42,453 nucleotides of DNA. It comes from an uncultured Gammaproteobacteria bacterium. Lineage in GTDB: Bacteria; Patescibacteriota; Patescibacteriia; Magasanikbacterales; GWA2-37-8. The stretch covers positions 1 through 42,453 of the forward strand of contig CAYUBH010000002.1 in the NCBI GenBank assembly GCA_964442985.1. The letters run 5' to 3'. The notes below the pieces were generated by a model, which saw nothing but the letters and a program-made list of their open reading frames with translations, did not search any database and was not told the DNA's origin. Below are positions 1-42,453 of this stretch, piece by piece. How positions within the stretch are numbered: the stretch's first letter is position 1; the number at the start of each line of letters is the position of its first letter. Both the position numbers and the translations under genes were made by a program.

Positions 1-372
1 TACCAAATTAAGAAAGAAAAAAATTCTGGACTCTATAAATTATACGTTGAGTCAAAAGATAGTCGCCCGGTGGCCCAAATTATTCTCAGTGGTTCGCTCG
101 ATAAGCTCCGGAAAAAATTAGAAAAAATCAGAAGCGTGCTTCGCCTTATCCAAAGCCAAGCGCTCGAAGACCGTTTTAAGCTTCTGGAAGATACTGACGC
201 GAGCAAAGGCCCCTATGCGCATTTTATTGTCTATATTTATCCCGAAGCTCGCCGTGGCGGGTTTGAAGAAGGGGTGATGAAGCCGGAATATCTATTCAAA
301 GGCACGGCCGCTTCGATTTGGAAACAGATTCAAGAAACTTTTGTTGATCCGAAACTCCGAGAGGATAAATAA
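1..372 (+). CDS. hypothetical protein, C-terminal part (reading frame open from window start)
   Basis: Frame 1 has no stop from nt 1 to TAA 370-372. The track shows only the portion from GTG 70. No family recognised. Confidence 0.45.
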   Translation, partial: YQIKKEKNSGLYKLYVESKDSRPVAQIILSGSLDKLRKKLEKIRSVLRLIQSQALEDRFKLLEDTDASKGPYAHFIVYIYPEARRGGFEEGVMKPEYLFKGTAASIWKQIQETFVDPKLREDK

Positions 373-404
373 CTATACTGTGAGGTATATTCTTCGTACG
401 CTCG

Positions 405-430
405 GGAATAGTTTGTTTACAAACTATTCC
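405..430 (+). terminator. stem-loop after upstream ORF (11-bp stem GGAATAGTTTG/CAAACTATTCC, loop TTTA)
   Basis: Perfect inverted repeat read directly. There is no U-run downstream, so a terminator role is uncertain. Confidence 0.3.
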
Positions 431-441
431 ACTCACTTTAC

Positions 442-2484
442 TTGAATATGATCGATTTTGCCAAAGAATTAAACCAAGAACAATTAGCAGTGATTCAAAA
501 TGGCGACGGCCCGTGCCTGGTGCTCGCTGGGGCGGGGAGTGGCAAGACGCGTACGATTACCTATCGCGTGGCGTATTTACTAGAACAAGGAGTGAAGCCT
601 GAAGAGATTTTGCTCGTGACTTTTACCAACAAAGCGGCCGACGAAATGCGTCGCCGGGTGGCTCAGCTGGCTGGGAGCCAAGGAGTTTTGCCGTGGTCAG
701 GGACGTTTCACCACATCGGCTACCGAATTTTGCGTATCTACGCGCCGCTCTTGGGCTATGGCAACAATTTTACCGTCCTTGATAGCGATGACAGCGAGTC
801 GCTGATTAAACTGTGTGTCAAAAACGTAAAACCAGATAGTGCTGGCGCCAAACGCTTTCCTTCGTGTTCGGCGGTCTTGAGCGTTATTAGCTATGCGCGG
901 AACGCCGAGTTGCCGATTGAGGTGATAGTTGAAGATAAGTTTTATCAATGGTTGCCATTTACCGAAGAGATTACAAAGATTGCCGTCGAGTACGCTGTCC
1001 GCAAAAAAGAAGCGAACGCTATGGATTTTGACGACCTGCTCGTCAATCTGCTGACACTCCTTCAAGACGGAAATATTCATCAAAAATATGCCGGACAATT
1101 TCGGTATGTTTTGGTTGATGAGTATCAAGATACTAACAAAATTCAAGCGTCGATCATCCGTCGTTTGGCCATGGTACACAATAATGTCGTGGTAGTGGGG
1201 GATGATGCCCAGAGTATTTATTCTTTCCGCGCCGCTGATATCCAAAATATTTTACAATTCCCGAACGAATTTCCAGGGAGTAAAATTTTTAAATTAGAAA
1301 CAAATTATCGCTCCAGCCGAGAGATTTTGGATGTGGCTAATAGTATTATTGCCAAAAATAAAGTGCAATACAAAAAGACGCTCCATGCCACCAAAGAAGG
1401 CGTTAAACCAAAATTATTTCCCCAGCTTGATCAGCAGTCTGAAGGTGCTTTTGTGGCTGGAAAAATTGAAGAGCTTCTGACAAGTGGTGTCCCGGCCACC
1501 GAAATCGCCGTATTGTTTCGCGCCTCGCATCATTCGCAAATGCTCGAAGTCGAACTGGTGCGTCGCGGTATCGCTTACGACTACCGTGGTGGGGTGCGCT
1601 TCTTTGAGCGCTCGCATATCAAAGATATTTTAGCGTATTTACGCCTCATGAATAACTTGGCGGACACAGCGGCGTGGCTCCGTGTGCTTCTGCACGAAGA
1701 AGGGATAGGTCCAATGGCAGCGCAAAAAGTGATTGAATATATTCGCGAACAAAAAAACGTAGAAGGCATTCCTGAAGCGGGGAGAGCAGTGCTCGGCGCC
1801 AAAGCGCTCACTGGCTGGAATAATTTCCTGCGTATTTTTGAAACAATGCAATCGGCAGTGGTGCGCTCACCCGAAGCGATGATTGAAGCGCTGATTCAAT
1901 CGCCGTACCGAAACTATTTAGATGGTGAGTTTGTCGATAGTCGCGACCGGGTAAATGATATTAAACAACTCGGTGTTTTTGCTGGCCGATATGACAATTT
2001 GGAAGAATTTTTGGCCGACGCCACGCTCCAAGAATCATTCCGGGGAGTGGAGTCAGAAGGTGGAGCGCCAGCCTCAAGTGGCGGAAAAATTGTGCTCTCG
2101 ACAATTCATCAGGCCAAAGGTCTGGAGTGGCAGGCGGTGTTTATTCTCAATTTATCAAGCGGAGCTTTCCCAAGTGAGCGCGCTCTCAAAGAAGAAAATG
2201 GCCTCGAAGAAGAGCGCCGGCTATTTTATGTAGCGATTACTCGCGCCAAAGAGACATTGTATTTTACCTATCCAATGGCCGGGGGATCGTATGGTGATTT
2301 TCTGTCTGGCCCGAGCGTCTTTATTGACGACATTGATTATGAGCTGATTGAGGATCATTCGCTTCTTATGAACACCACCGTCTTGAATGATCCGCGGGAA
2401 TCAGTAGAATACATTAGTGAGGACGAAGCGCCGCGCACCAAACCTCGGCCGGGGAGCTTTCTTAAAGATATTAGTGATTTATAA
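442..2484 (+). CDS. uvrD: ATP-dependent DNA helicase, UvrD/PcrA/Rep (SF1) family
   Basis: 680 aa. Walker A GAGSGKT, VDEYQDTN (motif II), VGDDAQSIYSFRAA, TNYRS, TIHQAKGLEW and YVAITRAK motifs. TTG 442 or ATG 448 could be the start. Confidence 0.85.
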   Translation: MNMIDFAKELNQEQLAVIQNGDGPCLVLAGAGSGKTRTITYRVAYLLEQGVKPEEILLVTFTNKAADEMRRRVAQLAGSQGVLPWSGTFHHIGYRILRIYAPLLGYGNNFTVLDSDDSESLIKLCVKNVKPDSAGAKRFPSCSAVLSVISYARNAELPIEVIVEDKFYQWLPFTEEITKIAVEYAVRKKEANAMDFDDLLVNLLTLLQDGNIHQKYAGQFRYVLVDEYQDTNKIQASIIRRLAMVHNNVVVVGDDAQSIYSFRAADIQNILQFPNEFPGSKIFKLETNYRSSREILDVANSIIAKNKVQYKKTLHATKEGVKPKLFPQLDQQSEGAFVAGKIEELLTSGVPATEIAVLFRASHHSQMLEVELVRRGIAYDYRGGVRFFERSHIKDILAYLRLMNNLADTAAWLRVLLHEEGIGPMAAQKVIEYIREQKNVEGIPEAGRAVLGAKALTGWNNFLRIFETMQSAVVRSPEAMIEALIQSPYRNYLDGEFVDSRDRVNDIKQLGVFAGRYDNLEEFLADATLQESFRGVESEGGAPASSGGKIVLSTIHQAKGLEWQAVFILNLSSGAFPSERALKEENGLEEERRLFYVAITRAKETLYFTYPMAGGSYGDFLSGPSVFIDDIDYELIEDHSLLMNTTVLNDPRESVEYISEDEAPRTKPRPGSFLKDISDL

Positions 2485-2486
2485 GT

Positions 2487-2798
2487 ATGAAAAAACGTAA
2501 CCCAGAAGGCATGCCCAAAGCCGAACATAAGGATATTGCTTTTTTTACGATTGAAACTGCTTGGGGGCCAGAGGAGGCAGCCAAAGCTCTAGTGGAGGGC
2601 ACCCAGCTGGAATGCATTGTTGTCACAGACAAAAAACAAAGAATCGTGAAAAAGGTCACCCCGCTCCACGTTCATAGAGAGTACGGCGGGTTCGTTATTG
2701 ATGTTATTTCGGAAAATGGGGTTTCGGGGGTGATTACCTTGGGGAGCGACGGCACTAAAATACTCGAATATTCATATAAAAAGAAGGGAAAAAGCTAG
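2487..2798 (+). CDS. hypothetical protein (103 aa)
   Basis: ORF starts 2 nt after the helicase stop and ends in TAG. No family recognised. Confidence 0.45.
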   Translation: MKKRNPEGMPKAEHKDIAFFTIETAWGPEEAAKALVEGTQLECIVVTDKKQRIVKKVTPLHVHREYGGFVIDVISENGVSGVITLGSDGTKILEYSYKKKGKS

Positions 2799-2812
2799 CA
2801 TCAGGCCCTGTC

Positions 2813-2841
2813 TTGACAGTTTGAGGGTCTTCCTATATACT
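2813..2841 (+). promoter_or_regulatory. sigma70-type promoter of the str cluster (TTGACA-17-TATACT)
   Basis: TTGACA 2813-2818, 17-nt spacer, TATACT 2836-2841. Lies about 100 nt upstream of rpsL. Confidence 0.6.
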
Positions 2842-2887
2842 AGCCCCCAAGAACGCCGCCTATCTAAGCGGACCCAAAAACTCGTGG

Positions 2888-2912
2888 CTGAGCATCTCCG
2901 TTCAGTTTTTTT
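2888..2912 (+). promoter_or_regulatory. terminator-like hairpin plus U7 run inside the rpsL leader (possible attenuator)
   Basis: CTGAGC/GTTCAG 6-bp stem (one G-U pair), 6-nt loop, then TTTTTTT 2906-2912. Ends 31 nt before the rpsL ATG. Confidence 0.3.
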
Positions 2913-2943
2913 ATTTTCTATCTACTTATTCACAAGTTAGACT

Positions 2944-3372
2944 ATGCCAACACTAAGTCAGCTTATCAAGAAGCCTCGTCAGGCCAAGGTTCGCAAGACC
3001 AAGACTCCTGCGCTTCAATTCACCGTCGACAACTTGCACCGTCGCACTACCATTTATCCAAAAGGTAGTAGTTTTAAACGTGGTGTATGTACTAAGGTAT
3101 ATACCACCACTCCAAAGAAACCTAACTCCGCTTTGCGTAAAGTCGCTAAAGTTCGTTTGAGTAATGGTATGGAAGTCATCGCTTATATCCCTGGTGAAGG
3201 TCATAACCTCCAGGAGCACTCTATCGTGCTCATTCGCGGTGGTCGTGTAAAAGATCTTCCTGGTGTTCGCTACCACATCGTCCGCGGTATCTATGATACT
3301 CAGGGTGTAGCTAGTCGTCGCCGCGGTCGCTCGCTCTACGGCAACAAGCGTCCAAAGGAAGCAAAAAAGTAA
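2944..3372 (+). CDS. rpsL: 30S ribosomal protein S12
   Basis: 142 aa. Starts [13 protein letters not shown] and carries [13 protein letters not shown] and [14 protein letters not shown] motifs. Sits at the head of the str cluster. Confidence 0.97.
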
Positions 3373-3400
3373 TCCTTGATCACTGATATTTTATACACAT

Positions 3401-3877
3401 ATGCGTGGTAAACCTGCCAAAAAGCGCGATATCAAGCCAGACCCTAAGTTTGGCAACGTACTCGTCGCGAAACTCATCAACAACGTTATGCGCCGTGGTA
3501 AAAAAGCTACTGCTCAAGCGATTGTTTACGAAGCTTTTGATAAAGTTGCTGAACTCTCCAAAAAAGATCCAGTAAAAATCTTTGAAGAAGCTATCAAGTC
3601 CATCTCTCCTCAACTCGAAGTTCGCTCCCGCCGTGTTGGTGGTGCTAACTATCAAGTTCCTATGCCAGTTCGCGGTGATCGCCAAAACGCGCTCGCTTTC
3701 CGCTGGTTGATTGAAGCTGCTCGCAACAAAAAAGGCCAACCAATGGCTGAAAAATTAGCGACCATCCTCTTCGAAACAAGCCAAGGTCTTGGCGACGCGA
3801 TGAAAAAACGCGACGACATGCATCGTATGGCTGAAGCTAACAAAGCCTTTGCTCACTTTGCACGCTTTGCAAAATAA
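3401..3877 (+). CDS. rpsG: 30S ribosomal protein S7
   Basis: 158 aa with KRDIKPDPKF and RRVGGANYQVP motifs. Follows rpsL. Confidence 0.97.
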   Translation: MRGKPAKKRDIKPDPKFGNVLVAKLINNVMRRGKKATAQAIVYEAFDKVAELSKKDPVKIFEEAIKSISPQLEVRSRRVGGANYQVPMPVRGDRQNALAFRWLIEAARNKKGQPMAEKLATILFETSQGLGDAMKKRDDMHRMAEANKAFAHFARFAK

Positions 3878-3892
3878 TCTTGTCTTATTTTT

Positions 3893-5968
3893 ATGCCTCG
3901 TGAATATCCATTAGATAAAACACGTAATATCGGTATCATGGCGCACATCGACGCTGGTAAAACTACCACGTCTGAACGTGTGCTTTTCTATACCGGTAAA
4001 AAACACAAAATCGGTGAAGTGCACGAAGGTGAAGCTACCATGGACTGGATGGAACAGGAAAAAGAACGTGGTATCACTATCACTTCTGCTGCTACCACTT
4101 GTTTCTGGAAAGGTCATCGTATTAACTTGATCGATACCCCAGGCCACGTGGACTTTACCGTGGAAGTAGAACGCAGTCTTCGCGTCCTCGACGGTGCTGT
4201 GGCTGTGTTTGACGCTTCTCAAGGTGTTGAGCCTCAATCAGAAACTGTTTGGCATCAGGCTGACAAATATAATGTGCCTCGTGTCGCGTTCATCAACAAG
4301 ATGGACAAACTTGGCGCTGATTTTTATATGAGTTTGGCTTCTATCAACGAACGCCTTTCTCCTCATGCTGTTGCTATTCAATTGCCGGTTGGTCAAGCAT
4401 CTGAATTTAGTGCGCTCATCGATCTTATCGAAGAAAAAGCATATAAATTTGACGGTGAAAAGGGTCAGAATATTTCTGAATTCCCAATCCCAGCAGACAT
4501 GGTAGAACAAGTCAAAGAATATCGCGCCAAGCTCATCGAAAAAGTCGCTGAAGCTAACGATGATATGATGGCGCGCTTCCTCGATGGTAAATCATTCTCT
4601 ATCGATGAAATCCGCTCGGCTATCCGCTCGATGGTGCTCAAAGGCGCTATCTATCCGGTGCTCTGTGGTTCAGCGCTTGGTAACATTGGTGTGCAGTTCA
4701 TGCTTGATGCAGTCGTTCACTATTTGCCAGCTCCAACTGACGTGCCAGCTTTGAAAGGCACCAATCCAGACACTGACGCTGAAGAAGTTCGTCACGTTTC
4801 TGATTCGGAGCCTTTTTCCGCTCTTGCTTTCAAAATTGCGACTGACCCGTTCGTGGGTAAACTTATCTTCTTCCGCGTCTATTCTGGTGTTGTTACTGCT
4901 GGTAGTTATGTCTACAACTCCTCAAAAGGCACCAAAGAACGCCTAGGTCGTATCGTACGCTTGCACGCGAACCAACGCGAAGATGTGCAAGAAGTCTACG
5001 CTGGTGAAATCGCTGCCGCTATCGGCCTCAAAGAAGTGACCACTGGTGACACGCTCTGTGACGAAGACAAACCAATTATTTTGGAACGTCCAACCTTTGC
5101 TGAGCCAGTTATCTCGATGGCTATCGAGCCAAAGACTAAAGCCGACCAAGAAAAAATTGGTATGGCGATGCAGAAGTTGGCTGAAGAAGATCCAACTTTC
5201 AAAATCCACACTGACGAAGAAACACTCCAGACCATTATTTCTGGTATGGGTGAATTGCACCTCGACATCTTGGTAGATCGCATGAAGCGTGAATTCAAGG
5301 TGGAAGTAAACGTCGGTGCTCCACAAGTTGCGTATAAGGAAACCATTCGCGCCTCGGCTGAGGGCGAAGGTAAATACATCAAGCAGTCTGGTGGTCGCGG
5401 TCAATACGGTCATTGTTGGCTTAAAGTTGAACCACAAGAAGCTGGTAAAGGTTATGAATTTGTTGATGAAATTAAAGGTGGTGCTATTCCTCGCGAATTC
5501 TTGCCAGCAATTGAAAAAGGTATTAAAGAAGGTTTATCCCGTGGCATCCAAGCTGGTTGCCCAGTGGTAGATATCAAAGTCACTTGTTTCGATGGTTCTT
5601 ACCACGATGTTGACTCCTCCGAAATCGCTTTCAAGATGGCTGGTTCGATGGCTTTTGTCGCCGCTTGTAAAAAAGCTTCCCCAGTTATCATGGAACCTAT
5701 CATGAAAGTGGAAGTCCTCACTCCAGAACAATTCATGGGTGATGTGATTGGTGATTTGAACTCTAAACGTGGTCAAATCTTGGAAATGACTGATCGTGGC
5801 TCGATGAAAGTCGTGCGCGCGATGGTACCACTCGCTAGTATGTTCGGGTACGTTACCAGTTTGCGTTCGATGTCTCAGGGTCGCGCTTCCTCCAGTATGG
5901 AATTCGATCATTACGCTGACGTACCAAACAACGTAGCGGCTCAGATTATTGCTGGTAAACAGAAATAA
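3893..5968 (+). CDS. fusA: elongation factor G
   Basis: 691 aa with [17 protein letters not shown] and NKMD GTPase motifs. Length and position are typical of EF-G. Confidence 0.97.
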
Positions 5969-5974
5969 AACTGT

Positions 5975-6094
5975 CTAACTACACAATTGTTTGAAAAAAC
6001 AGCATAAAAACCACCTGCGGGTGGTTTTTTGCTTCGTACTCGATTGCTCGCGAAAGCAATCTGCGTAATGTTTTTCAAACAATTGTGTAGTTAG
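5975..6094. repeat. 120-bp element bounded by perfect 24-bp inverted repeats (CTAACTACACAATTGTTTGAAAAA / reverse complement)
   Basis: Arms at 5975-5998 and 6071-6094 are exact reverse complements. They enclose the fusA terminator and a second hairpin, GATTGCT-CGCGAA-AGCAATC (6042-6061). Confidence 0.8.
6006..6030 (+). terminator. intrinsic terminator after fusA (bidirectional shape)
   Basis: AAAAA-CCACC-TGCG-GGTGG-TTTTTT. Confidence 0.75.
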
Positions 6095-6142
6095 CTTAGT
6101 GGGGGCTAGCGGCGAGGGGTGACCTGCCTGCCGGTAGGCAGG

Positions 6143-6171
6143 TTGACAAAATGGGGGAAATGGGGTAGTAT
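6143..6171 (+). promoter_or_regulatory. promoter of the island cassette (TTGACA-17-TAGTAT)
   Basis: TTGACA 6143-6148, 17-nt spacer, TAGTAT 6166-6171. Flanked by palindromes ACCTGCC..GGCAGGT (6122-6144) and GCTAATTAGC (6177-6186). Confidence 0.55.
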
Positions 6172-6231
6172 GTTTAGCTAATTAGCCTTATAGCTGTTAG
6201 TTGTTTCTCCACCCCAACAGAGAGGCCTGCC

Positions 6232-6468
6232 ATGCGTCGCCGCACCATCTCGTTTCAGGTTGTTGAGGGAAAGTTTACCGACAAGGGAGAGGTCGTTGAA
6301 AACGGTCTCCACCTCGTTCGCGAGGACGGTCTGCCGTTTGAACAGTCCGCCCCCATGACGGTGTTCGTTCGGAAGGACGGCACGTTTTCCCTCGACATGT
6401 TCGAGGGGGCGACCGGTCGCCTCGAGATCACCTTCGTTCCTGGCGACGGGAAGAAGAGTCATCTCTAG
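6232..6468 (+). CDS. hypothetical protein P1 (78 aa), G+C-rich island
   Basis: ATG is preceded by GAGAGG with a 6-nt spacer. Codon third positions are mostly G/C. TAG stop. No family recognised. Confidence 0.6.
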   Translation: MRRRTISFQVVEGKFTDKGEVVENGLHLVREDGLPFEQSAPMTVFVRKDGTFSLDMFEGATGRLEITFVPGDGKKSHL

Positions 6469-6493
6469 CGGATAGGGGGGGGAGAAACACACC

Positions 6494-6533
6494 TGTCTGG
6501 CGGGGCGCGCTGCACTTCGCGCCTCGTCAGACA
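6494..6533 (+). promoter_or_regulatory. 16-bp GC-rich intercistronic hairpin between P1 and P2
   Basis: TGTCTGGCGGGGCGCG / CGCGCCTCGTCAGACA (two G-U pairs) with an 8-nt loop and no U-run. Confidence 0.5.
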
Positions 6534-6688
6534 CCCCCTCTATATAATGTAGAGAGATTGAACACAAAATGTAGTCGACAGCACTCGCACACTCTAGTTG
6601 CTTTGGGGAATAGGTCCTCAACAGCTGGGTGTCCGAGACATTGTACGACAACAATCAACCGCCTAGGGATAGGCAGGAGCTCGTAGCC

Positions 6689-7147
6689 ATGCGTTTCAGG
6701 GTCAAGGATGGATCGATTGTAGAAGACAAGGAGGCTCCGCAAGAGCCCGAAGGAGCTCGTCGACCGGTCGTTCGACTGGACGGGAATGGAAAGCTCGTCG
6801 TCACCTTCCCGTTCGGCTGGAACGGCGATCTCGACGTTGTGGCCACGCAGGATCCGGCCCAGACAGACAAGGACCTCTCGCTCGTCGAGCCGGGTGACCT
6901 CACCAAGCGGGGCTACCCGATCGACCCGCCGAAGCTCAACTGGGAGCCCTTCAAGCTCCCCAAGGCTCCGGAGGAGGAGCGCCCCGCCATGAGCGGTGGC
7001 TACTGCGGCCCTAGCCAGGCGGAGATCGAGGCCGGCTACGAAGGGTCGATTAACTTGATGGGCAAGGAACCGCCCCCGCTCGCCCGGGCGCCACTCGCCC
7101 GGGACCCGCTCGAGGAGGATGATCTCTGGGAGCGGGGCAACTTCTAG
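6689..7147 (+). CDS. hypothetical protein P2 (152 aa from ATG 6689; longest ORF starts at GTG 6629), G+C-rich island
   Basis: AGGAG lies 9 nt upstream of ATG 6689. The start context gccATGCGT is identical to P1. About 80% of third positions are G/C by my count. Pro/Glu-rich tail. TAG stop. Confidence 0.6.
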   Translation: MRFRVKDGSIVEDKEAPQEPEGARRPVVRLDGNGKLVVTFPFGWNGDLDVVATQDPAQTDKDLSLVEPGDLTKRGYPIDPPKLNWEPFKLPKAPEEERPAMSGGYCGPSQAEIEAGYEGSINLMGKEPPPLARAPLARDPLEEDDLWERGNF

Positions 7148-7180
7148 TCCCAACTGTTAGTACCGTCAGCAATGTTTTTT

Positions 7181-7222
7181 CAGCCCCCGAGCTCACCTGA
7201 GTTTCGGGGGCTGCTGATTTTT
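7181..7222 (+). terminator. intrinsic terminator closing the island cassette
   Basis: CAGCCCCCGA ... TCGGGGGCTG stem with an inner CTCA/TGAG extension, followed by CTGATTTTT. Confidence 0.7.
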
Positions 7223-7255
7223 AGATAAAAACCAATTTTTTCGTCCCAAGCCATC

Positions 7256-7283
7256 TTGACTTTCTCCCCAGAAGTATTAGGAT
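7256..7283 (+). promoter_or_regulatory. candidate promoter (TTGACT-16-TAGGAT)
   Basis: TTGACT 7256-7261, TAGGAT 7278-7283. Lies 37 nt upstream of ATG 7320. Confidence 0.4.
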
Positions 7284-7319
7284 AGCAGGCATCACTCACC
7301 AACGTTTGAACCTTCACGT

Positions 7320-7832
7320 ATGCGACAGAATCAACTTAATCGAACTATCAAACTGATGCGCCGAACAGGGGATAAGGCCCTCATTCTCGATGGCGAGAGC
7401 GATGACATTTTTGTCCTCATGAACCTGGATAATTACGAGGAAATCCTCGATGTACTCGATGTCCCGCCAGCGCCAATAAGCCCGCTCCCAACCAGAATAA
7501 TCGCTGAGGAGTCAAAAAAAGAGCCTATCCAGGAAGAAAATACGATGGAAACCGAGGCGCTCGACGACTATGTCCTCGACGAGGTAATTGACGAAGAGGA
7601 AAAAGCTCAAAAAACAGCTGAAAGTATCCCTGAAATCACCTCGGCCACACCGAGAGCCGAACCGGCAGTGGAAGAAGTAACGATTGTTCCAGTTCCTTTT
7701 GCCGACGGGCAAACACCAATTTCTTTGCTAAAACAAGAGGAAAAAACCGATGATGACGGTAGCGAAGAGGGCTTGGCTGATGTACCAAACGATGGGGAAG
7801 AAGAAAAGTTCTACCTCGAACCAGTAGAATAG
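7320..7832 (+). CDS. acidic protein with YefM/Phd antitoxin-like N-terminal domain and long Asp/Glu-rich tail
   Basis: 170 aa. KALILDGESDDIFVLMNLDNYEEILD resembles E. coli YefM [26 protein letters not shown] (recalled from memory). No adjacent toxin ORF. TAG stop. Confidence 0.45.
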   Translation: MRQNQLNRTIKLMRRTGDKALILDGESDDIFVLMNLDNYEEILDVLDVPPAPISPLPTRIIAEESKKEPIQEENTMETEALDDYVLDEVIDEEEKAQKTAESIPEITSATPRAEPAVEEVTIVPVPFADGQTPISLLKQEEKTDDDGSEEGLADVPNDGEEEKFYLEPVE

Positions 7833-7869
7833 CCCTAATCTTAGCACAGCTTGTCCACACCGGACCCTC

Positions 7870-7898
7870 TTGCCAAGATGAGAAATCTCTGCTATAAT
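7870..7898 (+). promoter_or_regulatory. promoter of tuf (TTGCCA-17-TATAAT, TG-extended)
   Basis: TTGCCA 7870-7875, spacer ending in TGC, TATAAT 7893-7898. Confidence 0.6.
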
Positions 7899-8017
7899 CG
7901 GAAACGCTAATTCTGAGGCAGGATTAGTTCAAATTTATTTAAAATTACATAAAAAAACAGCGGCTGGAAAACAAATCTGGACCAACCACTTGGGACAGTG
8001 CCGCGATCTATATTTGT

Positions 8018-9208
8018 ATGGCTGAATTTATTCGGTCCAAACCACACGTGAATATTGGTACCATTGGTCACGTTGACCACGGTAAAACCACTACCACAGC
8101 AGCGATTATGAAAGTGCTCTCCCTTCGTGGGGGTGGTGCGAAAGACATCGGTGTTGATGGTCTTGATAAGAGTCCTGAAAGTAAGGCTCGCGGTATTACT
8201 ATCTCTACAGCACACGTAGAATACGAAACCGAAAAACGCCATTACGCACACGTTGACTGTCCTGGCCACGCTGACTATGTTAAAAACATGATCACTGGTG
8301 CTGCTCAGATGGACGGTGCGATTCTCGTTGTGTCCGCTGCTGACGGCCCTATGCCTCAGACTCGTGAACATATCCTCTTGGCTCACCAAGTCGGTGTTCC
8401 ATACATCGTTGTTTACTTGAACAAAGTTGACATGGTGTCTGATCCTGAACTCGTTGACCTCGTTGAGGCCGAAGTTCGTGATTTATTGACTAAATACGGC
8501 TTCCCTGGCGATAAGAGTCCAGTTGTTCGTGGTTCTTCTATCAAAGCATTGGAAAACCCAACTGACGAAGCAGCTATCAAGCCAATTCTTGATCTCATGA
8601 AGGCTTGTGATGAATATATCCCAGAGCCAACTCGCGCTACTGACAAACCTTTCCTCATGCCAGTTGAAGATGTCTTCTCTATCGAAGGCCGTGGTACTGT
8701 GGTAACTGGTCGTATCGAACGTGGTATCCTCAAAATCAACGATGAAGTTGAAATTGTTGGTCTCCGCGAAGAAAACATGAAGACTGTTGTTACTGGTATC
8801 GAAATGTTCAACAAGCAGTTGAAAGAAGGTCAAGCTGGTGATAACGCCGGTGTTCTTCTCCGTGGTACTAAGAAAGAAGAAGTTGAACGCGGTATGGTCT
8901 TGGCTAAGACTGGTACTGTTAAAGCTCACACTGAGTTTGAAGCTGAAATCTACGTCTTGACTAAAGACGAAGGTGGCCGCCACAAACCTTTCTTCAAAGG
9001 TTACAAACCACAGTTCTACATCCGTACAACTGACGTAACTGGTGAGATCGAACTCCCAGCAGGTACTGAAATGGTTATGCCTGGCGACAACGTTTCTATC
9101 AAAGTGAAACTCATTGTTCCAGTTGCTATCGAAGAAAAGATGAACTTCGCTATTCGCGAAGGTGGTCGCACCGTAGGTTCCGGTGTCGTTGTAAAAATTA
9201 CTAAATAA
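8018..9208 (+). CDS. tuf: elongation factor Tu
   Basis: 396 aa with [17 protein letters not shown] and NKVD motifs. Confidence 0.98.
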
Positions 9209-9216
9209 TCCGACTA

Positions 9217-9244
9217 GGGGCTGCTCGAGAGAGCGGCCCCTTTT
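9217..9244 (+). terminator. intrinsic terminator after tuf
   Basis: GGGGCTGCTC-GAGA-GAGCGGCCCC (10 bp, one G-U pair) followed by TTTT. Confidence 0.7.
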
Positions 9245-9284
9245 CGTGGTTTTGTTCATTTGAAGCTCTTTAATTGTTACTCAC

Positions 9285-9635
9285 ATGTCGTCCGCAGCTA
9301 AAACTACAACTCAAGTCAAGAAAGAAGAAGCAGGAAGCCGTATTCGCATTAAGATTCGCGCTTACGATAATCGCATTATCGATCAAGCTACGAAAACTAT
9401 TGTGGAAACCGCTGAACGCCATGATGCGCAGGTAGTAGGTCCTGTACCATTACCAACAGAAAAGGTGAAATTCACCGTCAACCGCTCCACTTTCGTCCAC
9501 AAAGACGCTCGTGAGCAGTTTGAAATGCGTATTCACAAACGTTTGGTAGACATCATGAACGCCAGTCCAAAGTGTATTGACGCCCTCATGAGTTTGAGCC
9601 TTCCAGCTGGTGTCGATATTGAAATTAAGATGTAA
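9285..9635 (+). CDS. rpsJ: 30S ribosomal protein S10
   Basis: 116 aa. [10 protein letters not shown]...TKTIVETA...GPVPLPT core, with an N-terminal extension of about 12 aa. Confidence 0.95.
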
Positions 9636-9650
9636 TCTGGGTCACCCAGA
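9636..9650 (+). promoter_or_regulatory. short hairpin immediately after the rpsJ stop (TCTGGG-TCA-CCCAGA)
   Basis: 6-bp perfect stem read directly. Function unknown. Confidence 0.3.
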
Positions 9651-9688
9651 GACTACACAGCGTCAAAAGTCGGTTTTTTGGCTGACTA

Positions 9689-9717
9689 TTGACAAAATAT
9701 GTATCTAGAGGTATACT
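9689..9717 (+). promoter_or_regulatory. near-consensus promoter inside the rpsJ-rplC gap (TTGACA-17-TATACT)
   Basis: TTGACA 9689-9694, 17-nt spacer, TATACT 9712-9717. Confidence 0.6.
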
Positions 9718-9723
9718 CTTGGT

Positions 9724-10007
9724 ACATAACAATAGTGTTATTTCGATAAATAAGATCTCAAGCGGGCAACCGCGAGAAACCATTTAGGCGAAGCGATACT
9801 ATTTTCAGGAGAATTATCTTAACATTTTACGAAACAAAAGCCATTCTTGCACCACGATTCAACCCGTGTGTGTGACCTAAACAAGCACGTAACGACGAGT
9901 CAAGCTTTTTAGATCAAAATCCTTGCTCCAAGTCACAGCTTTGTCGGTCAAAGAAGGCTAGAGGCGCCAGCCTTGAGTTCGCTCAAGTTCAGCGCTTCTA
10001 GTTTTTT
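9724..10007 (+). ncRNA. candidate structured RNA of about 285 nt, or attenuator-type leader of the rplC operon (family unknown)
   Basis: Bounded by the promoter at 9689-9717 and the terminator at 9958-10007. No ORF of 60 aa or more, and no ATG on the + strand between 9724 and 9957. Several internal hairpins, including a GNRA-capped one at 9757-9776. Confidence 0.45.
9958..10007 (+). terminator. intrinsic terminator inside the rpsJ-rplC gap
   Basis: CTAGAGGCGC / GCGCTTCTAG (10 bp) encloses TTGAG-TTCG-CTCAA and is followed by TTTTTT 10002-10007. Confidence 0.75.
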
Positions 10008-10141
10008 GTTAAGTAGACATTAAGCTAGTTTTCACCATTGACAAGCTACCTGAAAACCCCTCGCCGATGGACATCTCTACAAAGATGCTGAGGTGTTCCT
10101 TTACGAGGTTACCGGGTAGAGAACAATGTTTTTATTAAGAG

Positions 10142-10831
10142 ATGCGTATGAAATTCATTCTCGGGAAAAAAGTAGGCATGACACAAGTATTCGCTGCTAA
10201 CGGCGATGTAATTCCGGTTACTAAAGTAGTTGCTGGTCCTTGTCAGATTGTACAAGTAAAGGATGGAACTAAAGATAATCATGTTGCTTTGCAGCTTGGT
10301 TTTGAAAAAGTTCGCGATTTTCGTGTGAGCAAGCCAGAAGCTGGCCACTTGAAAGATCTTGATACCGTTCGTCATTTGAACGATTTCGGTATTGAAAAAG
10401 TTGACGGTATTGAACGCGGTGATGTTATCACTGTTGAAACATTCGTACCGGGCGACGTTGTATCAGTTATTGGCACCTCCAAAGGTAAAGGTTTTGCTGG
10501 TGTTGTGAAACGCCATCATTTCCGCGGTGCTCCAGCAACCCACGGTCACAAACACGATTTACGTGCTCCTGGTTCCATTGGTGCTGGTGGTGTGCAACGC
10601 GTGTTCAAAGGTATGCGTATGGCTGGCCGTATGGGTGGCGATCGCGTTACTGTAAAGAACTTGGAAATTGTTGCTGTTGATCCACAAACAAACGAACTTT
10701 TGATTAAAGGCGCTGTTCCTGGTGGTCGCAACTCGATCCTCATGATCAGTGGTACTGGTGAACTGAAAGTAATGAAAAAAGCCGCTCCAGTACAAGTAAC
10801 AGAAGCTACTCCAGCTCCTCAAGCTGCGTAA
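10142..10831 (+). CDS. rplC: 50S ribosomal protein L3
   Basis: 229 aa with a KFILGKKVGMTQVF N-terminus. ATG 10148 is an equally plausible start. Confidence 0.95.
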   Translation: MRMKFILGKKVGMTQVFAANGDVIPVTKVVAGPCQIVQVKDGTKDNHVALQLGFEKVRDFRVSKPEAGHLKDLDTVRHLNDFGIEKVDGIERGDVITVETFVPGDVVSVIGTSKGKGFAGVVKRHHFRGAPATHGHKHDLRAPGSIGAGGVQRVFKGMRMAGRMGGDRVTVKNLEIVAVDPQTNELLIKGAVPGGRNSILMISGTGELKVMKKAAPVQVTEATPAPQAA

Positions 10832-10856
10832 TACTTTATCGAATTTTGAGAAATGT

Positions 10857-11489
10857 ATGAAACTTACTGTCTACAATTTATCCGGTAAAGCGCAAAGCGA
10901 TGTTACTTTGAGTGACGAAGTCTTTAATATTACCGTTAAACCAGAAGTGGTTCACGAAGTTTTCGTGGCACTCCGCAACAACACTCGCGAACCTTGGGCA
11001 GATACCAAGAATCGTGGTGAAGTACGCGGTGGTGGTAAAAAACCATGGCAACAAAAAGGCACTGGTCGTGCTCGTCACGGCTCTACACGCTCTCCAATCT
11101 GGAAGGGCGGCGGTGTAGCTTTTGGTCCACTGTCTGATCGTAATTATAAAACAAAAATCAACAAGAAAACTCGTCGTTTGGCAACTAAGATGGTTTTGTC
11201 TGACAAAGCTCAGACTGGCACATTGTATGTTGTTGAAAACTTTGATTTCAAAGAGCCAAAAACTGCACTCTTTGCTTCGTTCATCAAAGCTCTTCCAGCC
11301 AAACAGCATAGTTTCTTGGTATTGACCGCTGGTAAGGATGCAAAATTGATGCGCATGACCAGTAATTTGAAAAAAATTGAAACAATGCGCGCAGAAGACG
11401 CTAACGTAGCTGCTCTTTTGTCGAAGCAAGCAGTTGTCACCAGTGTCGAAGGTGTCAAGCAATTGGAAAAAATCTTGACTACTAAGTAA
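10857..11489 (+). CDS. rplD: 50S ribosomal protein L4
   Basis: 210 aa with a GGGKKPWQQKGTGRARHGS motif. Confidence 0.95.
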   Translation: MKLTVYNLSGKAQSDVTLSDEVFNITVKPEVVHEVFVALRNNTREPWADTKNRGEVRGGGKKPWQQKGTGRARHGSTRSPIWKGGGVAFGPLSDRNYKTKINKKTRRLATKMVLSDKAQTGTLYVVENFDFKEPKTALFASFIKALPAKQHSFLVLTAGKDAKLMRMTSNLKKIETMRAEDANVAALLSKQAVVTSVEGVKQLEKILTTK

Positions 11490-11502
11490 TCGTTGAAGAC
11501 GT

Positions 11503-11895
11503 ATGGCTATCTTTAAGAAAGACAAAAAAGAAGCAGCTCCAAAGAAAGCTACCAAAAAAGTAGCTACTCCTAAAGTTGCTGAAACAACCGCTGGTGTAAA
11601 AACCACAACGACTGCTCACGGTATTATCATTCGCCCAATCGTCACCGAAAAAGCTGCGTTGGCTCAAGGCCAAAACAACAAATATAGTTTTGTTGTCGCG
11701 CTCGATGCGAAAAAGGTGCAAGTTAAAACTGCGATTCAGGAAATGTACGGTGTGAAACCAGTGTCTGTGAATATTGTCAACGTACAAGGTCATCGTGTTC
11801 GCTTTGGCGCAAGTCAGGGTCGCAAATCCGATACCAAAAAAGCTATCGTTACCCTGCCAGCAGGTCAGACGATTACTATTCATGAAGGTGTCTAA
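11503..11895 (+). CDS. rplW: 50S ribosomal protein L23
   Basis: 130 aa. IIRPIVTEKA core follows an N-terminal Lys/Ala-rich extension of about 30 aa. Confidence 0.9.
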   Translation: MAIFKKDKKEAAPKKATKKVATPKVAETTAGVKTTTTAHGIIIRPIVTEKAALAQGQNNKYSFVVALDAKKVQVKTAIQEMYGVKPVSVNIVNVQGHRVRFGASQGRKSDTKKAIVTLPAGQTITIHEGV

Positions 11896-11906
11896 ACCAA
11901 CAGTAT

Positions 11907-12758
11907 ATGCCGATTAAGATCCACAAACCAACTAGTCCGGGTCGCCGCAATTCCAGTGGTGACGCGTTTTCTGACATCACCAAATGGGAGCCAGAAAAAA
12001 GCCTGATTGAATTCTTGCAGCCAAAATCTGGTCGCAACAACCAGGGTGTGATTACGGTTCGCCACAAAAGTGGTGGCGCTAAGAAATACTACCGCTTGGT
12101 AGACTTCCAGCAACACAAATTCGATGTCTCCGCAACGGTTGAAGCGATTGAATACGATCCAAACCGCGGTGCTCGTATTGCTCTTATCAAATACGCTGAC
12201 GGTACAAAATCCTACGTCTTGGCTTCTGAAAGTACCAAGGTAGGGGATACCATGATTTCTTCCAAAAATGTAGTTGAAGCAAAATCTGGTAACCGCATGC
12301 CTCTCAAACACATTCCAGTTGGTCTCTTCATTTACAATGTTGAATTGACTCCTGGTAAAGGTGGTCAGTTGGCTCGTGGCGCCGGTTTGTCCGCACAGTT
12401 GGTGGGCACCGAAGGCGACTACGCTCAAATTCGTTTGCCTTCTGGCGAAATCCGCTCCGTGATTAAAGAATGTTTAGCAACCATCGGCATCCTCAGTAAC
12501 CCAGATCGCCGTCTTATCCGCTGGGGTAAAGCTGGTCGTATCCGTCATCGCGGTATCAAACCAACGGTGAAGGGTAAGAACATGAACCCTGTTGACCACC
12601 CACACGGTGGTGGTGAAGGCCATAGTCCTATCGGTCAGAAACGTGGTCCTCAGACAGTATACGGTAAGCCAGCTCGTGGTGTGAAAACCCGCAAGCCGCA
12701 AAAGTGGAGTGACAAGTTTATTGTTCAATCCCGCCGCGCTAAAAAGGCTACTGCTTAA
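11907..12758 (+). CDS. rplB: 50S ribosomal protein L2
   Basis: 283 aa with GRNNQG and HPHGGGEG motifs. Confidence 0.97.
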   Translation: MPIKIHKPTSPGRRNSSGDAFSDITKWEPEKSLIEFLQPKSGRNNQGVITVRHKSGGAKKYYRLVDFQQHKFDVSATVEAIEYDPNRGARIALIKYADGTKSYVLASESTKVGDTMISSKNVVEAKSGNRMPLKHIPVGLFIYNVELTPGKGGQLARGAGLSAQLVGTEGDYAQIRLPSGEIRSVIKECLATIGILSNPDRRLIRWGKAGRIRHRGIKPTVKGKNMNPVDHPHGGGEGHSPIGQKRGPQTVYGKPARGVKTRKPQKWSDKFIVQSRRAKKATA

Positions 12759-12770
12759 TAATCCATCACT

Positions 12771-13094
12771 ATGTCACGAAGTTTAAAAAAAGGCGCCTAC
12801 ATTGACCCACGTGTGCTCCAGAAAGTTGCAGCCATGAAAGCCAGTGGTAAACGCGCATCAATCAAAACCTGGTCTCGCGCTTGTGTTATCTCTCCGGAGA
12901 TGGTCGGCGTCACCTTCTTAGTCCATAACGGCAAAGATTTTATCACCGTATTGTGTGATGAAAACATGGTTGGTCATCGCTTAGGCGAATTTTCCCCAAC
13001 CCGTAAATTCATTCGCCATGGTGGTAAGATGCAAAAAGATCAGGAAACCAAAGCAGCCGCTCCAGCAGCCGCTCCAGCTCCTGCTAAGAAATAA
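12771..13094 (+). CDS. rpsS: 30S ribosomal protein S19
   Basis: 107 aa. Starts SRSLKKG and carries VHNGK and GHRLGEF motifs. Ala/Pro-rich C-terminal tail. Confidence 0.95.
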
Positions 13095-13105
13095 TCTTTA
13101 CCCGT

Positions 13106-13480
13106 ATGAACCAGGAAGTTACAGCACAATTAAAATACTTGCGCACCAGTCCTCGTAAATTGCGCTTGATTGTTGACCTTATCCGTGGTAAGCGTGTTTC
13201 TCGAGCTTTGGAAAATTTGGCGGTGCTCAACAAGAAGCAAGCTTATACTATGGCTAAGTTGGTAAACTCCGCAATTGCGAACGCTACCAACAACCACTCG
13301 CTCAAAGCTGATGATTTGGTTATCAAAACTATCACCGTTGATGGTGGTCCAGTGTTGAAACGCTTTATGCCAAAAGCTCATGGTCGTGCCACTCCAGTTC
13401 GCGAGCGCACTTCCCATGTAAAATTGGTGTTAGCTGTCGCGCCAAAAAAAGCTAAAGCTACTAAGACTAAGAAGCAATAA
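13106..13480 (+). CDS. rplV: 50S ribosomal protein L22
   Basis: 124 aa with an SPRKLRLIVDLIRGK motif. Confidence 0.95.
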   Translation: MNQEVTAQLKYLRTSPRKLRLIVDLIRGKRVSRALENLAVLNKKQAYTMAKLVNSAIANATNNHSLKADDLVIKTITVDGGPVLKRFMPKAHGRATPVRERTSHVKLVLAVAPKKAKATKTKKQ

Positions 13481-13491
13481 TTTCTTTACCT

Positions 13492-14184
13492 ATGGGTCAC
13501 AAAGTCCATCCGAAAATTCACCGCGTTCCTTTCGTCTTCCCTTGGGATTCTCGTTGGTTCGCTAAGAAAGATCAGCTTGCTCAATACTTGCAACAGGAAA
13601 TTGGTATTCGCGAATTCTTGGAAAAGAAATTGAAAGAAGCAGGCATTGATTCTATCAGTATCGAACGCACTTCTAAAGAAGTTGTCATTACCATCTTGGC
13701 TGCTAAGCCAGGCGTCGTTATTGGCCGTGGTGGTGCTGGTCTTGAAGATATTCGCAAAGAAGTAGAAAAGAAATTGTTACAATTTAGCACTAAAGTTAAG
13801 TTGAACATTCAACCTGTTAATCAGCCAGCTCTCTCGGCAGCGATTGTTGCTCAGAACGCTGCGCTTGATATTGAAAAACGTCTTCCTTTCCGCCGTGTGA
13901 TGAAGCAAGCAATTGAAAAAATCATGTCGGCTGGGGCGAAAGGTGTGAAAATTCAAATGTCTGGTCGTTTGAACGGTGCTGAAATTGCTCGTCGTGAAAA
14001 ATTGGCTTCCGGCAAAATGTCTTTGATCACCATCCGCAGTGATGTTGATTACGCGTTGGCTGAAGCTCACACCATGTACGGCAAAATCGGTATCAAGGTC
14101 TGGATTTATAACGGTGAAGTATTCGGTCGCCGTGATAAATTTGCTAAGAAAGAGACTGAGGAAACTAAGAAGCAGGCTAAATAA
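13492..14184 (+). CDS. rpsC: 30S ribosomal protein S3
   Basis: 230 aa. MGHKVHP start and KH-domain GRGGAG. Confidence 0.95.
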
Positions 14185-14204
14185 GTCCCTCTAAGATTGC
14201 CCCT

Positions 14205-14624
14205 ATGTTATTACCAAAAAAAGTACAACATCGAAAATGGCACAAAGGCCGTCGCCGTCAAAAAGGCGTCGCTACTCGTGCTAACAGCATCGACTTTGGT
14301 GACTTTGGTCTCAAGAGTCAGAGCTACGGCTGGGTCACTAGCCGTCAGATCGAAGCAGCTCGCCGTGTGCTCACTCGCTATGTGCGCCGTGGTGGTAAAG
14401 TTTGGATCCGTATCTTCCCTGATAAACCAGTTACTAAAAAAGGTAACGAAACCCCGATGGGTGGTGGTAAAGGTGCTCCGGATCATTACGTCGCTGTTGT
14501 CAAACCAGGTACCGTTCTCTTTGAAATGGTTGGTGTGACCCGCGAATCAGCTAAAGAAGCGATGGATATGGCCGGCTACAAGTTCGGTCTCAAGACCAAG
14601 TTTATCGAAAAGAACCGCCCATAA
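14205..14624 (+). CDS. rplP: 50S ribosomal protein L16
   Basis: 139 aa. [11 protein letters not shown] start and PMGGGKG motif. Confidence 0.95.
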
Positions 14625-14625
14625 T

Positions 14626-14820
14626 ATGGATTTCAAAGACTTACAAGCTAAATCAGACGCAGAATTGAAGGAATTGCTTACGACCCTCGTAAGTGAGCTC
14701 CACGCGAATAATTTCGCGAAGCGTACGAAGCAAATCAAGCAGGTGCACCTCTTTAGTCAGAAGCGCCAAGCAATTGCTCGCATTAAGACGCTGCTCCACA
14801 CTCGAGCCGCTAGTAAATAA
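14626..14820 (+). CDS. rpmC: 50S ribosomal protein L29
   Basis: 64 aa helical protein in the canonical position between L16 and S17. Confidence 0.9.
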   Translation: MDFKDLQAKSDAELKELLTTLVSELHANNFAKRTKQIKQVHLFSQKRQAIARIKTLLHTRAASK

Positions 14821-14831
14821 TCACTTATTGT

Positions 14832-15086
14832 ATGGAAAACAAAGAAACCAAACTTGAGCGCTCGTTTACTGGTACTGTTGTTTCAACAGGTATGCAGAAG
14901 ACTATCACCGTTCGCGTTGATTCGATGAAGCTCAATGAAAAATATCAAAAGAAATATCGTGTTAGTGCTAAATATCATGTTCATGATGAAGATGGTAAGG
15001 CCAAAGTCGGTGACACGGTTACGTTTGTCGAATGTCGCCCAATGTCCAAAACAAAACGTTGGACATTGACCGCCGTCGCTAAATAA
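14832..15086 (+). CDS. rpsQ: 30S ribosomal protein S17
   Basis: 84 aa with GTVVS..MQKTITV and VGD.V...ECRP.SK.KRW motifs. Confidence 0.93.
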   Translation: MENKETKLERSFTGTVVSTGMQKTITVRVDSMKLNEKYQKKYRVSAKYHVHDEDGKAKVGDTVTFVECRPMSKTKRWTLTAVAK

Positions 15087-15112
15087 TGTTTTAAAAACCT
15101 TTCGTTTTTAGT

Positions 15113-15484
15113 ATGATTCAACATCGCGCAATGCTCGCTGTCGCCGATAACACCGGTGCCAAAAAGCTACAATGTATTCGTGTGCTTGATGGTTACAAGA
15201 AGCGCTATGCTCGTCTTGGTGACGTCATCACTTGCGTTGTGAAAGAAGCTGCTCCACGTGGACTCGTTAAAAAGAGTGATGTTGTGCATGCTGTCTTGGT
15301 TCGCATCCGCAAAGAAACTCGCCGTCCAGATGGCACCTATGTTCGCTTTGACGAAAACGCAGCGGTTATTATTGACCGCGCTAGTAAAGAGCCAAAAGGT
15401 TCCCGTATCTTCGGGCCGATTGCTCGCGAACTTCGCACCAAAGGTTTTCAAAAGATTATTTCCTTAGCCCCTGAAGTGGTGTAA
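15113..15484 (+). CDS. rplN: 50S ribosomal protein L14
   Basis: 123 aa starting [17 protein letters not shown]. Confidence 0.96.
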
Positions 15485-15508
15485 GACTTTAAGGAATATT
15501 ATACCTAT

Positions 15509-15817
15509 ATGAAAATCAAATTAAACGACAAAGTAAAAGTCATGAGCGGCAAGGATGCTGGCAAAGAAGCCAAAGTCATCCAGGTTTTTCCAAAAGAAGG
15601 AAAAATCGTGGTAGAAGGTGTGAACATTGTAAAAAAGCACATCAAAGCCAAAAAAGCTGGTGAAAAAGGCACTCGTATTGAGCTCGCTGGTCCGATTCAT
15701 GCTTCTAAAGTTATGCTCCTTGATCCTAAATCTGGTAAACCAACTCGTGTTGGCTACAAGATGGACGGTAAAAAGAAACGTCGTGTAGCAACTGCTACCG
15801 GTGAATTTATCGACTAA
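15509..15817 (+). CDS. rplX: 50S ribosomal protein L24
   Basis: 102 aa with the KOW motif KVKVMSGKDAGKE. Confidence 0.93.
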   Translation: MKIKLNDKVKVMSGKDAGKEAKVIQVFPKEGKIVVEGVNIVKKHIKAKKAGEKGTRIELAGPIHASKVMLLDPKSGKPTRVGYKMDGKKKRRVATATGEFID

Positions 15818-15821
15818 GCCT

Positions 15822-16361
15822 ATGAAATCCCTTTACGAAATGTATAAGAAAGAGATCGTTCCAGCCATTCAAAAAGAGCTTGGCCTCAAGAACGTCATGC
15901 AGGTACCAAAAATTACCAAAGTGGTGATTAACGCTGGTATCGGTCGCTTTGTCAAAGAAGCTAACTTTATCGACAACGTAGAAAAGACGTTGACAAAAAT
16001 CACCGGTCAAAAACCAGTGCGCACCAAAGCTAAAAAAGCTATCTCCAACTTCAAAATCCGTCAGGGTCAAGAAATTGGTGTGGTGGTCACTCTCCGTGGT
16101 CCTCGCATGTACCACTTCCTTGAAAAATTACTCCGTGTAACGTTCCCTCGCGTGCGCGACTTCCATGGTATTTCTGATAAAGCTTTTGATCGCCAGGGCA
16201 ACTTCACAATTGGTTTCAAAGAAAACATCGCGTTTCCTGAAGTAAAATTGGAAGAAATCGAAAAAATTCATGGCTTGCAGGTGGTCATTAATACGACTGC
16301 CAAAGATAAGGTCGCGGGCCGTGCATTACTTACTCACTTAGGATTCCCTTTCACTAAATAA
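15822..16361 (+). CDS. rplE: 50S ribosomal protein L5
   Basis: ATG 15822 lies just after the rplX stop, whereas the track start GTG 15801 overlaps rplX. MKSLYEMYKKEIVP start and FDRQGNFTIGFKE motif. Confidence 0.93.
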   Translation: MKSLYEMYKKEIVPAIQKELGLKNVMQVPKITKVVINAGIGRFVKEANFIDNVEKTLTKITGQKPVRTKAKKAISNFKIRQGQEIGVVVTLRGPRMYHFLEKLLRVTFPRVRDFHGISDKAFDRQGNFTIGFKENIAFPEVKLEEIEKIHGLQVVINTTAKDKVAGRALLTHLGFPFTK

Positions 16362-16362
16362 T

Positions 16363-16548
16363 ATGGCTACTTGGGCACAAATTTCAAAATCAAAGAAGAC
16401 TCCAAAGTTTTCGACTCGCATTGTCAACCGATGCTGGAATTGCGGTCGTAAACGCGCCTTCATGCGCCGATTTAAAGTTTGCCGTATTTGTTTCCGTGAA
16501 TTTGCGAACGCTGGTAAGATTCCAGGTGTCCGCAAGTCCAGTTGGTAA
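16363..16548 (+). CDS. rpsN: 30S ribosomal protein S14, zinc-binding type Z (61 aa)
   Basis: Two Cys pairs, CWNC...CRIC, and the canonical position between L5 and S8. Confidence 0.93.
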   Translation: MATWAQISKSKKTPKFSTRIVNRCWNCGRKRAFMRRFKVCRICFREFANAGKIPGVRKSSW

Positions 16549-16576
16549 TTCTAATGTATAAGATAATTATTCTATT

Positions 16577-16966
16577 ATGATGACTGATCCAATTGCTGAC
16601 ATGCTCACTCGAATGCGCAACGCTTCCATGGTGCACAAAAAAGAAGTCACCTTGCCTTTTTCCAAATTGAAAATGGCGATTGCCAACATTCTAGTGCGTG
16701 AAGGCTATATTGCTAAAGCTGAGGAAACCAAGGGTAAACCTTCCTTTATCGTGGTAACATTAAAGTACACCGATAAAATCCCAGCGATTCAATCCCTCAC
16801 CCGCGTCAGTACCCCAGGTCACCGCCGCTATGTGAAGAAAACTGATATCGAACGCGTGTTAAACGGTCTCGGTATTGCGATTCTTTCCACCCCACAAGGT
16901 CTTTTGACTGATAAAGAAGCGATTGCTGCTAACGTGGGTGGTGAACTCCTTTGTGAAATTTACTAA
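16577..16966 (+). CDS. rpsH: 30S ribosomal protein S8
   Basis: 129 aa starting MMTDPIADMLTRMRNA. Confidence 0.95.
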   Translation: MMTDPIADMLTRMRNASMVHKKEVTLPFSKLKMAIANILVREGYIAKAEETKGKPSFIVVTLKYTDKIPAIQSLTRVSTPGHRRYVKKTDIERVLNGLGIAILSTPQGLLTDKEAIAANVGGELLCEIY

Positions 16967-16989
16967 TCACTCACACTAAGCTTATTTAT

Positions 16990-17535
16990 ATGTCCCGTAT
17001 TGGTAAAAAAATTCGAACCTTACCGGCTGGTGTGACTGCTGAAGTAAAAAACACCCAGCTTGTTGTGAAGGGTCCAAAAGGCGAGCTTAAACTCGACCTC
17101 CACCCACACATCACCGTAGTTATCAAAGATGGTCAGGTAACCACTGAAGTAAAGAATGGCGACAGTGTTCGCGATCGTGCTTTGTGGGGTACTTTTTCAA
17201 GTATCATTGAAAACCTGATCCTCGGCGTTACTACTGGTTTCAAAAAGCAGTTAGAAATCAACGGTGTTGGTTTCAAAGCAACTGTTAAAGGTGCAAACCT
17301 TGTTTTGGATGTTGGTTTTTCTCACCCAGTGGAAATCAAGCCGATGGCCGGTGTTAAATTTACTGTAGAAAAAAACATTATCACTGTCGAGGGTAATGAC
17401 AAACAATTAGTTGGTGAAATGGCCGCGCAAATTCGTCGCGTACGCAAACCTGAACCATATAAAGGTAAAGGTATTAAGTATCTTGACGAAGTTATCGCTC
17501 GCAAGGCCGGTAAGACTGCCGCTAAAGCAGCGTAA
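16990..17535 (+). CDS. rplF: 50S ribosomal protein L6
   Basis: 181 aa. MSRIGKK start and PEPYKGKGIKY motif. Confidence 0.95.
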   Translation: MSRIGKKIRTLPAGVTAEVKNTQLVVKGPKGELKLDLHPHITVVIKDGQVTTEVKNGDSVRDRALWGTFSSIIENLILGVTTGFKKQLEINGVGFKATVKGANLVLDVGFSHPVEIKPMAGVKFTVEKNIITVEGNDKQLVGEMAAQIRRVRKPEPYKGKGIKYLDEVIARKAGKTAAKAA

Positions 17536-17546
17536 TACTTATATAT

Positions 17547-17921
17547 ATGAAACGATTAGCCACAATTACAAAAAACGCTCTTCGCCAGATTCGCCACAAA
17601 CGTGTTCGCGCGCGCTTAGTTGGTTCCGCGGCCACTCCTCGTTTGTCAGTCTTCCGCAGTTTGCGTTCTGTCACCGCTCAGCTTATTGATGATGCGTCTG
17701 GCAAAACATTGGTATTTGTAAAATCTTCTGATTTGAAAGATGCGAAAGTTGAAGGTAAAACAGCTAAGGTTGGAGCTGCTTACGCAGTTGGCCAAGCTTT
17801 GGCTGAAAAAGCTAAAGCCAAAGGTATCACTACTGTTATTTTTGATCGTGGTGGTTACCGTTTTCATGGTCGCGTAGCTGCGGTCGCTGAAGGCGCTCGC
17901 GCCGGCGGTTTGCAATTCTAA
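17547..17921 (+). CDS. rplR: 50S ribosomal protein L18
   Basis: 124 aa with RLSVFRS and FDRGGYRFHGRV motifs. Confidence 0.95.
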   Translation: MKRLATITKNALRQIRHKRVRARLVGSAATPRLSVFRSLRSVTAQLIDDASGKTLVFVKSSDLKDAKVEGKTAKVGAAYAVGQALAEKAKAKGITTVIFDRGGYRFHGRVAAVAEGARAGGLQF

Positions 17922-18542
17922 TTGTTTACCCCTATTATGAATAATACCAACTCCAATAGTACTGGTCGCGGAGGTTTCCGCAAAGACCGTCGCCAAGAAG
18001 AGAAGTCAGAATTTGATCAATTTATCTTGGACTTAGCTCGCGTGACTCGTGTTACCCAGGGTGGTAAACACATGAGCTTCCGCACCTGTGTTATCTTGGG
18101 TGATCGCAAAGGCCGTGTAGCTTTTGGTGTCGCTAAAGGTAAAGATGTGCAAGGGGGCGTGGAAAAAGCTGTTCGCCAAGCAAAAAAGAACATGATTCGC
18201 GTACCGCTTGTTCGCGAAACTATCCCACACGCAGTTTTGTATAAATATAAAGCCGCTGCCGTGCTCTTGAGACCAGCTCCAAAAGGTTCTGGTATCATCG
18301 CTGGTGGTGCCGCTCGCGTCGTTTTTGAAATGGCTGGTATCCCAAATGTATCCTGTAAGATCTTGGGTACTACCAAAAACAAAATCGCGATTGTGAAAGC
18401 TACCTTCGAAGCTTTGAAAAGTTTCAAACGCCACAGTGCTCCAGTAAAAAAGTTTGAAATGGCTAAAAAAGAAGAAGTAGCCGTTGAAGCAAAAGCAGAA
18501 GAAAAGAAGCCAGCTAAAAAAGTTGCTTCTAAAAAAGCTTAA
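17922..18542 (+). CDS. rpsE: 30S ribosomal protein S5 (N- and C-terminal extensions)
   Basis: VTRVTQGGKHMSFR and GIIAGGAAR motifs. Start is TTG 17922 or, more likely, ATG 17937. Confidence 0.93.
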   Translation: MFTPIMNNTNSNSTGRGGFRKDRRQEEKSEFDQFILDLARVTRVTQGGKHMSFRTCVILGDRKGRVAFGVAKGKDVQGGVEKAVRQAKKNMIRVPLVRETIPHAVLYKYKAAAVLLRPAPKGSGIIAGGAARVVFEMAGIPNVSCKILGTTKNKIAIVKATFEALKSFKRHSAPVKKFEMAKKEEVAVEAKAEEKKPAKKVASKKA

Positions 18543-18563
18543 GGCTCTCATTACTACACTTGT

Positions 18564-19001
18564 ATGTTAAACGTTCACACAATTAAACCAGCCCGTGGTG
18601 CCAAACACAGTAAAAAGCGTGTTGGTCGCGGTAATGCTTCCGGTCATGGTACTTCTTCCACTCGTGGTGGTAAGGGTCAGACTGCTCGCTCTGGTGGTAG
18701 CCGTGGTTTGAAGATGTTAGGCTTCAAATTCTTGCTCCAATCTACTCCAAAATTGCGCGGTTTCACCAGTCGTCAAACCAAACCAGCTGAAGTCTATCTC
18801 AGTGATTTGGAAAAACATTTTGACGCTGGCGCTACTGTTACTTTGGCTGCACTTCAAGAAAAAAATCTTATCGGCGCTACGGTAAAACAAGTAAAAATTG
18901 TTGGCACCGGCGAACTTAAGAAAAAAGTGTCTTTGTCTGGCATCTTGGCTACCAAAGGCGCGGCTGCAGCTATTACTAAAGCTGGTGGCGATATCAAATA
19001 A
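18564..19001 (+). CDS. rplO: 50S ribosomal protein L15
   Basis: 145 aa with KRVGRGNASGHGTSSTRGGKGQ. Follows rpsE after only 21 nt, so there is no L30 gene. Confidence 0.95.
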   Translation: MLNVHTIKPARGAKHSKKRVGRGNASGHGTSSTRGGKGQTARSGGSRGLKMLGFKFLLQSTPKLRGFTSRQTKPAEVYLSDLEKHFDAGATVTLAALQEKNLIGATVKQVKIVGTGELKKKVSLSGILATKGAAAAITKAGGDIK

Positions 19002-19008
19002 TCCCTTC

Positions 19009-19039
19009 CTTTACAGTCCTCTCCCATAGGACTGTAAAG
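19009..19039 (+). terminator. 12-bp hairpin after rplO (CTTTACAGTCCT/AGGACTGTAAAG)
   Basis: Perfect inverted repeat with a 7-nt loop, followed by TATTTTA (a weak U-run). Confidence 0.45.
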
Positions 19040-19074
19040 TATTTTATAGATTCTCGTTTAATCATCTACCCCGT

Positions 19075-20343
19075 ATGTGGAACACCTTTACCCAGGCGTG
19101 GAAAGTCAAAGACATTCGTAACAAAATTTTGTTCGTGTTGGCGCTTCTTGTTGTGTTTCGTTTGGTGGCGCACATTCCAGTGCCAGGCGTTAATCCGCTC
19201 AACCTCAAAAACTACTTGGAAGGCAACCAACTTCTTGGCCTGCTTAATATTTTCTCTGGCGGTAGCTTGAGTAATATCTCCATTGCCATGCTTGGTGTTG
19301 GTCCGTATATCACTTCCTCTATCATTTTCCAACTCCTCACCATGATTGTTCCGTCTCTTGAGGAAATGAGCAAAGAAGGTGAAGCTGGACAGCAAAAAAT
19401 CAGCATGTATACTCGCTGGTTGGCAATTCCATTGTCATTCTTGCAGGGGTACAGCATGATTCGCCTCCTCGCTAGTCAAAATATTTTGACTGACATGACA
19501 CCAGTTCGCTCGCTCACTATTATGTTCACTATCAGTGCGACCACCATGTTTCTTATGTGGCTCGGTGAGCTTATTACTGAGAAAAAAGTTGGTAACGGCG
19601 TTTCGTTGATTATCTTCGCTGGTATTATTTCATCCTTTCCAAAAGCTTTGCAGACGGTGGCTGCCAACTACGACCCATCACAGCTTTTGACCTACGTTTT
19701 GTTCGCTATCGCTTCAGTGCTTACTATCGTTGGTGTAGTATTCATCAGTGAAGGTCAGCGCAATATTCCAGTGACGTATGCCAAGCAAGTTCGCGGTCGC
19801 GGATTTGGTGGCGGTGCTACTTCGCATCTCCCATTCCGTGTGAATATGGCTGGGGTCATTCCAATTATCTTCGCCGTGTCCCTCATGTTATTCCCATCAC
19901 TTGTTGCTCAATTCTTTGTGCAAGCTGATGCTTCCTGGATGCGCGATTTGGCTAATGGAACTATCCGCCTCTTCCAGAACCAAGCCTTCTATAATGTTTT
20001 GTACTTCTTATTGATCGTTGGTTTTACCTTCTTCTATACCTCAGTCGTTTTCCATCCACAAAAGATTGCGGAAAACTTGCAGAAGCAGGGTGGCTTTATC
20101 CCAGGTATTCGCCCAGGTAAAGAAACTGAAATCTACATCTCTCAAACCATGAACCGATTAAATCTTATCGGTGCTCTCTTCTTGGGTGTAGTAGCAGTAC
20201 TTCCGCTCATCGCTCAGGCACTCGCTGGCACACAATCACTCACGATTGGTGGTACTAGTTTACTTATCGTAGTAGCGGTGGCTATTGAAACAGCTAAGCA
20301 AATTGAAGCTCAGCTCACCATGCATCAATACGATCACGTCTAA
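19075..20343 (+). CDS. secY: preprotein translocase subunit SecY
   Basis: 422 aa polytopic membrane protein in the canonical position after rplO. Confidence 0.95.
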   Translation: MWNTFTQAWKVKDIRNKILFVLALLVVFRLVAHIPVPGVNPLNLKNYLEGNQLLGLLNIFSGGSLSNISIAMLGVGPYITSSIIFQLLTMIVPSLEEMSKEGEAGQQKISMYTRWLAIPLSFLQGYSMIRLLASQNILTDMTPVRSLTIMFTISATTMFLMWLGELITEKKVGNGVSLIIFAGIISSFPKALQTVAANYDPSQLLTYVLFAIASVLTIVGVVFISEGQRNIPVTYAKQVRGRGFGGGATSHLPFRVNMAGVIPIIFAVSLMLFPSLVAQFFVQADASWMRDLANGTIRLFQNQAFYNVLYFLLIVGFTFFYTSVVFHPQKIAENLQKQGGFIPGIRPGKETEIYISQTMNRLNLIGALFLGVVAVLPLIAQALAGTQSLTIGGTSLLIVVAVAIETAKQIEAQLTMHQYDHV

Positions 20344-20358
20344 GACGAGACGACTTCC

Positions 20359-20390
20359 AAAACCAGTCGCCTCCGGGTGGCTGGTTTTTT
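20359..20390 (+). terminator. intrinsic terminator after secY
   Basis: AAAA-CCAGTCGCC-TCCG-GGTGGCTGG-TTTTTT. Confidence 0.7.
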
Positions 20391-20406
20391 AATTCCTCTT
20401 AGCATC

Positions 20407-20435
20407 TTGATTATCACTTCAAAGACTGCTACACT
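20407..20435 (+). promoter_or_regulatory. promoter of adk (TTGATT-17-TACACT, TG-extended)
   Basis: TTGATT 20407-20412, spacer ending in TGC, TACACT 20430-20435. Confidence 0.5.
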
Positions 20436-20464
20436 AAGCCAGTCTTAACCGAACCATTACCTCC

Positions 20465-21121
20465 ATGAAAAAGATTATTATCGTTATTGGTCCGCCAGGC
20501 AGCGGCAAAGGTACTCAGGCTAAAAAAATCGCCCACAAACATGCTTACGCCCACCTTTCAACTGGCGACATGCTCCGCACCTTGGCTCAACAAAAAGAAA
20601 TAACTAGTGAAGAGCGCCAGGCTCTTGATGAAATGAAAGCTGGTCGACTCGCTCCGGATGCACTTATCTATAAACTCGCTTTTAAGGCGATTGAGAGTCA
20701 GGTAGACGCTGGACATGGTGTGGTGCTCGATGGGGCGATTCGCTCGGTTGCTCAAGCGCAAGCCTACCAAGATTTTTTTGAAAAAAAAGGGTATACTAAA
20801 GACATCTTAGTTTTGGACATTACCTTATCCGACGAAGAGGCCTATACCCGTCTTACCGCTCGCCGAATGTGTCGCAGTTGTGGGGAGATTATTCCAGCCG
20901 GCACCAAACATTACTACTCCATCTGTCCGAAATGTAGTGGGGAATTGGTTACTCGACTTGATGATAAAGCCGACGTAGTCAAAGAGCGCATCGCTCTTCA
21001 AGGCAATAGAGCACTCGCTCCAATTCGCGACTGGTTTAAACAACACGATATTTTAGCAACCGTCGACGGCACACAAGCTATCGAACAAGTAGAAAAAGAT
21101 ATTGAAAAAACACTTGCATAG
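20465..21121 (+). CDS. adk: adenylate kinase (zinc-lid type)
   Basis: 218 aa. P-loop GPPGSGKGT and lid CRSCG...CPKCSG. TAG stop. Confidence 0.95.
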   Translation: MKKIIIVIGPPGSGKGTQAKKIAHKHAYAHLSTGDMLRTLAQQKEITSEERQALDEMKAGRLAPDALIYKLAFKAIESQVDAGHGVVLDGAIRSVAQAQAYQDFFEKKGYTKDILVLDITLSDEEAYTRLTARRMCRSCGEIIPAGTKHYYSICPKCSGELVTRLDDKADVVKERIALQGNRALAPIRDWFKQHDILATVDGTQAIEQVEKDIEKTLA

Positions 21122-21124
21122 TAT

Positions 21125-21928
21125 ATGCTCACCAAACGACAAGTAGACATTGAGAATATTAAAAAGAATGGCGCCATGATGGGGGTTATTCTTGATGATC
21201 TCGCCAAACTTGTCCGCCCAGGTATTTCCACCTATGAGCTCGACAAAATTGCTGAAAAAATGATTCGCGATGTTGGCGCTCGTCCGGCTTTCAAGGGATA
21301 TAAAACGCATGTTGCCGATCGACCATTTCCAGCGACGGTCTGTATTTCGATTAACGAAGAAGTGGTCCATGGTATTCCGAAGAAAAAACGCATCCTTAAA
21401 GATGGTGATATTGTCACTTTGGATATTGGCATGGAATGGCCTTACAAAACAAAAGAAAAAGGTGTCTACACTGACACCGCCCTCACTATTCCGGTTGGGA
21501 AAATTTCGCCAAAAGCTGAAAAACTGTTAGAGGTTACCCGTGAAGCGCTCGAGCGGGGGATTAAAGCGGCTCAGCCAGGTAACAGTGTTGCGAGTATTGG
21601 TAAAGCAGTAGAGAGCTATGTAAAATCTCAGGGTAGTTACGGTATTGTGCGCGATTTGGTCGGTCATGGGGTGGGCTACACTGTCCATGAAGAGCCATTT
21701 ATTCCCAATTATTACGATGCAACTTTGGAGTCAATTTTATTGAAGCCTGGTATGGTGATTGCGATTGAGCCAATGATTGCTCTTGGGTCGTGGCGCGTGG
21801 AAACAATGGATGATGGTTGGACAATAAAAATGTCTGACAATTCACTCTCCGCCCACTTTGAGCATTCTATTATTATCACCGAAGACGGCAACGTGGTTGC
21901 CACTCGTCGGCCAAGTGAAAAAAAATAA
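21125..21928 (+). CDS. map: methionine aminopeptidase type I
   Basis: 267 aa with HGIP, D..TLD and GHGVG..HEEP motifs. Confidence 0.93.
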   Translation: MLTKRQVDIENIKKNGAMMGVILDDLAKLVRPGISTYELDKIAEKMIRDVGARPAFKGYKTHVADRPFPATVCISINEEVVHGIPKKKRILKDGDIVTLDIGMEWPYKTKEKGVYTDTALTIPVGKISPKAEKLLEVTREALERGIKAAQPGNSVASIGKAVESYVKSQGSYGIVRDLVGHGVGYTVHEEPFIPNYYDATLESILLKPGMVIAIEPMIALGSWRVETMDDGWTIKMSDNSLSAHFEHSIIITEDGNVVATRRPSEKK

Positions 21929-21932
21929 ATCT

Positions 21933-22325
21933 GTGAATATTCTCGCTATTGATTACGGCACCAAACGACTCGGTTTGGCATGGTCTGACACCACGCTTGG
22001 TGTCGTGTTGCCGTATGGTATTGTGGAAGGCGATACCTTGCCTCGCAAAGTCACTGCACTCGCAAACTTGCTCAAAAAAGAACATATTGATCAAATTGTT
22101 ATCGGTTTTCCGCTTGGGACTAATGGTGAAGAAAATACCAACACGGAGCGAGTTAAAAAATTTGTTTTTGAATTACAAAAAAGCATCACTCTTCCAGTTG
22201 AGTATCACGATGAGCGCTTTTCTTCTTATGGCGCCGACGCGATGGGCGAAGGAGTAAGTCGCGATGAACGCTCTGCGATGTTTATCTTGGAAGGATATTT
22301 ACAAAAAAAGAAACAACGTCGCTAA
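21933..22325 (+). CDS. ruvX: YqgF/RuvX-type putative pre-16S rRNA nuclease / Holliday junction resolvase-like protein
   Basis: ILAIDYGTKRLGLAWSD and VIGFPLGTNGEE motifs. GTG 21933 follows the map stop, whereas the track start 21858 would overlap map by 71 nt. Confidence 0.85.
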   Translation: MNILAIDYGTKRLGLAWSDTTLGVVLPYGIVEGDTLPRKVTALANLLKKEHIDQIVIGFPLGTNGEENTNTERVKKFVFELQKSITLPVEYHDERFSSYGADAMGEGVSRDERSAMFILEGYLQKKKQRR

Positions 22326-22328
22326 CGT

Positions 22329-23036
22329 ATGCTCGCTGTCACCCTAGAGCGCCGAGCGTTTCGAGACTTTGATCAGCTCGTCACACTCTACACCAAAGAG
22401 CGGGGGAAGGTGACTGTCTTGGCGCGAGGTAGTAAAAAAAGTACCAGTAAAAATGCGAGTCTCCTAGAGCCGCTTTTTTTAGTTGAGGTGGATTGTGCCG
22501 ACGGCAAAGACATGTTGCACCTCACTAAAGTATTTCCGGTGGAATCATTTGGCGGGCTGCTCGAAAGCTATGAAAAAATGCGCGTGCTTGGGTACGTAGC
22601 GTCGGTGGTGAACACGCTCGTAGACGAAGGTGAGTCGGACGACAGAATATTCGCTGTGTATCTCAACTTTCTGCGTGAACTGAATGAAGCTAAGTTGGTA
22701 GATACGCTCGTGGTGGCTGGCTTTTTGGTGCGCCTATTTGAGGCTTTGGGAAGCGGGCTCACCGTAGCCACCTGTGTACGCTGTGGAAGCCAAAAAACGG
22801 CCCTTTTTGCCCCTTATAGTGGTGGAATGGTATGCGAGGCTTGTTCAGGGGCTATTAGGGCTCAAAATGAGCCATTAGTGGCTTTAAACGAGGCTGAAAA
22901 GGCTGGTCTCGGCCATCTTGTTAGGGGATCGTTTGAAGAGGCCAGACAAGCTGGTTTTTCAGCTAAAATACTGAGCGCTTTAAAACACTTTTTTGATCGG
23001 CATAGTACGAAAAAAATACCAGATTTCCCTCTATAA
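22329..23036 (+). CDS. recO: DNA repair protein RecO
   Basis: 235 aa. N-terminal OB-fold-like region, then zinc motif CVRCGS...CEAC. Confidence 0.8.
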   Translation: MLAVTLERRAFRDFDQLVTLYTKERGKVTVLARGSKKSTSKNASLLEPLFLVEVDCADGKDMLHLTKVFPVESFGGLLESYEKMRVLGYVASVVNTLVDEGESDDRIFAVYLNFLRELNEAKLVDTLVVAGFLVRLFEALGSGLTVATCVRCGSQKTALFAPYSGGMVCEACSGAIRAQNEPLVALNEAEKAGLGHLVRGSFEEARQAGFSAKILSALKHFFDRHSTKKIPDFPL

Positions 23037-23045
23037 AAAGTACAT

Positions 23046-23074
23046 CCCCCGGCGAGTGTGAGCTCAACCGGGGG
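23046..23074. terminator. hairpin CCCCCGG...CCGGGGG between convergent recO and the oxygenase gene
   Basis: 7-bp GC stem with a 15-nt loop. On the - strand it is followed by a T-rich tract. Confidence 0.4.
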
Positions 23075-23121
23075 CAAAACAGTTTCTCCTAACAGTGTAT
23101 GATCGCCCGAGAAGGCGATTG

Positions 23122-23934
23122 TTAGTATCCGCGCAGGTGTGTGAAATACACCACAGACAGGCGGATGATTTTCTCACTCACTCGCGCCGCCCCATCGATT
23201 TGGCGAACGCGGTGCCACACCGCCTGTACCGGGGGGACATTCGAGGTCATGGTTGCCCGCTCAAGCATCTGACCGGCGAAAATGATCGGCTGGTCGGGTC
23301 GAGAGTTCATTTCGCGCCAAGCTCCAGCCAGCCGTTCGAATTCGAGCCCAGGATGACTCTCGTAGAGCGCGAGCGTCAGAGCGTCCCTGTCAGTATGCTC
23401 TGCGCCGATGATTCGCTTACCATCTGCCCAGCCATCCTCGCGGATGTGCGTGTAGGCGAGGAAGCGGAGCACTGCCTTGTCGGGGTCGAGAAGGTTCGCG
23501 ATGTCAGTCGGCAAATTCGGGGCCAGCTCGCGCGCGAAGCGCTGTATCGCGTCAAACAATCGAGCGCGAATTTCGCGGGACAATCCGATCAGTTTCGCCT
23601 CACTCTCCAAAAATTCCGGATTGCGGAGCTCGAGCATGTCCTCGAGGTGCGGGCGGTAGTGCCAGAAGACCTTGCGGTCGTAGGTACCACCAGTCTCCTT
23701 GGGTTCGCCGGAGCGGATGATGAGTCCGGTGTCGGGGTCGCCAAGAGTGTCGTAATCAAAAGCGACTGGACCGCTCGGAGGACTCTCCACCAGTCGAACA
23801 AATTCCGGAACAGCCCGGTCGATGAGCTCGCTCACGCCAGGGATGGGGAGGAATGAATACGATCGGGTCAAAAAGTCACGAACGATTTCGCTCGGCACGG
23901 GGTGCCTCCAGGGTGGTGCGGGGTTAAAGAGCAC
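23122..23934 (-). CDS. 2-oxoglutarate/Fe(II)-dependent oxygenase superfamily protein
   Basis: 270 aa. Facial triad and 2OG site read as GAEHTDRDALTLAL (HxD) ... VWHRV (distal His) ... RLSVVYF (RxS). GTG start, TAA stop. Confidence 0.8.
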   Translation of the reverse strand: MLFNPAPPWRHPVPSEIVRDFLTRSYSFLPIPGVSELIDRAVPEFVRLVESPPSGPVAFDYDTLGDPDTGLIIRSGEPKETGGTYDRKVFWHYRPHLEDMLELRNPEFLESEAKLIGLSREIRARLFDAIQRFARELAPNLPTDIANLLDPDKAVLRFLAYTHIREDGWADGKRIIGAEHTDRDALTLALYESHPGLEFERLAGAWREMNSRPDQPIIFAGQMLERATMTSNVPPVQAVWHRVRQIDGAARVSEKIIRLSVVYFTHLRGY

Positions 23935-23948
23935 TAAAACTATCGGCT

Positions 23949-23977
23949 ATCCTAGCCGAATAGTGATAGGTTGTCAA
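23949..23977 (-). promoter_or_regulatory. candidate promoter of the oxygenase gene (TTGACA-17-TAGGAT on the - strand)
   Basis: Reverse complements of 23972-23977 and 23949-23954. The palindrome CGGCTA-TCC-TAGCCG overlaps the -10. Only about 8 nt separate the predicted TSS from the GTG. Confidence 0.45.
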
Positions 23978-24053
23978 AATAAAAAACACCCGGAAGACAG
24001 GTGTTCTAAAGTGAGGGGGTGGCGTCCAAGATCCTAGAAGAACCTAGGACGCC
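23976..24053 (-). terminator. tandem hairpins after the small membrane ORF, the second followed by a U-run
   Basis: GGCGTCC...GGACGCC (24021-24053). Then AACACC...GGTGTT (23985-24005), followed on the - strand by TTTTATTTT. Confidence 0.5.
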
Positions 24054-24061
24054 AACAATTC

Positions 24062-24280
24062 TCAGGGGAACGAGTTCGCGAGCGACTCAAGAAGCAGTTG
24101 AATGAGAAAAAGGAGGATGATCAGGCCGCACACAAGGTGAATAATGATGAGCTTGATTGCTTCGACGATGAAACGCAGAAAAAGTGCGGCAACTTTGGCA
24201 GAGACCTCCTTGGCTCTGGTATAGGGAAAAGATTTAAGTACTTTGACCGGTCTTTCTACCCAGGCGCGAGCAATCTCCAT
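24062..24280 (-). CDS. small tail-anchored membrane protein (72 aa from ATG 24280)
   Basis: MEIARAWVERP... followed by a C-terminal hydrophobic segment IKLIIIHLVCGLIILLFLIQLLL. The TTG start at 24337 in the track is actually the -35 of a promoter. This is the only TGA stop in the window. Confidence 0.45.
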   Translation of the reverse strand: MEIARAWVERPVKVLKSFPYTRAKEVSAKVAALFLRFIVEAIKLIIIHLVCGLIILLFLIQLLLESLANSFP

Positions 24281-24308
24281 GGTTGTCCCCTTGAAAACTG
24301 AGGCCGTT

Positions 24309-24337
24309 AGTATAGCGTAAAAGTAGTCTTTTGTCAA
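24309..24337 (-). promoter_or_regulatory. consensus promoter (TTGACA-17-TATACT on the - strand) for the small membrane ORF
   Basis: Reverse complements of 24332-24337 and 24309-24314. Confidence 0.6.
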
Positions 24338-24360
24338 TGCTCGAGGTGCTATTTGGGGGC

Positions 24361-24389
24361 TTGCTAAACAATGCTATTTCCGCTAGTAT
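24361..24389 (+). promoter_or_regulatory. promoter of asnS (TTGCTA-17-TAGTAT)
   Basis: TTGCTA 24361-24366, TAGTAT 24384-24389. Confidence 0.5.
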
Positions 24390-24425
24390 AGAGACTAGTT
24401 ATTTGTCCGATATATCTTTAGTTCT

Positions 24426-25718
24426 ATGGAAAAAATGAGTTCACAATTGGCCTCCTCGGTGGGTGAAGTCGTCACTCTCAAAGGCTGGCTCAACAACAAG
24501 CGCTCGTCTGGCCCAATCGCTTTTTTAGAAGTGCGCGACGGTGCCGGCTTTATACAGGCTGTTGTCAACAAGAATGATGTCTCGGCCGAAGCCTGGACAG
24601 CGGTGGAAACGATTTCTCAAGAATCGTCTCTTAGTGTTACTGGTACGGTTTCCAAACATCCCAAAAAAGACAATGTTTTTGAATTGCAGGTAAAGGATTT
24701 AACGATTATTCAATTATCAGTGGGGTATCCAATTGCCAAAAAAGAACATGGCCCAGATTTTTTGATGGACAACCGCCACCTGTGGCTTCGCAGTAAAAAT
24801 CAGTGGGCAATTTTGCGTGTACGCGATGCGATTATTACCGCTATCAACGAATATTTACATCAAGAAAATTTTATCAAAGTAGATTCCCCAATTTTTACAC
24901 CGAATGCCTGCGAGGGGACGACAACATTGTTCCAAGTGCCGTATTTTGATGAAGGCTCGGCCTACTTGTCGCAGTCGGGTCAGCTATATATTGAAGCGGC
25001 GATTGCTTCAGTTGGCCGTTGTTATGATTTCGGCCCAGTTTTCCGCGCAGAAAAAAGTAAAACCAAACGCCATCTCACTGAATTCTGGATGATGGATGCG
25101 GAAGCTGCGTTTGTCGAGCACGATCAAAACTTGGCAATTCAAGAAGGTTTGGTTCGCCACATTATTCGCTATTGTTTGGCGCATTGTCAGGCTGAGCTTG
25201 CCCTCCTTGAGCGCGATGTGGAGAAACTCAAAAAAGCTGACGCGCCATTTACTCGCTACACCTATGATCAGGCAATTGTAAAATTGCACGAGTTGGGGTC
25301 AGATATTAAACACGGTGAAGATTTGGGCAACGACGACGAAGGACTCCTTACCAAAGATAGTGACGTACCAGTCTTTATTGAAAAATGGCCAAAAGAAATT
25401 AAGCCATTTTACATGAAGCTCGACCCAACTGATCCGAAGCGCGCTTTGAACGACGACTTGATTGCGACTGAAGGCGCTGGGGAATTGATTGGTGGATCGC
25501 AACGTGAAGAAAATGTCGACATCTTGATTGAGCGCATTAAACACGAAGGCTTAAACCAAGCCGACTACGAATGGTATCTGGATTTACGTCGCTATGGCGC
25601 TGTACCGCATTCTGGTTTCGGTATTGGTCTTGAGCGTGCTGTCCGCTGGATTACTGGTGTGGAGCATATCCGCGAATGTATTCCGTTCCCACGTACAATC
25701 AGCCGTTTGAAACCGTAA
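24426..25718 (+). CDS. asnS: asparagine--tRNA ligase
   Basis: 430 aa class IIb synthetase. Motif 2 FRAEKSKTKRHLTEFWMMDAE and C-terminal GFGIGLER...IPFPR. Confidence 0.88.
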   Translation: MEKMSSQLASSVGEVVTLKGWLNNKRSSGPIAFLEVRDGAGFIQAVVNKNDVSAEAWTAVETISQESSLSVTGTVSKHPKKDNVFELQVKDLTIIQLSVGYPIAKKEHGPDFLMDNRHLWLRSKNQWAILRVRDAIITAINEYLHQENFIKVDSPIFTPNACEGTTTLFQVPYFDEGSAYLSQSGQLYIEAAIASVGRCYDFGPVFRAEKSKTKRHLTEFWMMDAEAAFVEHDQNLAIQEGLVRHIIRYCLAHCQAELALLERDVEKLKKADAPFTRYTYDQAIVKLHELGSDIKHGEDLGNDDEGLLTKDSDVPVFIEKWPKEIKPFYMKLDPTDPKRALNDDLIATEGAGELIGGSQREENVDILIERIKHEGLNQADYEWYLDLRRYGAVPHSGFGIGLERAVRWITGVEHIRECIPFPRTISRLKP

Positions 25719-26674
25719 TAGCTTATATAAAACCCTCCCTTCCACAACCATTTTTAGATAGATTGGCCGAGCTGTTCGGTCAATCTTTTATTTCCACCTT
25801 GGAAAAAACCTTTATTGAGCGACCGACCACCTTTCGGGTGAACACCTTGAAAGCTAAAAAAGAGGAAGTACTCGAAGTGCTCCAACAAGAAGGGTTTAAG
25901 GTGCGCCGGGTGGCCTGGTATGGCGATGCGTTTATTTTGGAAAATAGAAAATTAAGTGAGCTTCAAAAATTGGCTCTGTACCAAGAGGGAAAAATCTATG
26001 TCCAAAGTTTGGCGAGTATGGTGCCACCGGTGGTGCTCGCGCCGAGCCCGGGGGAGCGGGTGCTTGATCTCACTGCCGCGCCAGGGAGCAAAACCAGCCA
26101 AATGGCCGCGATGATGAAAAACCAAGGTGAGCTCGTAGCTAACGATAACAACGAGATCCGCATCTCGCGGCTGAAACACAACCTAAAGTTACTGGGCGTG
26201 AGCGACACCTTTGCGAGCGTCGTGGAAGCTGACGGTTGGAAACTGATTGAAAAATACGCCGGCTATTTTGATAAAGTGCTCCTCGACGCGCCGTGCACTG
26301 CTGAGGCGCGGTTTATCGCCGGATCGCCCCGGACCTTTAGTTTTTGGAATGAAAAAAACATCAAAGAGCATGCCTTTATTCAGAAAAAACTACTCTTTGC
26401 CGGCTGGGAAATGCTCAAACCGGGTGGTACGTTGGTGTATTCCACCTGTACTTTTGCCCCTGAAGAAAATGAACGACAAATTTCTCGGTTTCTCGCCGAA
26501 GCGCCACAGGCAGTAGTAGAAAAAATTACCCTCAATCAATTGCCAGCAGGAAAACTGGTGACCGAGTGGCTTGGTGAAAAAATAGACAAGCGCACCAAAG
26601 ACACGCTTCGCCTTACGCCAACCAAAGATATCGAAGGTTTCTATATTGCGAAGATTAAAAAACTGGCCGCCTAA
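25676..26674 (+). CDS. NOL1/NOP2/Sun-family RNA (cytosine-C5) methyltransferase (RsmB/RsmF-like)
   Basis: DLTAAPGSKT (SAM site), DAPCT and YSTCT catalytic Cys motifs. The start is uncertain because ATG 25676 overlaps asnS by 43 nt. Confidence 0.8.
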   Translation: MYSVPTYNQPFETVIAYIKPSLPQPFLDRLAELFGQSFISTLEKTFIERPTTFRVNTLKAKKEEVLEVLQQEGFKVRRVAWYGDAFILENRKLSELQKLALYQEGKIYVQSLASMVPPVVLAPSPGERVLDLTAAPGSKTSQMAAMMKNQGELVANDNNEIRISRLKHNLKLLGVSDTFASVVEADGWKLIEKYAGYFDKVLLDAPCTAEARFIAGSPRTFSFWNEKNIKEHAFIQKKLLFAGWEMLKPGGTLVYSTCTFAPEENERQISRFLAEAPQAVVEKITLNQLPAGKLVTEWLGEKIDKRTKDTLRLTPTKDIEGFYIAKIKKLAA

Positions 26675-26690
26675 GCGACCAGTTTTTAGT

Positions 26691-27566
26691 TTATTTCACA
26701 TCGAATTTCTGTTGCATTGCCTTAAGCGATGGCCCCATTTTCTTGGCTACTGGCTCTACTTTTTTAATCAGGTAGCACACCAGATCAAACATGGTCTCTA
26801 GTTTTTCACGCACATATATTTCATGGTCGGTATAGACAAATAACGTGTTGCCCACAAACTCAAGACTAAAGTGGTGATTAGTAAATCTAGTCTTTTCCAT
26901 TAAATCAGGAGTGAAAATTTGCAAAGCTTCAATTTCAAAATCTTTCTCCACCGTCAAGTCAAAAAAATGCTCATAATCTCCTGAAAGGATTACCTTTTGA
27001 GGGTTTTTAAAGTAATCACTGGGAATATAAAAAGCATGCATGTCGGAAAATGATGTCATGCGTGGAAATTCGCAGGGAAAAACAATTTTAAATACAGTTC
27101 GTTTACAATACTGCTTGTGTTTGCCTGATCCGAGGGTGTAGGAAAAATTAAACAACCAAAAATCATTACCATCAAACGATCCGTGCACGGTGTTGTAGGA
27201 CTTTTGATTATTACCGACGTCCATGAATATGCCATTGTACTGTGTGCCTCCGGAGGTATACGTCATTCCATGACGTGCTGCAAACTGCTCAAACAAAAGC
27301 GCTCGCATTTTTAAGCTGACAGTTGCAAAAAAATAACCAATTGCAAGAAGCGGTGCTATGATAAGCCAGGTAAGTGGTTCAATAGCGCCTTCTACGTCGT
27401 TAGCTATCACCAGATAGAGGAATACTGCCAAAGACACTATGGCAATCGGAATACCGAAAACCATCAGTTTTCTATACCGAACACGAAGATACTGATAGGC
27501 GTCTGTGTGGGCGTCTTCAATTTGGTGTTCACCGATAAATTGCTTAACTGGGTCTGTGGGTTGCAT
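26691..27566 (-). CDS. membrane protein, two N-terminal TM helices plus soluble domain (DUF3137-like, tentative)
   Basis: 291 aa. Hydrophobic segments VFGIPIAIVSLAVFLYLVI and LTWLIIAPLLAIGYFFATV. The family call rests on memory only. Confidence 0.55.
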   Translation of the reverse strand: MQPTDPVKQFIGEHQIEDAHTDAYQYLRVRYRKLMVFGIPIAIVSLAVFLYLVIANDVEGAIEPLTWLIIAPLLAIGYFFATVSLKMRALLFEQFAARHGMTYTSGGTQYNGIFMDVGNNQKSYNTVHGSFDGNDFWLFNFSYTLGSGKHKQYCKRTVFKIVFPCEFPRMTSFSDMHAFYIPSDYFKNPQKVILSGDYEHFFDLTVEKDFEIEALQIFTPDLMEKTRFTNHHFSLEFVGNTLFVYTDHEIYVREKLETMFDLVCYLIKKVEPVAKKMGPSLKAMQQKFDVK

Positions 27567-27568
27567 AG

Positions 27569-28534
27569 TTAAGGTGTTAGGGTAATGATAGCAACTTCTG
27601 GTGGGGTAAACAAGCGCAGTGATCCGAGCGATTCACCGCTTCCAACAGTGGTGAAAATAGGAATATCGTTCCAGTAGTTCAGCCCGCGGTAATATTTTTT
27701 GCCTAAATCAACCCCGGCATTTCCGAGTGGGCCAAAGAAAGGGAGATAAACTTGCCCGCCATGGGTGTGACCAGCCAAAAAGATATCTGGTTTTTTGAGG
27801 GTTGTTGGCCAGGAGAGGATAGCGTCTGGATTATGACTCAAAAGAATGAGTGGTTTGGCGGTGTCCCAGGCCGACAAGCGGGTGTAATCAGCTTGGTTAC
27901 CCCAAATATCATCAGTACCAAAAATACAGAGTGTCTGTGTTTTGAATGTCGGGCAGACCAGCTCGTTGCGTAAAAGTGGGACACCGATTGCTTGCATGCG
28001 TGCCATTACTAAATCATGTTTGTCACCGTTAATGGAATTGAAGGTGAGGCCCGGCTTGGTGGCGACGCCATAATCGTGATTACCGAGCACGTAATAGATT
28101 GGTATAACACCAACTAATTTTTTGAGGGGCTCTAGATAGACACTTTCATCCTCAAGAGTTCCTTCGTTGGCCACTAGATCGCCAGCAATCAGGATAATGT
28201 CTGGTTTTTCGGCCAAGGCTTTGGTGGTAACTTTTTCCATCCATTCGCTTTTTTTGTGCATACCGACCTGCATATCGGCGACCAAACCAACACGAATAGG
28301 GGAGGTGACTCTGGAAGGTACTGAGGCGCGAGTGGTGACGAGGCGGTAGGGCTCGATAAGGTGGGCGTAGAGGGCGAGGATGATGCCAAGGGCGAGAATA
28401 CTGCCTATCACGTTTGCGAGAATAGGATGACGAGATAAGAATGTCTCAGGGCGACGACTGTCGCGAACAATGAAGAAAATAAGCAGGGAGGCCACTAAAC
28501 AGTATCCGTAGATACTTACGGCAATAAAGAGCAT
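27569..28534 (-). CDS. membrane-anchored calcineurin-like metallophosphoesterase
   Basis: 321 aa with D..., GDLV, GNHD and GHTHGGQ motifs. N-terminal TM segments. Confidence 0.8.
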   Translation of the reverse strand: MLFIAVSIYGYCLVASLLIFFIVRDSRRPETFLSRHPILANVIGSILALGIILALYAHLIEPYRLVTTRASVPSRVTSPIRVGLVADMQVGMHKKSEWMEKVTTKALAEKPDIILIAGDLVANEGTLEDESVYLEPLKKLVGVIPIYYVLGNHDYGVATKPGLTFNSINGDKHDLVMARMQAIGVPLLRNELVCPTFKTQTLCIFGTDDIWGNQADYTRLSAWDTAKPLILLSHNPDAILSWPTTLKKPDIFLAGHTHGGQVYLPFFGPLGNAGVDLGKKYYRGLNYWNDIPIFTTVGSGESLGSLRLFTPPEVAIITLTP

Positions 28535-28537
28535 AGG

Positions 28538-28765
28538 TTAGGAGATGAAAGTAAAGCGAGGCAAGGTTTTTCCGTCAACTGTCACCGTTTCGAGAAAAGA
28601 AGTGACAGGGCGAACCCACACTGCCTCGGTGCCGAAGTCGGGGGAGGTGTAGAGGGCTTTGTAGACCACCACTTCTTCGAGGGTGGCTTCGATGCGCCCG
28701 ACAGTAACAACCTCGTAGAGACCGCCCTTGTAATGCTGGTATTTTCCGGGTTTAATAGTATTCAT
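28538..28765 (-). CDS. DUF1653-like small protein (75 aa)
   Basis: MNTIKPGKYQHYKGGLYEVV...VVYKALY...WVRP pattern. Start placed at ATG 28765, because the longer track ORF runs through the tRNA gene. Confidence 0.65.
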   Translation of the reverse strand: MNTIKPGKYQHYKGGLYEVVTVGRIEATLEEVVVYKALYTSPDFGTEAVWVRPVTSFLETVTVDGKTLPRFTFIS

Positions 28766-28953
28766 AGTAGAGCAAGTGTAACAAAAAGAGAGGTGGGTGT
28801 ATAGGGTTGGTATACAGGCAAAGTAATAGAATCTCACACGGCCTCCTGCCGTCGGCCTTTTGGAAAACCTTCGGGTTTTCCAAAGCCTTTCCTCAACAAG
28901 AAAGAAACTTCGTTTCTTTCCATCTTCAGTTCGATTCTCCTCCTCTGTTGAAT

Positions 28954-28997
28954 ATATACAATAGGACACCCCTTTAGAGGAGTGTCCTATTGTATAT
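28954..28997 (-). promoter_or_regulatory. 16-bp perfect hairpin directly 3' of tRNA-Leu
   Basis: ATATACAATAGGACAC / GTGTCCTATTGTATAT with a 12-nt loop and no U-run. Confidence 0.5.
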
Positions 28998-28998
28998 G

Positions 28999-29080
28999 TG
29001 CCCAGAGAGAGAATCGAACTCTCATGACCGAAGTCGCGGGATTTTGAGTCCCGTGCGTCTACCAATTCCGCCATCTGGGC
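28999..29080 (-). tRNA. tRNA-Leu (anticodon CAA), long variable arm, no encoded CCA
   Basis: Hand-folded cloverleaf. Acceptor GCCCAGA/TCTGGGC, anticodon arm CGGGA-CTCAAAA-TCCCG, variable arm CGACTTCGGTCATG, T arm GAGAG-TTCGATT-CTCTC. Confidence 0.9.
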
Positions 29081-29087
29081 CTAGTTT

Positions 29088-29109
29088 TAGTACCCTCATA
29101 GTACCCTAA
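29088..29109. repeat. tandem direct repeat TAGTACCCTnA x2 (11-bp period)
   Basis: Copies at 29088-29098 and 29099-29109, read directly. Confidence 0.8.
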
Positions 29110-29126
29110 TCTTGGTTGTTTGTCAA
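29098..29126 (-). promoter_or_regulatory. promoter of tRNA-Leu (TTGACA-17-TACTAT on the - strand)
   Basis: Reverse complements of 29121-29126 and 29098-29103. The -10 lies inside an 11-bp tandem repeat. Confidence 0.55.
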
Positions 29127-29169
29127 TTCTATGCTATCATAGAGATGTGTAAAATGATTAAGCCCTAGT

Positions 29170-29967
29170 ATGTCGGTGATTATTTCTGTTGTTAACCAAA
29201 AAGGTGGGGTAGGAAAGACGACAACGGCAGTCAATTTAGCCGCTGGTTTAGCGGAAGCCGGTAAATTTGTCCTTCTCGTTGATCTGGATCCCCAAGGGAA
29301 TGCTACGTCTGGTTTGGGGCTTAAATTTCAAGAGATGGAAAAGGGTTTGTATCACGCCCTCATGTCACAACATCGAATTCACGATGTCACTTATAACACC
29401 AGTCATGCTGGTCTTAGAATTGTACCATCTTCGCCGGATTTGGCCGGGGCCAATGTTGAGCTCGTAAGCGTAGAAGGTCGCGAAAGTAAGCTGTCTGACA
29501 TTTTGAGTGAAGTACGCCATGCCTACGACTATATTATTATCGATTCACCACCGTCACTCGGTCTTTTGACCTTAAACGGCCTGGTCGCTGCCGATAAAAT
29601 CATGATTCCGGTGCAGGCTGAATACTATGCGCTGGAAGGGCTCGGACAACTACTCAAAACAATTGATCTGGTACGCGACAATATTAAACCAGAAATTGAA
29701 GTAATGGGTGCTGTAGTCACCATGTACGACAGCCGCAACCGACTCTCTGAAGAAGTCATGCAAGAATTGGTAAAATATTTCCCAAATACTATTTTTGGAG
29801 CAGTGATTCCGCGCACAGTGCGCCTGGCCGAAGCCCCAAGTTTTGGAAAAAGTATTTTCCATTATGAGCCGGGTGGTAAAGCAGCCAAATCCTATGAGCG
29901 ATTGGCACAGGAAGTGATGGCAATGTTTGAAAAGCCAGCGACTCCTGAAAACGAACAGCAACCATAA
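29170..29967 (+). CDS. parA: ParA/Soj-family chromosome partitioning ATPase
   Basis: 265 aa. Deviant Walker A NQKGGVGKTT. Followed by parB. Confidence 0.9.
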   Translation: MSVIISVVNQKGGVGKTTTAVNLAAGLAEAGKFVLLVDLDPQGNATSGLGLKFQEMEKGLYHALMSQHRIHDVTYNTSHAGLRIVPSSPDLAGANVELVSVEGRESKLSDILSEVRHAYDYIIIDSPPSLGLLTLNGLVAADKIMIPVQAEYYALEGLGQLLKTIDLVRDNIKPEIEVMGAVVTMYDSRNRLSEEVMQELVKYFPNTIFGAVIPRTVRLAEAPSFGKSIFHYEPGGKAAKSYERLAQEVMAMFEKPATPENEQQP

Positions 29968-29984
29968 TTTTTTATACCAAGGAT

Positions 29985-30839
29985 ATGTCCATTGGACGAG
30001 GGCTTGGAGCCCTAATTACTACAACGAGCAGTGCCAAAAAGCCAGCGACTCAGCCACACGGGCTCGAAAGCGCCGATCGCGTCTGGCACGTGCCAGTATC
30101 GGAAATTAAACCTGATAGCGATCAACCTCGCCGTCATTTTAAACCAGAAGAATTGCAGGAACTTTCGGATTCTATTAAAGAGCACGGTATTTTGCAGCCA
30201 CTGTTGGTGAGTGAAATGCCTGATGGCGGCTACCAGCTCATTGCCGGGGAGCGTCGTTGGCGCGCCGCTCAGATGGCGCATATTGCCACCGTGCCAGTGA
30301 TTGTCAAAAAGCTGGCCGACGAACAGCGCCTCGAAGTTGCCTTGATTGAAAATATTCAACGCCAAGACCTCAACGCTCTCGAAGAAGGCTTTGCCTATAA
30401 GCGGTTGATTGAAGAATTTGGCCTGACGCAAGAACAGGTGGCTGACAAAGTGGGCAAAAGTCGCCCGGCTATCGCCAACATGATTCGTTTGCTTAATTTG
30501 CCAGAAGAAGTACAAAATGCTCTCGTCTCAGGTAAGATTTCGACTGGCCAAGCCAGATCACTTCTCACCCTGGATGATAAAAAACAACAGCTCGACATGC
30601 TCGCCTCGATGCTTGGAGAAAAAATGACTGTCCGCGAGGTAGAGAAACAAGTGCAAAAAACCACCGCGCCAACCAAGCTAGCTCGACGCGACCCTAACCT
30701 CCTGTATGTTGAAGAACAGCTTCGCTCGGCACTCGGCACCAAAGTCACGGTGAACGGCAAAGACGATAAGGGCGCAGTGGTGATAAACTACTACTCCAAA
30801 GACGAGCTCAAAGAACTTATTAAAAAAATTACCGGTTAA
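29985..30839 (+). CDS. parB: ParB/Spo0J-family partition protein
   Basis: 284 aa. ParB box GERRWRAA and a helix-turn-helix region. Confidence 0.9.
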   Translation: MSIGRGLGALITTTSSAKKPATQPHGLESADRVWHVPVSEIKPDSDQPRRHFKPEELQELSDSIKEHGILQPLLVSEMPDGGYQLIAGERRWRAAQMAHIATVPVIVKKLADEQRLEVALIENIQRQDLNALEEGFAYKRLIEEFGLTQEQVADKVGKSRPAIANMIRLLNLPEEVQNALVSGKISTGQARSLLTLDDKKQQLDMLASMLGEKMTVREVEKQVQKTTAPTKLARRDPNLLYVEEQLRSALGTKVTVNGKDDKGAVVINYYSKDELKELIKKITG

Positions 30840-32353
30840 GTACCGGTATTTTTTTTACGTTTGTAAGGGATAAGATGGTTGATCCACTCTTTGATAGAAT
30901 TGGATTTAATACTATCCTTAATATGCGTTTTAGCTAAGTGTGTTTTGACTGATTTTAGCCAGTCAGGGCTTGGCATTTTGCGGTTTTTATCGACGATAAT
31001 TTCTACCACGTCACCGCTTTTGAGCGGGGTATCAAGCTGAGCCAAGCGGTCGTTCACTTTGGCGCCGGCGCATTTGTTACCAATTTCGGAATGGATATGA
31101 TAAGCAAAATCCACTGGCGTAGCATCTTCAGGGAGGTCGATAACATCACCTTTTGGGGTAAAGGTAAAAATACGATTTTGGAAAAAATCAACTTTCAAAT
31201 CTTCTAGATCGGCGATGTTCATCAAAATATCTTTTTGAATTTCGGCGAGCTCTTTGGCCCAACCAACTTCTTTGGCGGGGAGTTTAATACCGCTTTCGTC
31301 ATAATGCCAATGAGCGGCCACACCGAATTCAGCTTCGTAGTGCATCTCTTGAGTGCGAATTTGGAATTCGACCGTCTTGCCGTCGTTGCAAAAGACAGTA
31401 GTGTGGAGTGATTTATAGCCGTTTGGCTTTGGCTGAGAAGTGTAGTCTTTGATGCGACCCTTGAGCGGTTTCCAAAGTTTGTGGACGATACCAAGCGCGG
31501 CGTAGCAGTCGGCAATATCCGGCACGATGACACGCAGAGCAATGACGTCATAAATTTTGCTGGTCTCCCATTGTTTTTTGAGGAGTTTTTGATAAAAACT
31601 ATAAAGTTGTTTTTTGCGACCATGAATATCTAAATAGTGGATACCAGCATCTTTGAGTTCTTTTTTAATAACTTCAAGAATAGATTCAATATAGCCTTCG
31701 CCATCGTGAATCAATTGGTCGCGCAAAGCGACGGTGCGAGCGTAATCTTCTGGATAGACATGTGGAAAAGCTAAATCTTCGAGCAGGCCTTTGAACTCAC
31801 CCATACCAAGACGGTGGGCGATAGGGGCATAGATTTCTAAACTTTCGAGCGCCACCCGGCGACGTTTTTCTTCGGGAAGATATTCGAGCGTGCTCAGGTT
31901 GTGGATACGATCGGCGAATTTAATAATCATGACGCGGACATCTTCGGCCATAGCCACGAACATTTTGCGCAGGTTTTCGATATAGCGCTCGACGCCACGG
32001 TATTTGAGTTTGCCAAGTTTGGTGACGCCCTCGATCATGGAGGCGATATCCGGGCCAAAATCTTTGGCAATTTCTTCAATCGTGAGCGAAGTATCTTCAG
32101 GGGCGTCGTGGAGGAGGGCGGCAGCAATAATAGAAGCGTCCATACGCATCGTAGCGAGGATGTAGGCGGCGCCAAGCGGGTGGATAAGGTAGGGTTCGCC
32201 AGATTTGCGGACCTGGCCTTCGTGAGCCTTTTTAGCTACTTCAAACGCCAAAATAACCATCTCAATTTCAGATGGTCGAGTATAGCGCTTGATCAGCTCG
32301 ATAATGTGATCAATGCTTAAATTAGTGGGGAAGTCGACTTTATACGAAGGCAT
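30836..32353 (-). CDS. rel: RelA/SpoT-homologue (p)ppGpp synthetase/hydrolase, short form (HD + synthetase + TGS)
   Basis: 505 aa. HD motif LLHDAPEDT, synthetase region with YKSLHT, and TGS (TPKGDVIDLP). No C-terminal ACT/RRM-length region. Confidence 0.85.
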   Translation of the reverse strand: MPSYKVDFPTNLSIDHIIELIKRYTRPSEIEMVILAFEVAKKAHEGQVRKSGEPYLIHPLGAAYILATMRMDASIIAAALLHDAPEDTSLTIEEIAKDFGPDIASMIEGVTKLGKLKYRGVERYIENLRKMFVAMAEDVRVMIIKFADRIHNLSTLEYLPEEKRRRVALESLEIYAPIAHRLGMGEFKGLLEDLAFPHVYPEDYARTVALRDQLIHDGEGYIESILEVIKKELKDAGIHYLDIHGRKKQLYSFYQKLLKKQWETSKIYDVIALRVIVPDIADCYAALGIVHKLWKPLKGRIKDYTSQPKPNGYKSLHTTVFCNDGKTVEFQIRTQEMHYEAEFGVAAHWHYDESGIKLPAKEVGWAKELAEIQKDILMNIADLEDLKVDFFQNRIFTFTPKGDVIDLPEDATPVDFAYHIHSEIGNKCAGAKVNDRLAQLDTPLKSGDVVEIIVDKNRKMPSPDWLKSVKTHLAKTHIKDSIKSNSIKEWINHLIPYKRKKNTGT

Positions 32354-32400
32354 ACTACAGGATAGAAGAGTCTCCGCTGTAGTATAGAAGCTTGCGCGGT

Positions 32401-34638
32401 TTATGGCAAGGTTGTCTCGATGGCCGCTTCTTTAGTATAGGAGCACTCTTTATTACTACATTTGATAGCGCCTTTGGCTGCAAATACGAGTGGTTGCGAG
32501 CAAGTAGGGCAGGCTTCGCCAGTTGGTTTTTCCCAAACAGCAAAATCACACTCTGGGTAGCGATTACAGCCGTAGAAAATCTTACGACGCTTACTGCGTT
32601 TTTCTACAACATCACCTTCTTTACATTTTGGACACTTGAGATTGAGTTTAATATCAATGCTCTTAATATTCTTACACGTTGGATAGTTGGAACAGCCAAG
32701 GAATGGCCCAAAGCGACCCATGCGGTGCATCATCGGGGAGCCGCATTTTTCACAGATCTGGTCGGTTGGTTCGGCAGCAGCCATGGCTTTTTCTTCGGTG
32801 CCAAATGGTTTGGTCGATTTACATTCAGGGTAGCCGGTACACGCCAAGAATTTACCAAAGCGACCAACTTTTACAATCATCGGTTTGCCACATTTAGCAC
32901 AAACTTCATCGGTGGCTTCTTCGGTGAGCGCTTTTTTCTCTAGTTCAGCATCTTTTTTATCCAGATTTTCTTTGAACGGCGTGTAGAACTCTTTAATAAC
33001 TGGTTGCCATTCACGTTCGCCACGAGCGATTTCATCAAAATGCTCTTCCATTTCAGCGGTAAATTGAAAATCAACAATGTGTGGGAAATGTTCCACCAAC
33101 AAATCATTGACGGTATAGGCAATTTCTTTCGGAGCCAATTTTTTCTTGTCATCACGCTCAACATAACCACGATCTTCGATGGTGGCAATCGTTGGAGCGT
33201 AGGTACTTGGGCGACCGATACCAAATTCTTCAAGCGCTTTAACCAAAGTCGCATCAGAATAGCGAGCTGGCGGTTCGGTGAAATGTTGTTCAGGCTTAAG
33301 TTCGTCGCAGGTAACTTTTTCACCAACGGTTAGTTTTGGTAAGAGATTTTCTTTGGTTTTATCAGGATATAATTTTAAGAAGCCCTCAAATAATACTGTC
33401 TGACCAGTAGCGTGAAAGCTGTAACCGTTAGCACTTTCGAGGTCGATAGTGGCTGAGTTGATATCAGCAGCAGCCATTTGAGTGGCTACAGCGCGGTTCC
33501 AGATAAGGGTGTAGAGGCGAAGTTGGTTTTTGTCGAGATGCGACGCCATATCATCAGGAGTCCGGCTCGCTTCGGTTGGGCGGATAGCTTCGTGAGCTTC
33601 TTGAGCGCCTTTGCTTTTGTTTTTAAACGTACGTGGTTCTTTGATTTGGTATTTGGCACCAAACGATTTGCCGATCATTTCATGAGCATCGGTGATAAAT
33701 TTTTCCGACAAGTTTACGGCGTCGGTACGCATGTAGGTGATAAGACCAACTGAGCCTTCGCCGGCCAATTCCACACCTTCATAGAGCTGCTGTGCGAGGC
33801 GCATCGTTTGCTTGGCAGAAAAGCCGAGCTGATGGTTGGCATCTTGTTGAAGACTAGAGGTAGTGTATGGGGCGAGTGGGTTGCGTTTGGTTTGTTTTTC
33901 TTCAACTTCGGTAATGGTGTAAGTAGTATTTTTGAGATCGTTAACAATCGCATCAACAGTTTTTTGATCTTTGAGGTCAAGTTTTTCAACCTTTTTGCCT
34001 TTGATAAGATTGAGCTTGGCTTCAAAAGTTTCTTTGGCATCAAGCGGGCGGAAGAGACCTTCAATAGACCAGTATTCTTCTGGTTTGAAAGCGGTGATTT
34101 CTCGCTCGCGCTCAACCACCAAACGAACAGCGACTGATTGCACACGACCTGCCGACAAGCCCTTAGCAATTTTGCGCCACAAGAAAGGGGAGAGGTTGTA
34201 GCCAACCAATCGATCAAGCACGCGACGAGCTTGCTGAGCGTCTACCAAGCTTAAATCTAAAGCTCGTGGGTGCTCAATAGCGTGGAGGAGGGCAGTCTTG
34301 GTAATTTCATGAAATGTAATACGCTTAGCCTTGCTTGGGGCAATATCTAAGAGGGTAGCTAAGTGGAAAGAGATAGCCTCACCTTCACGGTCTTCATCAG
34401 TGGCAAATAGAATTTCGTCAGCTTTTTTGGCTGCATCTTTGAGCTCTTTAATAACCTTGGTTTTGTCACGGCTATTAATATAATGAGGAGCAAAATTGTT
34501 CTCAACGTCAACGCCGATCTTGCTTTTTGGAAGATCGCGGACATGACCAAAAGACGATTTCACCACATAGTCCTTGCCAAGGAATTTGGTGATTGTTTTG
34601 GCTTTAGTTGGGGATTCTACGATGACGAGAGTACGCAT
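32401..34638 (-). CDS. topA: DNA topoisomerase I
   Basis: 745 aa. TOPRIM start LVIVESPTKA, and C-terminal repeated CxxC zinc ribbons. Confidence 0.95.
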   Translation of the reverse strand: MRTLVIVESPTKAKTITKFLGKDYVVKSSFGHVRDLPKSKIGVDVENNFAPHYINSRDKTKVIKELKDAAKKADEILFATDEDREGEAISFHLATLLDIAPSKAKRITFHEITKTALLHAIEHPRALDLSLVDAQQARRVLDRLVGYNLSPFLWRKIAKGLSAGRVQSVAVRLVVEREREITAFKPEEYWSIEGLFRPLDAKETFEAKLNLIKGKKVEKLDLKDQKTVDAIVNDLKNTTYTITEVEEKQTKRNPLAPYTTSSLQQDANHQLGFSAKQTMRLAQQLYEGVELAGEGSVGLITYMRTDAVNLSEKFITDAHEMIGKSFGAKYQIKEPRTFKNKSKGAQEAHEAIRPTEASRTPDDMASHLDKNQLRLYTLIWNRAVATQMAAADINSATIDLESANGYSFHATGQTVLFEGFLKLYPDKTKENLLPKLTVGEKVTCDELKPEQHFTEPPARYSDATLVKALEEFGIGRPSTYAPTIATIEDRGYVERDDKKKLAPKEIAYTVNDLLVEHFPHIVDFQFTAEMEEHFDEIARGEREWQPVIKEFYTPFKENLDKKDAELEKKALTEEATDEVCAKCGKPMIVKVGRFGKFLACTGYPECKSTKPFGTEEKAMAAAEPTDQICEKCGSPMMHRMGRFGPFLGCSNYPTCKNIKSIDIKLNLKCPKCKEGDVVEKRSKRRKIFYGCNRYPECDFAVWEKPTGEACPTCSQPLVFAAKGAIKCSNKECSYTKEAAIETTLP

Positions 34639-34660
34639 AGGTAAGCGTTATAATCCCCAT

Positions 34661-34702
34661 AGAATACCGGTTTTTGCCCATTTTGTCAATTTTTGCTACT
34701 AT
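34661..34702. promoter_or_regulatory. overlapping divergent promoters: topA on the - strand (TTGACA-17-TATTCT) and 34728 ORF on the + strand (TTGCCC-17-TACTAT)
   Basis: - strand hexamers are the reverse complements of 34684-34689 and 34661-34666. + strand hexamers lie at 34674-34679 and 34697-34702. Confidence 0.45.
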
Positions 34703-34727
34703 GTACCTATAAATAACTTTATTTTCT

Positions 34728-35294
34728 ATGAGTGAATATAATGCCGAATATGCTCGAGTGGTGCAGAAGCAAAAAAACGAGCAAGGTAAGATTAAGCCGG
34801 TCGTGGAAGAGGTGGATGCTCTGCCGTCAGTGATAGTGGAGGAAGGCCTTGGTGCTCGCACCCCAGAAATGCAAGCCGATCGAGCTAGAAAGCAGCAAAA
34901 AGCCCTAGAAAAAGCTCTGCGAAACGAAGCGAAACAAACTCGAGAAGAACGCTTTAAAGACCCGAGCTATGTGCAGGAATTAACGAATATTTTTCAGTCT
35001 CTACAGCGCGGAGAGTTGTTTGCAGAGATCGATCAACAAAAACTAGATGATATTGAGGCGCTTATTGATTATAGTAAAGACGTTAAAGAAAAAAGAGATA
35101 AGGGATATGCTCAGGTTATTGACGTGCACACTTCAAATATTGTCGAACAAGTACTCGCCAAGCCTAAAAAAGTAGCACGACCGAGAGCTGTTGAGCCGCG
35201 CGGGAGTACCAGAGGGCGCCAAGATATTTCTCCAGTCAAACCACCAGCTCCACCTGAAAAGAAAAAAGGTTTTTTCGCTCGATTATTTGGCTAA
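34728..35294 (+). CDS. hypothetical charged protein with C-terminal amphipathic membrane-targeting-like helix
   Basis: 188 aa, Lys/Glu/Gln-rich, ending in ...PPEKKKGFFARLFG. Confidence 0.55.
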   Translation: MSEYNAEYARVVQKQKNEQGKIKPVVEEVDALPSVIVEEGLGARTPEMQADRARKQQKALEKALRNEAKQTREERFKDPSYVQELTNIFQSLQRGELFAEIDQQKLDDIEALIDYSKDVKEKRDKGYAQVIDVHTSNIVEQVLAKPKKVARPRAVEPRGSTRGRQDISPVKPPAPPEKKKGFFARLFG

Positions 35295-35304
35295 ACATTA
35301 GCAT

Positions 35305-35335
35305 AAAACCGGCAAACATACTTTGTCGGTTTTTT
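35305..35335. terminator. bidirectional intrinsic terminator between the 34728 ORF and dprA
   Basis: AAAACCGGCAAA-CATAC-TTTGTCGGTTTTTT. Confidence 0.65.
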
Positions 35336-36218
35336 ATTTGCGTTGTTTTGTGGGAGCGTAGTGGACAGCGTCGAGTTTGGTAATAAGACCACTTAATTCC
35401 AAGGTGGTGAGCGCGCCAAGAAGGAGGGCGTTGGACAAGTGGGTGAGCGTGGTAAGTTCATCAATAGTTCGGGGCATAATAGTGAGCTCGGTTAGAACAA
35501 TCTGCTCAGTTTCGGACAATGACAAGACTGGTGTTGGGGTATCTTGTATCGCCGTGAGATGAAAAAGCTCGAGTACGTCCTCAACACCAGTAATAATTGA
35601 GGCGCCGCGCTTAATAAGATTATTGCAACCTCGGCCATAGAGCGAGGTGGTGGGGTGGGGAACAGCCATAACTTCACGACCATTTTCGAGAGCACTGTAG
35701 GCGGTGATGAGGGCGCCAGATTTTTCGGGGGCCTCGATCACCAGTGTTCCATGGGTAATGCCGGCGATAATGCGATTCCGAGCTGGAAAAGAATACTGGG
35801 TAGGTTTGAAGCCAGCTGGGTATTCACTGGCGAGAGCTCCGCCGGAGGCGACAATTTTGTCGGCTAAGCCCCGGTGTGAGGTTGGATACACCGTGTGTTC
35901 ATCGACCCCTGAGCCGAGAATAGCGAAGGTAGTCCCGCCAGCTCGAAGCGCGGATTCGTGCACTTTCCCGTCAATTCCGAGAGCCAGACCGCTGACCACC
36001 ACGACACCAAGCCGAGCCAGCTCGAAAGACAGCATTTCGGCCATGTAAATACCATAGGGGGTGGGGCGACGGGTGCCGACAATGGCAATATGTGGGCGGG
36101 CATCATCGGGCAGTGCTCCACGCACAAAGAGGATGTCTGGTGGATTGTGGATTTCGGCTAAACGGAGGGGGTAATCAGCGTCTGAGCTATGTATGGCGCG
36201 AATGTCATCGTGAGGCAT
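35334..36218 (-). CDS. dprA: DNA processing protein DprA/Smf
   Basis: 294 aa. Rossmann-like core GTRRPTPYG...VVSGLALGIDG. Adjacent to topA, as is common. Confidence 0.88.
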   Translation of the reverse strand: MPHDDIRAIHSSDADYPLRLAEIHNPPDILFVRGALPDDARPHIAIVGTRRPTPYGIYMAEMLSFELARLGVVVVSGLALGIDGKVHESALRAGGTTFAILGSGVDEHTVYPTSHRGLADKIVASGGALASEYPAGFKPTQYSFPARNRIIAGITHGTLVIEAPEKSGALITAYSALENGREVMAVPHPTTSLYGRGCNNLIKRGASIITGVEDVLELFHLTAIQDTPTPVLSLSETEQIVLTELTIMPRTIDELTTLTHLSNALLLGALTTLELSGLITKLDAVHYAPTKQRK

Positions 36219-36221
36219 ATA

Positions 36222-36255
36222 TAAAAAAAGATAGACTAGGATGGTAGTCTATCTT
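36222..36255 (-). terminator. intrinsic terminator after pth
   Basis: AAGATAGACTA / TAGTCTATCTT 11-bp stem, with a U-run on the - strand. Confidence 0.65.
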
Positions 36256-36273
36256 ATGGCAGATAAAGAAAAG

Positions 36274-36804
36274 TTAAAGTAGTTGGCGGAGGTTATCAAT
36301 AGCGTGATTGAAGATCTCTGACAGGTGCTGTTGTTCTTCTTTAGTAAACTTTCCCAAAACAAAGTCAGCAGTATCGGCAATTGGAGTTTCTTTTGGAGCC
36401 ACACCAATACGGAAACGAGTAAAATCATTTGTGCCAATTTTTTCGATAATAGACTTCACACCGTTGTGGCCGGCAGCACCACGAGCGCTTTGAATGCGAA
36501 TAGTGCCCAAAGGAATATCTTTATCATCGTGGATAACAATCAGATCTTTTGGGGTGAGCTTGTAGTAAGAGAGAAGCGCCTGAACAGCATCGCCAGAATT
36601 ATTCATGAAGGTTTGCGGTTTGGCCAAGACAACACGCTTGTCATAGAGGGCAGTTTTACAAATTTCGGCGTGGTTTTTCCGATCAGGAGTAAACTGTTCT
36701 TCTTCGGTCATGGATAGAATTCTGTCGAGCGTTAAAAAACCAACATTGTGACGGGTGAACATGTATTCTCTGCCAGGATTGCCGAGACCGATAATAAGTT
36801 TCAT
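36274..36804 (-). CDS. pth: peptidyl-tRNA hydrolase
   Basis: 176 aa with MKLIIGLGNPG...TRHNVGF and GHNG motifs. Confidence 0.95.
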   Translation of the reverse strand: MKLIIGLGNPGREYMFTRHNVGFLTLDRILSMTEEEQFTPDRKNHAEICKTALYDKRVVLAKPQTFMNNSGDAVQALLSYYKLTPKDLIVIHDDKDIPLGTIRIQSARGAAGHNGVKSIIEKIGTNDFTRFRIGVAPKETPIADTADFVLGKFTKEEQQHLSEIFNHAIDNLRQLL

Positions 36805-36816
36805 ACAAATAAGACG

Positions 36817-38211
36817 TTAGTCTTTTGGAGCGTAGGTGTGATGTTTGAGCTTGCTCAATTTCATGACGATTGGAGCGGCAAAAAAGCCGAATTCAGCGCG
36901 GAGGCGGTTGGCCACAAAGTGCACATAGGACATGTGAACCGAAGTATTGGATTTGATAACCATTTCAAACATTGGTGGGTTGAAGCCAAGCTGATTGAGG
37001 GCGACCACGCGAGGGTGGCGAACACCACGATCTTTGGTTGGGAGCTTTTTGCGCAAGGTGCGCTTCAAGAAGTCTTTGAGAACAAGTTCATCAACCACAA
37101 TTTGACGACCTTCCCAAGCCTGTTTGATGAGTGGATAAATTTGGTGTACACGGTATTCGGTCTTTGCACTCACAAACACTACTGGAGCGTAATCAAGGTG
37201 GGGGAAGGAGACAAGAATGTCTTTTTTGACGTTATTGCGGAATTCGTCGCTGTTATCATCGGCTTGATCCCATTTGTTGACCACGATAATCACACTGCGA
37301 GTGTGTTCGCGGAGTAAACCAGCCAATTGCTGGTCTTGATCGGAGATTGGCTCAGTAGCATCAAGCACCAAAAGCACGATATCTGATTTATTGACTGTGG
37401 CAATGCTTTTGCTAATACCCATTTTTTCGAGTTCACCGGAGACTTTGGTTTTGCGACGGATACCAGCGGTGTCAACGAATAAAATATGTTGACCGTCAAC
37501 TTCAACGAGGGTGTCATGTGGTTCGCGAGTAGTATGAGGCATGTCGCTTACAATCACACGATCTTCGCCGATAAGCTTGTTGAAGAGAGAGGATTTGCCA
37601 ACGTTTGGTTTGCCCATGATAGACACTTTGATAAGTGAGATATCGTCTTTGATAGCTTTTGGTCGGCGTTTGGTTTTGTTGAGTTGTTTGAAAACAAGAT
37701 CGAGCACATCGCCGATGTTGCTACCGTTGGCAGCCGAAGCTGGGACTGGAGCGCCAAAACCAAGTTTCATCCATTCGCTGTTGTAGACTTCGGTGTGAAG
37801 AGCGATAGTGTCAGCCTTGTTGGCTACCAAAATAACCGGTTTTTTATCAGCGGTTTTTTTGAGGCGTCGAGCCAATTCGCGTTCTTGGGGGAGAATGCCC
37901 GAAGTAATGTCAATCACAAACACGATCACATCGGCTTCTTTGAGAGCGATTTCGGTTTGTTTAATGATATCATCTTCGAGCGGAACGTCTTCGGAAAAAG
38001 TAAGACCGCCAGTATCAATCATGCGGAATTGTTTGCCGCGCCAAGTAGCGATAGCAACGTTTCGAGTGCGGGTAGTACCCGGAATATCGGAGACGAGCGC
38101 TAAATTTTGCTCAATGATTTTATTGAAAAGAGATGATTTACCAACATTAACACGGCCAACCAGAGCAACGGTAGGAAGGTTATTATCAATAATTGTAGCA
38201 GGTGTGGCCAT
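36817..38211 (-). CDS. der: ribosome-associated GTPase Der/EngA (tandem GTPase domains + KH-like)
   Basis: 464 aa with two P-loops, GRVNVGKSS and GKPNVGKSS. Confidence 0.93.
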   Translation of the reverse strand: MATPATIIDNNLPTVALVGRVNVGKSSLFNKIIEQNLALVSDIPGTTRTRNVAIATWRGKQFRMIDTGGLTFSEDVPLEDDIIKQTEIALKEADVIVFVIDITSGILPQERELARRLKKTADKKPVILVANKADTIALHTEVYNSEWMKLGFGAPVPASAANGSNIGDVLDLVFKQLNKTKRRPKAIKDDISLIKVSIMGKPNVGKSSLFNKLIGEDRVIVSDMPHTTREPHDTLVEVDGQHILFVDTAGIRRKTKVSGELEKMGISKSIATVNKSDIVLLVLDATEPISDQDQQLAGLLREHTRSVIIVVNKWDQADDNSDEFRNNVKKDILVSFPHLDYAPVVFVSAKTEYRVHQIYPLIKQAWEGRQIVVDELVLKDFLKRTLRKKLPTKDRGVRHPRVVALNQLGFNPPMFEMVIKSNTSVHMSYVHFVANRLRAEFGFFAAPIVMKLSKLKHHTYAPKD

Positions 38212-38220
38212 AATAGAGTT

Positions 38221-39678
38221 TTATTCTTTGGTGTCTGCGCCCAAGATAACAAGGACATCAGCTTCTTGGTTGTATTTCATACCTGATTCGTCTTCGGTCG
38301 TTTCAGGGTTATTGTATCCAATAGTGAGCCATTCAGGCAAAACAGTGAGGATAGGAGCTTTAAGCTGGTCGCTCAGCGCTTTGGTCGAAGCTCGAGAAAC
38401 CGCTGGATTGAGCAAATAAATGGCTGTTTTTTCAATTGGACGCTTTAAACTGTTCCCCACCGTTATAACAGAAAAACCCTTTTCTTGCAACCGTTCACGC
38501 ATTCTAGCGGCCAAACCGACCCGCCAGGTGCCGTTTTGAAGCTCCACCTTAAAGTTGGAATAGACTACTGTCCCAGGGGTGGAAGTGGCTGGTTTGGGGT
38601 AGATAAGGGCTGGGGTAACCGCCAAAGAAGGGGTAGAGGTGGAGCTAAAAATGCCAGCAATGGCTGTATTGACGTTGGTGTAGTCGCCAGTCTTTGGGAA
38701 AAGGAGAAATGCTCCGCTTTCGCCGGTGGTGCTTACCAAAAAGCCGGTTGGGGAGTTGTCGAGTACGAGATTTTTTGGCGATGAGTTAAATTCACCAGCC
38801 ATGCGCGCGAGAGAAGTGAGCTCGGTAATACTTAAATTGGTGGTGACATGGGCTTTGAGCGAACTTAGAATTTGCTGGATAGTAAGCGGATTGGTGTAGG
38901 TGCCGGCCGACAGTAATTTTTGTTTGAGCGACAAGATGACGAGCTGTTGACGGCGAGCGCGGGCAAAATCGCCACCTTCACCATTGTTGCCATGACGCGA
39001 GCGGGCAAAGGTTAGCGCTGTTTCGCCGTTCATGGTTTGCGGGCCAGCATCAAAATGAACGGTGCGGAAGCTAAAGTTTTCTCCAGGGAACTGTGTGTCG
39101 GTAAAAGTAGTTGGTACATTGACCTGCACTCCGCCCACGGCGTCAATCATATCGGTGAACGCTTTGAAATCCACGCGAATATAATAGGGGATGGATTGGC
39201 CAAAGGTATTCTCAAATACTTGGCGAGCAAATTCGCCGCCTTGGCCCGGCGACTGCGCTTCGCCGTAGGCCCCAGCGTAATTAATCTTTCGGATTCCTTG
39301 ATTAGGGATAGTGACACCCAGATCACGAGGAATAGAAATCATCGCCACTTCTTTGGTGGACGGTTTAATGCTGAGAATCAGATTGGTATCGGTGAGATAG
39401 GGGCCATCGTGACCAGCGCCACCCATACCAAGAAGGAGGATGTTAATTCGGTCTTCAGCCTGCCCTTTGAGTGACGGCTCATCGGCGAAAATAAAGTTTT
39501 TGACTGTTTGGAGTAGGCCTTGTTCACGAGGGTGCAAGGTGACACCAGCGATAGTAAACGAAGATGAAACCGACCAAAAAAGCGCGCATAATAAAAAAAG
39601 ACCAGCAAAGAGACTGATGAAGATGAGTGACCGTTTGGAAGATTTTTTGGGAAGTAAATTAACTGGTTCGTTAGTCAT
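38221..39678 (-). CDS. LytR-CpsA-Psr (LCP) family cell-envelope protein with C-terminal LytR_C-like domain
   Basis: 485 aa. N-terminal TM, then NILLLGMGG...DTNLILSI...ISIPRDL. Confidence 0.8.
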   Translation of the reverse strand: MTNEPVNLLPKKSSKRSLIFISLFAGLFLLCALFWSVSSSFTIAGVTLHPREQGLLQTVKNFIFADEPSLKGQAEDRINILLLGMGGAGHDGPYLTDTNLILSIKPSTKEVAMISIPRDLGVTIPNQGIRKINYAGAYGEAQSPGQGGEFARQVFENTFGQSIPYYIRVDFKAFTDMIDAVGGVQVNVPTTFTDTQFPGENFSFRTVHFDAGPQTMNGETALTFARSRHGNNGEGGDFARARRQQLVILSLKQKLLSAGTYTNPLTIQQILSSLKAHVTTNLSITELTSLARMAGEFNSSPKNLVLDNSPTGFLVSTTGESGAFLLFPKTGDYTNVNTAIAGIFSSTSTPSLAVTPALIYPKPATSTPGTVVYSNFKVELQNGTWRVGLAARMRERLQEKGFSVITVGNSLKRPIEKTAIYLLNPAVSRASTKALSDQLKAPILTVLPEWLTIGYNNPETTEDESGMKYNQEADVLVILGADTKE

Positions 39679-39746
39679 ACAGGAAAAAAGGACGTCGCAT
39701 ACAGTAGTTCAGTATAAGTATACCACAGTAAAGGTATAAATCAATC

Positions 39747-39776
39747 TTGGTTTTTTAGCGCGAGATATGCTATACT
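39747..39776 (+). promoter_or_regulatory. candidate promoter (TTGGTT-18-TATACT)
   Basis: Hexamers at 39747-39752 and 39771-39776, upstream of ATG 39811. Confidence 0.4.
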
Positions 39777-39810
39777 AAAGCCTAGTCTCTAGTTTTCTCA
39801 AAAAAATCGT

Positions 39811-40314
39811 ATGCCTAAAGATCTTCTCAAAGAGAATGTCGCCACCGGACGGGTTGTCTATGAGTGGTGGGTCAAAGAATATGAAAAAAGAGAGCGCTCC
39901 AAGCGCTGGTATATGGTGGCGACCATTAGTGTTGTAGCGCTTTTGGCGTATAGCCTTATTTCTCAGAATTACCTATTTTCGCTTATCGTCGTGTTGTTTG
40001 GTATTATTGTGTATTTACACGATATGCAAAATCCGATCGATGTCTATTTTGCTATTACTGAAGTGGGGATTATTTTAGGCAAGAAATTTTATCGTTACAA
40101 TGAATTGAGTAATTTTTGGATTATTTATAATCCGCCGGAGGTCAAAAACCTGTATTTTACTCTCAACAACATGGTAAAACATCGTTTACAGGTGCCGTTG
40201 CTCGATTATGATCCACGCCCAGTTCGCGACTATCTCAAAAAATTTCTCAAAGAAGATTTAGACCAAGAAGAAGAGCCGATGAGTGACCGTCTCGCCCGCA
40301 CCTTTAAACTCTAA
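39811..40314 (+). CDS. hypothetical membrane protein (two TM helices)
   Basis: 167 aa. Hydrophobic hairpin YMVATISVVALLAY...LFSLIVVLFGIIVYL. No family recognised. Confidence 0.55.
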   Translation: MPKDLLKENVATGRVVYEWWVKEYEKRERSKRWYMVATISVVALLAYSLISQNYLFSLIVVLFGIIVYLHDMQNPIDVYFAITEVGIILGKKFYRYNELSNFWIIYNPPEVKNLYFTLNNMVKHRLQVPLLDYDPRPVRDYLKKFLKEDLDQEEEPMSDRLARTFKL

Positions 40315-40325
40315 AAGCCCATAGC

Positions 40326-40404
40326 AACAAACGCCATTGTAAGCGCAAAATCGTACCAGCCGGACTTGACAAAAACGGTACGAACGCTTACAATGGCGTT
40401 TGTT
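40326..40404. repeat. perfect 20-bp inverted repeat (AACAAACGCCATTGTAAGCG / reverse complement) with inner CGTACC/GGTACG pair
   Basis: Arms at 40326-40345 and 40385-40404. The repeat encloses and overlaps the tRNA-Arg promoter. Confidence 0.8.
40366..40394 (+). promoter_or_regulatory. promoter of tRNA-Arg (TTGACA-17-TACAAT)
   Basis: TTGACA 40366-40371, TACAAT 40389-40394. Confidence 0.6.
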
Positions 40405-40415
40405 ATCTAGCCCCT

Positions 40416-40487
40416 GCACTCATCGTTCAATGGATAGGACATTGGCCTGCGAAGCCGAAAATTTAGGTTCGACTCCTAATGAGTGCA
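40416..40487 (+). tRNA. tRNA-Arg with anticodon GCG (hand fold), no encoded CCA
   Basis: Acceptor GCACTCA/TGAGTGC, U8, D arm GTTC-AATGGATA-GGAC, anticodon arm TTGGC-CTGCGAA-GCCGA (GCG at 40449-40451), T arm TTAGG-TTCGACT-CCTAA. Confidence 0.8.
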
Positions 40488-40493
40488 CATATT

Positions 40494-40527
40494 AAAAACA
40501 CCTCGTAAACGAGGTGTTTTTGTTTTT
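40494..40527 (+). terminator. intrinsic terminator after tRNA-Arg
   Basis: AAAAACACCTCG-TAAA-CGAGGTGTTTTT followed by GTTTTT. Confidence 0.8.
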
Positions 40528-40558
40528 CTCACCCCCTTGGTGCTATACTACCGCCACT

Positions 40559-42453
40559 ATGGAATTGACCACTCGCTTGGCCCAGCTACCTCGTGTAGGA
40601 AAATCAACGGTTGCCCGCTTAGAACGCCTTGGCCTCAGGACCGTCTATGATTTGTTATACTATTTCCCGTTTCGCTATGAAGACTTTCGCCAATGCCTGC
40701 CGATTAAACAACTCGTCGAAGGCCAGGCGGTGACAGTCAAAGGCCGAATTGAGCTTATTGCCAATCGGCGTAGTTTTAAAACCAGAAAGACCATTACCGA
40801 AGCACTGGTTTCTGATGAATCGGGGAGTCTCCGGGTGATTTGGTTTAATCAGCCGTTTATTACCAACAATCTAGCTTCGGGAGATGCGGTGTATCTGTCG
40901 GGGGTGGTGAAGTCGGATATGCTCGGGCCACAGCTTGTCGGCCCGACCTATGAAAAGGTGGTTGGTGAAGCGGTACACACTGCTCGCTTGGTGCCAGTGT
41001 ATGGCATCACCGAAGGCCTACCTCAAAAACAAATTAGACACATGGTTAAATATTGTGTGGATACCCTTAAAGAAGTTCCTGATTGGGTACCGGACGTTAT
41101 CAAAGAGCGCTTTGACCTCCCGCCACTGATTGGTGCAATTCACGGCATTCATTTTCCAAGCGATGATGCGCATTTAGCCGAGAGCACTCGTCGGCTTAAA
41201 TTTGATGAGTTATTTTTATTACAACTGCAAGCTGAAATTGCTCGGCGTGATCGGGTGGCGTCGTTGGCTCCGGCGCTGGTATTTCAAGAAACCAAGATTA
41301 AAGAGTTCGTAGCGAGCTTGCCGTTTGCCCTCACCAAAACACAAAAAATAGCGACCTGGGAAATTTTAAAAGATATTGCTGAGCCTCGACCAATGAATCG
41401 CCTGCTCTCGGGCGATGTTGGTTCGGGGAAGACAGTGGTGGCCGCTATTGCTCTCTACAACACCGCGCTCAACGGCTTTCAAGGGGTGCTTATGGCCCCA
41501 ACCGAGATTTTGGCGAGTCAACATTTTGAAGGTGTTTCCAAATTATTATCCACCCTGCCAGTCGCTCTGGTAACTCGCACACAGAGGTATGTGAGCGACA
41601 ATGGAGTGGTGATCAAAGTCACCAAAAAAGCGCTCCACACCATGCTCGCCGAAGGAAAAATAGCAGTAAGTATTGGGACACATGCACTTCTCACCGAAGC
41701 AGTACATTTTAAACAGCTCGGCCTCGTGATTGTCGACGAACAACATCGTTTTGGAGTGATGCAGCGAAAAATTATGAAAGACAAAGGTGCTGGGGCGCAT
41801 TTTTTGAGCATGACCGCCACCCCGATTCCGCGCTCGCTCGCGCTTATGCTCTACGGTGATTTAGAAGTTTCTATTATTAGCGAGCTGCCCCCGGGGCGAA
41901 AGAAAATTATTACTAAAGTAGTTGAACCAGCCAAGCGTGAGAAAGCTTACGGCTTTATTCGCGACCAAGTAAAGGCTGGTCGACAAGTATTTGTGGTTTG
42001 TCCGCTTATCGAAGGAGTGGGGCAGGGGGCCGTGGAGAAAAAATCTGTGATGATGGAATACGAAAAGCTGTCCACTACTATTTTTCCAGATTTGAAAGTT
42101 GGTTTTTTACATGGAAAATTAAAACCAGAAGAAAAAGAAGCAGTGATGGAGCAATTTGAGAAAAATGAAATACACATTCTCGTCTCCACCTCGGTCATTG
42201 AGGTGGGGGTGAATATTCCGAACGCTAGCATTATGATGATTGAAGGTGCCGACCGTTTTGGTCTCGCCCAGCTTCACCAGTTTCGCGGGCGGGTGGGGCG
42301 TTCGAGCTATCAGTCGTATTGCCTGCTTTTCACTGACAACACCACCAAGGCAGTGGAGGAGCGCCTGCAGTATTTTGAAGCCCATCACGACGGCTTTGCT
42401 CTGGCTGAAAAAGATTTGGAAATTCGCGGACCAGGGCAAATGTATGGAGTGGA
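40559..42453 (+). CDS. recG: ATP-dependent DNA helicase RecG (5' partial, runs off the window end)
   Basis: Open frame from ATG 40559 to the window end, so it is not in the ORF track. Wedge region, Walker A GDVGSGKT, DEQHRFG, and helicase C motifs up to RGPGQ. A TG-extended TATACT lies at 40541-40549. Confidence 0.9.
   Translation, partial: MELTTRLAQLPRVGKSTVARLERLGLRTVYDLLYYFPFRYEDFRQCLPIKQLVEGQAVTVKGRIELIANRRSFKTRKTITEALVSDESGSLRVIWFNQPFITNNLASGDAVYLSGVVKSDMLGPQLVGPTYEKVVGEAVHTARLVPVYGITEGLPQKQIRHMVKYCVDTLKEVPDWVPDVIKERFDLPPLIGAIHGIHFPSDDAHLAESTRRLKFDELFLLQLQAEIARRDRVASLAPALVFQETKIKEFVASLPFALTKTQKIATWEILKDIAEPRPMNRLLSGDVGSGKTVVAAIALYNTALNGFQGVLMAPTEILASQHFEGVSKLLSTLPVALVTRTQRYVSDNGVVIKVTKKALHTMLAEGKIAVSIGTHALLTEAVHFKQLGLVIVDEQHRFGVMQRKIMKDKGAGAHFLSMTATPIPRSLALMLYGDLEVSIISELPPGRKKIITKVVEPAKREKAYGFIRDQVKAGRQVFVVCPLIEGVGQGAVEKKSVMMEYEKLSTTIFPDLKVGFLHGKLKPEEKEAVMEQFEKNEIHILVSTSVIEVGVNIPNASIMMIEGADRFGLAQLHQFRGRVGRSSYQSYCLLFTDNTTKAVEERLQYFEAHHDGFALAEKDLEIRGPGQMYGV

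Follow-up and report, generated by a model that had tools for sequence, protein, structure and literature searches.

An old GC-rich two-gene accessory unit between fusA and tuf in a sub-clade of Ca. Magasanikbacteria

Genomic islands are usually AT-richer than the core genome, and conflict modules typically fill variable hotspots between core genes. The cassette described here lies between fusA and tuf in a window of 42,453 nt, which is the whole stretch of DNA that was analysed. It resembles genomic islets in hotspots in its presence/absence and in the variation of content between fusA and ORF3-tuf, as well as in its deviant composition and in its orphan genes with their own promoter and terminator. 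Unlike such islets, it is GC-richer than the core, and it is old and vertically inherited, with a composition that is maintained and not ameliorating. It also differs in lacking a mobility signature. There is no tRNA within 20 kb, and the ORF list and the repeat analysis revealed no integrase, no other mobility genes, no flanking direct repeats, and no att-like repeats. Thus, among the usual marks of an island, deviant composition and presence/absence polymorphism were found, while a mobility signature and a donor or incongruent phylogeny were not.

Type II toxin-antitoxin operons share with the cassette two small genes, an acidic and partly disordered second product, and a conserved palindrome at the promoter. 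They are unlike it in that the cassette matches no toxin or antitoxin family, its products seem paralogous, and there is no basic partner. At the level of protein domains, residues 11-60 of the first protein, ORF1, weakly match the DUF3823_N / CarboxypepD_reg-like beta-sandwich (PF12866; PDB 4yok, 3hn5) with E 5e-4, the common motif being P..VFV..DG.F....FEG. The score of 20.7 bits is below the Pfam gathering threshold of 27 bits, and ORF1 is not assigned to this family. The same Bacteroides proteins (4yok, 3hn5) were the top PDB matches of ORF1, at non-significant E-values of 0.03-0.6. Unlike ORF1, which lacks a signal peptide, DUF3823_N proteins are exported lipoproteins. The second protein, ORF2, is ~40% identical over residues 25-69 to single units (LDxxGNPVxSYxDxxNGDLKxVHCxDP) of the ~50-residue blade repeats in BNR_4-like proteins (P0008-P0010), with a summed E of 1e-6 to 6e-5 among 1.84 billion proteins. 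ORF2, which lacks the repeat's Cys pair, contains one unit and no tandem array as in a propeller, and the match amounts to 7-13 bits per unit. This likeness is at the level of a motif and does not demonstrate homology.

As judged from sequence comparison, the host is a CPR bacterium, whose closest named relatives are Ca. Magasanikbacteria. The genes fusA (3893-5968) and tuf (8018-9208) are separated by 2049 nt, as in the preliminary description of this DNA, which placed them ~2 kb apart; every feature claimed there was found in its place. The gap is only partly an insert, as ~0.7 kb of it belongs to a native gene of normal G+C, ORF3 (7320-7832, + strand). The ~1.1-kb compositional outlier that had been reported in the gap was confirmed by sliding-window analysis. 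The G+C content of 6100-7150 is 0.600, versus 0.464 on average (sd 0.030) over all windows of 1050 nt, and it peaks at 0.76 locally in 80-nt windows of the cassette.

The signals in the sequence show 6123-7223 (+ strand) to be one autonomous transcription unit, composed of an operator-like palindrome, a promoter, a leader, ORF1, a spacer, ORF2, and a terminator. The palindrome CCTGCCT-N6-AGGCAGG (6123-6142), a possible operator, adjoins the -35 box. It is kept in the L014 locus (CCTGCCT...AGGCAGG) and partly in L007, and a related copy is present at 6661-6677, just 5' of the ORF2 ribosome-binding site. The sigma-70-type promoter TTGACA-17-TAGTAT (AAATGGGGGAAATGGGG, 6143-6171) matches the consensus at 10 of 12 positions with 17-nt spacing, and its spacer is invariant. 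The promoter core is GGTTGACAAARTGGGGGAAATGGGGTA. Within the 5' leader (6172-6231) are the palindrome GCTAATTAGC and the C-rich motif TTTCTCCACCCC; its ribosome-binding site is GAGAGG (6220-6225), and its fold stability is ordinary (z -0.35). Promoter and leader together (6143-6231) show 91-98% identity in three close lineages. The promoter core of L014 is near-identical as well, although the L014 proteins are only 41-52% identical. A variant of the cassette promoter drives an additional module, oX, in L002, and the cassette promoter is similar to the host's own consensus promoters.

In the spacer between ORF1 and ORF2 (6469-6688, + strand), a GC hairpin spans 6472-6543, with its core at 6494-6533, and the TATAAT at 6543-6548 is invariant. 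Two more hairpins follow, a long one at 6570-6653 and a small one at 6659-6677, the latter adjoining the ORF2 ribosome-binding site AGGAG. The fold z-scores of the spacer are -5.4 and -3.4. The spacer is 89-94% identical among lineages, versus 63-87% at third codon positions, and two compensatory pairs were observed from three sequences only. In L014, the spacer is just 39 nt long. The unit ends with an intrinsic terminator (7165-7223, + strand), in which a GC hairpin (7165-7218) is followed by UUUUU, with dG of -29.2 kcal/mol and z of -4.4; L007 and L002 have kept this terminator. The promoter and the strong hairpin terminator with a U-run were both features of the preliminary description, and both are present, the promoter being conserved across lineages. 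Its view of the segment as a self-contained unit with foreign-like composition is supported by the predicted promoter and terminator, by the third-position G+C (GC3), and by the conservation among lineages.

ORF1 (6232-6468, + strand) encodes a soluble, predicted all-beta protein of 78 aa with pI 6.1. ORF2 (6689-7147, + strand) encodes 152 aa with pI 4.6, consisting of an N-terminal beta domain (residues ~1-60) and an acidic Pro-rich tail. The start of ORF2 is placed at ATG 6689; GTG 6629 was ruled out because the relatives have a frame-breaking 5-nt indel upstream of the ATG. The products contain no apolar run of more than 5 residues, with pI values of 4.5-6.1. GC3 exceeds G+C at the first position, which exceeds that at the second (0.63/0.38/0.72 by codon position in ORF1). 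Variation is concentrated at third positions, with variable sites distributed 9/2/20 over the codon positions in ORF1 and 24/23/62 in ORF2, and every indel has a length divisible by three. The dN/dS ratios are 0.08-0.24 for ORF1 and 0.19-0.32 for ORF2. These patterns identify both as true protein-coding genes, with purifying selection acting on them (dN/dS 0.08-0.32). Antisense genes at 6178-6654 and 6527-7153 (- strand) were ruled out by the codon-position variation, and the ORF1 antisense frame is broken in L014.

The two proteins are probably related to each other. The hhalign comparison of ORF1 with ORF2 gave E 7e-5 and 63% probability over 54 columns, and the best non-self match of each paralogue profile was the other paralogue. 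With this modest support, ORF1 and the ORF2 N-terminal domain are probable tandem paralogues of an all-beta domain of ~60-70 residues. The ORF2 tail has the motifs DLSLVEPGDLTKRGYPID, LNWEPF, [IV]TFMGD, and a C-terminal LWERGNF-COOH, which are invariant in three close lineages; [IV]TFMGD is retained in L014 too. The oX protein shares TFMGD and PID motifs with ORF2. This moderately supports the view that ORF2 and oX have acidic tails, predicted to be disordered, with short linear motifs in common.

No recognisable family had been seen in the preliminary description, and this was upheld by the searches. ORFs of both strands gave no match above threshold in Pfam, PHROGs, PADLOC, or NCBIfam, and neither the profile of each paralogue nor a combined profile of 8 sequences had a significant match in the PDB. 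AlphaFold2 reached pLDDT 45-46 for both proteins, with shallow alignments. Homologues of ORF1 are confined to L007-type, L002-type, and L014 loci, and those of ORF2 are P0002, P0003, and P0007. A metagenome collection scanned with the ORF1 alignment contained no match. IMG/VR (searched with both protein alignments and the promoter), GenBank phages, and PLSDB contained no relative. Outside the clade, protein sets of 5.8 billion and 1.84 billion sequences contained only motif-level matches, in three large repeat proteins. No donor lineage was found across all these collections, and the phage or high-GC-host donor suggested earlier is not borne out. ORF1 and ORF2 form a new and very narrow orphan protein family, composed of two paralogues and the related motif-bearing oX. 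A 135-aa ORF in the L012 slot was considered as a bridge to a broader family and rejected, as it is a singleton sharing only an 11-residue motif.

The fusA-tuf interval was compared among relatives. The cassette occupies the same slot in four lineages, with roughly ten samples and four sources of assemblies represented. Other content is also observed: L002 has the cassette with the extra oX module, L014 has the pair with two other genes, and L012 and L013 have unrelated small ORFs that are GC3-enriched too. In L022, the slot is empty, and fusA is followed by ~210 nt and then by ORF3-tuf. These comparisons show the unit to be an accessory insert in a gene-turnover hotspot, from fusA to ORF3-tuf, in a sub-clade of Ca. 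Magasanikbacteria.

Synonymous divergence (dS) is 0.21-0.75 for the cassette versus 0.34-0.89 for the flanks, and the profile of identity and divergence has no discontinuity across cassette and flanks. L014, whose EF-G is only 91% identical, has the pair at 52% and 41% identity, versus 43% for native ORF3. The comparison of loci thus shows vertical inheritance since before the split of lineages with 91% identical EF-G. The earlier proposal of a horizontally acquired module stands in part. The cassette is an accessory insert, with an empty slot in L022 and other genes in L012 and L013, but it is no recent acquisition, as it co-diverges with its flanks and is present in L014. Nor is the cassette universal and compositionally ordinary, which was named as a ground for dismissing the proposal: it is common to close relatives, but its composition stands out in every one of these.

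The codon usage of the cassette is far from that of the native genes. GC3 is 0.73 in ORF1 and 0.80 in ORF2, which is 5.9 and 7.1 sd over the native level (43 genes, mean 0.430, sd 0.052), as expected from the mostly G/C-ending codons noted before. The ratios are 14:0 for AAG:AAA and 17:6 for GAG:GAA, and the RSCU correlation with native genes is 0.22. The GC3 rise ends abruptly at the cassette borders, and the 3' end of fusA and ORF3 are normal. Slot genes between fusA and ORF3 in every lineage, whatever their family, have GC3 of 0.49-0.88 versus 0.24-0.52 in the flanks. The L014 pair has GC3 of 0.65 and 0.88 (0.87-0.88 for the ORF2 homologue) despite deep divergence. Among polarised synonymous changes, S>W changes numbered 20/133 and W>S changes 12/34 in the cassette, versus 113/449 and 138/629 in native genes. 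The corresponding equilibrium GC3 (GC3*) is ~0.70 for the cassette versus 0.41-0.48 for native genes (binomial p = 0.008), an estimate from small counts with 32 polarised W/S changes. The GC-rich codon dialect of the cassette is kept up and is not ameliorating. GC-richness as the fading mark of an import is not supported, because the substitution process of the cassette is itself GC-biased. Since GC3 is raised in all slot genes, a position-linked process fits as well as import does. Composition and presence/absence, the only basis here, moderately support the view that a GC-richer gene pool was the original source of the pair in this slot.

The best explanation overall is an autonomous, old, vertically inherited accessory two-gene unit with a maintained GC dialect and putative protein-binding products, which we hold with confidence only a little above even. 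The cassette is an ordinary kind of thing, an orphan accessory islet, with one unexplained feature, its maintained GC-rich codon usage. A rather unlikely alternative is that the genes are native, either fast-evolving or born in place, and that their high G+C was made locally, by GC-biased gene conversion (gBGC) at a recombination hotspot between the ultra-conserved fusA and tuf, or by selection for rare G/C-ending codons. If so, composition would be uninformative on foreign origin. That gBGC acts in bacteria is a published proposal (PMC4450053), and this reading agrees with the raised GC3 of all slot genes in all lineages, the GC-biased substitutions, the GC3 of 0.87-0.88 after deep divergence in L014, and the negative donor searches. 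It is opposed by the sharp end of the enrichment at the cassette borders and by the empty L022 slot, which means that the content was gained at some point. A second GC-rich gene (island 2), 16 kb off in another context, has a similar codon dialect (r = 0.59 with the cassette, versus 0.22 with native genes), and this is easier to reconcile with a common GC-rich source pool than with a single local hotspot. The product of island 2, a 2OG-oxygenase protein, had no plasmid or phage match, and its exact sequence was absent from the records. A recent module from a phage or from a GC-rich host of an episymbiont is very improbable. The strongly foreign codon usage, the own promoter and terminator, the CPR affiliation of the organism, and the common occurrence of genomic islands in Patescibacteria (PMC12455944) would suit such an origin. 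However, the same slot is occupied in four lineages with divergence equal to that of the flanks, and the L014 locus largely refutes it; the lack of viral, phage, plasmid, or close protein relatives in the collections searched, the lack of mobility genes and att-like repeats, and the resemblance of the promoter to those of the host point the same way.

A small conflict module, either toxin-antitoxin-like or a phage-defence or anti-defence pair, is improbable as well. Two small, predicted co-transcribed genes with an acidic and partly disordered second product, like many antitoxins, located in a turnover hotspot whose content differs between close relatives, are suggestive of it, and the very conserved promoter/operator suggests autoregulation. 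Against this, no PADLOC, Pfam, NCBIfam, or PHROG match was obtained, the products look paralogous, unlike toxin/antitoxin pairs, ORF1 is not basic (pI 6.1), and the long vertical retention under purifying selection differs from the rapid turnover typical of defence genes. It is hardly credible that the cassette is an artefact, i.e., an assembly chimera, GC-rich contamination, or a region that is non-coding or coding on the antisense strand and whose + strand ORFs are accidental. A compositional jump in a MAG contig is a classic warning of chimerism, and the antisense ORFs are long. Yet orthologous cassettes with both junctions are present in assemblies from ENA, JGI, NCBI, and Logan. One contig from Logan, an independent assembly, matches 6313-7462 at 100% identity and encodes the exact ORF2 protein. 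With both junctions spanned in independent assemblies and samples, the assembly chimera that had been named as a possible refutation is rejected. The codon-position variation and dN/dS favour the + frames, the antisense frame of ORF1 does not persist in L014, and Rfam gave no match.

For the old, vertically inherited unit, the best guess from the sequence is that the products are soluble protein-binding adaptors. They may be soluble, non-enzymatic cytoplasmic proteins that act through binding other proteins. Self- or hetero-association might occur through the beta domain, and docking onto a common partner through the tail motifs. A regulator recognising the invariant promoter/operator could set expression, while the structured spacer would fix the ORF1:ORF2 ratio. 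The fixed neighbourhood makes the translation GTPases or the ribosome one candidate partner. The putative protein-binding mechanism is read from sequence features, as the searches gave no functionally characterised homologue and the models no confident structure. A further idea is a long shot: the slot would be a compartment that drives or selects G/C-ending codons, through biased gene conversion or anti-adapted codons, and the pair would dock on translation GTPases or the ribosome as dedicated regulators, with ORF3 completing a CPR-specific layer of translation control. If true, that layer would be previously unrecognised.

The interval between fusA and tuf is thereby on record as a hotspot of gene turnover. 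A compositional outlier in a highly conserved bacterial operon need not be a fresh import or an assembly error but may be an accessory unit of long and stable inheritance, which calls for caution with composition-based island callers on CPR genomes. The main puzzle is how GC3 of 0.7-0.9 was long held in a genome of 46% G+C. With population data, the slot might make it feasible to tell biased gene conversion apart from codon-choice selection in bacteria.

At the downstream border, outside the GC island, ORF3 encodes an acidic protein of 170 aa (pI ~4) and has its own promoter (7256-7283) and leader. Its GC3 of 0.46-0.48 is at the native level. The longer start at 7320 is backed by a conserved N-terminus in L012, L013, L014, and L022. 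ORF3 is located directly 5' of tuf in most sufficiently long loci, and EF-Tu identity in the clade is 81-94%. A Phd/YefM/RelB-type antitoxin assignment is not claimed for ORF3, as the matches (E 0.04-0.09) occurred in three close lineages only and no PDB match was found.

At the upstream border, a perfect 24-bp inverted repeat (5975-5998 / 6071-6094) surrounds two hairpins, one of which is the fusA terminator (6006-6029). The RNA fold of 5975-6094 has an energy of -60.6 kcal/mol (z -11.5). Rfam searches of the leader, the spacer, and the inverted repeat at gathering and permissive thresholds yielded no hit at the gathering level, the best ones (E 1.6-4) being unrelated families. The repeat is single-copy within the window, and its left arm is the native 3' flank of fusA in all lineages; for these reasons, a MITE was ruled out. 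L002 lacks the right arm, and the oX module occupies that place. L007 keeps the 24-bp inverted repeat with one compensatory arm change.

The main point of note in the cassette, the ORF1-ORF2 pair between fusA and tuf, is the maintenance of its high third-codon-position G+C (GC3). The window contig has ~46% G+C and includes the str/S10/spc ribosomal-protein operons. Between fusA (EF-G; 3893-5968) and tuf (EF-Tu; 8018-9208), all features of the preliminary description were found: a GC-rich segment, a promoter match TTGACA-17-TAGTAT (6143-6171), ORF1 (6232-6468, plus strand, 78 aa), ORF2 (6689-7147, plus strand, 152 aa), and a terminator with a hairpin followed by a U-run (7165-7223; dG -29.2 kcal/mol, z -4.4). 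The sliding-window analysis confirmed the compositional outlier; G+C is 0.600 at 6100-7150, with a local peak of 0.76, against a mean of 0.464 (sd 0.030) over all 1050-nt windows. GC3 is 0.73 in ORF1 and 0.80 in ORF2, 5.9 and 7.1 sd over the native mean of 0.430 ± 0.052 (43 native genes). The 2-kb gap between fusA and tuf is real, but it is not all insert: ~0.7 kb corresponds to ORF3 (7320-7832), a native gene of normal GC with its own promoter and leader.

An assembly artefact is rejected. Positions 6313-7462 are identical in a Logan assembly of SRR12229868, and orthologous cassettes with both junctions intact are observed in ENA, JGI, NCBI, and Logan assemblies from ~10 samples. The cassette-bearing lineages are four: the window, the L007 type, the L002 type, and L014. 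The closest named relatives are Candidatus Magasanikbacteria (CPR/Patescibacteria). The public MAG L011/L004 (GCA_964478235.1, CAYZGX010000002.1), with a str operon and fusA-ORF3 interval (slot) ~97% identical to those of the window (EF-G protein level), carries the title 'uncultured Gammaproteobacteria bacterium'; this label is probably wrong, the named relatives being only Ca. Magasanikbacteria.

The sequence comparison indicates that ORF1 and ORF2 are real plus-strand genes. Their codon-position G+C follows GC3 > GC1 > GC2, as is typical of coding sequences in GC-rich DNA. Variable sites at the three codon positions among three lineages number 9/2/20 in ORF1 and 24/23/62 in ORF2, all indel lengths in the relatives compared are divisible by three, and dN/dS spans 0.08-0.24 in ORF1 and 0.19-0.32 in ORF2. 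The start of ORF2 is placed at the ATG at 6689, because in relatives a 5-nt indel falls between the upstream GTG and this codon. Long antisense ORFs are an expected by-product of a codon usage in which TTA, CTA, and TCA are avoided; as genes they are ruled out by the codon-position variation and by the antisense frame of ORF1, which is interrupted in L014.

As previously described, neither protein belongs to a recognizable family; both are below threshold in Pfam, PHROGs, PADLOC, NCBIfam, and PDB. AlphaFold2 models are unreliable (pLDDT 45-46), and beta strands are predicted for ORF1 and for residues 1-52 of ORF2. Profile-profile comparison aligned ORF1 with the N-terminal domain of ORF2 over 54 columns (E 7e-5, probability 63%), and the best non-self match of each profile is the other, suggesting that the two are probably tandem paralogues. 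The sub-threshold match of ORF1 to DUF3823_N, and the resemblance of ORF2 residues 25-69 to individual blade-like repeats in large BNR_4-like proteins (7-13 bits per unit), are leads rather than tests. Both proteins are acidic and have no hydrophobic segment. The ORF2 tail is proline-rich with invariant short motifs, of which [IV]TFMGD and PID are also seen in oX, an extra GC-rich module of the L002 lineage.

The non-coding parts are constrained, since the promoter and leader (6143-6231) are 91-98% identical and the ORF1-ORF2 spacer 89-94% identical among close lineages, while third codon positions are 63-87% identical. The promoter core GGTTGACAAA[A/G]TGGGGGAAATGGGGTA is nearly unaltered even in L014 and a palindrome, CCTGCCT...AGGCAGG, adjoins the -35 box, which points to a specific, putative regulator. 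Within the spacer, a highly stable hairpin directly follows the ORF1 stop (z -5.4); an invariant TATAAT is also present, as is a long hairpin upstream of the ORF2 ribosome-binding site (z -3.4) with two compensatory pairs, seen in three sequences only. The L014 spacer is only 39 nt, so only the window/L007/L002 clade has the structured insert of ~180 nt. No non-coding part matched Rfam. The leader motif TGTTTCTCCACCCC (6202-6215) is 93% complementary to GGGGGGGAGAAACA (6476-6489), just past the ORF1 stop; the complementarity is kept in the three close lineages, without L014, and could form a long-range pairing bracketing the ORF1 cistron.

In its base state the locus reads fusA-ORF3-tuf, as in L022, where the slot is empty and fusA and ORF3 are only ~210 nt apart. 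ORF3 lies directly upstream of tuf in most fetched loci long enough to show it, throughout a broad CPR clade in which EF-Tu is 81-94% identical. The slot is a turnover hotspot, and the cassette is not universal among relatives. Three other small ORFs occupy it in L012, and two lie upstream of ORF3 in L013, whose contig stops short of fusA. L014 has an Hpt-like ORF, the pair, and a '105-like' ORF; the L002 lineage has oX (125 aa), which carries a separate copy of the cassette promoter, followed by the pair; the window and L007 have the pair alone. oX (L002:8735-9300; also in L003-L006 and L011) lies between fusA and the pair, has GC3 of 0.76 and a variant of the cassette promoter, and has TFMGD..PP and PID in common with ORF2. 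The '105-like' family is found in three lineages (L012:5563-5880, L013:530-799, L014:2628-3128; L012 versus L013, E 1e-22) and is absent from the window. The Hpt-domain match of the 211-aa ORF in L014 is weak.

The cassette was earlier proposed to be a horizontal module from a phage or a GC-rich host, an interpretation that is supported only in part. Its accessory, foreign-looking character stands, but it is old, its composition is kept up, and a donor was not found. dS among three close lineages is similar in the cassette (0.21-0.75) and its flanks (0.34-0.46 for fusA, 0.34-0.89 for ORF3), and the sliding identity profile, covering 8-11 kb, runs through the cassette without a step. When 1.84 billion representatives were searched exhaustively with HMMER, one further true ORF2 homologue emerged, P0007 (E 4e-9), on L014, where EF-G is only 91% identical to that of the window. 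There, homologues of ORF1 (52% identity) and ORF2 (41%) are adjacent in the same slot, and the native ORF3 is 43% identical; thus, the pair predates the window/L014 split and evolves at the pace of ORF3. No relative was found in IMG/VR, GenBank phages, or PLSDB. Outside the clade, the 5.8-billion-protein set gave no match and the 1.84-billion set only motif-level ones (ORF2 to BNR_4-like repeat proteins). The cassette represents a known type of element, the orphan accessory islet that occupies a hotspot flanked by core genes. Islands are common in Patescibacteria, where tuf and ribosomal genes are frequently marked as acquired by horizontal transfer (PMC12455944). Unlike a classical genomic island, the cassette shows no mobility signature and no identifiable donor, and it is GC-richer, not AT-richer, than its host.

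If GC-richness were a fading signature of import, decay would be expected. In L014, the ORF2 homologue has GC3 of 0.87-0.88 against 0.40-0.44 in the flanks. Synonymous third-position changes were polarized on a three-taxon star. Native genes show 113/449 strong-to-weak and 138/629 weak-to-strong changes, with equilibrium GC3 of 0.41-0.48 and current GC3 of 0.41-0.42; the cassette shows 20/133 and 12/34, with 0.70 and 0.80, respectively. The weak-to-strong excess in the cassette (binomial p 0.008) comes from small counts but agrees with the deep comparison with L014. The codon dialect is extreme: AAG:AAA is 14:0 for Lys (native AAA 78%), GAG:GAA is 17:6 for Glu (native GAA 81%), and CCG is the preferred Pro codon (native CCA). 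GC3 is raised in all slot genes of every lineage, whatever their family (0.49-0.88; flanks 0.24-0.52). This fits a GC-richer accessory gene pool supplying the slot, a reading favored by the sharp composition borders and by another GC-rich gene, 16 kb distant, whose dialect is similar (r = 0.59; native genes 0.22). It also fits a process linked to position, either selection for rare codons or GC-biased gene conversion, proposed for bacteria in PMC4450053; the substitution bias maintained in the cassette favors such a process.

On the best-supported reading, the cassette is a regulated bicistronic operon whose products would be two soluble, non-enzymatic, protein-binding proteins: an isolated beta domain, and a beta domain followed by a disordered tail that bears motifs. 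Their ratio is probably tuned by the structured spacer. Genomic context, namely the fixed position of the pair between the genes for EF-G and EF-Tu and beside the universal acidic ORF3, makes translation factors candidate partners. A role in a toxin-antitoxin system or in defence is less probable, given the absence of a family match, the paralogous appearance of the two products, and the long vertical retention of the pair.

The ORF3 protein is very acidic (pI ~4); its N-terminus is conserved (TGDKA..D..S..F.M.L..YE), and EEEKFYLEP[VL]E at its C-terminus is invariant. It gives only a weak RelB-like signal in Pfam (E 0.04-0.09) and no PDB match. The conserved N-terminus favors the start at 7320; automatic calls are 12 codons too far downstream (7356).

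A second GC-rich island at 23040-23990 (G+C 0.59-0.61) contains the gene whose codon dialect resembles that of the cassette. It is on the minus strand (23122-23934, 270 aa, GC3 0.69, z 5.0), is 2OG-Fe(II)-oxygenase-like (Pfam E 2.8e-5), and has its own TTGACA-17-TAGGAT promoter; no phage or plasmid homologues of it were found. Its terminator, GCCCCCGGTTGAGCTCACACTCGCCGGGGG, is similar to the cassette terminator, CAGCCCCCGAGCTCACCTGAGTTTCGGGGGCTG. Upstream of the cassette, a perfect 24-bp inverted repeat at 5975-6094 flanks the fusA terminator and a second hairpin, in a single-copy three-way structure (-60.6 kcal/mol, z -11.5). It also occurs in the L007 lineage, where the arms differ by a single compensatory change (CTAAC/GTTAG to CTCAC/GTGAG); in L002, the right arm is missing and oX is in its place. 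The most divergent syntenic segment is a 103-aa ORF at 2487-2798, between a UvrD-like gene and rpsL, with nucleotide identity of 68-82% against 85-97% in its surroundings.

Follow-up and report, generated by a model that had tools for sequence, protein, structure and literature searches.

The spacer between rpsJ and rplC in a 42,453-nucleotide stretch of DNA (the whole stretch analysed, hereafter the window) carries a real, conserved and structured non-coding RNA of a family absent from Rfam, with related elements in the rpsJ-rplC spacer of 27 other public Patescibacteria loci. As to its role, we lean towards a cis-acting transcription attenuator leader for the rplC-rplD-rplW-rplB... (S10-spc) cluster, with a ribosomal protein as its probable effector. 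This reading is suggested by a terminator ahead of rplC that in nearly all loci is followed by no promoter, by forms of the element among the relatives that are mostly promoterless, and by antiterminator helices found in those relatives. An earlier note, made from the letters of the window, had offered two interpretations; the long attenuator leader for rplC-rplD... fits the comparative evidence (position in the spacer, terminators and antiterminators), and the stand-alone RNA of ~285 nt is disfavoured as a primary role.

Gene naming with NCBIfam profiles recovered both rpsJ and rplC and the 506-nt separation between them that had been reported (9636-10141; Table 1). The gap measures 512 nt if rplC starts at the ATG at 10148, where the alignment of relatives begins. 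Downstream of rplC the order is rplD, rplW, rplB, rpsS, rplV, rpsC, rplP, rpmC, rpsQ, rplN ... rplO, secY, adk and map, and between rplC and map no gap exceeds 30 nt. No rpmD stands between rpsE and rplO, consistent with a genome of the candidate phyla radiation (CPR). The nearest rplC relatives are metagenome-assembled genomes (MAGs) of Patescibacteria at 76-56% identity, Candidatus Magasanikbacteria among them, with Buchananbacteria, Falkowbacteria and Uhrbacteria following; the window organism belongs to the Patescibacteria (CPR), close to Magasanikbacteria. As the earlier note had stated, no open reading frame (ORF) of at least 60 aa lies within the gap; a minus-strand ORF of 88 aa (10109-10375) merely clips its end, overlapping just the last 33 nt. 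The plus-strand ATGs of the gap are at 9699, 10067, 10085 and 10126 only, and the note was correct in finding none on this strand between 9724 and 9957.

Table 1. Features in and around the rpsJ-rplC gap (positions in the window)
Feature	Position	Strand	Evidence or remark
tuf (EF-Tu)	8018-9208		NCBIfam
rpsJ (uS10), upstream neighbour	9285-9635	+	NCBIfam NF001861/TIGR01049, E 7e-44, 148 bits
Sigma-70-type promoter	9689-9717	+	-35 TTGACA 9689-9694, 17-nt spacer, -10 TATACT 9712-9717; 11/12 match
P1, long irregular hairpin	9731-9803	+	9731-9739/9795-9803, then 9741-9745/9790-9794, then core; minimum-energy fold
P1 core	9742-9792	+	Covariance model R1, 46.5 bits, E 5e-7; sole R1 match in the 42-kb window
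P1 middle helix	9747-9751 with 9782-9786	+	UAAAU with AUUUA
P1 internal loop	9752-9755 opposite 9778-9781	+	AAGA opposite AACC
P1 inner helix	9756-9759 with 9774-9777	+	UCUC with GAGA
P1 tip	9762-9773	+	GCGG-GCAA-CCGC
Orphan Shine-Dalgarno-like block	9807-9813	+	AGGAGAA; no start codon follows
A-rich linker	9814-9838	+	
P2 5' strand	9839-9848	+	AGCC-A-UUCUU; pairs with 9951-9959
P2a hairpin	9850-9872	+	CACCACG...CGUGUGUG; fold
P2b, long variable hairpin	9874-9949	+	Minimum-energy fold; variable or absent in relatives
P2 3' strand	9951-9959	+	AAGAA-GGCU; 9958-9959 double as first two terminator-stem bases
Intrinsic terminator	9958-10007	+	10-bp base CUAGAGGCGC/GCGCUUCUAG, nested UUGAG-UUCG-CUCAA, U6 10002-10007; -22.6 kcal/mol
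Untranslated stretch, terminator to rplC	10008-10141	+	One lineage-specific hairpin, ~10034-10128
rplC (uL3), first gene of presumed controlled cluster	10142-10831	+	NCBIfam L3, 232 bits

Searches for known RNA families returned nothing for the gap. At gathering score Rfam 15 matched only two tRNAs in the whole window, its matches to the gap at E<=10 were noise of at most 17 bits, and it gave none in 20 related loci; ARAGORN found no tRNA or tmRNA. These results agree with the earlier observation that the gap lacks the signatures of RNase P, tmRNA, SRP and 6S RNA. The silence of Rfam does not extend to the S10-leader class, since Rfam also misses the E. coli S10 leader.

The near-consensus promoter and the intrinsic terminator with its T6 run that had been picked out by reading both hold up (Table 1), and the position of the promoter predicts a transcript start near 9724. 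A TTGACA-17-TAnnnT motif is equally placed in 10 of 10 loci of form A, the form to which the window belongs (see below), and P1 begins 5-14 nt past the predicted start. The terminator reads CTAGAGGCGC...GCGCTTCTAG followed by T6, that is, a hairpin at 9958-10001 and then U6 to 10007, a pattern that occurs once in the window against an expectation of zero; across the 10 form A loci the base of its stem is conserved and the top varies freely. No promoter-like site scoring at least 9/12 lies on the plus strand between 10008 and 10141. The window has 134 nt between the U-tract and rplC, and the remaining form A loci have 77, 36, 56, 11, 58, 47, 64, 40 and 14 nt; for six of the seven form B loci the figure is 16-54 nt. 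Among all the elements, the terminator (hairpin plus U-tract) stands 9-137 nt before rplC, and room for a promoter is absent in nearly all. A promoter after the terminator is indeed absent in 16 of the 17 form A and B loci. The exception is the form B locus L007, which has a 10/12 promoter-like site 3' of its terminator and in which the element could be the 3' UTR of rpsJ. Because no promoter-like site intervenes between the U-tract and rplC (except in L007), rplC would be transcribed only by read-through.

The unit so delimited (9724-10007, ~284 nt) has a predicted folding energy of -82 kcal/mol, compared with -58.9 +/- 4.1 for shuffled sequences (z -5.63; 0/200), and the folding z of the whole gap is -8.09 on the plus strand vs -3.91 on the minus strand. 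Its parts are a long 5' hairpin (P1), a linker that begins with an orphan Shine-Dalgarno (SD)-like block, a P2 domain and the terminator. The P1 architecture is predicted alike in 17 of 17 form A and B sequences, and we propose its core as a candidate binding site. Among the internal hairpins listed in the earlier note, the GNRA-capped one at 9757-9776 is real and constitutes the tip of conserved P1, whereas those at 9726-9741 and 9939-9953 are both replaced, in the minimum-energy and comparative structures, by longer-range pairings of the P1 outer stem, P2b and P2. Every form A locus has a hairpin at the position of P2a, with differing sequence, and GGCUAGA(A/G)G is invariant in this form. 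Small hairpins are also present directly 3' of rpsJ, at 9636-9650 and 9662-9693.

The distance between rpsJ and rplC is 200-460 nt in these Patescibacteria vs 6-130 nt in most other bacteria sampled, and their spacers were classed into three forms by the 5' hairpin P1. Form A comprises the window, L001-L005, L081, L083, L084 and L086 (L082 duplicates L003). Its P1 has a middle helix NNAAAU/AUUUNN, a loop of AAGA opposite (A)AAAC (AACC in the window), an inner helix starting with U-A and a tip of 8 to 71 nt; 3' of P1 the order is GGAG (SD-like), the A-rich linker, AAGCCA, a variable hairpin or two, and then AAGGCUAGAAG...CUUCUAG-U6. In form B (L007, L012, L014, L017, L087, L092 and L108), a loop of A(A/G)AG(A/C), which is AAAGA in five of seven members, faces AAAC, and AUGAAG/CUUCAU is one example of its middle helix; only L014 has its own promoter, and in L007 and L087 P1 begins at the rpsJ stop codon. 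Form C (L006, L009, L015, L016, L034/L138, L068, L098, L123-L125 and L134) has the loop strands swapped, in the arrangement basal helix-(U)AAC-UCUN...NAGA-AAGU(G)-basal helix. Since most loci of forms B and C have no promoter of their own, these forms would be internal to a tuf-rpsJ-rplC transcript.

What the three forms have in common within P1 is a simple, A-rich internal loop of 3-5 x 3-5 nt. By inspection its strand lengths do not fit a kink-turn or a loop E, and both identifications were dropped. All three forms have a purine block and a terminator after P1, and for this reason they are treated as one family. The purine block, a perfect or near-perfect SD sequence (GGAGGU or AGGAG), lies 3' of P1 in 26 of 27 leaders, is GGAGGUAAAU in L002, L068, L098, L125 and L134, and is followed by a conserved start codon in none of these leaders. 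A leader peptide after the block was considered and rejected, as neither starts nor frames are conserved on inspection by eye of the window, L001, L002, L081 and L134.

The earlier note had named the spacers of relatives as the place to test conservation and covariation, and related folded elements, conserved and with compensatory pairs in forms A, B and C, are what was found in the 27 loci. R1, the covariance model of the form A core, matches all form A loci at 52.5-30.1 bits (E 2e-8 to 3e-3); its best match outside form A has an E of 0.08, and form B reaches only 13-18 bits. A single covariance model for all forms fails because of a 1-nt difference in the register of the 5' loop strand that MAFFT cannot represent, and a MAFFT alignment of form A over its full length cannot be relied on between the anchors. 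Within the individual forms, 90% of alignment cells are paired in form A (alignment A3), 92.9% in form B (A5) and 91.8% in form C (A7), with seven, seven and nine of 10 pairs, respectively, being compensatory and 0/500 shuffles matching in each case; controls in which the partner strand was slid gave 35-59% paired. Because the alignments are small and the sequences related, these pair counts denote consistency and not formal significance; the three forms, which are independent, nevertheless agree. A hand-written structural descriptor found 19 matches within 700 nt upstream of rplC and 37 in the other ~1.6 Mb, compared with about 21 in total on shuffled sequence. In the window and the 6-kb loci searched, the element occurs only in the rpsJ-rplC spacer and only on the rplC strand, and the window holds no second copy. 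The loop letters of form A are invariant, in contrast to the helices on either side and the lengths of the inserts, as would be expected of a recognition site.

Pairings that would exclude the terminator are found in relatives. In L068, L098, L125 and L134, the core of form C, an AAAYCAG(C) motif 1-3 nt past GGAGGU pairs with the 5' strand of the terminator, (G)CUGGUUU; L098, L125 and L134 have the resulting antiterminator as their minimum-energy structure, and each member of the form C core has a z of -1.5 to -2.5. Equivalent antiterminator pairings exist in other registers in L034, L123 and L124. Among form B loci, the segment just 3' of P1 in L017 forms an antiterminator of 10 bp or more with the terminator 5' strand (-19 kcal/mol, z -2.5), and in L014 and L092 AAUCCAGA pairs with UCUGGAUU. 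When the window's transcript is folded without the 3' half of the terminator, P2 appears, with AGCC 9839-9842 pairing with GGCU 9956-9959 and UUCUU 9844-9848 with AAGAA 9951-9955. This duplex has a z of -3.2 in the window and beats shuffles (p<=0.03) in eight of 10 form A loci. The second part of the duplex shows compensating variation (UUCUU/AAGAA, UUUCU/GGAAA, UCUU/AAGA), and the AGCC/GGCU core of P2 shows no covariation because that core is invariant in form A. P2 of form A overlaps the terminator by the bottom 2-3 pairs only (9958-9959 in the window). Terminator pairs adjoining the U-tract matter most for termination, and their overlap with P2 could account for an invariant GGCUAG...CUAG-U6 beside a free stem top. 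Other candidate pairings gave little: the P1 3' strand with the terminator 5' strand in form A has a z of about 0 (among the loci, significant in L017 only); the SD-like block with the P1 5' strand has a mean z of -0.5 to -0.7, no better than shuffles; the same block with the terminator 3' strand has mean z values of -0.6 and -0.15, with L002 alone strong; and the linker with a conserved GUUAAG after the U-tract reaches a z of about -1.2, which is not significant.

From these parts we infer regulation, its effector and its direction of action as follows. The near-consensus promoter would start a transcript at ~9724, which would fold into P1, the linker with the orphan SD-like block, the P2 domain and the strong terminator. 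Polymerase would either stop at ~10007, releasing a 284-nt RNA, or read on into rplC, and with no other promoter serving rplC the output of the operon would depend on read-through. A ribosomal protein encoded downstream, once in excess over free rRNA, would bind the P1 loop and shift the balance towards termination. In relatives an antiterminator helix would compete for the 5' strand of the terminator; P2 may be its equivalent in the window, the overlap there extending to only 2-3 pairs. Since the terminator looks strong, substantial read-through must be assumed. By analogy, the invariant small loop, the covarying flanks and the tolerated exchange of strands have the look of ribosomal-protein binding sites, and the most likely candidates for the effector would be uL4, by precedent (the E. 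coli S10 leader and the L4-Archaeoglobi candidate, both discussed below), and uL3, by position, its gene being adjacent.

Resemblance to rRNA was sought as a further indication of the effector. R1 has no match in E. coli rrnB (16S, 23S and 5S). The P1 hairpin of the form C locus L009 has GCCGUAAC and GGGAGAAG in common with helix H62 of E. coli 23S rRNA (1682-1706), whose neighbours in the ribosome are uL14 and bL19 (PMC11814078); the resemblance does not extend convincingly to other loci. A survey of rRNA 7-mers was dominated by A/U-rich words, and a loop-descriptor scan of E. coli rRNA gave 150 mostly spurious matches. Mimicry of H62, H7 or H99, each of them slightly similar to the P1 loop, was judged to be over-reading and is not used as evidence.

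The attenuator model gives the conserved orphan SD-like block no role; the block may be a 30S docking site or part of a protein footprint. An attenuator that senses something else, whether free 30S or ribosomes docking on this block or a small molecule, as in a riboswitch, would draw on the SD without a conserved start codon after P1 in 26 of 27 leaders, on the antiterminator 5' strand of the form C core, which begins 1-3 nt past the SD, and on the many conserved unpaired letters and multi-helix P2 domain of form A. We nonetheless think it unlikely: the only common element is a small loop with swappable strands, which is more in keeping with a helix irregularity recognised by a protein than with a pocket for a ligand, there is no Rfam riboswitch match, and recruitment of 30S by an SD without a start codon lacks support here. 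Quite unlikely, too, is a modular RNA that senses ribosome supply across the whole clade of Magasanikbacteria-like Patescibacteria, in which free 30S at the SD-like block beside the antiterminator strand, with or without a ribosomal protein bound to P1, sets read-through. If it were true, ribosome abundance would feed back directly on ribosomal-protein transcription, one terminator would gate the whole S10-spc-alpha cluster, and the loop would serve in three topologies, one of them strand-swapped.

Other explanations dispense with control of rplC. The near-consensus promoter and strong terminator in 10 of 10 form A loci, together with a terminated RNA so highly structured that it would accumulate, are what one would expect of a stand-alone, trans-acting sRNA of ~284 nt, with rplC transcription a by-product of leaky termination. 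Yet forms B and C retain the hairpin, SD-like block and terminator mostly without a promoter, the element is tied to the rplC spacer and strand in every locus (window and 6-kb loci), rplC has no other promoter, and the single copy in the window matches no housekeeping RNA, so that we give this account rather little credence. It is very doubtful that the element is a non-regulatory operon boundary or an mRNA processing or stability element, protecting ends or offering RNase sites and sensing nothing. The start of P1 at the rpsJ stop codon in L007 and L087, the promoter-like site after the terminator of L007 and the small hairpins after rpsJ (9636-9650, 9662-9693) would accord with such a role, but an invariant loop with covarying helices and terminator/antiterminator alternatives exceeds what a stability hairpin needs, and 230-300 nt would not be required. 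The remaining explanation, a remnant of a decayed gene or mobile element, to which a gap so long in so tightly packed a cluster might point, is already effectively refuted: besides the want of any ORF of 60 aa or more, the small ORFs of the gap, that of 32 aa included, have no protein-family match, the gap shows no similarity to phage genomes or viral contigs, the element occurs once in the window, and its conservation obeys the rules of RNA, with compensatory pairs and hairpin inserts of variable length.

For the favoured attenuator reading, the nearest precedent is the leader of the E. coli S10 operon, which acts through uL4- and NusA-dependent transcription attenuation combined with translational control. 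Each is a long and structured leader that serves the L3-L4-L23-L2... block and has an internal intrinsic terminator that would make output a matter of read-through, and autogenous feedback is presumed here as well. They differ in position, the E. coli leader lying upstream of rpsJ (with rpsJ and rplC 32 nt apart) and the present one after rpsJ, which is kept with tuf; in length, at ~170 nt vs 230-300 nt; and in the orphan SD-like block found here. R1 scores at best 5.4 bits against the E. coli S10 leader region, a comparison that covers P1 only. On grounds of both position and structure, the element falls outside the family of the E. coli leader. The logic that the earlier note had suggested, like that of L4 and the S10 leader but at a different position, fits the comparative evidence, the element residing in the rpsJ-rplC spacer with its terminator inside the leader.

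Among 20 tabulated leaders, only the L4-Archaeoglobi candidate lies directly upstream of rplC, rplD, rplW and rplB (Eckert and Weinberg 2020, PMC7247131). It resembles the present element in preceding the rplC block and in leaving S10 outside the controlled block, as in archaea, but it is archaeal, and its motif is different and much smaller. We know of no terminator associated with that motif. The PyrR-dependent pyr leaders of Bacillus are a familiar case of protein-directed choice between terminator and antiterminator. There, as in form C and some form B leaders of the present family (in which binding is putative), a protein-binding hairpin precedes antiterminator and terminator helices that exclude each other; the pyr leaders are an unrelated family, however, and the competing helix of the window's form A overlaps the terminator by only 2-3 nt. 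As is general for leaders of ribosomal-protein genes, a conserved structured RNA lies just upstream of such a gene on the same strand. The RNA family is therefore undescribed and the kind of control familiar.

Most of the known RNAs through which ribosomal proteins exert feedback come from Proteobacteria and Firmicutes; to our knowledge none has been described for the CPR, whose members have reduced ribosomes and are out of reach of regulatory studies in culture. If the attenuator reading is right, the element would be the entry point through which a single terminator controls about 25 genes of the ribosome and of translation, and the operon boundary would lie past rpsJ, an arrangement shared with archaea. 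A recognition loop that exists in three topologies would likewise offer a natural experiment in RNA-protein recognition, and alignments A3, A5 and A7 can seed a family model for the annotation of Patescibacteria genomes.

The rpsJ gene is not preceded by a good promoter of its own, and its transcripts therefore apparently start at the tuf promoter and reach it by read-through; the tuf promoter matches the consensus at 11 of 12 positions and carries an extended -10 element. Between tuf and rpsJ lies a GC-rich hairpin, and further predicted hairpins flank the leader, the attenuator RNA predicted in the rpsJ-rplC gap (see table). The long hairpin ahead of rplC has no counterpart in the other loci whose leaders share the window's form A type of 5' hairpin P1; the equivalent stretch there spans 11-77 nt. 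An ORF located 5' of tuf (7320-7832) encodes a very acidic product of 170 aa for which there was no NCBIfam match.

Promoter and hairpins around rpsJ and the rpsJ-rplC leader (window positions)
Feature	Position	Details
tuf promoter	7870-7898	11/12, extended -10
Hairpin between tuf and rpsJ	9217-9245	10-bp, GC-rich; GGGGCUGCUC-GAGA-GAGCGGCCCC, then U4
Small hairpin 1 after rpsJ stop codon	9636-9650	
Small hairpin 2 after rpsJ stop codon	9662-9693	overlaps -35 box of leader promoter
Long predicted hairpin between leader terminator and rplC	10034-10128	

Among the compared rpsJ-rplC spacers, those of two Uhrbacteria loci (L010 and L091) display a leader architecture unlike the others, with predicted pairing between CAGGAGUAAG on the 5' side and an anti-SD-like ACCUCCUUACG ahead of a strong terminator; the sorting of leaders into forms A, B and C leaves these two out. 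Long gaps also exist outside the Patescibacteria (L080, L075, L049 and L032), with sizes of 534 nt in Weeksella, 290 nt in Sinomicrobium, 250 nt in a Flavobacteriaceae MAG and 2106 nt in an Acidimicrobiia MAG, and these might harbor other elements or genes. Two further spacers (L096, 502-928; L121, 1631-2114) look protein-coding rather than RNA-like, with long ATG-initiated reading frames.

In comparisons with E. coli, a Falkowbacteria MAG hairpin of form C (L009, ~2620-2665), with the internal-loop strands of P1 exchanged relative to forms A and B, shares two exact 8-mers, GCCGUAAC and GGGAGAAG, with 23S rRNA helix 62 (L161, 1682-1706), and their order around the hairpin is identical in both. 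A search of the E. coli region that contains the classical S10 leader (L163, NC_000913.3 3452800-3453800) against Rfam 15 returned no family, even at E<=0.01.

Regarding gene content, rpsE is followed directly by rplO (17922-19001), and the absence of rpmD (L30) between them fits a candidate-phyla-radiation genome. Two of the encoded ribosomal proteins extend beyond their family models: in uL23 (11503-11895), ~36 additional N-terminal residues rich in Lys and Ala precede the family match, which begins at residue 37, and uL3 has a C-terminal tail of ~25 aa.
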